Shown here: positions 1 through 40,182 of the stretch, piece by piece | Numbering within the stretch: position 1 is the first letter of the stretch | Layout of the letters: each line of letters begins with the position of its first letter | NCBI RefSeq assembly: GCF_004765795.1 | Contig: NZ_SBIV01000006.1 | Coordinates: forward strand, 248,001 to 288,182 | DNA: 40,182 nt | Source: Halorussus marinus | GTDB lineage: Archaea > Halobacteriota > Halobacteria > Halobacteriales > Haladaptataceae | Reading direction: 5' to 3' | The notes under the pieces: model-generated | Database searches by the model: none | The model's input: only the letters and a program-made list of their open reading frames with translations | Told to the model about the DNA's origin: nothing | Made by a program: the position numbers and the translations under genes

Positions 1-201
1 CCGCCCGCCCGCGGTTTCCGAGCGTTACAATCGGCGTCTGACTCTCCGAGGCGCGGTTCGTGGGTCGGCCTGAACGCTCGTGTGCCGGCGCATAACAATG
101 TGTGTGTCCGCCTACGGTTGGTGGTACGAGCCGATAACGCGACGCTAACCCGCGGATCGAGCGAGGTAGCGTCGACGTATCGGCAGTAGGACTACACAAA
201 C

Positions 202-1365
202 ATGAAGCTCGCAATGATCGGCTTCGGGCAAGCAGGCGGGAAGATCGTGGACAAGTTCGTCGAGTACGACCGCCAGACCGGGAGCGACGTCGTCCGGTCG
301 GCGATCGCGGTCAACACCGCGGAGGCCGACCTCGCGGGGCTCGAGGAGATCCCCGAACGCAACCGCGTACTCATCGGTCAGGCCCGCGTGAAGGGCCACG
401 GCGTCGGCGCCGACAACGAACTCGGCGCGGAGATCGCCGAGGCGGACGCCGGCGAGATACAGGGGGCGATCGACGACGTCCCGGTCCACGAGATCGACGC
501 GTTTCTCGTGGTCGCGGGGCTGGGCGGTGGCACCGGGTCGGGCGGCGCGCCCGTCCTCGCGAACCACCTCAAACGGATCTACACCGAACCCGTCTACGGG
601 CTGGGCGTCCTGCCCGCACAGGACGAGGGCGGCATCTACACCCTGAACGCCGCCCGGTCGTTCAAGACGTTCGTCGACGAAGTCGACAATCTGTTGGTGT
701 TCGACAACGACGCGTGGCGCGAGACCGGCGAGTCGGTCCGGGGCGGCTACGACCGGCTCAACGAGGAGATCGTCCGGCGGTTCGGCGTCCTGTTCGGCGC
801 CGGCGAGGTCGGGCGCGACGACGCGATCGCAGAGAGCGTCGTCGATTCGAGCGAGATCATCAACACGCTCGCCTGCGGCGGCGTCTCGACCATCGGCTAC
901 GCCGCCGAGGAAGTCGCGGCGACCGACGGCGGACTCCTCGGGCGCTTCACCGACGACGAGATCGACGCCACCGAGACCACCAACCGGCTCACCAGCCTCG
1001 TCCGGAAGGCCACGCTCGGTCGGCTCACCCTCCCGTGTAACGTCGAGAGCACCGAGCGCTCGCTGGTGGTCACCAGCGGGCCGCCCGAACACCTCAACCG
1101 GAAGGGCATCGAGCGCGGGCGCAAGTGGCTCGAATCCGAGACCGAGTCGATGGAGGTCCGGGGCGGCGACTACCCCATCCGGGACGCCGGCCGGGTCGGC
1201 GCGGTGGCGTTGCTGTCGGGCGTGAGCGACGTGCCACGGGTGAAAGAGCTTCAGGGCGTCGCGGTCGAGACCCGGGACAACATCGAGTCGATGCGCGAGG
1301 AGAGCGACCGGAACCTCCAGCGACTCGTACACGACGAGGCCGAAGAACTGGAAGCGCTGTTCTGA
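202..1365 (+). CDS. cetZ: CetZ tubulin/FtsZ-superfamily GTPase (CetZ1-like)
   Basis: N-terminal GFGQAGGK, GHGVGAD, tubulin signature GLGGGTGSG, FDNDAW, short amphipathic tail ELEALF; closely resembles haloarchaeal CetZ1 as recalled. Confidence 0.93.
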   Translation: MKLAMIGFGQAGGKIVDKFVEYDRQTGSDVVRSAIAVNTAEADLAGLEEIPERNRVLIGQARVKGHGVGADNELGAEIAEADAGEIQGAIDDVPVHEIDAFLVVAGLGGGTGSGGAPVLANHLKRIYTEPVYGLGVLPAQDEGGIYTLNAARSFKTFVDEVDNLLVFDNDAWRETGESVRGGYDRLNEEIVRRFGVLFGAGEVGRDDAIAESVVDSSEIINTLACGGVSTIGYAAEEVAATDGGLLGRFTDDEIDATETTNRLTSLVRKATLGRLTLPCNVESTERSLVVTSGPPEHLNRKGIERGRKWLESETESMEVRGGDYPIRDAGRVGAVALLSGVSDVPRVKELQGVAVETRDNIESMREESDRNLQRLVHDEAEELEALF

Positions 1366-1471
1366 CGGCACGCGGTCGGGTCGCTCGGAGGGACCGACCG
1401 CCGTCCGGTCGGCGGTGTTTTCGGAGAGCGACGCGACGAGTGGGCGAGACCGACCGAACCGTTCCGAGGGC

Positions 1472-1636
1472 TCACCAGACGCGGACCGCGGGGGTCTCGC
1501 AGTCTTCGCACACCACGGCGTCGTCTCCCTTGAATCGCCCGCGGACGAGCGTCCCGGAACTACACCAGTCGCAGTCGTCGCCCGCGAGGGTCGCCAGCAC
1601 CGAGTCGGTCGCGTGTCGAGCGGAGGATCGCTGCAT
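1472..1636 (-). CDS. Small zinc-finger microprotein, 54 aa (not in ORF track)
   Basis: Manual translation MQRSSARHATDSVLATLAGDDCDWCSSGTLVRGRFKGDDAVVCEDCETPAVRVW; two CxxC motifs, ATG to TGA, typical haloarchaeal one-domain zinc finger. Confidence 0.8.
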   Translation of the reverse strand: MQRSSARHATDSVLATLAGDDCDWCSSGTLVRGRFKGDDAVVCEDCETPAVRVW

Positions 1637-1709
1637 CGTTTCGAACCCTACGGCGTCGGCGTATGAAAGTGTCGGTTCGGGAAGTGATCCCGGAGGCGCG
1701 CCCGTCGGC

Positions 1710-2141
1710 TCACATCTGGATCTTCCACGTCCACCGCGAGTCGAGGTAGTACCGGTAGATGCCGCTGAGGAAGATCGCGATGCCGTTGCCGAGCAGGTAC
1801 ATGAGCCCGCCCCACGTCACGAACGCGTAGAGGAGTCCGACCTGCAGGGGGATCGCGGTCCCACGGACGATGTTCGTCCGGACAAGCCCCACTAGATACT
1901 GGACCCGGGAGGTGTGCTGGGCGTGCTGGAACGTCCAGGCGTTGTTGACGACGTACTGGAGGAGGATGGTGGTCTCGATCGAGAGCGTCGCCGCGACCAG
2001 ATAGTTGAGCCCCGCGAACTCGACCAGCACCCAGAGGAGTCCCGTCTGGACGAGTGCGGCCCCCGATCCAACGAGGACGAACCGGTAGAGCCGGACGATC
2101 GTCGGCTTGTCGACGAAGTCCTGAACGCTCGAGTATCCCAT
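1710..2141 (-). CDS. GtrA-family membrane protein
   Basis: Start moved to MGYSSV at 2141; RFVLVG..GALV, NNAWTF and a C-terminal RWTW, four hydrophobic segments. Confidence 0.85.
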   Translation of the reverse strand: MGYSSVQDFVDKPTIVRLYRFVLVGSGAALVQTGLLWVLVEFAGLNYLVAATLSIETTILLQYVVNNAWTFQHAQHTSRVQYLVGLVRTNIVRGTAIPLQVGLLYAFVTWGGLMYLLGNGIAIFLSGIYRYYLDSRWTWKIQM

Positions 2142-2462
2142 CGTTAGCTGTCTCTCCGGAACTCCGGGTCCGCTCGGTCGCTCCGGCCCGCGTCGATTCG
2201 TCGGGCGACCGTCGGCGTCGGTGCGTAGCGTGCGATGGCCCGATGTCCGGGCGCCGCGAACTAAAGTCGTTGGCTTTCGCGCGCACACTACCGTCGGACT
2301 GACATTTCTGGGATGACGAAATTTTACTACGATCGTTGTATCACGAGGACTGCTTTGAATACGGATAATTTATTAAAATTTAACGTCGGTCTGGCCCACA
2401 TTCTCACGGAGACGATAGGCAAATGTTTATTTATGTTCGATATAAACACCGACTCAAGCTGT

Positions 2463-4172
2463 ATGACTGGAGATGACAACCACGCTTGGCTCGACCGGCG
2501 CGACTACCTGAAGTACGTCGGTGCAACGGGCGTCGGCGGCACGTTAGCCGGCTGTACGAGTGGCGGCGGATCGAACGAGGACGGGGAGACGACCACGTCC
2601 GACGAAGAAACCGAGACCGAAGGGGCGGACGGCGGCGACGGCGGGGACCCGTCGACGTTCGTCGTCGGGATGAGCAGCAAGGCCTCGACGCTCGACGTCC
2701 ACTCCGCGACGCGTCGGCCCGAGAACACGATCGTCTCGGCCATCAACGAGACGCTGTTCCGACTCGACGAGGACACCGAACCGGTCCCGCACCTCGCGAG
2801 CGACTACTCGCGCAACGACGACGCGACCGAGTTCACCTTCCAGCTCGAAGAAGGCGTCACCTTCCACGACGGATCGACCTTCGACGCCGAAATCGCAAAG
2901 TGGAGCTACGAGCGGTTCCTCGAGAACTCGCCGAACTCGTATCTTCTCGGTCCGGTCGACACCATCGAGGCGACCGGCGACTACGAGCTGACGATCACCA
3001 TGGAGGACTCGTACCCGCTTCTCCCGCGGTATCTCACCAACTGGTCCACCGCGTTCGTCTCGAAGGCGGCGGTCGAGGAACACGGCGACGACTACGGACA
3101 GGCCACCGCGGTCGGCACCGGCCCGTATCAGTTCGACACCTGGGAGCGCGGTACCGGGGTCACCGTCACGAAGTTCGAAGAGTACGACTGGGGGCCGGAG
3201 TTCGCCGAGAACCAGGGGCCCGGGAAGGCCGACGCGTTCGAGTTCCGGCTGCTGCCCGAGGCGACGACGCTCCTCCAAGAGCTCACTAACGGCGACGTCC
3301 ACGGTTCGTCGTACGTCACGCTCAGCGACGTCGAACAGGTCGAGAGCTCGAACAACACCGAGCTCCTCCGCAAGGAGTACACGCGACCGGGCTATCTGGC
3401 GATGAACGTCCAGAAGGAGCCGACCGACGACGTCCGGGTCCGCCGGGCGATCAACCACGCGATTCAGAAACAGCCGGTCATCGACGCGGCCCTCGGCGGC
3501 GAGGGGTATCCCATCTGGAGCATCGTCCCGTCGATCGCGGTCAACGGGCTCAGCGAGGACCGCTCGAAGGAGCTCGGCGAGCAGTACGACCCCGAGAAAG
3601 CCCGCTCGCTCCTCGAGGAGGCAGGCTGGACCAACAGCTCCGAAGGCGAAACCCGCTCGAAGAACGGCGAGGACCTGGAGCTCACCTTCTACGCGTTCAC
3701 CATCCCGCGGTACGCACAGATGGGGAAGGTCGTCGCGCCGATGCTCGGCGAGGTCGGCATCAACGCCAACCTCGAAGTGCTCGAAGCCGGCACCCTCTAC
3801 AACAACCTCGAATCGGGCAACCACCACCTGACGACGATGGCGTACGGTGGCAACTGGGCGACCAACGCGCTCGAACCGATCCTGAAGGGCGAGAACACCG
3901 CGACCGAGGGCGGCACGAACTACTCGCTGTGGCAAAACGACGAGTTCGACGAACTCCTCAAGACCGGAAAGACCCACCCCGACGCCGAGAAGCGCGATGA
4001 GGCGATGGTCGACGCTCAGGAACTCGTGCTCGAAGAAGTCCCCGTCGCGCCAATCTGTGCGTTCAACAAGGTGTACGGGTACAAGAGCGACATCGAAGGC
4101 ATCGACAACTGGACCGAACACGAGTGGTGGCCGGACCAGGAGTGGCTGAACCGCCTCGAGTTCGACGCCTGA
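2463..4172 (+). CDS. dppA: Peptide ABC transporter substrate-binding lipoprotein (family 5)
   Basis: Tat motif DRRDYLK plus lipobox LAGC; family 5 motifs (GVTFHDG, GTGPY, DVRVRRAI). Start at ATG 2463, after an AT-rich promoter region. Confidence 0.92.
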   Translation: MTGDDNHAWLDRRDYLKYVGATGVGGTLAGCTSGGGSNEDGETTTSDEETETEGADGGDGGDPSTFVVGMSSKASTLDVHSATRRPENTIVSAINETLFRLDEDTEPVPHLASDYSRNDDATEFTFQLEEGVTFHDGSTFDAEIAKWSYERFLENSPNSYLLGPVDTIEATGDYELTITMEDSYPLLPRYLTNWSTAFVSKAAVEEHGDDYGQATAVGTGPYQFDTWERGTGVTVTKFEEYDWGPEFAENQGPGKADAFEFRLLPEATTLLQELTNGDVHGSSYVTLSDVEQVESSNNTELLRKEYTRPGYLAMNVQKEPTDDVRVRRAINHAIQKQPVIDAALGGEGYPIWSIVPSIAVNGLSEDRSKELGEQYDPEKARSLLEEAGWTNSSEGETRSKNGEDLELTFYAFTIPRYAQMGKVVAPMLGEVGINANLEVLEAGTLYNNLESGNHHLTTMAYGGNWATNALEPILKGENTATEGGTNYSLWQNDEFDELLKTGKTHPDAEKRDEAMVDAQELVLEEVPVAPICAFNKVYGYKSDIEGIDNWTEHEWWPDQEWLNRLEFDA

Positions 4173-4208
4173 GATCAACACCCACCCCGATATCGATACT
4201 TTCCAACC

Positions 4209-5150
4209 GTGTTTCAGTACGTAGTCCGACGGTTACTCGTCATGATCCCCGTTCTGATCGGCGTGACGCTGGTCATCTCGTCGGTCGTCTACCTCTCGCC
4301 GGGGAACCCGGCACAGATAGCGCTCGGTCAGAACGCGAACCCCGAGGCGATCGAGGAACTCGAAGCCGAGATGGGGCTGAACGACCCGCCCCACGTCAGG
4401 TACCTCGACTGGCTTGCCGGCGCCGCGCAGGGCGATCTCGGAACGTCGGTCCGGTCTCAACGCCCCGTCTCGGAGATGATAATGGAGCGGTTACCGGCGA
4501 CCCTAGAGTTAGCGATAGCGTCGATGGCGTTGACGCTCATCATCGCGCTCCCGCTGGGGGTGATAAGCGCGGTCAAGCAGTACACCTGGGTCGACTCCCT
4601 CTCGATGGTGTTCGCCATCTTCTGGATATCGATGCCGTCGTTCTGGCTCGCGCTCATCCTGATCCTGTTGTTCTCGGTCAACTGGAGCATCTTCCCCATC
4701 TCGGGGCGGGCCACCCCGGTGTTCACCGCGACGTGGCTGATGTCGCTCGCGCTCCCGGCGATCGCGACCGGTACCCGGCGGGCGGGACTGCTCACGCGGA
4801 TGACCCGGTCGTCGATGCTGGAGATACTCAACGAGGACTACATCCGCACCGCCCGCGGGAAGGGAATCGGCGACCGCGCGGTCATCTACACCCACGCGAT
4901 GAAAAACGCGATGATACCGATCATCACGCTCATCGGGCTCCAGATCCCGCTCATCTTCTCGGGGGCGGTCATCATCGAGACGGTGTTCGCGTGGCCGGGG
5001 ATGGGGCGGCTCCTCGTAAACGCGGTGTTGAGCCGCGACTACCCCGTGGTCCAGGGGACGGTCCTGGTGTACGCGGTCATCGTCATCGCCGCCAACCTCG
5101 CAGTGGACGTGGCGTACAGCTACTTCGACCCCAGAATCAAGTACGATTAA
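4209..5150 (+). CDS. dppB: Peptide ABC transporter permease
   Basis: PGNPA, GDLGTS, EAA-like loop EDYIRTARGKG, RDYPVVQG. Confidence 0.93.
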   Translation: MFQYVVRRLLVMIPVLIGVTLVISSVVYLSPGNPAQIALGQNANPEAIEELEAEMGLNDPPHVRYLDWLAGAAQGDLGTSVRSQRPVSEMIMERLPATLELAIASMALTLIIALPLGVISAVKQYTWVDSLSMVFAIFWISMPSFWLALILILLFSVNWSIFPISGRATPVFTATWLMSLALPAIATGTRRAGLLTRMTRSSMLEILNEDYIRTARGKGIGDRAVIYTHAMKNAMIPIITLIGLQIPLIFSGAVIIETVFAWPGMGRLLVNAVLSRDYPVVQGTVLVYAVIVIAANLAVDVAYSYFDPRIKYD

Positions 5151-5151
5151 C

Positions 5152-6078
5152 ATGTCAGTAGGACACTCAGACAGCGACGACGACGAGGGCGATGGGACCC
5201 CGAAGGGCGGTCAAGGGTCTCGCGTCGCCACCGGACAGCTCGCCCGCGCGCGGACTGTCCTCCGTCGCGTCATGCAGAATCGCTTCGCGGTCTTCGGGCT
5301 CGTCGTGGTGGTGGCGTTGCTGGTCACCGCGGCGTTCGCCCCGTGGATAGCGCCCTACGAGCCGACCGAACAGAACTACGACGCGCTGAAGGAGCCTCCG
5401 AGCCTCGAACACCCGTTCGGGACCGACACCTACGGCCGGGACGTGTTCTCCCGAGTGGTGTTCGGCTCGCGGTACGCGGTGTTCCTCGGCGTCGTCATCG
5501 TCGGCATCGAGATGCTGATCGGCGTCTCGCTCGGGCTCCTCGCGGGCTACTACGGCGGCTGGACCGAGGCCGGAATCATGCGGCTCGTGGACATCAGCCT
5601 CTCTATCCCGGCGATCGTCCTCGCGCTGGCCATCGCCGGGATGCTCGGGGGTGGTCTGTTTCCGCTGATAGTCGCGGTCAGCCTGGTGGGCTGGCGCGGG
5701 TTCGCCAGGCTGGTCCGGGGCGACGTCAAGAGCGTGATGGAAGAAGAGTACATCGAATCGGCCAACGCCGCCGGGCTCAGCGACTTCCGAGTCATCACGC
5801 GGTACGTCCTGCCGAACGCGGCGTCGAGCATCATCGTCTACGCGACCCTGACCATCCCGACGGTCATCCTGTGGAGCGCGGGACTCTCGTTCCTGGGGAT
5901 GGGCGTCCAGCCCCCGAAGCCCGAGTGGGGCGCGATCCTCGCGGCGGGTCGCGGGGACATCGACTCCGCGTGGTGGATCGCGACGTTCCCGGGGCTGGCG
6001 ATCATGCTCACGGTCATCGGCTTCAACGGGCTCGGCGACGGGCTCAGAGACGCACTCGACCCGAGGCAGGTGAGATAA
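5152..6078 (+). CDS. dppC: Peptide ABC transporter permease
   Basis: HPFGTDTYGRD, EEYIESANAAG, LSFLGMG..PP..EWG, GDGLRDALDPR. Confidence 0.93.
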   Translation: MSVGHSDSDDDEGDGTPKGGQGSRVATGQLARARTVLRRVMQNRFAVFGLVVVVALLVTAAFAPWIAPYEPTEQNYDALKEPPSLEHPFGTDTYGRDVFSRVVFGSRYAVFLGVVIVGIEMLIGVSLGLLAGYYGGWTEAGIMRLVDISLSIPAIVLALAIAGMLGGGLFPLIVAVSLVGWRGFARLVRGDVKSVMEEEYIESANAAGLSDFRVITRYVLPNAASSIIVYATLTIPTVILWSAGLSFLGMGVQPPKPEWGAILAAGRGDIDSAWWIATFPGLAIMLTVIGFNGLGDGLRDALDPRQVR

Positions 6079-6079
6079 C

Positions 6080-7108
6080 GTGACGGACCCACTACTCGAA
6101 ATCGACGACCTGCACGTCCACTTCCACACCGAAGAAGGCACCGTCGAGGCGCTCGACGGCGTCTCGCTGACGGTCGAGCGCGACGAGGTGGTCGGCGTCA
6201 TCGGCGAGAGCGGCTGTGGGAAGAGCGTGACCGCCTTCTCGACGATGGGACTGTTGCAGTCCCCGCCCGCAGAGGTGGTGTCGGGGTCGATCCGGTACGA
6301 CGGCCGCGAGCTCCTCGACCTCTCGGACGACGAACTCGACGGCATCCGGGGCGACGACATCACGATGATCTATCAGGACCCGATGTCGTCGCTCAACCCG
6401 GTGTTGACGATCGGTCACCAGCTGACCGAGCCGCTGTTGGCCCACCGCGACATCTCGAAGGCGGCCGCCCGCCAGAAGGCGATCGAGATGCTGGAGGCCT
6501 GCGGACTGGCCGACGCCGAGCGGCTCATGGACGAGTACCCCGACGCGCTCAGCGGCGGGATGCGCCAGCGGGTGGTCATCGCGATGGCGCTCATCACCGA
6601 GCCGAAGCTCCTCATCGCCGACGAGCCGACGACCGCCCTTGACGTGACGATTCAGGCCCAGATCATGGACCTCCTGCGGGACCTGCGCGAGGAGTTCGAG
6701 ATGAGCGTCCTGATCATCAGCCACGACCTCGCGGTCATCAGCGAGATCGCCGACCGGATGGCGGTGATGTACGCCGGCAACGTCGTCGAGACGTGTTCGA
6801 TGCGCGAGCTGTTCGAGGCCCCGCTCCACCCGTACACGCGGAAACTGGCCGAGAGCATCCCGTCGCTGGAGACGTCGGTCCAACGACTGCCGACGATCGA
6901 AGGGACCGTCCCCGAACTCATCGACCCGCCCACGGGGTGTCGGTTCGCCAGCCGGTGTCCCGACTACATCGGCTCGGAGTGCGACGAGATCGACCCCCAA
7001 CTCGCCGAACCCGAGGGGATCCGGGACCACGAGGTCGCGTGCCACTACTACACCGACGAGAGCGACGCCGAACCGCCGTGGCAGATACAGGGAGTTGAGG
7101 ATCAATGA
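6080..7108 (+). CDS. dppD: Peptide ABC transporter ATP-binding protein
   Basis: Walker [30 protein letters not shown] and a Cys-rich oligopeptide-transporter C-terminus. Confidence 0.95.
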   Translation: MTDPLLEIDDLHVHFHTEEGTVEALDGVSLTVERDEVVGVIGESGCGKSVTAFSTMGLLQSPPAEVVSGSIRYDGRELLDLSDDELDGIRGDDITMIYQDPMSSLNPVLTIGHQLTEPLLAHRDISKAAARQKAIEMLEACGLADAERLMDEYPDALSGGMRQRVVIAMALITEPKLLIADEPTTALDVTIQAQIMDLLRDLREEFEMSVLIISHDLAVISEIADRMAVMYAGNVVETCSMRELFEAPLHPYTRKLAESIPSLETSVQRLPTIEGTVPELIDPPTGCRFASRCPDYIGSECDEIDPQLAEPEGIRDHEVACHYYTDESDAEPPWQIQGVEDQ

Positions 7109-8106
7109 GTCTCCAACGAACTCAGGACGCCGAGAGCACAGACGCGCTCCTCGCGGCCGAGGAGGTCCAGAAGTACTTCCCGATCCGGTCGGGGATCCTG
7201 AAGCGCCACACCGCCGACGTGAAGGCGGTCGACGGCGTGAGCTTCGAGATCCGACGCGGCGAGACGCTCGGGCTGGTCGGCGAGTCGGGCTGTGGGAAGT
7301 CGACGCTCGGCAAGACGATGATGCGGCTACTCGACCCGACCGGCGGCCGGATCTACTTCGACGGCGAGGACATCACCGACGTCTCGCGCAAGCGGCTCCG
7401 CCAGCTCCGCCGGGACATGCAGATCATCTTCCAGGACCCGGGGTCGAGCCTCAACCCCCGGATGAACGTCGCCGACCTCATCACCGAGCCGATGCGGTCG
7501 CTGACCGACTGGGACAAGACGAAGCGACAGAACCGGCTGTACGAGCTCATCGAGGAGGTCGACCTCCAGGAGAACCACCTCACGCGAGCGCCACACGAGT
7601 TCTCGGGCGGCCAGCAACAGCGCATCGCCATCGCGCGCGCGCTCAGCGTGAACCCGAGCCTCATCGTCGCCGACGAGCCGACCAGCGCGCTCGACGTGAG
7701 CGTGCAGGCGAAGATCCTGAACCTGATGGAGGACCTCCAGGAGAAGTACAATCTGACCTATCTGTTCATCTCCCACGATCTCAGCGTCATCAAACACATC
7801 TGCGACCGGGTGGCGGTGATGTACCTCGGCGAACTCGCGGAGGTCGCGCCCGCCGATCGGCTGTTCGAGACCCCCAAACACCCCTACACCCGGGCGCTCC
7901 TCTCGGGCGTTCCGCGGGCGAACGCCGAGCGGATGGACGACCGGATCATCCTCGACGGGAGCGTCCCGAGCCCGGAAGATCCCCCGTCGGGCTGTCGGTT
8001 CCACACCCGGTGTCAGGAGTACATCGGCGACGTCTGTGAGACGTCGGATCCGGAACTCGACGCGGTCGGCGACGGCCACGTCTGTGCGTGTCACCACTAC
8101 GACTGA
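7105..8106 (+). CDS. dppF: Peptide ABC transporter ATP-binding protein
   Basis: [42 protein letters not shown] overlap with the upstream gene. Confidence 0.95.
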
Positions 8107-8218
8107 CGGTGCGCGCCAACCCATCGGCCCTGCGCGCTCGCCGGGTTTTCTGATCGCGCCCGGGCGTGTAGATTTCCCGTTGGCCCAGACTTATTATGAC
8201 CCGTCGACAGCTTCAGGT

Positions 8219-9430
8219 ATGGTACTGACAACACTGCCCACCGAAGAGTTCGAAGCGCGAATCGCGGTCGTCCGCGACGAGCTCGCGGCGAACGACTACG
8301 ACGCGCTGTGTCTGTTCTCGGCGACGGACATCGAGTGGCTCTCGGGCTTTCACCACCTCCAGACCGAACGGCCGGTGTGTCTCGCGGTCACTCAGGACGC
8401 GGTGGCGGTGACGGTGCCGCGGCTCGAAGCCGACCGCGCGGACAGCGACGAGTTCCCCGCCGTCGAGTCGGTCTACACCTACTACGACTACCCCGGCGAC
8501 GGCGAAGGGACCTACTACGAGCACCCGAGCCGGACGCCCGAGGCGACCATCGCCGCGATGCTCGACGACCTCGGCGTCGAGACCGTCGCGGCCGACGCCA
8601 ACGGCGCGCCGGGGTTCTGGGGCTACTCCGGGCCCGCGCTCGACGAACTCGCGGCCGTCTCGGTCGAGACCGTCGACTGGATCCCCGAGCTCCGAAAGGA
8701 GAAATCCGAGGCCGAGTTCGACCTCATGCGCCACTCGGCGAAGTGGGGGAACCTCGCCCACCGGAAGCTGGCCGAGTACGCCGAACCCGGCGCCCACGAG
8801 CTCTGGGTCGCCAAGCGCGCCAGCCTCGACGCCTCGATGGCGATGCTCGACACCCTCGGCGACCGGTACGACTCGCACCTCCGGGGCGGGTTCCCCGCCA
8901 GCTGTGGGTTCCTCTCGGGGGAGAACTCCGCGCTCCCCCACGGCCTGACCGAGAACCGCCGGCTGGAGGAAGGCGACGTGCTCGTGACCGGCGCGAGCGC
9001 GAACGTCGGCGGCTACAAGAGCGAACTCGAACGCACGATGTTCGTCGGCGATCCCACCGACGAGCAGGCCCACTACTTCGAACTGATGCTGGAGGCCCAG
9101 ACGATCGGCATCGAAGAGAGCGGTCCGGGCGTCCGGTGTTCGCGCGTCGACCAGAAGGTCCACGACTACCTCGACGAGCAGGGCGTGCTGGAGTACGCCC
9201 AACACCACACGGGTCACAACCTCGGGATGGAGGCCCACGAGCGGGAGTTCATCGACCGCGGGAGCGAGGAGGTCATGCGCCCGGGCCACGCCTACTCCAT
9301 CGAGCCCGGCATCTACCTCCCGGGCGAGGCGGGCTACCGCCACTCGGACACCATCCTCATCACCGAGGACGGCGTCGAGCAGATCACCTACTACCCCCGA
9401 GACCTCGAGAGCAACGTCATCCGGTGGTGA
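8219..9430 (+). CDS. M24 (Xaa-Pro peptidase/creatinase) family hydrolase
   Basis: Creatinase-type N-domain followed by pita-bread motifs SALPH, GYKSELERT, HHTGHNLG, IEPG, GYRHSDT. Start at ATG 8219. Confidence 0.88.
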   Translation: MVLTTLPTEEFEARIAVVRDELAANDYDALCLFSATDIEWLSGFHHLQTERPVCLAVTQDAVAVTVPRLEADRADSDEFPAVESVYTYYDYPGDGEGTYYEHPSRTPEATIAAMLDDLGVETVAADANGAPGFWGYSGPALDELAAVSVETVDWIPELRKEKSEAEFDLMRHSAKWGNLAHRKLAEYAEPGAHELWVAKRASLDASMAMLDTLGDRYDSHLRGGFPASCGFLSGENSALPHGLTENRRLEEGDVLVTGASANVGGYKSELERTMFVGDPTDEQAHYFELMLEAQTIGIEESGPGVRCSRVDQKVHDYLDEQGVLEYAQHHTGHNLGMEAHEREFIDRGSEEVMRPGHAYSIEPGIYLPGEAGYRHSDTILITEDGVEQITYYPRDLESNVIRW

Positions 9431-9546
9431 GCCCGGCGTCGCCGGGCCCGAGGACCGAGACGAGTGTCGGCTTTCACCGAGGGGCGACGTAACCCACGGT
9501 TAGGGCGCGTGGAAGCCGGTCGGGGTCGCGACCGACGACTGATTTT

Positions 9547-10023
9547 TCACCCCCGGGCGTCGGTGTCCGGACCGGGGTACTCCCCGCCCTCGACCGCCTC
9601 GTAGAGGCTCGCGGCGTCGAACAGTCCCGCGAACCCCGCCGGCGTCTTCACCGAGACGTCGAGTCGCGAGCCGAGCTCGGCCCCGGCCTTCGCGTTCCGC
9701 AGGTCGTCGTCGTAGCTCAACAGGTGGGCCGCTCCGCCCCGATACGCGCTCGCCAGCGCGGGGTGGTCGCCCGGCGGGTGGTCGACCGCCACCCGGAGGT
9801 CCTCGATGCGGTCGCGCCACGCCCGGGCGAGGTCCTCGTCGGCGAGCGCCGCGACGACGGCCTCCGCGTCGTCGAGCAGGGGGTCGCTTGCGACCAGTTT
9901 CACCCACGAGTGGGCCCGGACCGCGTCCAGCGCCTCCCGGGCCGCCCCGCCGACGAGCAGGTCGGCCGCCAGCACGTCGGCGTCGGCGACGATCCGGGCG
10001 GGGTCGGTCTCACGCTCGGCCAT
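9547..10023 (-). CDS. PIN-like domain hypothetical protein
   Basis: Start MAERET at 10023; IVADADVL near the N-terminus, DHP, and LLSYDDDL resemble the acidic PIN motifs. Confidence 0.7.
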   Translation of the reverse strand: MAERETDPARIVADADVLAADLLVGGAAREALDAVRAHSWVKLVASDPLLDDAEAVVAALADEDLARAWRDRIEDLRVAVDHPPGDHPALASAYRGGAAHLLSYDDDLRNAKAGAELGSRLDVSVKTPAGFAGLFDAASLYEAVEGGEYPGPDTDARG

Positions 10024-10126
10024 CGCCGCCCTCCTCGGTGGCCCGGCGGGCCGCGAGTCGGTCGCGTATCGCCGCCACGTCTGTCCGGTGGGTCGCCCCA
10101 CGCTCGAAGAGTTCCGCCCAGTCCAT
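10010..10126 (-). CDS. 38-aa microprotein overlapping the start of the PIN-like gene
   Basis: MDWAELFERGATHRTDVAAIRDRLAARRATEEGGDGRA; ATG at 10126; 14-nt overlap with the downstream gene suggests translational coupling. Confidence 0.6.
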   Translation of the reverse strand: MDWAELFERGATHRTDVAAIRDRLAARRATEEGGDGRA

Positions 10127-10224
10127 GTCGGCACTCGGGGGCGCGCGAAGAAAAATCCTCTCCCGGGGCGTTCGCCGCCGTCCGGACGGCGCTCGCTTCG
10201 GTGGGCGTCCGGCGATCGGCCGCG

Positions 10225-12036
10225 CTACTCCCCGAAGGCGTTCGTCTCGACGGTGTCCTCGTAGCTCATCGAGTCGAGTTCGACGGTGAACGTCTGGCCG
10301 GCGTACTCGACCACGACGTAGTACGAAACCGACAGCGCCGACCGCTCGCCGTTTTCGAGGTGGCTGACCCACCACTCGGGAATCTGGTCGGTGTCGAGGT
10401 AGCCGGTGGTCGAGACCTCGCGAGTGGTCCCGCCCGGGATGGTCGTTCCGACGGCGCTCTCGTTGTCGGCCAGCACCACGTCGTTCATCCGGATCTCGTA
10501 GCCGAACGTCTCGACGGTCATCGGGCCGGTCCGCTCGTTTGTCACGTCGCCGGCGATCGCCATCGGCGTGGCGTTCATCGTGGGTTCGCCCCACTGGGCG
10601 TCCATGTTTTCGAGCGTGGCGGTGTGTCTGCCCCGGATCTCGACGCGCTCCTCGCTGCCGTCGAAGCCGCCGAGGAGGTCGGTCTCGAACGCGGTCGAGC
10701 GCTCGGGCACGTCGACGGGGACCGCGGCGAATCCGACGTCTGCGGTCACGTCGGCCGCGGTCGTCAGCTCGGTCCGCTCGCCGCGCGTGACGTGACTCAG
10801 CCACCACCGCTTGACGGTGTCGTCGCCGACTGCGCTCTCGAAGCTGATCTCGTTGCGCCCCTCGGTGAGCGTGGCTCGCTTGCGGTCCTCGATGAGGGCC
10901 ACGTCGTTGAGCGACACCCGGTAGTTCGCGTCGAGCGCGACCTCGCCGAGCGTCCCGTTCGCGCCGTTGGGGTTGTCGACGACCACGGTCGTCCCGAACC
11001 GCGTGCCGGCCTCGGTGTTCGTCCACCCGCGCTCTACCGACTCGACGGTCGGGGCCGCGAAGTCGGTGTCGGCGCCGGCGTCGAGTTCGCGGGCCGTCGC
11101 CTCGCCGCCGCCGAGGATGTCGGTCTCGAAGGCGACGCGCTTGCTCATGAACGACAGCGGGATCCGTTCGGTGCCGTCGTCGGTCTCGACCTCCGCGAAC
11201 GCCTCGACCGCGAGGGTGGTCTGCTCGTCGTTGCGGACGTGGCTGACCCACCACTCGTCGAGCTTCCGGTTGTCGAGCACCGACTGTATCCGGATGGTCT
11301 CGGTCTCGTTGGCGCCGATCTCGACGCGCTCGCCCGTCGTGCCCTCGGCGACGGTCACGTCGTTCATCGAGACGGTGTATCCGATCGTCCCGAACTCGAT
11401 GGGCTCGCCGTTGGGGTTGGTGACGGTGCCCGAGAACCGGAGCGGGGTCTCGTCGGTCGTCGCCGTTCCCCACGAGGCGTCGGTCTCCTCGACGGTCAGG
11501 AGCGTCCGGCCGCCGGCTTCCACCGACTCGGCCGAGTCGCTGTCGAACGCCGCGAGCAGGTCCGTCGAGAAGGTCCGCTCTTGGGCGTCCAACTCGGTGG
11601 AGAAAAGCGGCGCGTTCACCGACGGTCTGATCGAGACCGTGGTCTGCTCGCCGTCGTTGATGTGGCTCGCCCACCACTCGGGGATCTTCCGGTTGTCGAT
11701 GTCGGTCCGGAGGACCAGTTCGTTCTGGCCCGACGAGAGGCTGACCGCGCCGCTGGCCCCCGACGCGACGGTCACGTCGTTCATCGCCACGTCGTAGGAG
11801 ACGCCCGCGACGCCCGGTATCCCCACGCCGTTGGGGTTGTTCACGACGACCCGGGTCTCGACGCCGGTCGTCTCGTCGGTCACCTCGCCCCACTGGTTGT
11901 CGATCGATTCGACGGTCGGCGCCTCGGGGCTCACGACGCCGGTCGTCAGCGCCGCGCCGACCCCGACGGCCGTGACGACCAGCCCGGCCGCGAGCACGGC
12001 CGCGACCTTGCCGAGCGTGCCGCCGACGATGCTCAT
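10225..12036 (-). CDS. Membrane-anchored LEA type 2 (WHy) protein with four repeated domains
   Basis: N-terminal hydrophobic anchor; repeated VxNPN-like, Y..MNDV-like and WWxSHxxxxE motifs in four units of about 140 aa. Confidence 0.88.
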   Translation of the reverse strand: MSIVGGTLGKVAAVLAAGLVVTAVGVGAALTTGVVSPEAPTVESIDNQWGEVTDETTGVETRVVVNNPNGVGIPGVAGVSYDVAMNDVTVASGASGAVSLSSGQNELVLRTDIDNRKIPEWWASHINDGEQTTVSIRPSVNAPLFSTELDAQERTFSTDLLAAFDSDSAESVEAGGRTLLTVEETDASWGTATTDETPLRFSGTVTNPNGEPIEFGTIGYTVSMNDVTVAEGTTGERVEIGANETETIRIQSVLDNRKLDEWWVSHVRNDEQTTLAVEAFAEVETDDGTERIPLSFMSKRVAFETDILGGGEATARELDAGADTDFAAPTVESVERGWTNTEAGTRFGTTVVVDNPNGANGTLGEVALDANYRVSLNDVALIEDRKRATLTEGRNEISFESAVGDDTVKRWWLSHVTRGERTELTTAADVTADVGFAAVPVDVPERSTAFETDLLGGFDGSEERVEIRGRHTATLENMDAQWGEPTMNATPMAIAGDVTNERTGPMTVETFGYEIRMNDVVLADNESAVGTTIPGGTTREVSTTGYLDTDQIPEWWVSHLENGERSALSVSYYVVVEYAGQTFTVELDSMSYEDTVETNAFGE

Positions 12037-12129
12037 CGTTCCGCCTCCGTTCGCCGTTCGCGTGCCATGCGAGGCCGTTTCGAGACCACCCCTAAGTATG
12101 TTTCCCGACTCGCGGCGAGCCCACCGGCG

Positions 12130-12966
12130 CTATCGGATCTTCCGGACGTTGCTGATGTCGAACCCGGCCTCGTGGATCTCGGTCTCGAAGCGGATCACGT
12201 CCTCGGCTTCGAGCCGCGAGAGCACGCCGCGAAACTCCCGAACGTACATCACTCGGTCGCGCTCGCTCCCGCCGGTCTCCCACTCGAAGGCGATGGTGCC
12301 GTCGGTCGCGCCCATCAGGTCGCCCATCTCGACGTCGGTGAGCGCGTCCTGGTTCACCAACACGAGGATGAGCCCGCTCCACGCCCGCGAGGCCTTCTGG
12401 AGGCCCTTCATCAGCAGGGTCACGTCGCTCCAGCCGAGATGTTCCTCGGGCGCGCGAGTCAGGTCGGTCAGCGAGTCGATCACGACGAGGTTGTTGGCGG
12501 CGTTGCGGTTGAGATGCTCGCCGACCGCCTCCAGCACGCCCCGGCGCTCGCTCCCCTGTCCGAGGTCGGTGATGGTCTGGGTCCGGCGGGTGTACCACTC
12601 CCGGGGGATCGGCGACAGCTGGAAGTACTCCTGGCTGAAGTCGGCGAACGTGACCGCATCGAGGGCCGACTCGACGATCTCCTCGTCCATCGTGTACTCG
12701 ACTTCCCGGCGGAGTTCGTCGCCGCTGGCGGTGAACGAGACGTAGTGGATCTCCTCGGGGACCGCGGCCCGGTCGTCGACGTCGCCGTAGTGGAGGTCGA
12801 ACTGCTCGTCGTCGGTGTGGGCCAGCCCGTTGATCGCCGCGCTGGTGTAGAGGAACTCGCGGGCCCCCGCGCCGGTCTCGCCCGCCAGCAGGACCACGCT
12901 TCCGGGCGGTGCGCCGCCGCCGATGATCGAGTCGAGCCGGGAGACGCCGAAGGGGATTCGATCCAT
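12130..12966 (-). CDS. KaiC/RAD55-like RecA-fold protein with degenerate Walker A
   Basis: IPFGVSRLD..IGGG start, P-loop GETGAGARE lacking the Lys, VVIDSL Walker B, REFRG. Confidence 0.85.
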   Translation of the reverse strand: MDRIPFGVSRLDSIIGGGAPPGSVVLLAGETGAGAREFLYTSAAINGLAHTDDEQFDLHYGDVDDRAAVPEEIHYVSFTASGDELRREVEYTMDEEIVESALDAVTFADFSQEYFQLSPIPREWYTRRTQTITDLGQGSERRGVLEAVGEHLNRNAANNLVVIDSLTDLTRAPEEHLGWSDVTLLMKGLQKASRAWSGLILVLVNQDALTDVEMGDLMGATDGTIAFEWETGGSERDRVMYVREFRGVLSRLEAEDVIRFETEIHEAGFDISNVRKIR

Positions 12967-13020
12967 GCGCTCGTCTCGGGTCGTCTCGGCCGGGGCGCTT
13001 GGGTCTTTCGTCTGTCGGGC

Positions 13021-13989
13021 CTACCGATCGCCGATCCGGGCGCCGCGGTTTCGGGGTTCGGCGACCAGCACCTCGCCGTCGACGCCCGCGGCCGCGAGCG
13101 CCTCGCGGGCGACCTCGCGGGCGGGCTCCGAGCGATCTCGCGCCGTGACCCCGTACACCGCCGGGCCCCACGACGACTGGCCCGCGCCTGCGATCGCCGG
13201 CGACTCGTCGAGTCTCGCGACCACCTCGCCGACCGGCGGGCGGTAGACGCCGCCCTGCTCGTCGGCGTACCACGCGCCGTTGAGTCGGCCGACCTCCGCG
13301 ACCGCCGCGCCGAACGCCGCGCGGTCGCCCTCCGCGATCGCGGGGAGGACCCGCCGGCTCACGAGCGCGGCGATCCGATCGGCGACGGCCGGGTCGGCGC
13401 GCTCGACCACCGAGCGCATGCTGTCGTCCTCGTCGTCCCCGTTCCGACCCGGCTCGGCGTCCGGGAGCGCGAGCACGAACCGCCAGTCGTCGGGCACGGG
13501 GCGGCGGGCCGCGACCGCCGGCACCGACCACTCGCCGCGGGGCGGGCGGTCGGCGGTGAACCGCTCGGTCGGGTGGCCGGTGTCGAGGACGAACCCGCCC
13601 GACTCGAACGCCGCCACCCCGACGCCCGACCGGCCGCCCCGTCCGAGCCGGGGCGCTCGCTCGCGGACCCGGGGCTCGGTACCGGTGGCGGTCGCGACCG
13701 CCGCGAGGACCGCGAGTGCGAGTTGGGTCCCGCTCCCGAGTCCGACGTGACGGGGAAGAGTCTCCTCGACGGTCACCGACGCCCCGGGCGCGTCGAGCAG
13801 GTCGACGGCGCGCGCGGCGTACTCGCGGGCGGTCGGGTGGTCGCAGTCGACGCGGTCGGCGGGCTCGGCGGTCACGACCGCTCGCGGGCTCTCGAGCGCG
13901 ACCCCGAGCGAGCCGTAGAGACGCTCGTGAGCCAGCGAGAGGTTCTGGAAGCCAAAGTGGAGCCGACCCCCGACCGAGACGCGCACCAT
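13021..13989 (-). CDS. Beta-ribofuranosylaminobenzene 5'-phosphate synthase family (GHMP fold)
   Basis: RLHFGF, PRHVGLGSGTQ, GRGGRSGVG, GQSSWGP. Confidence 0.88.
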   Translation of the reverse strand: MVRVSVGGRLHFGFQNLSLAHERLYGSLGVALESPRAVVTAEPADRVDCDHPTAREYAARAVDLLDAPGASVTVEETLPRHVGLGSGTQLALAVLAAVATATGTEPRVRERAPRLGRGGRSGVGVAAFESGGFVLDTGHPTERFTADRPPRGEWSVPAVAARRPVPDDWRFVLALPDAEPGRNGDDEDDSMRSVVERADPAVADRIAALVSRRVLPAIAEGDRAAFGAAVAEVGRLNGAWYADEQGGVYRPPVGEVVARLDESPAIAGAGQSSWGPAVYGVTARDRSEPAREVAREALAAAGVDGEVLVAEPRNRGARIGDR

Positions 13990-14040
13990 ACCACCGATTA
14001 CGGGGGCGTCGGGTTCCCGGTTCCGACAGTGGCAAAACTG

Positions 14041-15000
14041 TCAGGCCAGCCGATCGACGACGTGGTCGGCGACCCGGTCGACGCCGTTGTCGTGGCTCGG
14101 CGAGTCCGGCGGGTGGCGGACCGCCCGGGCGACGTGGGCGATCGAGTGTTCGACCTGAAAGCCCCGGACGCCCCGGCGTTCGAGCACCCGGGTGACGCCG
14201 TGCTGTTCGTCGGTGAACGGGTAGACCACGCAGGGCGTCCCGCCGACCGCCGCCTCCATCACCGTCGAGTAGCCCGAACACACCACCACGTCGGCGGCCC
14301 GAATCCAGGGGAGGAGCGCGGGGACCGCCTCCCAGGCGTCGGTGCCGACGAGCGTCACGTCCCGGCCCTCGGTCCGGAGGGTCTCGGCGAGCACGTCGAA
14401 GTTCGTCGAGTAGACGCTCGGGACGACCAGCACGCCAACGTCGACGTCCGGCCCCGAGGAGTCGGTGGGGTCGAGCGCGATCGGCGGGACGTGCTCGACC
14501 CCCGGCGGGTCGCCCTCGTCGGGAGGCCACACCGCGGGGTAGAGAAACGACTCGGCGACCGAGAGCTGATAGCGGTTCAACAGCCAGGTGAACACCTGCT
14601 CGACCGCGGCGTCGTAGTAGGAGGCGGCGTTGTGGGTCACGACGTACACGGGCGTCCCGGTCAGCGAGGCCGCCATCGCTCCGAACATGTCGTCGGTGAC
14701 CAGCGCGGCGGGCTCCTCGCGGCGAAGCCACCCCACGAGGTCGACGACTCGCTTGGCGCTGTACGGCAGGCTTTTGGTCAAAACGCGGCCGAGCGATCCC
14801 TCCTGATAGTCGCCGATGTAGTCGACCGGGGCGGCCCGGAACACCTCGTAGCCGTTGCACTCGATGAAGCGCGAACCGGGACCGCCGCCGGCGAGCACGA
14901 CCTCGACACCCGCGTCTTCGAGCGCCTGCGCGACCCCGAGCATCCGCGTCGCGTGGCCCGCTCCCTCGGGGTAGTGCGCGACGGCGACCGTCCGGTCCAT
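14041..15000 (-). CDS. GT-B glycosyltransferase (family 28-like)
   Basis: Start MDRTV at 15000; EGAGHATR, ADVVVCSGYSTVMEA, P..DEQ. Confidence 0.82.
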   Translation of the reverse strand: MDRTVAVAHYPEGAGHATRMLGVAQALEDAGVEVVLAGGGPGSRFIECNGYEVFRAAPVDYIGDYQEGSLGRVLTKSLPYSAKRVVDLVGWLRREEPAALVTDDMFGAMAASLTGTPVYVVTHNAASYYDAAVEQVFTWLLNRYQLSVAESFLYPAVWPPDEGDPPGVEHVPPIALDPTDSSGPDVDVGVLVVPSVYSTNFDVLAETLRTEGRDVTLVGTDAWEAVPALLPWIRAADVVVCSGYSTVMEAAVGGTPCVVYPFTDEQHGVTRVLERRGVRGFQVEHSIAHVARAVRHPPDSPSHDNGVDRVADHVVDRLA

Positions 15001-15175
15001 GCGTGTGCTTCGACGGCCGCTCGAAAAGTATGTTCCCCTTCTGGAATATCGCTGACTCGTCGGCGGTCGGCGGGCCGGCGACCCCGCCGCGTCCGGGCGA
15101 CCGACCGCCGTCGGATTCGACAGCAACGATTGTCCGAGCACGACAACTTAAGCCGCTCCGGGCTCACCGTCGCGT

Positions 15176-16885
15176 ATGTCCGAGAAACCGGCTGATCTCC
15201 GGAGCAGCGAAGTCACCGAGGGCCCGGACCGCGCCCCGCATCGGGCGATGTTCCGCGCGATGGGCTACGACGACGACGATCTCTCCTCGCCGATGGTCGC
15301 GGTGGCCAACCCCGCGGCCGACGTGACCCCGTGTAACGTCCACCTCGACGACGTCGCCGAGGCCGCCTACGACGGCGTCGACGAGTCGGGCGGGATGCCC
15401 ATCGAGTTCGGGACCATCACCATCTCCGACGCCATCTCGATGGGAACCGAGGGGATGCGAGCCTCGCTCATCTCCCGGGAGGTCATCGCCGACTCCGTCG
15501 AACTGGTCGCGTTCGGCGAGCGCGTCGACGGCCTCGTGACCGTCGCCGGCTGTGACAAGAACCTCCCGGGGATGATGATGGCCGCGATCCGGACCGACCT
15601 CCCGTCGGTGTTCCTCTACGGCGGCTCGATCATGCCCGGCGAGCACGACGGCCGGGAGGTCACCGTCCAGAACGTCTTCGAGGGGGTCGGCGCGGTCGCG
15701 CAGGGCGAGATGTCCGAAGACGAACTCGACGACCTCGAACGCCACGCCTGTCCCGGCGCGGGCTCGTGTGGCGGGATGTTCACCGCGAACACGATGGCGT
15801 CGATCTCGGAGGCGCTCGGGCTCGCGCCCCTCGGGAGCGCGGGCGCGCCCGCCGAGTTCGACGAGCGCTACGACGTCGCCGAGCGCGCGGGCGACCTCGC
15901 GGTCGAGGCCATCGAGGAAGACCGCCGGCCCTCCGACATCCTCGACAAGCGCTCGTTCGAGAACGCAATCGCCCTCCAGGTCGCGATCGGCGGCTCGACC
16001 AACGGCGTCCTCCACCTGCTCGCGCTCGCGGCCGAGGCCGGCGTCGAGTTGGACATCGCGGAGTTCGACGAGATCTCGCGCCGAACCCCGAAGATCGCCA
16101 ACCTCCAGCCCGGCGGCGAGCGCGTGATGTACGACCTCTACGAACAGGGCGGGGTCCCGGTCGTGATCCGGCGGCTCGTCGAGGCGGGCCTGTTCGACGG
16201 CGACGCCGAGACGATCACGGGTCGCACGATCTCCGAGGAGCTCGCGGAGCTCGACCTCCCCGACGACGACGAGATCGACGCCGACTTCGTCCGGCCGGTC
16301 GAGGATCCGTTCCACGAGGAGGGCGCGATCAAGATCCTGACCGGCAACCTCGCGCCCGACGGCGCGGTGCTGAAGGTGACCGGCGAGGACAACTTCCACC
16401 ACGAGGGCCCCGCCCGGGTGTTCGAGTCCGAGGAAGACGCGATGGCGTACGTCCAGGAAGGCCGGATCGAGTCGGGCGACGTCATCGTCATCCGCAACGA
16501 GGGCCCGCAGGGCGGCCCGGGGATGCGCGAGATGCTCGGCGTCACCGCCGCCGTCGTCGGCGCTGGCCACGAGGACGACGTGGCGCTGTTGACCGACGGC
16601 CGGTTCTCGGGCGCGACCCGGGGGCCGATGATCGGCCACGTCGCCCCCGAGTCGTACGTCGGCGGCCCGATCGGTGCCCTGGAGGACGGCGACCACGTCG
16701 TCGTCGACATCGCCGACCGGACGCTCGCGGCCGATCTCACCGACGCGGAGATCGAGTCCCGGCTCGACGCCCGCGAGGAGCCCGAGCCCGCCTACGACGA
16801 CGGCGTCTTGGCGAAGTACGGCGCGACGTTCGGGTCGGCCGCCGAGGGCGCGGTGACGAACCCGGGCGTCAAAGGCGACGACTGA
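15176..16885 (+). CDS. ilvD: Dihydroxy-acid dehydratase
   Basis: [62 protein letters not shown]. Confidence 0.98.
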
Positions 16886-16973
16886 GGCGGCGGGCCGGGC
16901 TCGCGGTACCCAGACCGGACCCCGCTCGCCGGCGCGACGACGCCACGCGGAAGCTCTCGGCGGGTCGGCGCCG

Positions 16974-17252
16974 CTACTCCTCGCGGAGCGCGCTCGCGAT
17001 CGCTTCGAGTTCGGCCTTCCGGAACGGGCGGTCGGCCTCCGTCGGATCGGCTTCGTCGGACTCGCCGAGCGCCCGGAGAATCCCGGCCCGCATTCGGGAC
17101 TTCGACGGCAACCGATTCCCGTCGATCTCGTGGCCCACGGCGTCACAGATCGCCGCGAGGGCCTCTTTGGTGAACGCGGTCGACTCGATTCGGTCGTGTC
17201 GTCCCACACTGCGTCGGATCTCGTTTCGGAGGTCGTCGACGGTCGGTGACAT
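16974..17252 (-). CDS. Conserved-looking hypothetical protein, 92 aa
   Basis: ATG at 17252 (MSPTVDDLRNEIR); acidic, helical, with internal near-repeat FTKEAL / FRKAEL. Confidence 0.7.
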   Translation of the reverse strand: MSPTVDDLRNEIRRSVGRHDRIESTAFTKEALAAICDAVGHEIDGNRLPSKSRMRAGILRALGESDEADPTEADRPFRKAELEAIASALREE

Positions 17253-17316
17253 AGCTCGTCTACCGTACGGTCGTGTCGTCGGATACATTTATCTGCGTAC
17301 TCGTCGAACTACGATC

Positions 17317-17511
17317 ATGCGCAATCGTCTCATCCGAACGATGAACCGGGCCAAGTACGCGGCCGTCGGCGCCGCGGTCGGCGGTGCCGTGGGCGGGGTA
17401 ATCAGCAGGAACGCCGCGAGCACCGCGGCCGGTATCGGTGCGCTCGTCGGCGCGACGGTCGGCGAGAAGCGGGCTTCGGTGCGGACGCTGGTCGAGGAGA
17501 ACAGAAATTAA
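17317..17511 (+). CDS. Glycine-zipper membrane microprotein, 64 aa
   Basis: MRNRLIRTMNRAKYAAVGAAVGGAVGG...AAGIGALVGATVGEKR; GxxxG repeats. Confidence 0.75.
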   Translation: MRNRLIRTMNRAKYAAVGAAVGGAVGGVISRNAASTAAGIGALVGATVGEKRASVRTLVEENRN

Positions 17512-17552
17512 AAAGGGCGTACGGTGACCTTTGTGCCGGGTGTAAGTTTTAA

Positions 17553-17933
17553 CTAACTACCGAAGGTGAAGACGGTAGCGTTTTGAGCGTTCCCATCGAC
17601 ATTGTAGGCTACCACGGAGTTGGAACTACCACTGCAAGTGATGGTCTGACCGACTTGAGTAGTGTGTTTAGTTGCCCAACCAGAGTCACCGGGACCATCT
17701 ACGGCCGAGCATTTGATTCCAGTCGTACTGGGGCCAAGTGAATTAAGCGTGACTTCGTTGGTGCCACTAGCCGCCGAAACGCCTGCTGAGGCGTTCTGGT
17801 TGACGTTCTCGCCGAGGCCGAGCACGAACGTGCCGATGACGGCGGCCAGAATCACCGTGATGGCGACCATCAGGATGACCCCGATCACCGGGCTCACCGC
17901 GTCGTCGTCCGTGAGTAGTGTTTTGAAGTTCAT
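17553..17933 (-). CDS. pilA: Archaeal type IV pilin, PilA-type
   Basis: Class III signal ([10 protein letters not shown]) with the canonical haloarchaeal H-domain [29 protein letters not shown]; two Cys in the globular part. Confidence 0.93.
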
Positions 17934-17952
17934 GAGTTGTGTTTCTCGTTTG

Positions 17953-18077
17953 GCACGGTATCATCTCTGAGAAGTGGCCGCACATTTTATGCCGAACGAC
18001 CGAGTACTTTGGTCCGTCGGCGGGGAGAGCCTGTCGAAGCCGCCCCACGTCCGACACTTCTCTGTAATGATACGTGC
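17953..18077 (-). promoter_or_regulatory. Structured 5' leader of pilin 1
   Basis: TATA box TTTATATA at 18102-18109 (minus) places the start near 18077; leader ends pair: GCACGUAUCAU..GAGAAGUG with CACUUCUC..AUGAUACCGUGC. Confidence 0.65.
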
Positions 18078-18532
18078 TTAGGTGAGCGTTAAGCTCACGA
18101 GTATATAAAAACTTCTCTACCTAAACGTATGGTTATATTATTCGCTCTTTTCGTTTCCCATTATCCCCCAACAGATAGCATTAGGGCTGGTTAAAACGGG
18201 TCTAAGCCGTCCCATAGAAAAATCAACCGATGGCGAGAGACTACGAGGATCCTTATCTCGAAATCTATGTTGAGCGATTTGGTGAGAGAGTGAGCGCGCT
18301 CGAAACCACCGTCCTCGACCCCGACGACATCGAGATAAAACAGTACACCGATCGCGACTCCTCAGAACTCCGGCGAATCGTCCAAGTCGAACGCGAGTCG
18401 GGACTCGATCCGGCTCTCGCGACCGGACCAGAGCCTTCGGCCCACCGCACTCGCGGCGGGTCTGCACCCCGAAAACCGTCGTCTTCGTCGAACTCGACGC
18501 GCCTCGGCGCGCGCTCTCGGGACCGCATCGGC

Positions 18533-19759
18533 TCACCCGTCGTCCCAGAACAACAGGCCGATCAGCGCGCTACCGAGCGCGCATCCCGCCAACAGCACGA
18601 ACGCCTCGTCGAACCGACCTCGGTCGCCGAGCGCGCCGACGATCGTGGGGGAGGTCGCCGCCAGCAACAGGTACCCGGTCCTGAGCAGTCCGAACCCGGT
18701 CCCCTGCATCTCGGTCGGCAGGCTGTCGACCACGCCCGCCTGCGCGATCGGCCAGAACCCGAGCTGTGCGCTCGCGAGGACTGCGAGTACCACCAACAGC
18801 CAGACCTCGTCGGTCGCGAGCAGGAGCGCGATCGCGCTCGCCGACAGGAAGCTGAACCCGAGTAGGGTCGGCCTGTCGCCGACCGAGTCGGCCAACACGC
18901 CGGCCAGCGGCTGGACGAGGATGCCCGACGCGAAAAACGCGCTGTAGAGGAGCGCCGCCGAGCCCTCCGAGAGCCCCTTTATCGACACGAGGTAGGTCGG
19001 GAAGAAGCTCGTGAACCCCTGATAGACGATCGACATCAGGAGCATCGCCGCGGTGAGCACGAGGGTCTGTCGCCCGGTGACTTCGGCGACGAACCGCCGG
19101 AGGGCGTCCGCCGAGAGGTCGTCGGCCACGCTCTCTTGGCCGGAGGTGCGGGCGGGCACGGCGACCCAGAGTCCGACGGCCGCCAGCGCGAACAGCGGCG
19201 TCGCGGCCGCGAACCCGAGCCGCCAACTCGCGGCGCCGGCCACGACGCCCGCCCCGGCCGGCAGGAGGACGGTCCCGAGGTTCCCGGCGGCCGAGCTGAC
19301 CCCCATCGCCGTCGCCGTCCGATCGGGATAGACGTCCGCGAGCGAGGTGAATCGGGTGGTCGCGTAGACGCCGGTCGCCGACCCCAGCAGGACGAAGCCG
19401 GCGAACAGCGCGAGCGTCGACCACGCGAGCGCGCTGGCCGCGAGCGCCACGATCGCGAGCGCCGAACTCGCCACGAGGACGGCCCGTTCGCCGATCCAGT
19501 CGCCGAGGACGCCACCGGGGAACTGCAACAGCGCGTAGGTGAACCAGAGCGTGCTCAAGAGCAGTCCCGCGGTCGAGAGTCCGATCCCGAAGTCCGCGCG
19601 GATGTACGGAACCAGCGTCGGCGCCGAGAGCCTGACCCCGAGTCCGAGAAACCAGCCGAACGCGATGGTGAACAGAATCCGTCCCCGCCCGTCGCTCGCG
19701 AGATCCGACGCGACCGCACGTACGCGAGCGGAGAGTCCGGAGGAGCCGAACGGAGTCAC
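18533..19759 (-). CDS. MFS transporter
   Basis: About 12 hydrophobic segments; motif A GVLGDWIGER and its repeat GVLADSVGDR. Confidence 0.92.
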   Translation of the reverse strand: MTPFGSSGLSARVRAVASDLASDGRGRILFTIAFGWFLGLGVRLSAPTLVPYIRADFGIGLSTAGLLLSTLWFTYALLQFPGGVLGDWIGERAVLVASSALAIVALAASALAWSTLALFAGFVLLGSATGVYATTRFTSLADVYPDRTATAMGVSSAAGNLGTVLLPAGAGVVAGAASWRLGFAAATPLFALAAVGLWVAVPARTSGQESVADDLSADALRRFVAEVTGRQTLVLTAAMLLMSIVYQGFTSFFPTYLVSIKGLSEGSAALLYSAFFASGILVQPLAGVLADSVGDRPTLLGFSFLSASAIALLLATDEVWLLVVLAVLASAQLGFWPIAQAGVVDSLPTEMQGTGFGLLRTGYLLLAATSPTIVGALGDRGRFDEAFVLLAGCALGSALIGLLFWDDG

Positions 19760-20029
19760 GTCGCCACACTGGTCCGAGTAGCGGCTTATCTGTTGGCATC
19801 CCGGAGAGGGACGGCGCCTTTCTCCGGGCTCGCCGCCGAGACCGTGCGGGCTGGTAGCAATGGTCGGAAAATGTTAACACTGTAACACCTGTACGATACG
19901 ATCCCCATGATGGACGACCAGCACAGTTGACCCAGCGCCCAGTCAGGGAAGTACGTACCGCGTACATCCGTGGCGGGGCCTCCGAACCCGTTCGCCAGAC
20001 ACGCCGACTACCACCCACTCACCCCGCCA

Positions 20030-20305
20030 ATGAACGAACAACGAGATCCGCACCGATCGACACGAACCGCCCGCCCAGAGTACCGCGCGCCCCGGACGTG
20101 GACCGGCCTCGCCCTGTACGTCGGGTTCGGCGCGCTCGTCCCGCTGGCGCTGTTCGCGCTCGCGCATCCGACGGCCGTCGCGGCCGCGATCGCCGGTCTC
20201 AGCGTCGGCCTGCTCGCCCGACCGCTCGGTCACCGACTGACCCGCCGGTCGGGTCGAGTCGAGCGTCCGACCAACGCCGTCGGACGCGCCGCGTCCGAGG
20301 AGTGA
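20030..20305 (+). CDS. Small membrane protein, 91 aa
   Basis: ATG at 20030; two hydrophobic segments; followed by a T-run (gcttttttc) that could act as a terminator. Confidence 0.65.
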   Translation: MNEQRDPHRSTRTARPEYRAPRTWTGLALYVGFGALVPLALFALAHPTAVAAAIAGLSVGLLARPLGHRLTRRSGRVERPTNAVGRAASEE

Positions 20306-20456
20306 CCGCCCGCTTTTTTCGAGGACGCCGCCGACGGCCGCTCGGCTTCGGAACGTGGCGCTGTTTCGATTCGTCGGACGCGTCGGTACACGATAACTGA
20401 TACCGCCGATTTCAGTACCCGGGGTTTTTTCAATTTGGTTCGGAAATATTCCGCGT

Positions 20457-22598
20457 GTGATGAACAGTTTGGGAGGTGAGCGCTCCGCGTCTCCGGACGA
20501 GACCGCCGTCGGCACGCTCTCTTTCGAAGTCGACGCGGGCGACTGCGGCGTCACCGTCGTCGACTCGATAGAGCGACACCGCTACTCGGTCGAGACCTCC
20601 CGCCCGGTCGCTCCCACGCCCGTGGACGTCGACGACTTTCTGTTTCCCGCGGATGCGGGTGTCGCGATAACGACCGAGAGCCTCACGCTCCCGACGGTCG
20701 TCCCGGTCTACGTCAGGGATCAGACCGGCGACATGCTCGCGGAGGCCGAACACTTCGCCGACGAGGCCTTCGACGAGGGCGTCTACAGCATCGAACTCAA
20801 CGCCCCGATCAAGCTCTATCTGAACGTGAGCGGTCCGCTCGCGGTTACCTCGGACATGGAACACATGCAGTTCGAGTTCGGCTCGGAGACGGAGGTGTTG
20901 CTCGGCGCGCGCTCGCACCACGAGCATCCGGCCGCGACCGTCACCACGACGGCCGACCCGACCGATATGATGGCGGCGGTCTCGACGTTCGGCTCCGCGC
21001 TCAAGACCACGAGTTGCGAGCGGTCGTATCCGACCCTCCGGGGCCATCCGCCGACGATCGAACTCGGAGACCAACTGGAGATTCCCGACGAGCTGACCGT
21101 CCCCGACACCGGAATCCGGATCGAGATCCCGCCGACGTATCGCGCGGTCTACGTCGCGGCGCCGCTGGCCTACTATCTCGGAGCCACGGTGGTCGAGGGC
21201 GATCGGCCGCGGGTCGTCACCGAGACGGGGTTCGAACACCCCCTCGACACCGAACGGGGCGTGGAAGCCGAGGCCGAACGGCTCCTGAAACAGACGTTCT
21301 TCCTCGACTGTCTGACTCGGACGGAAGGCTACTATCAGGTCGATCTCCACGAGCGGGGCGCGATCGAACCGAGAGTCGATCTCGATTTCGAGCGACTGTA
21401 CGAACAGTCGCCGGCCGAGCAGTTGGAGGCGTATCTCACGGTCCCGTTCTCGGTCGTCGAACCCGAGATCCCCGAGTGGAAGCTGACGTCCCACGTCGAA
21501 CCCGTAGCGACCAGCATCGAAACGCTACCGTTCGTCGTCGAGGATCTGGCCGTCGTTCACACCCCGAAAGAGCGCGAGCCCGCAGACGCGACACAGGAAG
21601 CGGCGGCCGTAGAAGATTTCTTCCGGACGGGCGCGACCGACGAGGCCGCCGAGTTCACCCGGAGCACCGATCGGACGACCCCGACCGACGAGTCCTACGT
21701 CCAACCGGAGTCGGCCGACTCGCTCGAACAAACGTGGGTCGGCGACGGAACGCCCATCGGCGCGAGCAAGGCGACCACCGCGGCGTTCCGCAACCACCTC
21801 AACCGGACGCCGACCGAGGGCGACATCGAGATCACGGTCGTCTGCAACGACCGACAGATGAACGAGGAGCGCGACGCGGTCGACGCCGGCTACGGCTCAC
21901 GCGAAACGCTCCCGTTCGACGTCACCGTCCACCACGATCTGACCACGACCGAACTCCGCGACGTCCTCGCTCGCCAGACCGACTTCCTCCACTACATCGG
22001 CCACATCGACGGCGGCGGCTTCGAGTGTGCCGACGGGAAGTTCGACGCGACGACGCTCGATTCGGTCGGCGTGGACGCGTTCTTGCTGAACGCCTGCCAG
22101 TCGTACGCACAGGGGATGCACCTGCTCGAGGCGGGAAGTATCGCCGGCGTCGTCACCCTGAGCGACGTGATCAACACCGGTGCGGTCCGGGTCGGCCGGA
22201 CGATGGCTCGCCTGCTCAACGCCGGATTTCCGCTTCGGGCGGCGCTCACCATCGCCCGGAACGAGAGCATCGTCGGGGGCAAGTACATCGTGGTCGGCGA
22301 CGGCGGCCTCTCGATCGCACAGGCCGAGAGCGGGACGCCGAACCTCTGTGAGATCGAACGCGACGGCGACGCGTTCACCCTCCGGATGGAGACGTACCCG
22401 ACCGCCCAGACCGCGATGGGGACGCTGATAATCCCTTACATCGAGCAAAACGAGACGCACTTTCTGACGTCGGGGGTCGACGAGGAGTTCTCGATGCGGG
22501 AAGACGAACTGCGTCGATTCCTGAGCCTCGAAGAGGTTCCGATCCGTTTCGACGGGGAACTGCGGTGGAGTACCGACCTCTCGGTCGAGCAGTTGTGA
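20457..22598 (+). CDS. Large protein with C-terminal CHAT/caspase-like (clan CD) protease domain
   Basis: FLHYIGH and FLLNACQS align with CHAT H(F/Y)xGH and LxAC motifs, followed by GVVTLSDV, LLNAGFPLRAAL and YIVVGDG. Start may be ATG 20460. Confidence 0.75.
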   Translation: MMNSLGGERSASPDETAVGTLSFEVDAGDCGVTVVDSIERHRYSVETSRPVAPTPVDVDDFLFPADAGVAITTESLTLPTVVPVYVRDQTGDMLAEAEHFADEAFDEGVYSIELNAPIKLYLNVSGPLAVTSDMEHMQFEFGSETEVLLGARSHHEHPAATVTTTADPTDMMAAVSTFGSALKTTSCERSYPTLRGHPPTIELGDQLEIPDELTVPDTGIRIEIPPTYRAVYVAAPLAYYLGATVVEGDRPRVVTETGFEHPLDTERGVEAEAERLLKQTFFLDCLTRTEGYYQVDLHERGAIEPRVDLDFERLYEQSPAEQLEAYLTVPFSVVEPEIPEWKLTSHVEPVATSIETLPFVVEDLAVVHTPKEREPADATQEAAAVEDFFRTGATDEAAEFTRSTDRTTPTDESYVQPESADSLEQTWVGDGTPIGASKATTAAFRNHLNRTPTEGDIEITVVCNDRQMNEERDAVDAGYGSRETLPFDVTVHHDLTTTELRDVLARQTDFLHYIGHIDGGGFECADGKFDATTLDSVGVDAFLLNACQSYAQGMHLLEAGSIAGVVTLSDVINTGAVRVGRTMARLLNAGFPLRAALTIARNESIVGGKYIVVGDGGLSIAQAESGTPNLCEIERDGDAFTLRMETYPTAQTAMGTLIIPYIEQNETHFLTSGVDEEFSMREDELRRFLSLEEVPIRFDGELRWSTDLSVEQL

Positions 22599-22733
22599 TC
22601 AGGGACCGGCGGTCGAGCCCAGATTCGCGGCCGCCGAGTTGCCCGCTTGTGTCAAAAGTAGACAGATCGTAAAGAGGACGCCGGCCATTCTCGGATTCTG
22701 TGCGATGTAGTCTGCGATGTCTGTTTTGGACAT
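22599..22733 (-). CDS. 44-aa putative secreted peptide precursor (not in ORF track)
   Basis: Manual translation MSKTDIADYIAQNPRMAGVLFTICLLLTQAGNSAAANLGSTAGP; hydrophobic core, SAA/AAA cleavage-like site, AT-rich promoter at 22745-22830. Confidence 0.8.
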   Translation of the reverse strand: MSKTDIADYIAQNPRMAGVLFTICLLLTQAGNSAAANLGSTAGP

Positions 22734-22985
22734 TGCACGACATACTCTTGGATAAAAATATGTGAAATTTTCTAAACAATACTGACAGATAAAATACTGA
22801 CTTTATTATTGTGAATGTTTTATATAAACGAACGAGTTTGAGAGTCATTACATAACACGGTCGGTGGGGTGTAGAACGCTCGTCGGGTGCAATCGCCCGC
22901 TTTTCGAAGCCTATCTTCGCTCTCACCGCGACGAACACGCCGGCACTGCTCGCGGCGTCACACTCACCGTCGAGAGCGCGAACCG

Positions 22986-23387
22986 CTACCCGTCGAAGGT
23001 GTAGACCACTGCGTCTCCGATTCCGTCGCCGAAGGCCACGACGGAGTTCGCGTTCGAACTACAGGAGATCGAATCGCCGACGGTCTCGGTCGCTCCGGGG
23101 CGGTCGCCGTCGTCGTACCGGTCGTTCGACGAGTCCAGATCGTCCCCGGTCTCGTCGGCGTCCGAACACCGAACGCCGTCCGTGTTCGGACCGACCGAGT
23201 CGAGCGTCACCGTCCTGTCTCCCGTCGGGGAGACCCCCGCGGTGGCAGTTTGGTCGACGTCTTGACCGAGTCCGAGCACGAACGTCCCGATGAGCGCGGA
23301 CAGAACCGCGGTGGTGGCGACCAGCAGGACGACGCCGATCACCGGCGAAACGCCGGTCTCGTCTGCGAGTAACTGTTTCGGGTTCAT
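22986..23387 (-). CDS. Second archaeal type IV pilin, paralogue of 17553-17933
   Basis: Start MNPKQLLADETG/VSPVIG at 23387; variant H-domain; globular part aligns with pilin 1 (VTLxSxGPxTxGxxCS, IxCS..NSVVA). Confidence 0.88.
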   Translation of the reverse strand: MNPKQLLADETGVSPVIGVVLLVATTAVLSALIGTFVLGLGQDVDQTATAGVSPTGDRTVTLDSVGPNTDGVRCSDADETGDDLDSSNDRYDDGDRPGATETVGDSISCSSNANSVVAFGDGIGDAVVYTFDG

Positions 23388-23402
23388 CGTTTGGGTCTCT
23401 CG

Positions 23403-23476
23403 GCACTGCATCGGCGCCGACACGCGGTGGCGTTCGCCGACTCGCGGGGTCGATTTCGATCGGCGCCGATACGTGC
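23403..23476 (-). promoter_or_regulatory. Structured 5' leader of pilin 2
   Basis: TTATGTATA at 23499-23507 (minus); leader begins GCACGUAUCGGCGCCGAU and pairs with GUCGGCGCCGAUGCAGUGC (18 bp, one bulge). Confidence 0.62.
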
Positions 23477-23723
23477 TCGGACGCTACTTCCCATCCGCTA
23501 TACATAACCTCTTTGCCATGTAGGTGCCCTCTGGCCGGAGCGGGGGCCTCGAAACCGAGGGAAATCGGCTCTGAGAAGGCGGCTCTACCGACGGTGTTCG
23601 TCTCTGACCGGTGGCCGGCGATGCGAACCATTCAGAGCGCTTACTGGCTCTCTCGGACGTATCAAACACGGGAGCGATGCCGGCGGCGGAACTCCTTTAG
23701 CCTCCGCTCGCCTCCTACTCGGT

Positions 23724-26700
23724 ATGTCTGCCCCCGGGCCATCCGAGGGAATCTACGCCGAGACACTGGCGGTGTTCGGCGAGTCGACACACACACCAGA
23801 ACCCCTCAGTACCACCGAGGTCGCCGACGCCCTCGACGTTCCGCGGCGGACCGCGTACAAACGACTCGATACCCTCGCCGAGCGTGGCGACGTCGCCACC
23901 AAGAAGGTCGGCGCGAGTGCCCGCGTCTGGTGGCGCCCTGACGCGTCTCGGCCGACCGCCCCCTCCGAGACCACTGCTCCGAGGGTCGAGTCGATGATCG
24001 ACGTCCTCGACGGCGCCGGGGTCGGCGTGTTCGTCCTCGACGCGGACTTCGAGGTCGCGCGGATCAACGACGCCACCGAGCGGTACTTCGGACTCGACCG
24101 CGAGGACGTCGTCGGTCGCGACAAACGCGGGCTCGTCGAGGATTCCATCGCGGACCGCGTCGACGACGCGACCGCGTTCGCCGACACCGTTCTCGCGACC
24201 TACGACGACAACACGGACACCGAGTGCTTCGAGTGTCGGGTCACCCCGGGCGCGGACCGCGAGCCCCGGTGGCTCGAACACTGGAGCAAGCCCATCGACG
24301 CCGGCCGGTACGCGGGCGGGCGCATCGAACTCTACTACGACATCACCGACCAGAAACACTCCGAGCAGGCGCTCGCTCAGGAGCGGAGTCTCACCGACCG
24401 CCTGCTGGAGACCGCGCCGATTCGCCTCGCCATCTTCCGGCCCGACGGGTCGGTCGAGCGGATGAACTCCCGGGTCCGTCGGGAACTCGGCCTCGAGGAC
24501 GCGGACCTCTCGGCGTTCGAGCTCGGCGACTTCGACGTGTACGATCCGGACGGCGATTCGTTGCCCGTCGAGCGCCACCCCGTCTCGCGCGTGCTCGAAA
24601 CCGGCGAGCCGGTCCGAGGGGAGGTGATCCAACACGAGACCCCGGACGGCGACCGGCGGTGGGTGTCGCTCAACGCCGCCCCGCTGTTCGACGCCGACGG
24701 CGACCTCGAACGCGTCGTGGTCACCGGCAAGGACATCACGGCGCTAAAACGGACCGAGCGAGCGCTCGCCCGGCAACGCGATCAGCTCCAGCTCGAACTC
24801 GACGACGTGTTCACGCGCATCACCGACGGCATGCTCGCGGTCGACCTCGACTGGACGGTCACCTACGTCAACGACCACGCCAAGCACCTCCTCGGCCGTC
24901 CCGACGCAGACCTCCGCGGGAAGAATCTCTGGGAGGCGTTCCCGGAACAGGTCGGCTCCGACGCGTGGGAGCGGTATCACGAGGCGATCGAGACACAGCG
25001 ACCGATCACGTTCGAGACCCGGTCGGCGGAGGTCGGCGGGTGGGTCCAAGCCCGCGCGTACCCCTCCGAGACCGGGCTCTCGATCTACTTCCGGGACATC
25101 ACCGAGCGCAAGGAGCGAGAGGCCCGACTCGAGGAGGCCCGGAATCGCTACCAGACCCTCGTCGAGCACTTCCCGAACGGGGCGGTCGCGCTCGTCGACG
25201 CCGACGAAGACGGGAGACTCCGGTACGTCACCGTCGGCGGCACCGCGATCGAATCGGCGGGGGTCGACCTCGAGGACCTCGAGGGCCAACCGCTCCGCGA
25301 GCGCCTGCCGCCCGAGATCGTCGACGAAATCGCCCCGCACTACGAGGCCGCGCTCGACGGCGAGCAACGCGTCTTTCAGTCGGCGTTCGGCGACCGCGTC
25401 CATCAGTTCCGGATGGTCCCGGTCCACACCGACGACGGCGAGGTGTTCGCCGCGCTCGGCATGTCCCAGGACATCACCGAGCTGAAAGCCCGCGAACGCG
25501 AACTCGAACGCTACGAGACCATCGTCGAAACGGTCGACGACGGCATCTACGCCCTCGACGACGACCTCGAGTTAACGATGGTGAACTCCGCGCTCGCCGA
25601 ACTGATCGGGGACGACCGCGAGGACCTCCTCGGCACGTCGGCCCGAACCATCACCGACGACGTCTGGGACGGGGTGGCCCAACTGGAGGCCGAGATGAGA
25701 ACCGGGGACCGCTCGTCGGCGAGCGTCGAGTGCACGCTCGAAGCCGCGGACGGCGATCGCATCCCGGTGGAGGCGACGTGGGTGCTTCGGTCGACCGACG
25801 ACGCCGACGAACGCGTCGGTACCGTCCGGGACGTCAGCGACCGGAAAGCCCGCGAGCGAGAGCTTCAGAACCGCGTCCAGCAACAGCGGGCGCTCGCGGA
25901 GTTCTCCCAGCACGCGCTCGAAGATCGGTCGCTCGACGAACTGTTCGACGAGGCGGTCGAACGCGTCGCCGACGTCCTCGATCACGACTACTGCAAGGTG
26001 CTGGAACTGCTCCCCGAGGCCGACGAACTCCGGTTGCGAAACGGCGTCGGGTGGCGCGAGGGCATCGTCGGGGAGGCGACGGTCGCGGACGACCGGTCCT
26101 CACAGGCCGGGTACACCCTCATCGCGGAGGAACCGGTGGTGGTCGAGGACCTCGCGAGCGAAGACCGATTCAGCGGCCCGGCGCTCCTGACCGACCACGA
26201 CGTTCAGGGAGGGATCAGCACCGTGGTCGGGTCCTACGACGAGCCGTGGGGGATTCTGGGAACCCACGACACCGACCGCCAGTCGTACGCCGACCACGAC
26301 GTCCAGTTCGTCCAGAGCATGGCGAACATCCTGACGAGCGCCATTCGGCGCTACGAGCGCGAACAACAGCTCGAACGCTACGAGACCATCATCGAGACGG
26401 CCGACGACGGCGTCTTCGCGCTCGACGCCGACGAGCGGTTCGTCCTGGTCAACGAGGCGTTCTGCGAGCTGACGGGGTACGACCGACAGGAACTGCTTGG
26501 CCGCCACGCGTCGGTGGTCCACAGCGAGCGAGTCAGCAGGGAGGCCGCCGAGCTGAGCGAGCAGGTCGCCGACGGTCTCGGGAGCGTGACGGTGGAGGTG
26601 GAGTTCCCGACCAGAGACGGCGGAACGATCCCGGTCGAGAGTCGGTTCGGCCCGTACCGGTACGACACCGACACGGACGCTCGGGCCGGCATCGTCCGGG

Positions 26701-27356
26701 ACATCTCCGAGCGCAAAGAGCGCGAACAGCGACTCCGGGCCCAAAACGAGCGACTCGAAAGCTTCGCGAGCATGCTCGCCCACGAACTCCGGAACCCGGT
26801 CACCATCGGCCAGATCTACACCCAGCAGTTGTCGACGGACCCAGACCCCACGGCCGTGGAGTACGTCACCGAGGCGTTCGACCGGATCGAGGATATGATC
26901 GACGTGATGCTCGTGTTGACGCGGGGCCGCGACGCCGTCAGCGGCGACGCGACGATCCATCTCGAAGCGGTCGCCCGGGAGGCGTGGGCCGAAGCCCAGA
27001 CCCGGGACGCGACCGTCGACGTGGCGCTCGAAAAGACGATCGAGGCCGACGAGACGTACATCAGTCACCTGTTTCGGAACCTGTTCGAGAACGCCGTCGA
27101 GCACGGTGGGGCCGACGTTACCGTCACGGTCGGCGATCTCCCGGACGGGTTCTACGTCGCCGACGACGGCGAGGGAATCCCGGCCGGGGAGCGCGAGACG
27201 GTGTTCGAGGTGGGGTACACAACCGCCTCCGACACCGGCGGCACCGGGTTGGGGCTGGCGTTCGTCGCCGAGTTGGCCGACGTCTACGAGTGGACGGTGA
27301 CGGTGACCGAGAGCCCGACGGGGGGCGCCAGGTTCGAGTTCCGGGACGACTCGTGA
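23724..27356 (+). CDS. Cytoplasmic sensor histidine kinase: wHTH, about six PAS domains, GAF, HisKA-HATPase
   Basis: N-terminal STTEVADALDVPRRTAYKRL..RVWW HTH; repeated DIT/DVS/DIS PAC ends; GAF; H-box HELRNP, NLFENA, DDGEGI, GTGLGL; no transmembrane segment. Confidence 0.92.
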   Translation: MSAPGPSEGIYAETLAVFGESTHTPEPLSTTEVADALDVPRRTAYKRLDTLAERGDVATKKVGASARVWWRPDASRPTAPSETTAPRVESMIDVLDGAGVGVFVLDADFEVARINDATERYFGLDREDVVGRDKRGLVEDSIADRVDDATAFADTVLATYDDNTDTECFECRVTPGADREPRWLEHWSKPIDAGRYAGGRIELYYDITDQKHSEQALAQERSLTDRLLETAPIRLAIFRPDGSVERMNSRVRRELGLEDADLSAFELGDFDVYDPDGDSLPVERHPVSRVLETGEPVRGEVIQHETPDGDRRWVSLNAAPLFDADGDLERVVVTGKDITALKRTERALARQRDQLQLELDDVFTRITDGMLAVDLDWTVTYVNDHAKHLLGRPDADLRGKNLWEAFPEQVGSDAWERYHEAIETQRPITFETRSAEVGGWVQARAYPSETGLSIYFRDITERKEREARLEEARNRYQTLVEHFPNGAVALVDADEDGRLRYVTVGGTAIESAGVDLEDLEGQPLRERLPPEIVDEIAPHYEAALDGEQRVFQSAFGDRVHQFRMVPVHTDDGEVFAALGMSQDITELKARERELERYETIVETVDDGIYALDDDLELTMVNSALAELIGDDREDLLGTSARTITDDVWDGVAQLEAEMRTGDRSSASVECTLEAADGDRIPVEATWVLRSTDDADERVGTVRDVSDRKARERELQNRVQQQRALAEFSQHALEDRSLDELFDEAVERVADVLDHDYCKVLELLPEADELRLRNGVGWREGIVGEATVADDRSSQAGYTLIAEEPVVVEDLASEDRFSGPALLTDHDVQGGISTVVGSYDEPWGILGTHDTDRQSYADHDVQFVQSMANILTSAIRRYEREQQLERYETIIETADDGVFALDADERFVLVNEAFCELTGYDRQELLGRHASVVHSERVSREAAELSEQVADGLGSVTVEVEFPTRDGGTIPVESRFGPYRYDTDTDARAGIVRDISERKEREQRLRAQNERLESFASMLAHELRNPVTIGQIYTQQLSTDPDPTAVEYVTEAFDRIEDMIDVMLVLTRGRDAVSGDATIHLEAVAREAWAEAQTRDATVDVALEKTIEADETYISHLFRNLFENAVEHGGADVTVTVGDLPDGFYVADDGEGIPAGERETVFEVGYTTASDTGGTGLGLAFVAELADVYEWTVTVTESPTGGARFEFRDDS

Positions 27357-27434
27357 GCGGCCACTCACTCCGGCCGGGTCGACTCACGCCGCGCGCCCCA
27401 CCGCAGGGAGCGTCGGACGCGTGGGTCGTTTCGG

Positions 27435-28646
27435 TCAGAAGTCGCCGTCGATGACGTTCGCGACGCGCTGTCGGTCGAAGAACCGTTCGTCTTCGGGAAT
27501 CTCGGGATACGCCCCTTCGACGTACGTCGGCCACTCGCCGAACACGTCGGGGTAGAGCTGTTTGGCCGTCATCTCGAGCTGGAAGAGATTCACAATTGGG
27601 CCCTGATAGCGCGCGCCCTGCGCGTAGACCCGGCCGTCTTGCACCGCGGTGAGTTGCCCGCCGACCGAGTCGTTCTCGAGCGTCGTGCGGACCTCCTCCA
27701 TATCGGTCTCGGGGTGCATCCCGCCGAACGAGAGGATCACGTCGGGGTCGGCTTCGAGCAACGCCTCCATATCGACCTTCGATCCGGAGGTGACGGCGTC
27801 CCCGAACGCGTCGACGGGTCGGAGGGGCCGGACGTGCGCGGTGAGAAACCCCGGCGTGTCGACGTTGTAGACGTAGGGCGAGGTCGGCTCGCTGAACCCG
27901 CCCATGACGACGCTCGGGCGCTCGGACGGGAGGTCGGACTCGATTCGTTCGAGCACGTCCTCGTGGATCGAGGCGAGCGCCTCGTACCGGTCGGTCGCTC
28001 GGAAGACCCGCGCGACCTTCTCGAACATCTCCCAGAGGGTGTAATACTCGTAGCTGTCTGCGTACTCCTCGGGAGGTTCGAGGTGGCGATTGCTGAAGTG
28101 GTTCCCGAACCACGGCGAGATCTGCTCGCGGATCTCCTCGATATCGTCTGCGTTCCACTCCTCGAGCGCGAGCACGCTCGCGGGGTCCGCGAGGTGGACG
28201 TCGCTGTCGAGGTCGTAGAGCTTCTCCTTCGACGCGTTCCACGAGGAGTACAGCCCCGACCAGTCGAGTTCGACGCCGGGGAGACGCGGGGTGTACTGGT
28301 TCCAGAGCGCGTCGTAGTAGTCGGGCGCGTGCATCGCGTTCACGTCCTCGCCCCGCCCGAGCGCGAACGCCATACCCGCCAGATGTGTGAGTCGGGTGAA
28401 TATCGTCTCGGGCACCGACTCGAAGGCGACTTCGCCCATCGGCGCCATCGTCACCGAGTACGAATCGTCGCCGGCCGTGGTCGTCTCGCCCGCGGTCGCC
28501 TCGGTGGGTTCGGTGGTCGTCTGGGTTGTCGTCGACCCCTCGCCTCCCGTACAGCCGGCGAGCAGGCCACCGCCGACGATCGCTCCGCCGAACTTCACGT
28601 ACTCACGCCGCGTCGGTCTCTCGTACTCGGAGTCGTCGTTCGCCAT
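27435..28646 (-). CDS. Iron-siderophore/cobalamin-type ABC substrate-binding lipoprotein
   Basis: Tat motif PTRREYVK, lipobox LAGC, EALLEADPDVI, LTAVQDGRVY; DtxR-like boxes upstream. Confidence 0.88.
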   Translation of the reverse strand: MANDDSEYERPTRREYVKFGGAIVGGGLLAGCTGGEGSTTTQTTTEPTEATAGETTTAGDDSYSVTMAPMGEVAFESVPETIFTRLTHLAGMAFALGRGEDVNAMHAPDYYDALWNQYTPRLPGVELDWSGLYSSWNASKEKLYDLDSDVHLADPASVLALEEWNADDIEEIREQISPWFGNHFSNRHLEPPEEYADSYEYYTLWEMFEKVARVFRATDRYEALASIHEDVLERIESDLPSERPSVVMGGFSEPTSPYVYNVDTPGFLTAHVRPLRPVDAFGDAVTSGSKVDMEALLEADPDVILSFGGMHPETDMEEVRTTLENDSVGGQLTAVQDGRVYAQGARYQGPIVNLFQLEMTAKQLYPDVFGEWPTYVEGAYPEIPEDERFFDRQRVANVIDGDF

Positions 28647-28650
28647 GGGA

Positions 28651-28702
28651 TTTAGGCTAACCTAAAACGTCATAGTACTTCCGGTTTTTAGGCCGGCCAA
28701 AA
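28651..28702. promoter_or_regulatory. Two DtxR/IdeR-like iron boxes
   Basis: TTTAGGCTAACCTAAA (28651-28666) and TTTAGGCCGGCCAAAA (28687-28702) directly upstream of the binding-protein ATG; resemble the DtxR consensus TTAGGTTAGCCTAA. Confidence 0.8.
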
Positions 28703-28830
28703 TCTATCGGTGCGTCGGTTGCGACTGCGTTCGTGAGAATCGGTGAACGAGCGACTGCCGTCGAGTAGTCGCTCGCTTCGTCCGGACGGAGTGGCGTCGG
28801 TCGATCTGGGACCCGCTCGGGATGCTTCGA

Positions 28831-29052
28831 TCAACAGGGGCCGCCTCGGTCGGGCGACCACTCGCAGGCATCGCCCGTCGTGAGACCGTTCTCGTCTACG
28901 TACGACACGAGACACGCGTAGTTACAGAAGTACGCCGGCGACCCGCAGTCGTCGTCGCAATCACGGACACAGATCGGATCGTGGCCGAAGATTCGCGACC
29001 CACAGTACGCACACTCCTCGTCGTCGTCTGGCGTCCCGACGGTCGCGGACAT
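28831..29052 (-). CDS. Small Cys-rich (zinc-binding) protein, 73 aa
   Basis: CAYC, HDPIC, FCNYACL; acidic composition. Confidence 0.8.
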   Translation of the reverse strand: MSATVGTPDDDEECAYCGSRIFGHDPICVRDCDDDCGSPAYFCNYACLVSYVDENGLTTGDACEWSPDRGGPC

Positions 29053-29204
29053 ACCGATGGTAGACGAGAGACGACCGAAAGCGTTTCGCAGATGGGGTGT
29101 CGAGTACCGGCCGACGATATTCGCCGAGGGAAGGCTCTGGCCGTCGAACCCCGACCGCTACGTACGTTCGACTCTCGACCGTCGCTTCGGCGTAAAATTC
29201 GTGA

Positions 29205-29217
29205 TGGGACCGCTGAG
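29205..29217 (-). repeat. Putative att core: duplicated tRNA 3' end (tRNA-Pro-like)
   Basis: Minus strand CTCAGCGGTCCCA resembles the T-stem/acceptor 3' end of haloarchaeal tRNA-Pro(GGG) as recalled; lies about 70 bp past the integrase stop. The partner copy is not in the window. Confidence 0.55.
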
Positions 29218-29285
29218 TACCGCGGTACGGTCCGTTGCTATACCCATCCCAATTTCGAACGCGGGGGAGTTATCACTCATATCTC

Positions 29286-30410
29286 TCACTCAAGATCGTC
29301 GAGGTAGCTACGGCGCGATTCCATCCGCCGGAGCAGCTCCGGGTGATCGTAGTGCTGCCGAATCGTCTCCGGCGTCGCGTTCACCTTCTCAGCCAGCACC
29401 TCCGGCGGCCACCCGCAGTCGCGATGCCACGTAATCGAACCCGTCCGGATCCTGTGCGGCGACCGCGCCGACGGGCACCGCTGCTCGCGACCGTGGTCGA
29501 GCGCCTCGCACTCGTCCGGGTCGCGGTTGTGGGGGCAGGTCCCGTACCGACACGGCTGAGTCACGATGTAAAACCGCCGCCGAATCCCGCCCTTCGACAT
29601 CCGTCCGCCGCCCTTCTCCGAAGCAAACAGCGGACGACGACCGTATTCGTCCTCGACGCTCGGTCGATTGAACTCGATGAAATCTCGCAAGATCCGGCCG
29701 AGCTCGTCGGTCAGCGACACCGGGCGCTCACCCTCGCTCTGGTTCTTCAACGGCGTATCCGACTCCGGGCGATGCCGGAAGAACACGAACGGGACCGAAA
29801 CCTCGTCGGTCAGTCCGTCACCATCACCCAGATCGGCCTCCTTGAACAGGCCCTCCTCTTCGAGATTCTCCTCGTGGGCGAGCCGTTCGATGTCGCTCTC
29901 TTCCAGATAGCAGTCCCTGACGTCCAGCGCGTGGAGTGCGCCGAGGCGACAGCCCGTCTCCCACGCCAGCGCGAACAGCGCGTGGTCGACGCTCGCCCGC
30001 TCGAACCGTTCGAGCTTCTCCTGGATGGTCTTCGCGCGGCTCGTCGTGAGCTTCTCACGGTTCGCGCGCTCGGCCTTCGTGAGCGCCGGCACGTCGAGCG
30101 CCCGCGAGAGACCGTCCTCGACCGCGTCGATGTCCTCGCAGAAGTCGAGGAACAGCCGGAGCGTCCCGAGCTGGTTGTTCAGCGTCGACGAATTCAGCTC
30201 TTCACCGCGGCGGTGCGAGTCGAACCGGTAGAGGGTGCGACCGTCGAGCGAGTTCAGGTTCTCGATGCCCTCCTGTTCACACCATCGAACGAACTGATCC
30301 ATCCGATAGCGGTAACTCTGAACCGTCTCCCGGGCCTTCTCGGACTTCTGGCGTTCGATCCACATCTCCATCGCCTCGCGCGGCGCGAGCGGCTGGAGGT
30401 CCTCACTCAT
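29286..30410 (-). CDS. SNJ2-like tyrosine integrase
   Basis: LQPLAPREA N-terminus; catalytic-type GCRLG, PLKN, SPHRIR, HYD; Cys cluster QPC..CPH..C..CP typical of the haloarchaeal SNJ2-type family. Confidence 0.92.
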   Translation of the reverse strand: MSEDLQPLAPREAMEMWIERQKSEKARETVQSYRYRMDQFVRWCEQEGIENLNSLDGRTLYRFDSHRRGEELNSSTLNNQLGTLRLFLDFCEDIDAVEDGLSRALDVPALTKAERANREKLTTSRAKTIQEKLERFERASVDHALFALAWETGCRLGALHALDVRDCYLEESDIERLAHEENLEEEGLFKEADLGDGDGLTDEVSVPFVFFRHRPESDTPLKNQSEGERPVSLTDELGRILRDFIEFNRPSVEDEYGRRPLFASEKGGGRMSKGGIRRRFYIVTQPCRYGTCPHNRDPDECEALDHGREQRCPSARSPHRIRTGSITWHRDCGWPPEVLAEKVNATPETIRQHYDHPELLRRMESRRSYLDDLE

Positions 30411-30990
30411 TCAGCATCGCCTCCTCGGCGTCGACGACGCGCTTGAACCGCGATTCGTCCCCACCCGCATCCGGGTGGTGTCTCTTCTTGAGCCGGCGCG
30501 CCGCGGCCTCCACGACCGCCGCATCGGCGTCGGGCGCGACGTCGAGGACCTCGTGGGGCGGCTCGCGCGCGACGAGGGCGTCGGTCCCGTCCTCGCCCGA
30601 CGGGAGCCGGGCGTTCGCGAACTCCGACTCGCCGGTCTCGACGGGACGCTGTTCCATCATGCGCTTCTCGTGGACGTAGAGATAGAGCGTGCGCAGATTG
30701 TCCCGGAGCCGCGAATAGGCGTCGCAGGCGACCGCGTACCGCCTGCCGTTCATGGTCCACCGGACCACTGCACCGGGGTCGTCGGGGCTCGCGTCCGCGT
30801 ACGGGTACTTCGGATTCTGCTTCTGGTGGCGCGCGGCGGTCGCGAGCTGCCACCCGTCCGCGTTCAGTCGGTCGAACTCGGTTTCGAGATCGTCGACGGT
30901 CTCGCGCACCGTCGCGCCGTAGTGGTTGTTTCGCGTCCGCTCGGCCGGCTCGGTACGCCCGAAGTCGGTCGGCCAGTCGAGCGCGGTCAC
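30403..30990 (-). CDS. Virus/MGE-type protein with C-terminal J-domain
   Basis: PHEVLDV...RRLKKRHHPDAGG..RFKRV; N-domain AVACDAY..LRDNLR; GTG start; 8-nt overlap with the integrase start. Confidence 0.85.
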   Translation of the reverse strand: MTALDWPTDFGRTEPAERTRNNHYGATVRETVDDLETEFDRLNADGWQLATAARHQKQNPKYPYADASPDDPGAVVRWTMNGRRYAVACDAYSRLRDNLRTLYLYVHEKRMMEQRPVETGESEFANARLPSGEDGTDALVAREPPHEVLDVAPDADAAVVEAAARRLKKRHHPDAGGDESRFKRVVDAEEAMLNE

Positions 30991-31112
30991 GGCGATTCCT
31001 CCTCGTTCATGATCCGCTGGAGAACCTCATCGAACGATTCTCCGGGTTCTTTCGCACGATTCAGCCGTTTCCATGTGTCCGCGGAAACAGACACGGTGGT
31101 CATATCTTCCAT
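30987..31112 (-). CDS. RHH-like microprotein A, 41 aa (not in ORF track)
   Basis: MEDMTTVSVSADTWKRLNRAKEPGESFDEVLQRIMNEEESP; strand-helix-helix pattern; GTGA overlap with the J-domain gene. Confidence 0.8.
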   Translation of the reverse strand: MEDMTTVSVSADTWKRLNRAKEPGESFDEVLQRIMNEEESP

Positions 31113-31120
31113 AGTATCTC

Positions 31121-31158
31121 AGTTCTATAATTCTATGAATATAGTTCTATTGTTCTAT
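31121..31158. promoter_or_regulatory. Direct-repeat operator between the divergent RHH-like genes
   Basis: TTCTAT four times (31123, 31131, 31145, 31153), forming AGTTCTATAATTCTAT and AGTTCTATTGTTCTAT 22 bp apart. Confidence 0.65.
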
Positions 31159-31219
31159 AGTAACACAGTACTCGATTGCACCCAAAAGCCCATATCCTAC
31201 AGCGCCCACTGATTCGACA

Positions 31220-31345
31220 ATGGCCGACGACGTGACCTCGATACAGGTGCGCAACGAGACGTGGCAGGAACTGAACGCCCGGAAAGCACCGGGCGACACC
31301 TTCGACGACGTAATCCAGCGCCTCCTGGACCAAGCCGACGAGTAG
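31220..31345 (+). CDS. RHH-like microprotein B, 41 aa (not in ORF track)
   Basis: MADDVTSIQVRNETWQELNARKAPGDTFDDVIQRLLDQADE; clear paralogue of microprotein A. Confidence 0.82.
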   Translation: MADDVTSIQVRNETWQELNARKAPGDTFDDVIQRLLDQADE

Positions 31346-31417
31346 GTCTTCATTCTCTCATCTCCCGCCAGCTATCGGCGGTACGCGGATCGGGACTACC
31401 AGCGCAGTCGAGCGCGA

Positions 31418-31714
31418 TCATTCGCCGTCACCCCCCGGTCCCTGGTCCTCGGGCTGGGTGTCGTAGAACCCGCCGCCCATCTGGCGGAGCATCGTGCCGT
31501 CGACCTGCGTCACCTGAAAGACGTCGAGGCCGTCCGCGCGAGCCTTCTCGCGGGCCTCCTGCTTGATCGTCCCGAGCTTCATCCCGCCGTCGAGGTCGAT
31601 CTCGTACTCGCGGGACGCGAGCGGTCCGATCCGCCGGACCGTCACCGTCGTCGTCTCGCCTTCGATCACCTGTTCGTCGCCGTCGCTGTCGTCGTGGTCG
31701 ATAGATTCAGGCAT
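31418..31714 (-). CDS. Hypothetical MGE protein, 98 aa
   Basis: Acidic ORF whose start overlaps the upstream stop by 8 nt. Confidence 0.7.
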   Translation of the reverse strand: MPESIDHDDSDGDEQVIEGETTTVTVRRIGPLASREYEIDLDGGMKLGTIKQEAREKARADGLDVFQVTQVDGTMLRQMGGGFYDTQPEDQGPGGDGE

Positions 31715-31910
31715 TGTTCATCCTCCATGTCGTTTCGCACCCGCACTCCAGACACTCAGCCACCCGATACGGCTCGCGCGAGAATGTCGAAGCGCCCTCC
31801 GCCCGCATCTCGATCGTCACCGAGTGCGGCGTCTCGTCCTCGCAGTCGTCACATTCCTCACTGCGGTCGACCGTCATCCGCGGGTCACCCGTCTGTCGTG
31901 TCGAACTCAC
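31707..31910 (-). CDS. Small zinc-ribbon protein
   Basis: CDDC..ETPH..SREPYRVAECLECG..RMNNA; GTGA overlap with the upstream gene. Confidence 0.8.
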   Translation of the reverse strand: MSSTRQTGDPRMTVDRSEECDDCEDETPHSVTIEMRAEGASTFSREPYRVAECLECGCETTWRMNNA

Positions 31911-32665
31911 GTCGACTCACCACCGAGGACATCGAGGACGTCCCGGAGCATCTCCTCGTCCGCACGCTCCGCCCGAGCGACGATCTCCCGCTGAAGGTCG
32001 TGACGCGAATCCTCACGGCTCGGCCACGGCACGTTGTGAACCTCCGTCCAGAGCTCGTACATCGAATCCTCCTCGAGCCGGACCACCACGCGATCGCCGT
32101 CCTCCGACGTGAACCGAAGCGCCCACTCGCCGCTGTTCGCTCCAGCAGGGCCGTAAGCAACTGTCCGAGCGGGGCCAACGCGTAGCGTCCGCGTTTCGAA
32201 GCCACCGTCGGTCCGAATCTCGTCAGATTCGGTCTCCGCGCCGGATTCATTGCCAACCACTCGGAGGTCGAAGGAACTACCGCGGCAGTCAACGTGTTCC
32301 TGAACTTCCGTGTTGCACTCGGTGCACTCCCAGCCGACGATGTGGCCGTCGTGTTCGTCGGTGTGGGCGGTCCCAAGATACCGCGCATCAATGGCGTCCT
32401 CGCAGTTGGGGCAGTCAAGTCGCGTAAGTTGGTCGGCGGTCTCCTCCCCGCCATCGGCCAGCGCCCGCCGCTCGCTGTCGCCAGCGAGGTCGCGCGCGGT
32501 CGCCGTACTGGCCGAGCACCCGCACGGCGCGAAACTGTGAGAGGACGGACCGCTCGTCACCAGCGCCAACACTGGCTCGCCGCATTCCGGGCAAACAGCG
32601 TAGTTCTCTGACGATTCCGCCGGTCGGTCGGGGCTTTCATTACCCCGCGTAGCGTTGTTAAACAC
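31907..32665 (-). CDS. Modular zinc-finger MGE protein, about 252 aa
   Basis: Proposed GTG start at 32665 (VFNNATRGNES); CPEC..PCGC, CPNC..CTEC; ADGG and TDGG linkers. The upstream part of the 618-aa track ORF is antisense to other genes. Confidence 0.65.
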   Translation of the reverse strand: MFNNATRGNESPDRPAESSENYAVCPECGEPVLALVTSGPSSHSFAPCGCSASTATARDLAGDSERRALADGGEETADQLTRLDCPNCEDAIDARYLGTAHTDEHDGHIVGWECTECNTEVQEHVDCRGSSFDLRVVGNESGAETESDEIRTDGGFETRTLRVGPARTVAYGPAGANSGEWALRFTSEDGDRVVVRLEEDSMYELWTEVHNVPWPSREDSRHDLQREIVARAERADEEMLRDVLDVLGGEST

Positions 32666-32814
32666 GGTTGCAGCACCTGGTTTGCTGGAACCACTGCGGG
32701 CCGGTGCTGGATCCACCGGCTCGCGTATTCTGCCAACCTGAATGTCGGCAGAGTGGCGAGTATCTGCGGACCTTGACGGCCCGCGAGTCGTTCCTATCTC
32801 AACTGTTACAGTAT

Positions 32815-32874
32815 AGTCATATAAATCTGACTTTAGATCATTAGTAAAAGACAAAAAGTCATATATTCCTGTCT
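32815..32874. promoter_or_regulatory. Paired inverted-repeat operators in divergent promoter region
   Basis: AGTCA-TATAAATC-TGACT (32815-32832) and AGTCA-TATATTCC-TGTCT (32857-32874), 42 bp apart. Confidence 0.55.
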
Positions 32875-32935
32875 CCAGAGTGTATTTTTCAGACTTTACG
32901 AAGGAAATAACCGACTCTTGACCCAAGCAACTCGT

Positions 32936-33211
32936 ATGCCCCTTCGCCTCCCTGCGAATTGGATGGGTCCTGCGGATGATCGGCTTCTGGAGCTTTTGGA
33001 TGCGGAGGGACCGAGTTCCCCAACTCGAATTTCTCGGGATGATAGAATTGACCTTTCTCGCCAGCACATCAATTCCCGTCTTCGTAAATTGGAGGAGGCA
33101 GAATTTGTCACAAACCTTGGAAATGGTGTGTACTCGGTTACTGACCAGGGAGAGCAGTATCTTTCTGGAGAGTTTGACGCCCGTCATATCGAAGAGCCAG
33201 ATATAGTCTGA
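32936..33211 (+). CDS. phiH1-repressor-like winged HTH regulator
   Basis: ATG 32936; WMxxADDRLLELL..SP..I..SRLRKL..GNGVYSVTDQGEQYLSGEFDA. Confidence 0.85.
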   Translation: MPLRLPANWMGPADDRLLELLDAEGPSSPTRISRDDRIDLSRQHINSRLRKLEEAEFVTNLGNGVYSVTDQGEQYLSGEFDARHIEEPDIV

Positions 33212-33248
33212 CCGAACGCTTATCCGAGAACCACCCGTATCCAGATTC

Positions 33249-33506
33249 ATGAGCACCGAAGTCCGTCGAGAGATTCGCCTCATCGAAGAGGACGACGGAT
33301 GGTGGTCGGCCATCGACGAGGCGGTTGGTGTCGCCAGCCAAGGCGAGACTCGCGGCGAAGCTCTCGACAACCTCGACGAGGCGGTCGTCCTCCACAAAGG
33401 TGAGGCGGGCGAACCCATCGAGGACGAGGAGGCGTTCCTGCGCGACCTCGGGATCGACTCCGAGGAGATCGAGGGAGATCGCGAACCCCCCGACTTCATG
33501 AAGTAG
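33249..33506 (+). CDS. hicB: HicB-family antitoxin (short form)
   Basis: GVASQGETRGEALDNLDEAV motif; adjacent to hicA. Confidence 0.88.
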   Translation: MSTEVRREIRLIEEDDGWWSAIDEAVGVASQGETRGEALDNLDEAVVLHKGEAGEPIEDEEAFLRDLGIDSEEIEGDREPPDFMK

Positions 33507-33511
33507 CATCG

Positions 33512-33757
33512 ATGCCGACGCGAGACTTCTCCGGCCGCGATATCGTGAAGGTACTCAGCAAATTCGACTACCGACCCGTCAGTCGAGAGGGAAGCCACGT
33601 CCGACTGCGATACGATGTCCCCGAGACCGACGAAGTGCGCCTGGTGTCGGTCCCGCTGCATGACCGTATCCGGGAAGGGACGCTGCGGAACATCGCCGAC
33701 CAGTGCGGGGCCAACGACTTCGGCGAGTGGTACCGCTGGATCGACGAATACCGTTAA
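33512..33757 (+). CDS. hicA: HicA-family toxin
   Basis: FSGRDIVKVL, REGSH, VSVPLH, GTLRNI. Confidence 0.9.
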   Translation: MPTRDFSGRDIVKVLSKFDYRPVSREGSHVRLRYDVPETDEVRLVSVPLHDRIREGTLRNIADQCGANDFGEWYRWIDEYR

Positions 33758-33759
33758 AA

Positions 33760-34038
33760 TCATGCGTCGAACCCCTCCAGTCCGGTTTTCTCCGCGACGT
33801 GGTCAAGCCAGTCGGGACAGTCGAGAGCAGTTCGTTCGCCGTTCTCGTAGCCCGCGAGATATTCGGCGCTGTCGTCCTGGCGGACGCCGAACACCCACCG
33901 TCGATCGCCGAGCGAAACGTCGAGGCGGGCGGTATAATCCCGATCGTCGGTTAGCTTGACCGTTGCGAGGCGACCGTTCGGTAGATTGATTCTCCGCTTC
34001 TTACCGGTTCGTCGAACCGGGTCACCTGGTTGTGGCAT
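33760..34038 (-). CDS. Hypothetical protein, 92 aa
   Basis: ATG-started ORF filling the gap between hicA and cdc6; TATA-like TTTAAC upstream; plausible composition. Confidence 0.65.
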   Translation of the reverse strand: MPQPGDPVRRTGKKRRINLPNGRLATVKLTDDRDYTARLDVSLGDRRWVFGVRQDDSAEYLAGYENGERTALDCPDWLDHVAEKTGLEGFDA

Positions 34039-34187
34039 ATTCGGGGCGAGACAGTCACATGTTAAAGGGTCGGTGCGCAGATGAACGAAAATAACCAGGT
34101 TTTGAGGGTAGAGCTTCTCAGATGGCTGAGAAAAGACGGTAGAAGCGATGAACGAAAGTGAACGAATGAACGAATCCCGACGCCGTA

Positions 34188-35192
34188 CTACGGTTTGGAA
34201 TATCGGTAGTAGGTTCCCCGAGTCGCCCCGATCTGCTCGATCAGGTCGTACCGCTCAAGCGACTGGAGATACCGACGGCGGGTCGTTTCCGATTTCGGAT
34301 TCTGGGCACGCTTTTCGTACTCTTCGCGCAGATCGCCGGCCGCGATCTCACCGTTCTCGCGAACGATGTCATGGAGAATCTGCTGATGGGTCGAGAGGCG
34401 CTGTATGTTCCGCTCTTGAACGTCAGTCTCGGCGTCGTCGACCACGTCCTCGACCAGCCCCGGACTCAAGGTATCGAGACCCTCTCGCTGGGCACGCTCA
34501 GCGGCTCGTCGAAGGAACGCGATCGCGAGCCGAGCGTCACCGGCGGCAAGTTCCGCGATGCGGGAGATCGTCGAGTGGTCGGCAGCCCCATGTTGAAGGC
34601 CCGCGACGACGCGGGCTTCGATTATGTCGACCAGCTCGTCTGAGTGGTACTTTTGGAGCCGAATCTTCTCGGCACTCCGGACGCGTGAACTGACCCGGCT
34701 ATCCGCGTTCGAGAGAAAGTCGTCCTCGTCGACGCACACCATGAGAAGAGTGATGTGTGGTTCCTCCCAGAGAGAGACGATCACCGATGGGTCTGCGAGC
34801 ACGTCGACCTCGTCGAGGATCACGACCATGTGCTCGTCGAGATGCCTGAGTTTGTCGAGGTACTGTGTCGTCGACGCCGATTCCAGCGAGAGATCGATTC
34901 CGAGACCGGCGTCTCGAAAGAGCGCGTGAAACGCCCCTGACATTGATGAGTCCGAGAGACAGTTGACATAGCCACTTCGGACGCTGAGCGTGGCGCTCTT
35001 GAGCTGTCCGACCGTGTACTGGGCCAGTGTGGTCTTTCCCGCTCCGGAAGGCCCCGTGATAAGTGTATTCTGTCCGGAGAGGTTCTGCTGTATCGGTTTG
35101 AGACAACTCGAAAGATGCTCGATTTCGCCATCGCGGTGGTGCAACTCGGACGGGATGAAAATTGGCCGGAGGGCGCGAGCGTCCGTAATCAT
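34188..35192 (-). CDS. cdc6: Orc1/Cdc6 family protein (short, island-associated type)
   Basis: LHHRDGEI, Walker A GPSGAGKTT, YVNC, Walker B ILDEVD, GDARLAI, C-terminal winged helix. Confidence 0.93.
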   Translation of the reverse strand: MITDARALRPIFIPSELHHRDGEIEHLSSCLKPIQQNLSGQNTLITGPSGAGKTTLAQYTVGQLKSATLSVRSGYVNCLSDSSMSGAFHALFRDAGLGIDLSLESASTTQYLDKLRHLDEHMVVILDEVDVLADPSVIVSLWEEPHITLLMVCVDEDDFLSNADSRVSSRVRSAEKIRLQKYHSDELVDIIEARVVAGLQHGAADHSTISRIAELAAGDARLAIAFLRRAAERAQREGLDTLSPGLVEDVVDDAETDVQERNIQRLSTHQQILHDIVRENGEIAAGDLREEYEKRAQNPKSETTRRRYLQSLERYDLIEQIGATRGTYYRYSKP

Positions 35193-35356
35193 TCATCTGT
35201 CGATACAGGATTTTATACTATAAATTCTTATCATTTAGATATATTAATGGTATCTGTGCATTTACTAATCATCAAAAAACCTTTGCGTGATGGACTCTAT
35301 ACTACTGGTAGATGGTAAACGTACATGGCGAACCATATTGAAGGTGATACGATACT

Positions 35357-35647
35357 ATGAAACTCATCGATCCGACAGATTTCGAAATTCTAGAAGCACT
35401 TGAAGAGAATGGCCGGAATACCCCAACGAACATCGCACTTATGCTTGACAAAGATCAGGGATATGTCGCTACTCGTCTCCCTCATTTACTAAGCTACGAT
35501 CTTGTCAAGCGAATTGGGCCCGCTGAAAATAGTGGCTTGTACGAGATCACGGATCGTGGTCGACGCACAATCGAACACTGGGACGACTATGGCGACCCCG
35601 ATACGGATTTCAAGAAGCTCATTGAACAAGAGCCAAACGGTGTATAA
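35357..35647 (+). CDS. Winged HTH transcriptional regulator (phiH1-repressor-like)
   Basis: PTDFEILEAL..GRNT..NIA..RLPHL..IGPAENSGLYEITDRG; low GC. Confidence 0.85.
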   Translation: MKLIDPTDFEILEALEENGRNTPTNIALMLDKDQGYVATRLPHLLSYDLVKRIGPAENSGLYEITDRGRRTIEHWDDYGDPDTDFKKLIEQEPNGV

Positions 35648-35889
35648 ACAGTCTACTCTTCTAATAATATATCTTTTTCTATGGCTTCCTCGTTCCTCTT
35701 TTAGTTGTTGGGTGTTCCCCAAATCGCATAACTCGAAGCTAATGTTTCTATTCGCTTATTTAATTTCTACTGATGTGTGTGGTTTCCCATAGCTTTATTT
35801 GGCCCCAGTATATACCACCGGTACGTGGCCCTAGGAGATACGACCCCTAAGCAGAACTGGGTCACAGATCCGACGGTAAAACATAAAAC

Positions 35890-38800
35890 ATGACAAGAGA
35901 ACAAACACGCGACAAGCTTCGCGCCGTCTTCCTCTCGGCGCTCATGGTCGTCTCCGTCTTCGGAGGCACCGTAGCGTTCGCGGGGACTGCGGCTGCGAAC
36001 GCGTCGAATTTCAATGTACAGACTGAAGAACCGGTTAAACCCGGGGAGCCAGTGACAATCCAATCAGAAGCAACTGCGAATACTGACGTAACATTCGCCA
36101 TTGACTCTGCTGGGAATACTGAAAATCTCAATGAGATCGGTACTTCCAACGCCGGGAACGATGGGGTGGCTTCTATAACATTCACTCCCACCGACGAAAG
36201 TGTTCCCTCTGACGCAGACAAGAAGTACGATCTCTATGCAGCCGAAGGTAGTACTCTGGGTTCAGCAAGTGACTCTGACACTCAGACGACGCTGACAGTC
36301 GATGGCGTTGCCCCAACAATCGAAAACTTCCAGATTACGAACGAAGACCCAACTGACACCCAAAGTGTAGAGGTCTCGTTCACCAGTGACGAACGCCTCG
36401 AAACTATTGATGCGACTGTCAAAGTTGATGGTCAACAAGACGGTACTCTCAGTAGTGTAGACTTCAGTAAGAACGGGGACACCTACACTGCAACTTACGA
36501 TGGTAGTAGTGATGGTGACTACACGATCATCCTGAACACGGCCGCAGATAAGGCCGGAAACGACGGCGCTGATGGCGAGTCCGACTCAGTTACGGTTGAC
36601 ACCCAGCAGCCCTCGATTAGTAAGGTTACGACCAATTTCGTTGAGAATAGTAACGTCCTCGAGGTTACTGCAGTCGCGAACAACGAAGCACTCGACTCAA
36701 GTTCGATTTCAGCGGACGTCACTGCCGGTAACAACGACATCACGACACTGTCTAATGACGACTGGTCGAGTGTCGGGGACACGCAGTACGGTTACCAGGC
36801 CACCTACAACGTGCCCACGAAGACCGAGGCAAAGTGGACGGTCGATGTCACGTCCGCGGCCGACCTGGCCGGGAACGAGATCGACAACCCCGATGCGGGC
36901 GTGTCGCAGGACAGCCTCGATGTCGACACGTCGGCATTCGCTCTCTCGATCGACCAGCCGAAAGAGAACGTCGACGTCCAGAGCGGTGACGTCGTCGACG
37001 TCAAGTACAGCTACAAGGACACGAACCCCGAAAGCGTCGTCGTCACCCTCACCGACCAGCAGGATGACGATACGTACACGTACAACATCGACGACAGTCA
37101 GTACGCCAACGACAACGCCCAGAAGTCGCTCACGATCGACCTGAGCGAGCACGGGGAAGCCGGGGACACGCTCGCCGACGGTGTCTACGACGTGACCGTC
37201 ATGGCGGAAGACCCCAGCTCGGGCACGAGCAGCGCAACGCAGGCGAAAGTCGTCACGGTCGACGACACTCCGCCGGTGTTCAAGAAGAACGCTGATGACA
37301 CTGTCGTCACCGACTTTACTCAGTCCAAAACGACGACCGGCTTCAAGATAGACCTCTCCGACGACACGTCGGGTGTCGATGCGAGCACGATCGAAGTCGA
37401 CGTCACGCAGAACGGAGATACCACCACCTGGACGGAGGGTGACGAAGGCGTCTCCTACGACTCCGAAAGCAACGAGATCGTCGTCGCCAAGGGCACGCTG
37501 AGCCTCTCGGAAGGCTATGTGACGATTCAGGCGTCCGCGGACGACAACTCTGGTAACTCGAAAACCAGTGAAAAGGAAACCTACACCATCAACACCGAAG
37601 CCCCGGCGATCACTGGCGTGGAAGCCGAGGCCGGTGATGACACGGTGACCGTCAAGTTCTCCGAGGCTGTCACGGCGGCCGACGGAGACTTCTCGAAGGA
37701 CGACTTCGCGTACACCGACGTCAGCGGTGACGGTGCCAGCGAAATCACCGGTGTCGAGGCGAAGGAACTTGACAACGGCTTCACCGACGAAGTCGAACTG
37801 ACGCTCGACACCGCCGTCGCGGCGAGCGACCTCGAAGCTGATGAGGTCAACGCCCGCAAGTCCGCGCTCGAAGACCGCAAACAGGACAACGTCAAGGCGA
37901 CCGACGCGGCTACCGTCGTGCTCAAGGATACGACGAGTCCTTCGGAAGACGGCTGGTTCGATAAAGTGGACGCGCCGACGATCAACGAGGACAACAACGG
38001 CGACTCCTACACGGTCACGGTGACCGTGAGCGAGCCCGCTTCCATCGACTCCGTCGGCCTGACGCTGGACGACGGTGAGGGTAACTCCGTTTCGACGGAC
38101 TCCCCTGTCAGTGTTAGTGCTGACGGCACTGCAGAAATCACGCTCACCACGACGAGCCTTACCGAAGGCGACATTGAGGTGCGTGCCGATGCATACGATG
38201 TCGGTGGTCAGGAGTCCCTCGATCAGATTATCAAGACGGACCTGACCAAGGACACTGAGGCACCTAAACTGGCGTCTGTCAAAACGGATGTTGGGACTCA
38301 GGAGCTCTACCTCAAATTCGATGAGTACGTGAATCCCGGCCAGGCGGTTAAACTTGGCAATTACCAGACGCCGGACGGCATCGATATCAACACTCTCGTA
38401 CACGATGGCGGTGACACGTACACCGCAAAGCTCGACAGTCCGGTGACTGCCGACGTGGCCGGAAACAACGAGAAGACCATCGTGCCCACGAGCGATATCG
38501 AGGACTCCTACGGTAACGATGCCGCTGGAGACGGTGCTTCGCTCGAGGACCGTAGCGCGCCGATGTTCGCCGAGAGCGCGGCGTTGACCTCGGACGGTTC
38601 GACCGAGGTCACCGTCTCGTTCACCGAGAAGCTGTTCGACGCTGACGGAAACGCCGTCAGCGCGGAGGACTTCACCTACGTCAACAACGGCGACGACGAC
38701 GGAAACAAAGTCACCGACGCGAGCTACGGCGACGGCCCGACTGAGGTCGTCCTCACCCTCGACAGCAAGGTGACTGCCGACGATCTCAACACTGACGCGA

Positions 38801-40062
38801 TCACGACCTCGGCCGTCGACTCGGTCGGGAACGCGCTCCCTGACGGCGCGAGTGCGACGCTCACGGTCGACATCGGTCTCGAAGAGCCCGAGCTCACGAG
38901 CGAGGACGGCAAGACGGTCAAGATGTCGTTCACAACCGACGAGGAGCTCGACTCCTTCGACGCCAGCCTGTACGCGACCGAAAACACTGTCGACAACGAC
39001 AACGACGGTGTCGAGGACCTCTCGCGCGACCTCGATGAGAGCGACTTCGAGGAAACCGAGAACGACGACGGAACGTTCACCTACGTCAACACGGTGGACG
39101 TGCCGCGTGACGGCGGCTACAAGTTCTCCATCTCCAGCACGACCGCTGTTGGTGGAATGACCGTCAACTACAACGACGAGAAACACGTCGATTCGGTTGA
39201 TGTCGACACGGAAGCTCCGTCCCCGGTCGACGCGGAGATCGTCAGCTACAACGGCGTCGAAACTGAAATCGCGGTTCAGTTCAGCGAACCCGTTGCCCTT
39301 ACTGGTCCGACCGCTATCTCGCTGGACGGCAGCGGGTTCGGGGAGGTTGACTCTGAGCGTGAGGAGAGCAACCAGATCACCGTGACGATCCACGGTGCGG
39401 TCCAGACTGGTGACGAGCCGAAGATCGTCTTCGCGTCCGATTCGTACGCGGAAACGACGAGCGACAGCTCGCAGGGAACTCAGGACGGCGTGGTCGTCAA
39501 CACGCTCGAAAGTCAGCTCTCGGCCGGCGCGAACTTCGTGTCCGTGCCCGCCGCGTCCGGTGAGCTCTCCGTCAGCGAGGTCGTGACGCAGCTCGGCGGC
39601 GAAGAGAACGTCGACAGCATCATGACCTACGACGGCGGCGAGTGGCAGACCTACAACCCGACGAAGCCCAGCGACAAGCAGGACTTCGACGCGATGCAGG
39701 GCGGCCAGGGGTACATCGTGACTCTCAGCGAGTCCGCCGAATTCGAAGTCAACGTCAACAACGTCGTCGGCGGGAGCGACTACGACGACGGCGGCACGCC
39801 GCAGGCCACCCAGCTCGAAGAGGGCTGGAACCTCGTCGGCCAGTGGCAGGAAGGATGGCAGAACGCTGACACTAGTGAAGCGCTCGCTAGCGTGTCCGAC
39901 GGCGTCTCCGACTCGACCGCTGTCTACGGCCAGGTTGGCAACGGATACCAGTACACCACGGTCAGCAACTTCAACCCCGGTGAGGCCTACTGGGTCTTCG
40001 CGACCGAGGATACCTGGTACACCGAATCGCAGACGTTCGACCGGCTTCGGCTGGCCAACTGA
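35890..40062 (+). CDS. Large cell-surface glycoprotein with tandem Ig-like domains
   Basis: Haloarchaeal surface-glycoprotein signal peptide (KLRAVFLSALMVVSVFGGTVAFAGTAAA); repeated DxxAP and DxxGN motifs; C-terminal GxN(F/L)V double motif; no PGF-CTERM. Confidence 0.9.
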   Translation: MTREQTRDKLRAVFLSALMVVSVFGGTVAFAGTAAANASNFNVQTEEPVKPGEPVTIQSEATANTDVTFAIDSAGNTENLNEIGTSNAGNDGVASITFTPTDESVPSDADKKYDLYAAEGSTLGSASDSDTQTTLTVDGVAPTIENFQITNEDPTDTQSVEVSFTSDERLETIDATVKVDGQQDGTLSSVDFSKNGDTYTATYDGSSDGDYTIILNTAADKAGNDGADGESDSVTVDTQQPSISKVTTNFVENSNVLEVTAVANNEALDSSSISADVTAGNNDITTLSNDDWSSVGDTQYGYQATYNVPTKTEAKWTVDVTSAADLAGNEIDNPDAGVSQDSLDVDTSAFALSIDQPKENVDVQSGDVVDVKYSYKDTNPESVVVTLTDQQDDDTYTYNIDDSQYANDNAQKSLTIDLSEHGEAGDTLADGVYDVTVMAEDPSSGTSSATQAKVVTVDDTPPVFKKNADDTVVTDFTQSKTTTGFKIDLSDDTSGVDASTIEVDVTQNGDTTTWTEGDEGVSYDSESNEIVVAKGTLSLSEGYVTIQASADDNSGNSKTSEKETYTINTEAPAITGVEAEAGDDTVTVKFSEAVTAADGDFSKDDFAYTDVSGDGASEITGVEAKELDNGFTDEVELTLDTAVAASDLEADEVNARKSALEDRKQDNVKATDAATVVLKDTTSPSEDGWFDKVDAPTINEDNNGDSYTVTVTVSEPASIDSVGLTLDDGEGNSVSTDSPVSVSADGTAEITLTTTSLTEGDIEVRADAYDVGGQESLDQIIKTDLTKDTEAPKLASVKTDVGTQELYLKFDEYVNPGQAVKLGNYQTPDGIDINTLVHDGGDTYTAKLDSPVTADVAGNNEKTIVPTSDIEDSYGNDAAGDGASLEDRSAPMFAESAALTSDGSTEVTVSFTEKLFDADGNAVSAEDFTYVNNGDDDGNKVTDASYGDGPTEVVLTLDSKVTADDLNTDAITTSAVDSVGNALPDGASATLTVDIGLEEPELTSEDGKTVKMSFTTDEELDSFDASLYATENTVDNDNDGVEDLSRDLDESDFEETENDDGTFTYVNTVDVPRDGGYKFSISSTTAVGGMTVNYNDEKHVDSVDVDTEAPSPVDAEIVSYNGVETEIAVQFSEPVALTGPTAISLDGSGFGEVDSEREESNQITVTIHGAVQTGDEPKIVFASDSYAETTSDSSQGTQDGVVVNTLESQLSAGANFVSVPAASGELSVSEVVTQLGGEENVDSIMTYDGGEWQTYNPTKPSDKQDFDAMQGGQGYIVTLSESAEFEVNVNNVVGGSDYDDGGTPQATQLEEGWNLVGQWQEGWQNADTSEALASVSDGVSDSTAVYGQVGNGYQYTTVSNFNPGEAYWVFATEDTWYTESQTFDRLRLAN

Positions 40063-40112
40063 CGACCGCAGCACCACTTGACTTCCAATTTATTTGGGGG
40101 TAACTCAACAAG

Positions 40113-40182
40113 ATGACACACCAAACAATACGGAAGAAATCTGTGCTGCGGCTGCTGGTAGTCGCGTTCGTCGCGCTACTAG
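40113..40182 (+). CDS. 5' end of another secreted protein (truncated by window)
   Basis: MTHQTIRKKSVLRLLVVAFVALL, a basic n-region plus hydrophobic core, open to the window edge. Confidence 0.6.
   Translation, partial: MTHQTIRKKSVLRLLVVAFVALL

Follow-up and report, generated by a model that had tools for sequence, protein, structure and literature searches.

Two Pilin Genes and Their Leaders

The window, by which we mean the whole 40,182-nt stretch of Halorussus marinus DNA that was analysed, carries two paralogous pilin genes on the minus strand. Pilin 1 (17553..17933; 126 aa) is an archaeal type IV pilin with a PilA-type N-terminus (PF07790, E 4.8e-16; TIGR02537), and pilin 2 (22986..23387; 133 aa), 50% identical to it, has a degenerate N-terminus. 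The Pilin_N domain (PF07790) was found in both open reading frames, at 59.8 and 42.1 bits against a curated cut-off of 25.2. An integrase-like gene also lies in the window. The observation was first given as one range, 17953-23476, but this is not one element: 5 kb holding unrelated genes separates the two pilin genes. Each has its own leader, and the positions and letters given for the leaders proved correct on rechecking.

Upstream of pilin 1, a BRE-like purine run and TATA box (18102..18117, minus strand) score 13.7 on a promoter matrix that was trained on the leaderless genes of the same genome and used with a threshold of 9. From the TATA spacing and the Haloferax homologues, we infer a transcription start 0-3 nt upstream of 18077. 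The 125-nt leader that follows (17953..18077, minus strand, read from 18077 down) folds at -59.7 kcal/mol (z -6.12; equalled by 0 of 200 shuffles) and matches R1, the model of the pilin 1 leader sequence family, at 119 bits. The 5' strand of its terminal helix P1 (18067..18077, minus) pairs with 17964-17953 around one bulged base, and the GCACG/CGUGY pairs of P1 are nearly invariant among 23 distinct same-genus leaders. The 5' strand of helix P2, GAGAAGUG (18055..18062, minus), pairs with 17976-17969, with 94% of cells paired. The apical three-way junction comprises hairpin A (18022..18046, minus; GGGG/CCCC, with an invariant GGGGCG), hairpin B (17991..18021, minus), which varies in length and aligns poorly (68% of cells paired), and an unpaired junction strand (17984..17990, minus), where AAA (A93-A95) is invariant in 20/20 leaders. 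An A/C-rich open spacer (17934..17952, minus), with only GAGA here but GGAGA in most relatives, leads to the AUG. Beyond the gene, a U-rich tract (17503..17514, minus) is a candidate archaeal terminator; a bacterial-type scan found no terminator.

The pilin 2 leader (23403..23476, minus strand, read from 23476 down; 74 nt) folds at -42.7 kcal/mol (z -4.66), also unequalled by any of 200 shuffles, which bears out the proposal that both genes carry structured leaders. It shares the P1-type terminal helix, has a different interior with two small hairpins, and is followed by an A/C-rich spacer (23388..23402, minus). A 10-bp palindrome recurs as a direct repeat in the two arms of this leader. Its TATA-like box (23499..23507, minus) is non-consensus and scores 2.6, under the threshold of 9, so the claim of a TATA box upstream of each leader stands for pilin 1 but not in full for pilin 2, the transcription of which is uncertain because its promoter is weak. 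Two finer points also need adjusting. The single 3'-strand bulge said to follow four base pairs is present, but its register is ambiguous in pilin 1, where the minimum free energy (MFE) structure pairs five first; and the extra hairpins ascribed to pilin 1 are enclosed there, but pilin 2 likewise encloses two.

Is Structure Kept Without Sequence?

The motif GCACGTATC occurs at 20 sites in the genome, and 3/20 are closed by GATRCNGTGC within 300 nt. All three closed sites precede Pilin_N genes: the two window copies and a third leader copy 5' of a third pilin gene, at G000:C2:218356. At the sequence level the family is narrow. R1 was found in 14/14 same-genus genomes and 0/136 others, with 19/19 matches directly 5' of a pilin; the pilin 2 leader went unmatched at E<=1, and other genera were not reached. 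Since R1 is confined to the genus and misses pilin 2, homology of leaders across genera is not demonstrated. The pilin 2 leader had no homologue among 19 other genomes of the genus, and the interiors of the two window leaders showed no significant similarity (515/1000 shuffles score as high), so that the paralogues show helix replacement and not column-wise covariation.

The leaders had been called covarying, and covariation across homologues was proposed as a check. The word is too strong: the two interiors are unalignable, and in plain MAFFT alignments of three genus-level leader families the column-wise covariation was no higher than in shuffles, being reached by 146, 334, and 498 of 500. 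It exceeded shuffles solely in a model-fitted alignment. The consensus that RNAalifold derived from the MAFFT alignment was poor (16 pairs, one compensated), and a structure set by hand took its place for covariation scoring. Within genera, leader sequence is highly conserved and covariation weak; between genera, and between the two paralogues, structure is kept without sequence.

Three signals favour RNA structure. Wobble-making transitions occupy 34 columns versus 17 for A.C-making ones (p 0.012, with no tree correction); the sense strand folds better than the antisense in 46/63 closed leaders (defined below) versus 45/101 controls; and 5' arms pair with their own 3' ends at -16.5 versus -12.2 for cross pairings, against -11.2 and -10.6 in controls.

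An Rfam scan had also been suggested, and no family matches the leaders. The Rfam 15 covariance models gave 0 matches in the window at gathering score; by E-value there were chance-level matches only, none of them on the leaders, and six related loci returned one tRNA only. None of Rfam's leader models fits them, and the class is uncatalogued there.

How Widespread Are Closed Leaders?

A stem-first screen, which found a stem of at least 12 bp near the AUG in 144/500 control upstream regions, was too noisy, and a TATA-first screen was used instead. Here, predicted leaders with a length of at least 40 nt were counted, and a leader is closed if its 5' stem falls within 5 nt of the start. Such leaders precede 87/99 pilin genes with a detectable promoter versus 163/453 controls, and the 5' stem is closed in 63/87 of these predicted pilin leaders versus 23/163 control leaders. 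When R1-family leaders are set aside, 64 remain, and for these Fisher p is 2e-12, with the caveat that kin are not independent. In the stem-first screen, a stem together with a TATA box 20-36 nt upstream was found at 24/46 pilins versus 2/85 controls.

Closed pilin leaders come from 16 named genera besides the R1 genus, and the layout recurs with unrelated sequences across many genera; as predicted from sequence, the paired 5' stem architecture is order-wide on pilin mRNAs. At least two hairpins are enclosed in 38/63 closed leaders and a single hairpin in 25/63, and in 11 Halorubrum-type leaders a two-hairpin junction, with UUAA after it, is invariant. There are exceptions: 39/138 pilin genes have no promoter above threshold, 5 are predicted to be leaderless, and 24 long leaders are unclosed. 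Among the closed controls is rps15, which the screen picked up in this genome; the third pilin is also one of these 23. Of archaellin genes with a promoter, 24/25 are leadered and 11 scored closed, with shorter 5' hairpins. A link to pilins had been proposed, and the enrichment supports it; the layout is nevertheless shared by archaellin and surface-glycoprotein leaders.

Where Does Transcription Begin?

Published start sites can be compared with the predicted stems. For HVO_A0632, with a published UTR of 82 nt, the stem begins 2 nt after the start. The published lengths for HVO_0972 (68 nt) and HVO_2451 (104 nt) were transferred to named Haloferax homologues with matching promoters, and set the start 4 and 1 nt ahead of the stem. 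For HVO_2062 (105 nt), the named homologue, L262, has another promoter, and its leader closes only with a start derived from the TATA box of L262 itself. The matches listed held no primary start for csg (HVO_2072) or HVO_1210/1211. Overall, the stem lies 0-2 nt from the predicted start in 57/63 closed leaders, where closure is itself defined as <=5 nt; the starts of the window genes are predicted only. In sequencing run X24, read depth at the homologous locus L156 passes through 38.5, 7.9 and 0.9, falling, as the predicted start is crossed, and the reads continue into the gene. The idea of a transcribed, structured 5' leader where most mRNAs lack one is thus upheld by mapped Haloferax homologues that start at the foot of the stem, in a setting where 72% of H. 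volcanii mRNAs are reported to be leaderless (PMC4983044).

What Does the Leader Do?

We consider it probable (roughly 0.6) that the element is a 5' stabiliser, comparable to those of ompA and papA, of haloarchaeal PilA-type pilin mRNAs. The leader is real, and most likely a stability device rather than a switch. Transcription would begin 0-4 nt before a long interrupted stem. The 3' strand of this stem would end 10-25 nt short of the AUG, and the ribosome would have an A/C-rich, largely unpaired stretch to land on. Being paired, the 5' end would deny single-stranded entry to 5'-end-dependent decay, perhaps by an aRNase J-type nuclease (aRNase J is encoded; TIGR00649 above cut-off), and an abundant filament-subunit mRNA may live longer as a result. 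Both window copies derive from one ancestral gene, and since pilin 2 has kept the terminal helix and spacer while replacing the interior, the closed 5' end would be the common selected feature.

Some observations fit this reading poorly. A short hairpin would suffice, yet R1 keeps the unpaired GGGGCG and AAA invariant, and the majority of closed leaders enclose two or more hairpins. Covariation in plain alignments does not exceed shuffles, the most highly covered H. volcanii genes are reported to be mostly leaderless (PMC4983044), the promoterless, leaderless, and unclosed pilin genes must be accounted for, and pilin 2 has its weak promoter.

The invariant bases invite a different reading, in which the apical three-way junction, held up by the stem as a scaffold, is bound by a protein or small molecule that adjusts how stable the pilin mRNA is or how well it is translated. 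We regard this as possible but rather unlikely. The unpaired junction bases shared by 20/20 same-genus leaders speak for it, as do the similar Halorubrum-type junction with its UUAA and the presence among closed controls of rps15, a published r-leader candidate in Halobacteria (PMC7247131). However, the interior is replaced in pilin 2, R1 is absent from all 136 genomes outside the genus, 25 closed pilin leaders are single hairpins, and an expression platform is not evident. Two known RNA classes were also scanned for. A search for the K-turn of L7Ae-bound leaders (3-nt bulge, tandem G.A pairs) matched 3/63 leaders but failed to pick up the rpl7ae leader that served as positive control; the EndA-type 3-4-3 bulge-helix-bulge, sought in canonical form only and without a positive control, was found in 0/63 MFE structures. 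An extension is equally tentative: the junction might be a pilin-specific regulatory RNA, factor-bound or released as HVO_2451s, through which pilin output follows the change from swimming to surface attachment or back, with pilin 2 as an uncoupled copy.

It is improbable that cleavage close to the AUG releases the leader as a lasting, stable small RNA that acts in trans. The HVO_2451 start, 104 nt upstream, is listed as "previously known RNA HVO_2451s" (PMC4983044, Suppl. Table S1), and RNA processing was mapped within the gene, at 7 and 18 nt. Runs X21-X23 cover the leader ~2- to 17-fold more deeply than the adjacent coding bin and show short fragments that end at 1913-1929, but these runs come from one study with high upstream background, and X24 shows no leader excess. 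Moreover, a stabilising stem would itself leave a nuclease-resistant decay remnant, and leader sequences are unconserved between genera.

Still less probable is a riboswitch or RNA thermometer in which UUCUC gives up its 5' GAGAA partner and pairs with the GAGA close to the AUG instead, hiding the ribosome-binding region. The spacer and the 5' strand of P2 do each contain GAGA, and an SD-masking stem-loop has been predicted for Halobacterium pilB1 (PMC4292770). However, the swapped fold, the one candidate tested, is 6.3-22.5 kcal/mol worse in 23/23 R1 leaders (20.1 in pilin 1), an SD 4-mer is present in just 27/63 spacers, the SD is reported to be unused at H. volcanii 5' UTRs (PMC3986360), and Rfam offers no match. 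The stem ends 10-31 nt before the AUG, and the start region has a mean unpaired probability of 0.77. An open AUG region with no competing fold makes a riboswitch unlikely, and the translational control first proposed is disfavoured in the form of occlusion, the start region being outside the stem and the alternative fold costing 6-22 kcal/mol.

There is similarly little to be said for inherited promoter-proximal sequence, the folding of which is incidental to GC-rich DNA. The two genes are paralogous, 144/500 control upstream regions hold a stem of at least 12 bp near the AUG, and covariation is weak; this explanation is nonetheless largely refuted by composition-corrected z-scores, the enrichment of stem plus TATA box at pilins, and a layout that recurs with unrelated sequences. 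Least probable of all is a DNA-level inverted repeat (a recombination site, mobile-element end, or factor-binding palindrome) tied to pilin shuffling: the repeated palindrome in the pilin 2 arms and the integrase-like gene would suit it, but strand asymmetry, G-U bias, the invariable position of R1 matches before a pilin, and a stem that begins at the transcription start oppose it, and neither stem copies remote from a promoter nor any target-site duplication or product of recombination was seen.

Relation to Known Systems and Significance

The mRNAs of E. coli ompA and papA carry 5'-terminal stem-loop stabilisers. The pilin leaders resemble them: the mRNA is abundant and encodes an envelope protein or pilin, the stem lies a few nucleotides from its 5' end, and the translation start beyond the stem is open. 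They differ in an archaeal host with mostly leaderless mRNAs, in the stem, which is far longer (it can reach ~125 nt) and bears a three-way junction, and in the putative decay enzyme, which would be aRNase J-type and not RppH/RNase E.

HVO_2451s has its 5' end behind a promoter that matches that of a Haloferax pilin leader in L054, and it is most likely the pilin leader class seen as a small RNA, although it is listed as an sRNA and its sequence is unrelated to the window leader at the model level; by name, it was not found in the open full-text papers searched. The S15 leader candidate of Halobacteria (PMC7247131) is likewise a haloarchaeal 5' leader, long and structured around a multistem junction, but it mimics rRNA and has an obvious ligand, whereas a pilin is bound to the membrane and unlikely to serve as an RNA ligand. 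Halobacterium salinarum pilB1 is a haloarchaeal pilus gene with a mapped 5' UTR and a predicted stem-loop (PMC4292770); it encodes an assembly ATPase, and its stem is predicted to mask the SD and start codon, which are open in the pilin leaders. We found no published description of pilA leaders in the open literature; supplements of sRNA and RNA-motif catalogues beyond it may bear on novelty.

Haloarchaea are a model for leaderless translation. Structured leaders are described as atypical in them (PMC4983044), and the mRNAs of filament subunits, pilins and archaellins, would be an order-wide exception that begins with paired 5' ends. The finding points to a pilin leader behind at least one of the listed sRNAs, and it allows a direct test, using H. 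volcanii, of 5'-end-dependent mRNA decay in haloarchaea. A plasmid-borne pilA without its native leader may escape native regulation, and the leader itself might serve in haloarchaeal expression vectors as a portable stabiliser.

Two pilins and their stems

Pilin 1 (17933-17553, minus strand) and pilin 2 (23387-22986, minus strand) are archaeal type IV pilins (PF07790); the proteins are 50% identical and unrelated genes lie in between. The original prediction placed a long stem before each gene, and this is confirmed: the pilin 1 leader (18077-17953, 125 nt) folds at -59.7 kcal/mol (z -6.1) and the pilin 2 leader (23476-23403, 74 nt) at -42.7 kcal/mol (z -4.7), with 0 of 200 shuffles as good in either case. 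Genome-wide, a matching 3' strand closes three of 20 GCACGTATC sites, all three upstream of pilins; the third, on contig C2 of the host genome (G000), is a near-identical copy of the pilin 1 leader. An Rfam scan, also called for by the prediction, gave no match on the leaders, and a known Rfam family is rejected on that ground.

Under a matrix trained on the host genome, the promoter score is strong for pilin 1 (13.7) and weak for pilin 2 (2.6). Pilin 2 (22986-23507) also has a degenerate version of the conserved N-terminus and no clear U-tract, and is perhaps a minor paralogue or one in decay. The palindrome TCGGCGCCGA occurs in both of its stem arms (23403-23470) as a direct repeat, and the 3' arm buries an in-frame GTG (23423) and ATG. 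The third pilin (G000:C2:218212-218356; L001, L135) has diverged from pilin 1 in promoter spacer and pilin C-terminus (67% identity), and a tRNA gene lies ~940 nt upstream of it.

Between the window pilins, an AT-rich region (22700-22860) precedes the gene of a 713-aa acidic protein (20457-22598, plus strand) with no match in Pfam or NCBIfam. A large HTH-PAS-GAF histidine kinase (23724-27356, plus strand) is divergent from pilin 2, and a tyrosine-integrase-like gene (Phage_int_SAM_1, E 3.9e-9) lies at 29286-30410 (minus strand).

The pilin 1 leader family

Twenty aligned same-genus leaders (mean identity 78%) have in common the terminal helix, a GAGAAG/CUUCUC helix and a two-hairpin three-way junction; AAA in its junction strand does not vary. 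R1, the covariance model of this family, matches in 14 of 14 same-genus genomes and, under stricter filters, in none of 136 other genomes of the order, four of them from the same family. All 19 R1 matches lie directly upstream of a pilin, and the named ones belong to Halorussus (L037, L083), making this the probable genus; downstream pilins in tandem operons are without an R1-type leader.

R1 does not match the pilin 2 leader at E<=1, the likeness of the two interiors is reached by 515 of 1000 shuffles, and none of the 19 relatives searched carries the pilin 2 leader. It follows that the leader inherited by pilin 2 retains its outer helix and spacer, its interior having been replaced.

Pilin leaders across the order

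For 138 promoter-proximal pilin genes (loci L001-L134), TATA boxes were used to predict the starts; tandem pilin genes <60 nt apart and genes with <210 nt upstream were left out. A promoter above threshold was found for 99, of which 87 have a predicted leader of at least 40 nt and five are leaderless. We scored a leader as closed when its stem begins at most 5 nt from the start and ends 3-35 nt ahead of the AUG. This applies to 63 of the 87 long leaders and, outside the R1 family, to 40 of 64 (16 named genera). Among 1260 control genes of the host genome, 453 have a promoter, 219 are leaderless, 163 have long leaders and 23 are closed; related leaders are not independent, and Fisher values for the closed-stem enrichment overstate it. 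The stem-closed layout is present on pilin genes order-wide.

Strong closed controls include the third pilin, a tRNA, a surface glycoprotein, rpl7ae and rps15. The rps15 leader, already published as a Halobacteria r-leader candidate (PMC7247131, excerpt), is a positive control for the screen. Among the host loci with closed 5' stems are L227, L228, L229, L230 and L231, which encode a 1597-aa surface glycoprotein, rpl7ae, rps15, a coiled-coil protein and a 190-aa protein of no known kind.

Archaellin leaders are a short form of the pilin-leader plan: 24 of 25 archaellin genes with a promoter are leadered and 11 were scored closed, and the host's own archaellin has a short closed leader (G000:C4:283595-283626, L232). 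In most cases, archaellin first genes across the order (L232, L233-L261) have a short hairpin at the 5' end that stops ~9-16 nt short of the AUG.

The Halorubrum group has two more genus-level leader families (L071, L185-L196; L197-L213). The long family has a three-way junction and an invariant GUUAA, and the shorter one is closed by CCAGC/GCUGG. In Haloferax tandem pilin arrays (L043, L047, L048, L052, L060, L163, L173), the spacers are ~100 nt long and contain a U-tract. A TTTAGGTTCAA-like motif recurs in them ~35-45 nt upstream of the next pilin and may mark internal promoters.

Evidence for RNA structure

The leader had been described as covarying, and here the evidence is weak. In plain alignments, where 87-94% of cells are paired (30-50% in slid controls), the covariation score is reached by 146/500 shuffles for the pilin 1 family, 334/500 for 11 Halorubrum-type leaders and 498/500 for 19 Haloferax leaders. 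In the R1-fitted alignment, which is biased towards the model, no shuffle of 500 reaches the score and nine pairs show double changes, six of them in hairpin B, where the alignment is poor.

Three other signs point to RNA structure. Stem columns with wobble-making transitions number 34 versus 17 with A.C-making ones, as counted with no tree correction. Of the two strands, the sense gives the better fold in 46 of 63 closed leaders and in 45 of 101 controls. In addition, the first 18 nt of the 64 non-R1 leaders pair with their own 3' end at -16.5 kcal/mol and with others' at -12.2 (-11.2 and -10.6 in control leaders).

The structured pilin leader is real, and the open-access literature searched yielded no description of pilA leaders. 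Closest in that literature comes Halobacterium pilB1, for which a stem-loop has been predicted (PMC4292770, excerpt); the excerpted text of an archaellation review (PMC10117864) has nothing on leaders. Pilin leaders do not fit the canonical bulge-helix-bulge, which none of 63 MFE structures shows. In a K-turn scan, 3 of 63 closed leaders gave hits, whereas its positive control, the rpl7ae leader, did not.

Transcription starts in homologues

The starts of window pilins 1 and 2 are predicted. HVO_0972, HVO_2062 and HVO_A0632 of H. volcanii are presumably pilA1, pilA2 and pilA5. Supplement rows of PMC4983044 give HVO_0972 two UTR lengths (68 and 91 nt), HVO_2062 one of 105 nt (coverage 2645) and HVO_A0632 one of 82 nt, and they include a start at 2319839 catalogued as "previously known RNA HVO_2451s". 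This is 104 nt upstream of HVO_2451, whose gene start is 2319735 (PMC8303175, supplement rows). The HVO_A0632 gene begins where a pilin is annotated in L036, and the 82-nt UTR on the named pHV4 record folds with its stem 2 nt past the start; the published 104- and 68-nt lengths, transferred to named homologues with matching promoters, place the stem 1 and 4 nt past it. For HVO_2062, the named homologue (L262) has a different promoter, and its leader closes only when the start is taken from its own TATA box. That most haloarchaeal mRNAs are leaderless, as originally stated, agrees with the 72% of coding transcripts given for H. volcanii (PMC4983044, excerpt); its pilin genes are an exception.

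We mapped RNA reads from four runs of two studies (X21-X24) to a homologous pilin locus, L156 of genome G181. In X24, depth drops at the predicted start (~2029), with successive values of 38.5, 7.9 and 0.9, and the leader is continuous with the gene.

Possible function

The stem of closed leaders stops 10-31 nt short of the AUG. The spacer that follows contains 47% A and 7% U, and pairing is low at positions -10 to +3 (mean unpaired probability 0.77); an SD 4-mer is present in only 27 of 63 spacers. Initiation in H. volcanii neither relies on SD at 5' UTRs nor involves scanning from the 5' end (PMC3986360, excerpt), and a stem at the 5' end is therefore not necessarily an obstacle to it. The host genome encodes aRNase J, a 5'-3' exoribonuclease of Euryarchaeota (PMC7144898, excerpt).

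By analogy, the simplest reading, with a probability of roughly 0.6, is that the stem provides 5'-end protection of abundant filament-subunit mRNAs. In E. coli, a stem protects the 5' end of ompA and papA mRNAs. Pilin leaders would work like such 5'-terminal stabilisers, a class defined by half-life in which we do not claim membership.

5'-end protection does not account for how long the leaders of the R1 and Halorubrum families are, nor for their invariant junction bases. A bound factor could explain both, and we consider one unlikely. Release of the leader as a small RNA could also explain them and is very improbable. In X21-X23 (one study) read depth over the L156 leader exceeds that of the adjacent coding bin ~2- to 17-fold and short fragments stop close to the AUG, but the upstream background is high and X24 has no excess leader depth there. 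Processing sites are recorded 7 and 18 nt into HVO_2451 (PMC8303175, supplement rows). A riboswitch-like fold is rejected, as the sole plausible switch, UCUC with downstream GAGA, costs 6.3-22.5 kcal/mol.

Follow-up and report, generated by a model that had tools for sequence, protein, structure and literature searches.

A candidate peptide-signalling module in Halobacteria: a caspase-like protein and its convergent DUF7503 precursor peptide

In the window, by which we mean the whole 40,182-nucleotide stretch of Halorussus marinus DNA analysed here, the genes for a predicted cytoplasmic receptor-protease of the CHAT/separase-like clan CD type and for a small DUF7503 precursor peptide meet tail to tail. 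The variable tail of the peptide changes in step with the last domain of the protease, so that the tail is likely an exported, kin-specific signal, and we consider Rap-Phr-like peptide signalling through a non-homologous protease receptor the best reading, with a probability of roughly 0.55. Should it hold, this would be peptide messaging of a kind not yet described in archaea, whose cell-cell signals are chemically undefined; the module offers a concrete and cheap test, since its 8-9-mers and the receptor domain are defined, contact residues are predicted and one genome supplies its own non-cognate controls. CHAT proteases would also gain a gene-encoded peptide among their gating ligands, peptide signalling would be shown on a receptor unrelated to RRNPP proteins or histidine kinases, and even if the peptide were an inhibitor, or the protease a maturase, the pair would be an undescribed protease-peptide system.

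The caspase-like protein and its precursor peptide

The two open reading frames lie as the sequence-only reading had described them, one of 713 aa on the + strand (20457-22598) and one of 44 aa on the - strand (22599-22733), with abutting stops (TGA/TCA, 22596-22601). The larger starts with GTG, followed by an ATG at 20460 (712 aa from there), and carries both of the clan CD motifs singled out in that reading, FLHYIGH starting at 21984 and NACQS at 22089. The dyad residues His516 (22002-22004) and Cys547 (22095-22097) are unchanged in an alignment of 84 close homologues and likewise invariant in 76 catalytic domains, distant ones among them, these 76 having been pre-selected for the GH motif before the dyad was counted. 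As had also been proposed, no signal peptide is apparent, the protein being without a strong hydrophobic stretch (maximum 19-residue KD 1.33).

On the structural model, the large protein has a CHAT/separase-type clan CD (caspase/haemoglobinase) fold with a His516/Cys547 dyad, and protease activity is predicted. Foldseek matched the model to separase (E 2e-8), gingipain (7e-7) and SAVED-CHAT (8e-7), and VIA aligned it with separase (Z 15.9, rmsd 4.0, 238 residues), SAVED-CHAT (Z 15.8, rmsd 3.0, 167 residues) and, further away, legumain (Z 10.9) and OaAEP1 (Z 10.1). In line with this, the profile of the catalytic domain (residues 453-624, 21813-22328) matched SAVED-CHAT 8tl0 (E 2.9e-5), the alignment placing His and Cys in register; a profile search with the whole protein matched no solved structure by sequence. 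The Pfam CHAT family (PF12770) scored 14.8 bits on the whole protein and 19.1 on the domain alone, below the gathering cut-off of 24, and at E <= 0.01 it matched 28 of the 76 catalytic domains; there was no NCBIfam match. Neither Pfam nor NCBIfam detected a TPR family, and the model is beta and alpha/beta, with no helical repeat.

Three further regions surround or precede the catalytic domain: 1) an N-terminal beta-sandwich (residues 19-155, 20511-20921), whose best matches are galactose-mutarotase-like supersandwiches (VIA Z <= 7.8, no clear relative; no Foldseek match at E <= 0.001) and which the matches to homologues of family f23 omit, 2) a middle alpha/beta region (residues ~161-448, 20937-21800, disordered at 387-409) that holds the invariant ERSYPTLRGHPP block and whose model aligns in part with the pseudo-protease halves of separase, DdvA and Csx29, and 3) a hypervariable C-terminal beta-domain (residues 629-713, 22341-22595) with no Pfam match. 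Atlas searches returned only archaeal clusters, all unnamed, for residues 19-370 and nothing for residues 622-713. SAVED-CHAT, Csx29/TPR-CHAT, DdvA and separase are activated by a ligand or partner, and the archaeal protein shares with them the caspase fold and a His-Cys dyad after a pseudo-protease-like region; it differs in scoring below the Pfam CHAT cut-off, in having no SAVED, TPR or CRISPR context, in its unique N- and C-terminal beta-domains and in that its partner would be a gene-encoded peptide.

The small peptide had been taken for unannotated, which does not hold: it matches DUF7503 (Pfam PF24335) at E 7e-20 (70.8 bits, cut-off 27), and its exact sequence is present in NCBI nr. Its conserved leader (22629-22733) comprises an amphipathic helix, an N-P-R motif, a 13-residue hydrophobic stretch (22650-22688) and S-A-A, a predicted signal-peptidase site (22629-22637). 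For the expected short tail of about 8-9 residues, the predicted cut after S33-A34-A35 would yield the 9-mer ANLGSTAGP (22602-22628), with a calculated monoisotopic mass of 786.387 Da (715.350 for NLGSTAGP). Family members keep this plan, in which a conserved leader and Ala-x-Ala site come before a core that is hypervariable and uncharged and ends in Gly-Pro; among the best 120 matches there are 115 different cores with 0.5% charged residues, Ala at -10 is invariant and the A/V-x-A pattern is present in all 120. Asn at -8 occurs in only 66 of these 120, so that a legumain-like cut after Asn is rejected as a general rule. Gly-Pro is kept while all Gly and Pro codons are used (48 peptides), and this synonymous codon use rules out a conserved DNA element in place of a peptide. 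Conservation is higher in the leader than in the protease (0.56 vs 0.43 and 0.84 vs 0.63). Its n-region is neutral, with no net positive charge, which is odd for a plain Sec signal, and nine class-B peptides of family f6 (for class B, see below) have no hydrophobic leader whatever, which makes export dispensable there.

The gene also has the AT-rich promoter attributed to it (22734-22880, - strand; GC 0.34 at 22701-22800), with a BRE-like AGAAAA at 22768-22773; this A-rich motif at -40 to -35 is common to 101 homologous promoters.

Pairing of the two genes across genomes

The strict linkage that the sequence-only reading had put up for testing is borne out. In a sample of 70 Halobacteria genomes, all 71 DUF7503 matches have a homologue of the large gene no more than 2 kb away (convergent in 70 cases), so that the pairing is not due to chance, and all 59 strong protease matches are paired with a peptide. 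In three further genera 66/66 peptide genes adjoin a protease gene, again nearly always in convergent orientation, and in the window's own genus and its relatives pairing was found in 27/27 and 20/23 cases, with 3 of the 23 peptides lacking a protease within about 3 kb. A genome may hold up to 8 peptide matches with different cores, and many copies of the pair are on plasmids.

Beside the window's pair and its kin (class A) there is a distant paralogue pair (class B). Gly-Pro-ending convergent ORFs, located by position alone and not by the DUF model, adjoin 11 of 25 class-B paralogues (0.8 expected), three of four non-halobacterial loci of family f19 (0.17 expected) and 6/6 plasmid loci, but none of 8 paralogues without the dyad and none of 11 loci of family f23, whose matches end ahead of the C-terminal domain; no such ORF was found beside 14/25 class-B and 7/8 other dyad-bearing proteases. 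As the three f19 and class-B peptides tested had no Pfam match, the peptide family extends to peptides missed by the Pfam DUF7503 model. A search for related loci in a collection of genome contigs gave one locus only. Altogether, about 1,555 peptide clusters and 898 protein clusters (50% identity) suggest a large natural library of pairs.

Among the neighbours, DUF7504 (PF24336), the inactive KaiC-like arCOG02452 type, recurs: 25 of 55 paired proteases have it immediately upstream, and for 9 others it lies just past the peptide gene; no DUF7504 gene adjoins the window's own pair. The two pilins and the PAS kinase reported around the pair are there, and a pilin context occurs in 1 of 245 stored loci (flanks 1.5-7 kb), the window's own; as pilins are not conserved neighbours, the suggested control of adhesion or biofilm formation is not supported.

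The class-B pair sits between glyA and tbsP-ycaO, two genes away from ycaO, in the locus of the haloazolisin clusters (PMC4603692, PMC9953058), whose description in passages of these two papers mentions neither protease nor peptides; the window's class-A pair has no YcaO nearby. The class-B setting bears on an unlikely alternative, RiPP-like maturation, in which the protease would recognise leader or core and remove the leader or Gly-Pro, the core might be cyclised as by legumain-type clan CD ligases such as those among the fold matches, and in class B the neighbouring YcaO could modify a Ser/Thr-rich core (the haloazolisin precursor is disputed, and passages of PMC9953058 give no convincing precursor for the haloarchaeal YcaO). 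A conserved leader before a variable core would fit, as would the leader-to-end distance, fixed at 31 residues from Pro in 106 of the best 120 matches, and cores rich in Ser, Thr and Gly, some with Cys. A leader-guided maturase, however, needs no separate protease per peptide with a co-varying domain, the P1 residue before Gly-Pro is not conserved, five peptides end without Gly-Pro, class-A pairs have no recurring transporter or tailoring gene beside them, and YcaO is present in all haloarchaea (according to PMC9953058), even where the peptide is missing.

Co-variation of the core with the C-terminal domain

Co-variation tests covered residues ~230-713 of the large protein. The pre-specified replication on residues 659-673 failed (rho -0.01, p 0.50, 31 pairs), the whole C-terminal half having served both as the clock and to form the pairs. 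When the clock was switched post hoc, after this failure, to the catalytic part, residues 645-673 tracked the core with rho 0.71 in 30 pairs and 0.87 in 31 new ones, against leader controls of 0.43 and 0.19. Windows beside the catalytic His gave 0.38-0.54 in the first set and did not replicate (p 0.29-0.36).

At single positions, 23 of 61 pairs show a joint change of peptide residue -8 (27 changes in all) and protein residue 694 (25), with a -log10 p of 9.9 against a permutation 95th percentile of 5.4 (0/300) and 4.8 for the next column. Counting all pairs, Asn at -8 goes with V/I at 694 in 47/52, Ala with L/M/F in 21 listed cases, and left-out cases follow the same rule (A-F in 3/3 of f19, and 5/5 peptides without Gly-Pro); class-B pairs obey it in part only. 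For -6 and 659, the map in genus g3 reads G-I 10, S-R 6, T-K 3, Y-M 2 and T-S 1. In the window these positions are Asn at -8 and Gly at -6 of the core and the candidate contact residues Val694 (22536-22538) and Ile659 (22431-22433). Residue volumes compensate at -8/694 with rho -0.67, but the sign test gave 14:6 (p 0.12), and at -6/659 no compensation was seen (11:15).

The domain and the core look exchanged together, as one cassette. Between pairs whose cores differ at >=3 places, the C-terminal domain has a synonymous divergence of 0.61, as against 0.26 for the catalytic domain and 0.11 for the leader; between pairs with like cores the three values are 0.32, 0.25 and 0.21. Such an exchange would explain the tail-to-tail layout, making the convergent 3' ends a swappable specificity cassette, and is at the same time a confound, because domain and core lie side by side on the DNA and so hitchhike; the synonymous control reached 0.43-0.49 at residues 619-650 in the first set and up to 0.43 in the replication set. 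A small membrane peptide might travel with the protease gene with no functional tie, its co-variation being hitchhiking in a recombining stretch, and the failed pre-specified test, the raised synonymous divergence of this very stretch and an H. volcanii peptide expressed beside a pseudogene (see below) would fit. We hold this to be very improbable: the pairing survives duplications, plasmid moves and passage into another class, one column stands far above the rest with the same residue rule in left-out lineages, and where the dyad or the C-terminal domain is missing, so is the peptide.

We consider it probable, from sequence co-variation, that the C-terminal domain has its cognate ligand in the tail, with predicted binding. 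Of the ligand-receptor relation first suggested, the relation itself is supported by the co-variation; within the residues ~230-713 covered, the tracking domain is C-terminal (~629-713), not the N-terminal region that had been put forward for this test.

The same co-variation is predicted if the peptide acts within its own cell, as a cognate inhibitor, cytoplasmic or anchored in the membrane, that keeps the protease inactive through its tail much as a securin or an antitoxin would, and whose variable cassette would serve self/non-self recognition, e.g., upon cell fusion or plasmid entry. The leaderless f6 peptides, the unusual conservation of the leader and the many plasmid copies speak for such an inhibitor, as does the detection of C-terminally FLAG-tagged HVO_1270, the DUF7503 homologue of Haloferax volcanii, in cell extracts (PMC10117724). 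It is nevertheless unlikely, marginally less so than RiPP-like maturation, given the invariant pattern at the predicted cleavage site, a binding register that counts from this cut even in peptides without Gly-Pro, the many intact proteases without a peptide, hard to fit with an obligatory inhibitor, and the density-dependent expression of HVO_1270 (PMC13286277).

Proposed mechanism, known systems and the H. volcanii homologue

In the signalling model that we prefer, the precursor would be exported by Sec and cleaved after Ala35 to a kin-specific signal of roughly nine residues, which a Dpp/Opp ABC transporter might take up; ten family-5 peptide-binding proteins in the genome are over the cut-off. 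The reimported peptide would bind the C-terminal domain, -8 packing on residue 694 and -6 on 659, and the variable core would act allosterically rather than at the active site, as the turnover of domain and core leaves the catalytic domain at 86-94% identity. Judging from other CHAT proteases that a ligand activates, we lean towards activation rather than inhibition. As its output the protease may cleave a regulator, for which the co-transcribed DUF7504 protein, inactive and KaiC-like, is the foremost candidate. With binding domain and core in one ~300-bp cassette between two conserved flanks, recombination could swap new ligand-receptor pairs as a unit. Taken as a whole, we rate this chain of export, reimport and switching slightly better than even. 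Tentatively, and at a little less than even odds, it would be a first archaeal peptide-pheromone system, with an exported Gly-Pro-ended oligopeptide, a caspase-like receptor-protease with a new beta-domain and a recombining cassette giving hundreds of pherotypes; it would predate Halobacteria, be tied into KaiC-like/HalOD1/TbsP lifestyle control and supply orthogonal peptide-switchable proteases.

The comQXP' (Bacillus) and agrBDC' (Staphylococcus) systems are hypervariable pherotype cassettes that cover the ligand and part of the sensor; their sensors are membrane histidine kinases, and a dedicated modifying enzyme belongs to the same operon. The archaeal pair resembles them in its contiguous hypervariable ligand and sensor stretch between conserved flanks, and differs in consisting of two convergent genes and a cytoplasmic protease. 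With the RRNPP(A) systems of Bacillota (Rap-Phr, NprR-NprX, PlcR-PapR, AimR-AimP, Rgg-SHP) it shares a small propeptide adjoining a cytoplasmic partner, a predicted signal in the last 4-10 residues, numerous paralogous pairs per genome whose cores differ, unpaired peptides as well as unpaired proteases, and plasmid copies. Measured against the RRNPP criteria in PMC10075063, the 44-aa peptide lies within the propeptide range of 10-100 aa and the genes are directly adjacent, if convergent, while the 713-aa protein exceeds the receptor range of 250-500 aa. For a further criterion, propeptide secretion by Sec (or PptAB), the peptide has the hydrophobic stretch and A-x-A but a neutral n-region. In contrast to RRNPP(A) receptors, the archaeal partner showed no TPRs, it has a clan CD protease domain and, as candidate sensor, a beta-domain, its gene is convergent with that of the peptide, and the peptide has a conserved C-terminal Gly-Pro. 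The literature searched contained nothing on DUF7503 or on a haloarchaeal CHAT/caspase and peptide pair, and assigned neither function nor partner to DUF7503 or DUF7504.

For HVO_1270, translation, as postulated for the window's peptide, is documented: it has a Ribo-seq TE of 22, is MS-positive and was validated with a FLAG tag (PMC10117724). Its RNA rises from low density to stationary phase (95/172/593), while that of HVO_1268 is flat (PMC13286277). HVO_1268 is an arCOG02452 protein, and inactive KaiC-like domains of this type have been proposed to take part in haloarchaeal signalling (PMC5847659). Position and length make HVO_1269 the partner of HVO_1270, yet it carries a pseudogene annotation despite the good expression of HVO_1270. 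The chemical nature of the H. volcanii disk-forming signal is still to be established (PMC13464002, PMC12240190); that the peptide is this signal is quite improbable, since the signal is <= 3 kDa and autoclave-stable but proteinase K-resistant, HVO_1269 is annotated as pseudo and HVO_1270 shows no significant change in the qarA tables (padj 0.11, 0.46).

TbsP, whose gene flanks the class-B pair, binds the HVO_1270 promoter (PMC11023807, Table 3). In the window's promoter the best match to the TbsP motif has 2 mismatches, which is not above chance, and across the 101 promoters the motif is not enriched (17 vs 11.8 with <= 2 mismatches); it recurs at -67 in four g3 loci only.

The large protein and its precursor peptide

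The two ORFs are arranged as the sequence-only reading described them, with abutting stop codons: a 713-aa protein on the plus strand (20457-22598) and a 44-aa precursor on the minus strand (22599-22733). The small ORF, there called unannotated, is a DUF7503 member (E 7e-20) whose identical sequence is in NCBI nr. The assignment of the large protein as CHAT/caspase-like with a catalytic dyad holds: an AlphaFold2 model built from 84 sequences (pLDDT 84.5, pTM 0.83) comprises an N-terminal β-sandwich (residues 19-155), a middle α/β region, a caspase fold (453-624) and a C-terminal β-domain (629-713), and His516 and Cys547 are invariant in both homologue sets compared. In structure it most resembles separase, SAVED-CHAT, gingipains, DdvA and Csx29, and a profile of 76 catalytic domains matches the SAVED-CHAT sequence, with the His and Cys positions coinciding; the Pfam CHAT match is sub-threshold (E 0.019), NCBIfam gave none, and some sources name homologues CHAT or caspase family proteins. 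The closest named relatives (74-75% identity) come from Halorussus. The N-domain folded by itself gave no clear structural relative, and Pfam and Atlas searches no match for the C-terminal β-domain. Because the latter aligns into the region following the gingipain catalytic domain, where the topology presumably leads away from the protease active site, it probably sits apart from that site.

In class A, the pairs of the window's type, precursors run from an amphipathic start through H/N-P-R, about 13 hydrophobic residues, Q-A-G and an A/V-x-A site to a 7-residue variable stretch and Gly-Pro. The Gly-Pro end occurs in 48/53 distinct peptides, with all Gly and Pro codons used; the other five end exactly two residues earlier, without it. 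Among the best 120 of 1,555 homologues, a profile-selected set, the last nine residues take 115 different forms, Ala stands at position -10 (counted from the C-terminal end) in 120/120, and charged residues make up 0.5% of the last eight positions. Compared with the protease, the leader is better conserved and the variable tail, or core, far less so. Nine f6 peptides of class B, a distant paralogue with its own peptides, keep a K-R-V-S-T-Y-G-G-P-like end with a start 38-61 codons upstream, and lack the hydrophobic stretch.

Linkage of peptide and protease genes

The protease-peptide pair is real and widespread. In a sample of 70 Halobacteria genomes, DUF7503 occurs in 55 and the protease in 58, and strict linkage, the expectation to be checked there, is borne out: 71/71 peptides have a protease gene no more than 2 kb away, in 70 cases in convergent orientation, with a median gap of 27 nt between peptide and protease matches among those listed. 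All 59 listed protease matches of at least 500 bits are paired; the pairing count uses 141 of the best 150 of 167 protease rows, nine N-terminal halves of split hits having been dropped. Pairing is likewise complete (66/66) in three further genus samples, after removal of one duplicate and two previously used loci, and reaches 27/27 and 20/23 peptides in the window's genus and its relatives, where a single genome carries as many as eight peptide matches. The window's own genome has three DUF7503 genes and four protease paralogues, three of which face one such gene each in convergent orientation; beside the fourth lies a divergent 44-aa ORF with a Gly-Pro end.

Since model-based Gly-Pro counts are circular, convergent Gly-Pro-ending frames were sought by position. 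Against a chance expectation of 0.2-0.8 per group, they were found at 11/25 class-B paralogues, 3/4 loci of f19 (a family of the same phylum, outside the order), 6/6 plasmid loci and 1/8 other dyad-bearing paralogues, and at none of 8 dyad-less paralogues or 11 loci of family f23. Outside the order, the phylum sample holds the protease in 15 genomes, all from f19 (4/4) or f23 (11/12), and f23 matches stop at profile positions 617-638, short of the C-terminal domain.

The f23 loci (L142-L152) encode shorter homologues, whose match includes neither the N-terminal nor the C-terminal β-domain, and have no GP peptide; His and Cys are kept in most, L152 being without them, and the loci occupy a conserved site near dnaG, next to what we take, from reverse translation, to resemble an rRNA operon. 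The dyad-less paralogues without peptide (L098-L102, L104), some in tandem, are possible pseudo-protease regulators. Three orphan DUF7503 genes (L157:3189-3335, L162:3256-3399, L156:2903-3049) have no protease within ~3 kb, two being tail-to-tail with one type of ORF, a putative methylthiotransferase that we take to be MiaB/MtaB-like. Two dyad-bearing proteases without peptide (L065, L067) have, upstream, a divergent TbsP-like gene and, convergent with them, a frame of 296 codons that presumably ends like pirin. Local duplications (L153:3033-7319; L058, G015:C1:486534-486796; L066) are of three kinds: a repeat of the peptide together with the protease's 3' part, bearing another core; a tandem of two similar peptide genes; and tandem proteases sharing one peptide.

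Co-variation of core and C-terminal domain

Co-variation with the core had been proposed for the N-domain; within residues ~230-713, and with a clock chosen post hoc, it is the C-terminal domain that tracks the core. A first scan, in windows over residues ~240-713 of 29 independent close pairs, had its maximum at residues 659-673 (rho 0.70, permutation p 0.002), with controls of 0.11 for the leader and 0.21 for synonymous sites, but 0.43-0.49 just upstream. When 31 new pairs were taken, the pre-specified replication failed (rho -0.01). Divergence in this replication set is concentrated in the C-terminal domain (0.22-0.41 vs 0.03-0.12 in the catalytic domain), and because that domain holds most of it, a whole-region clock removes the signal and may have blunted the test. 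With pairs and clock taken, post hoc, from residues ~419-613 only, both sets show residues 645-673 tracking the core (0.71, n=30, and 0.87, n=31; leader controls 0.43 and 0.19), and the remainder of the domain does likewise.

The strongest residue pair joins peptide position -8 to residue 694 (both change in 23 of 61 pairs; -log10 p 9.9 vs a permutation 95th percentile of 5.4), the runner-up, at 4.8, falling within the null. In genus g3 (22 loci), position -6 maps onto residue 659 conflict-free, save for T with K or S, and the window's own pair obeys both mappings (Asn-Val at -8/694, Gly-Ile at -6/659). The -8 rule is also obeyed by left-out cases, namely 3/3 from f19 and 5/5 peptides lacking Gly-Pro, counted as though it were present, and partly by class B; volume compensation is suggestive, its sign test not significant.

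Where cores differ (13 pairs), only the C-terminal domain shows high synonymous divergence (0.61, vs 0.26 in the catalytic domain and 0.11 in the leader); domain and core appear, from sequence, to have been exchanged together. Such joint exchange likely explains the convergent layout, and is a confound for residue-level claims. We regard tail and C-terminal domain as very probably ligand and receptor, and mere hitchhiking as highly improbable.

Gene neighbourhoods and a proposed signalling circuit

A link to adhesion had been drawn from flanking pilins. Two stand-alone type IV pilins are present (17553-17933, 22986-23387), but neither they, nor the HTH-PAS-GAF histidine kinase (23724-27356), nor the 111-aa hydrophobic ORF (19970-20305) that immediately precedes the protease and has no family recur beside homologues as far as compared. 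Of 55 paired proteases, 25 have DUF7504 directly upstream, and at a further 9 it lies on the far side of the peptide (own profile and Pfam); HalOD1, PAS and receiver genes recur near pairs. An ORF at 29286-30410, which we take to resemble a tyrosine integrase, suggests a mobile element downstream. Class B is located between glyA and tbsP-ycaO, the paralogue being inserted in the haloazolisin locus (G000:C8:52628-57000; L070-L097) its peptide gene and tbsP being divergent. Candidate substrates of YcaO, whose substrate is disputed, are the f6 peptides, which are rich in Ser/Thr (on haloazolisins: PMC9953058 and PMC4603692); for the pairs at large, a RiPP-like maturase seems to us unlikely.

We favour, with a probability of roughly 0.55, a full signalling circuit of Rap-Phr-like logic with a different receptor. 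The precursor would be exported and cut after Ala35, the tail taken up by Dpp/Opp, and its new N-terminal end would bind the C-terminal domain, switching the protease, on likelier than off, to act on a regulator such as DUF7504; export, cleavage, uptake, binding, switching and target are steps we infer beyond the sequence analysis. Gly-Pro, dispensable in five peptides, may protect the tail end or be trimmed. A candidate importer is encoded in the window at 2313-8106, ~12 kb upstream of the pair, by an operon for a peptide ABC transporter of Dpp/Opp type (SBP_bac_5, permease, and an ATPase that carries oligo_HPY), in a genome encoding ten Dpp/Opp-type binding proteins. That the peptide instead serves as a cell-autonomous inhibitor or in self-recognition is, in our view, rather unlikely. 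The circuit so proposed would work like RRNPP systems, but the large protein falls outside them in its length as a receptor and in TPRs (criteria of PMC10075063), and it shares its fold with ligand-activated CHAT proteases while lacking the sensor domains of those enzymes. Literature searches, with subscription papers mostly outside their coverage, found no description of the pair, which is undescribed as far as that literature goes; for the disk-forming signal, the source consulted was PMC12240190.

Published data exist for a Haloferax volcanii homologue. HVO_1270, a DUF7503 peptide by sequence, is leaderless and translated, is positive by MS and has been validated with FLAG (PMC10117724). 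It converges on HVO_1269, which is transcribed, measures 2,127 nt and carries a pseudo annotation (PMC13286277); to judge from position and length, HVO_1269 is probably the protease partner. The HVO_1270 promoter is bound by TbsP, on which adhesion and a normal shape depend (PMC11023807); 101 homologous promoters show no enrichment of the TbsP motif. Towards stationary phase, RNA of HVO_1270 increases about six-fold, and in early cells of the csmR mutant it is lowered two-fold (PMC13286277). HVO_1268 is assigned to arCOG02452 (PMC13464002), for which a KaiC-like nature and partnership with HalOD1 are described (PMC5847659).
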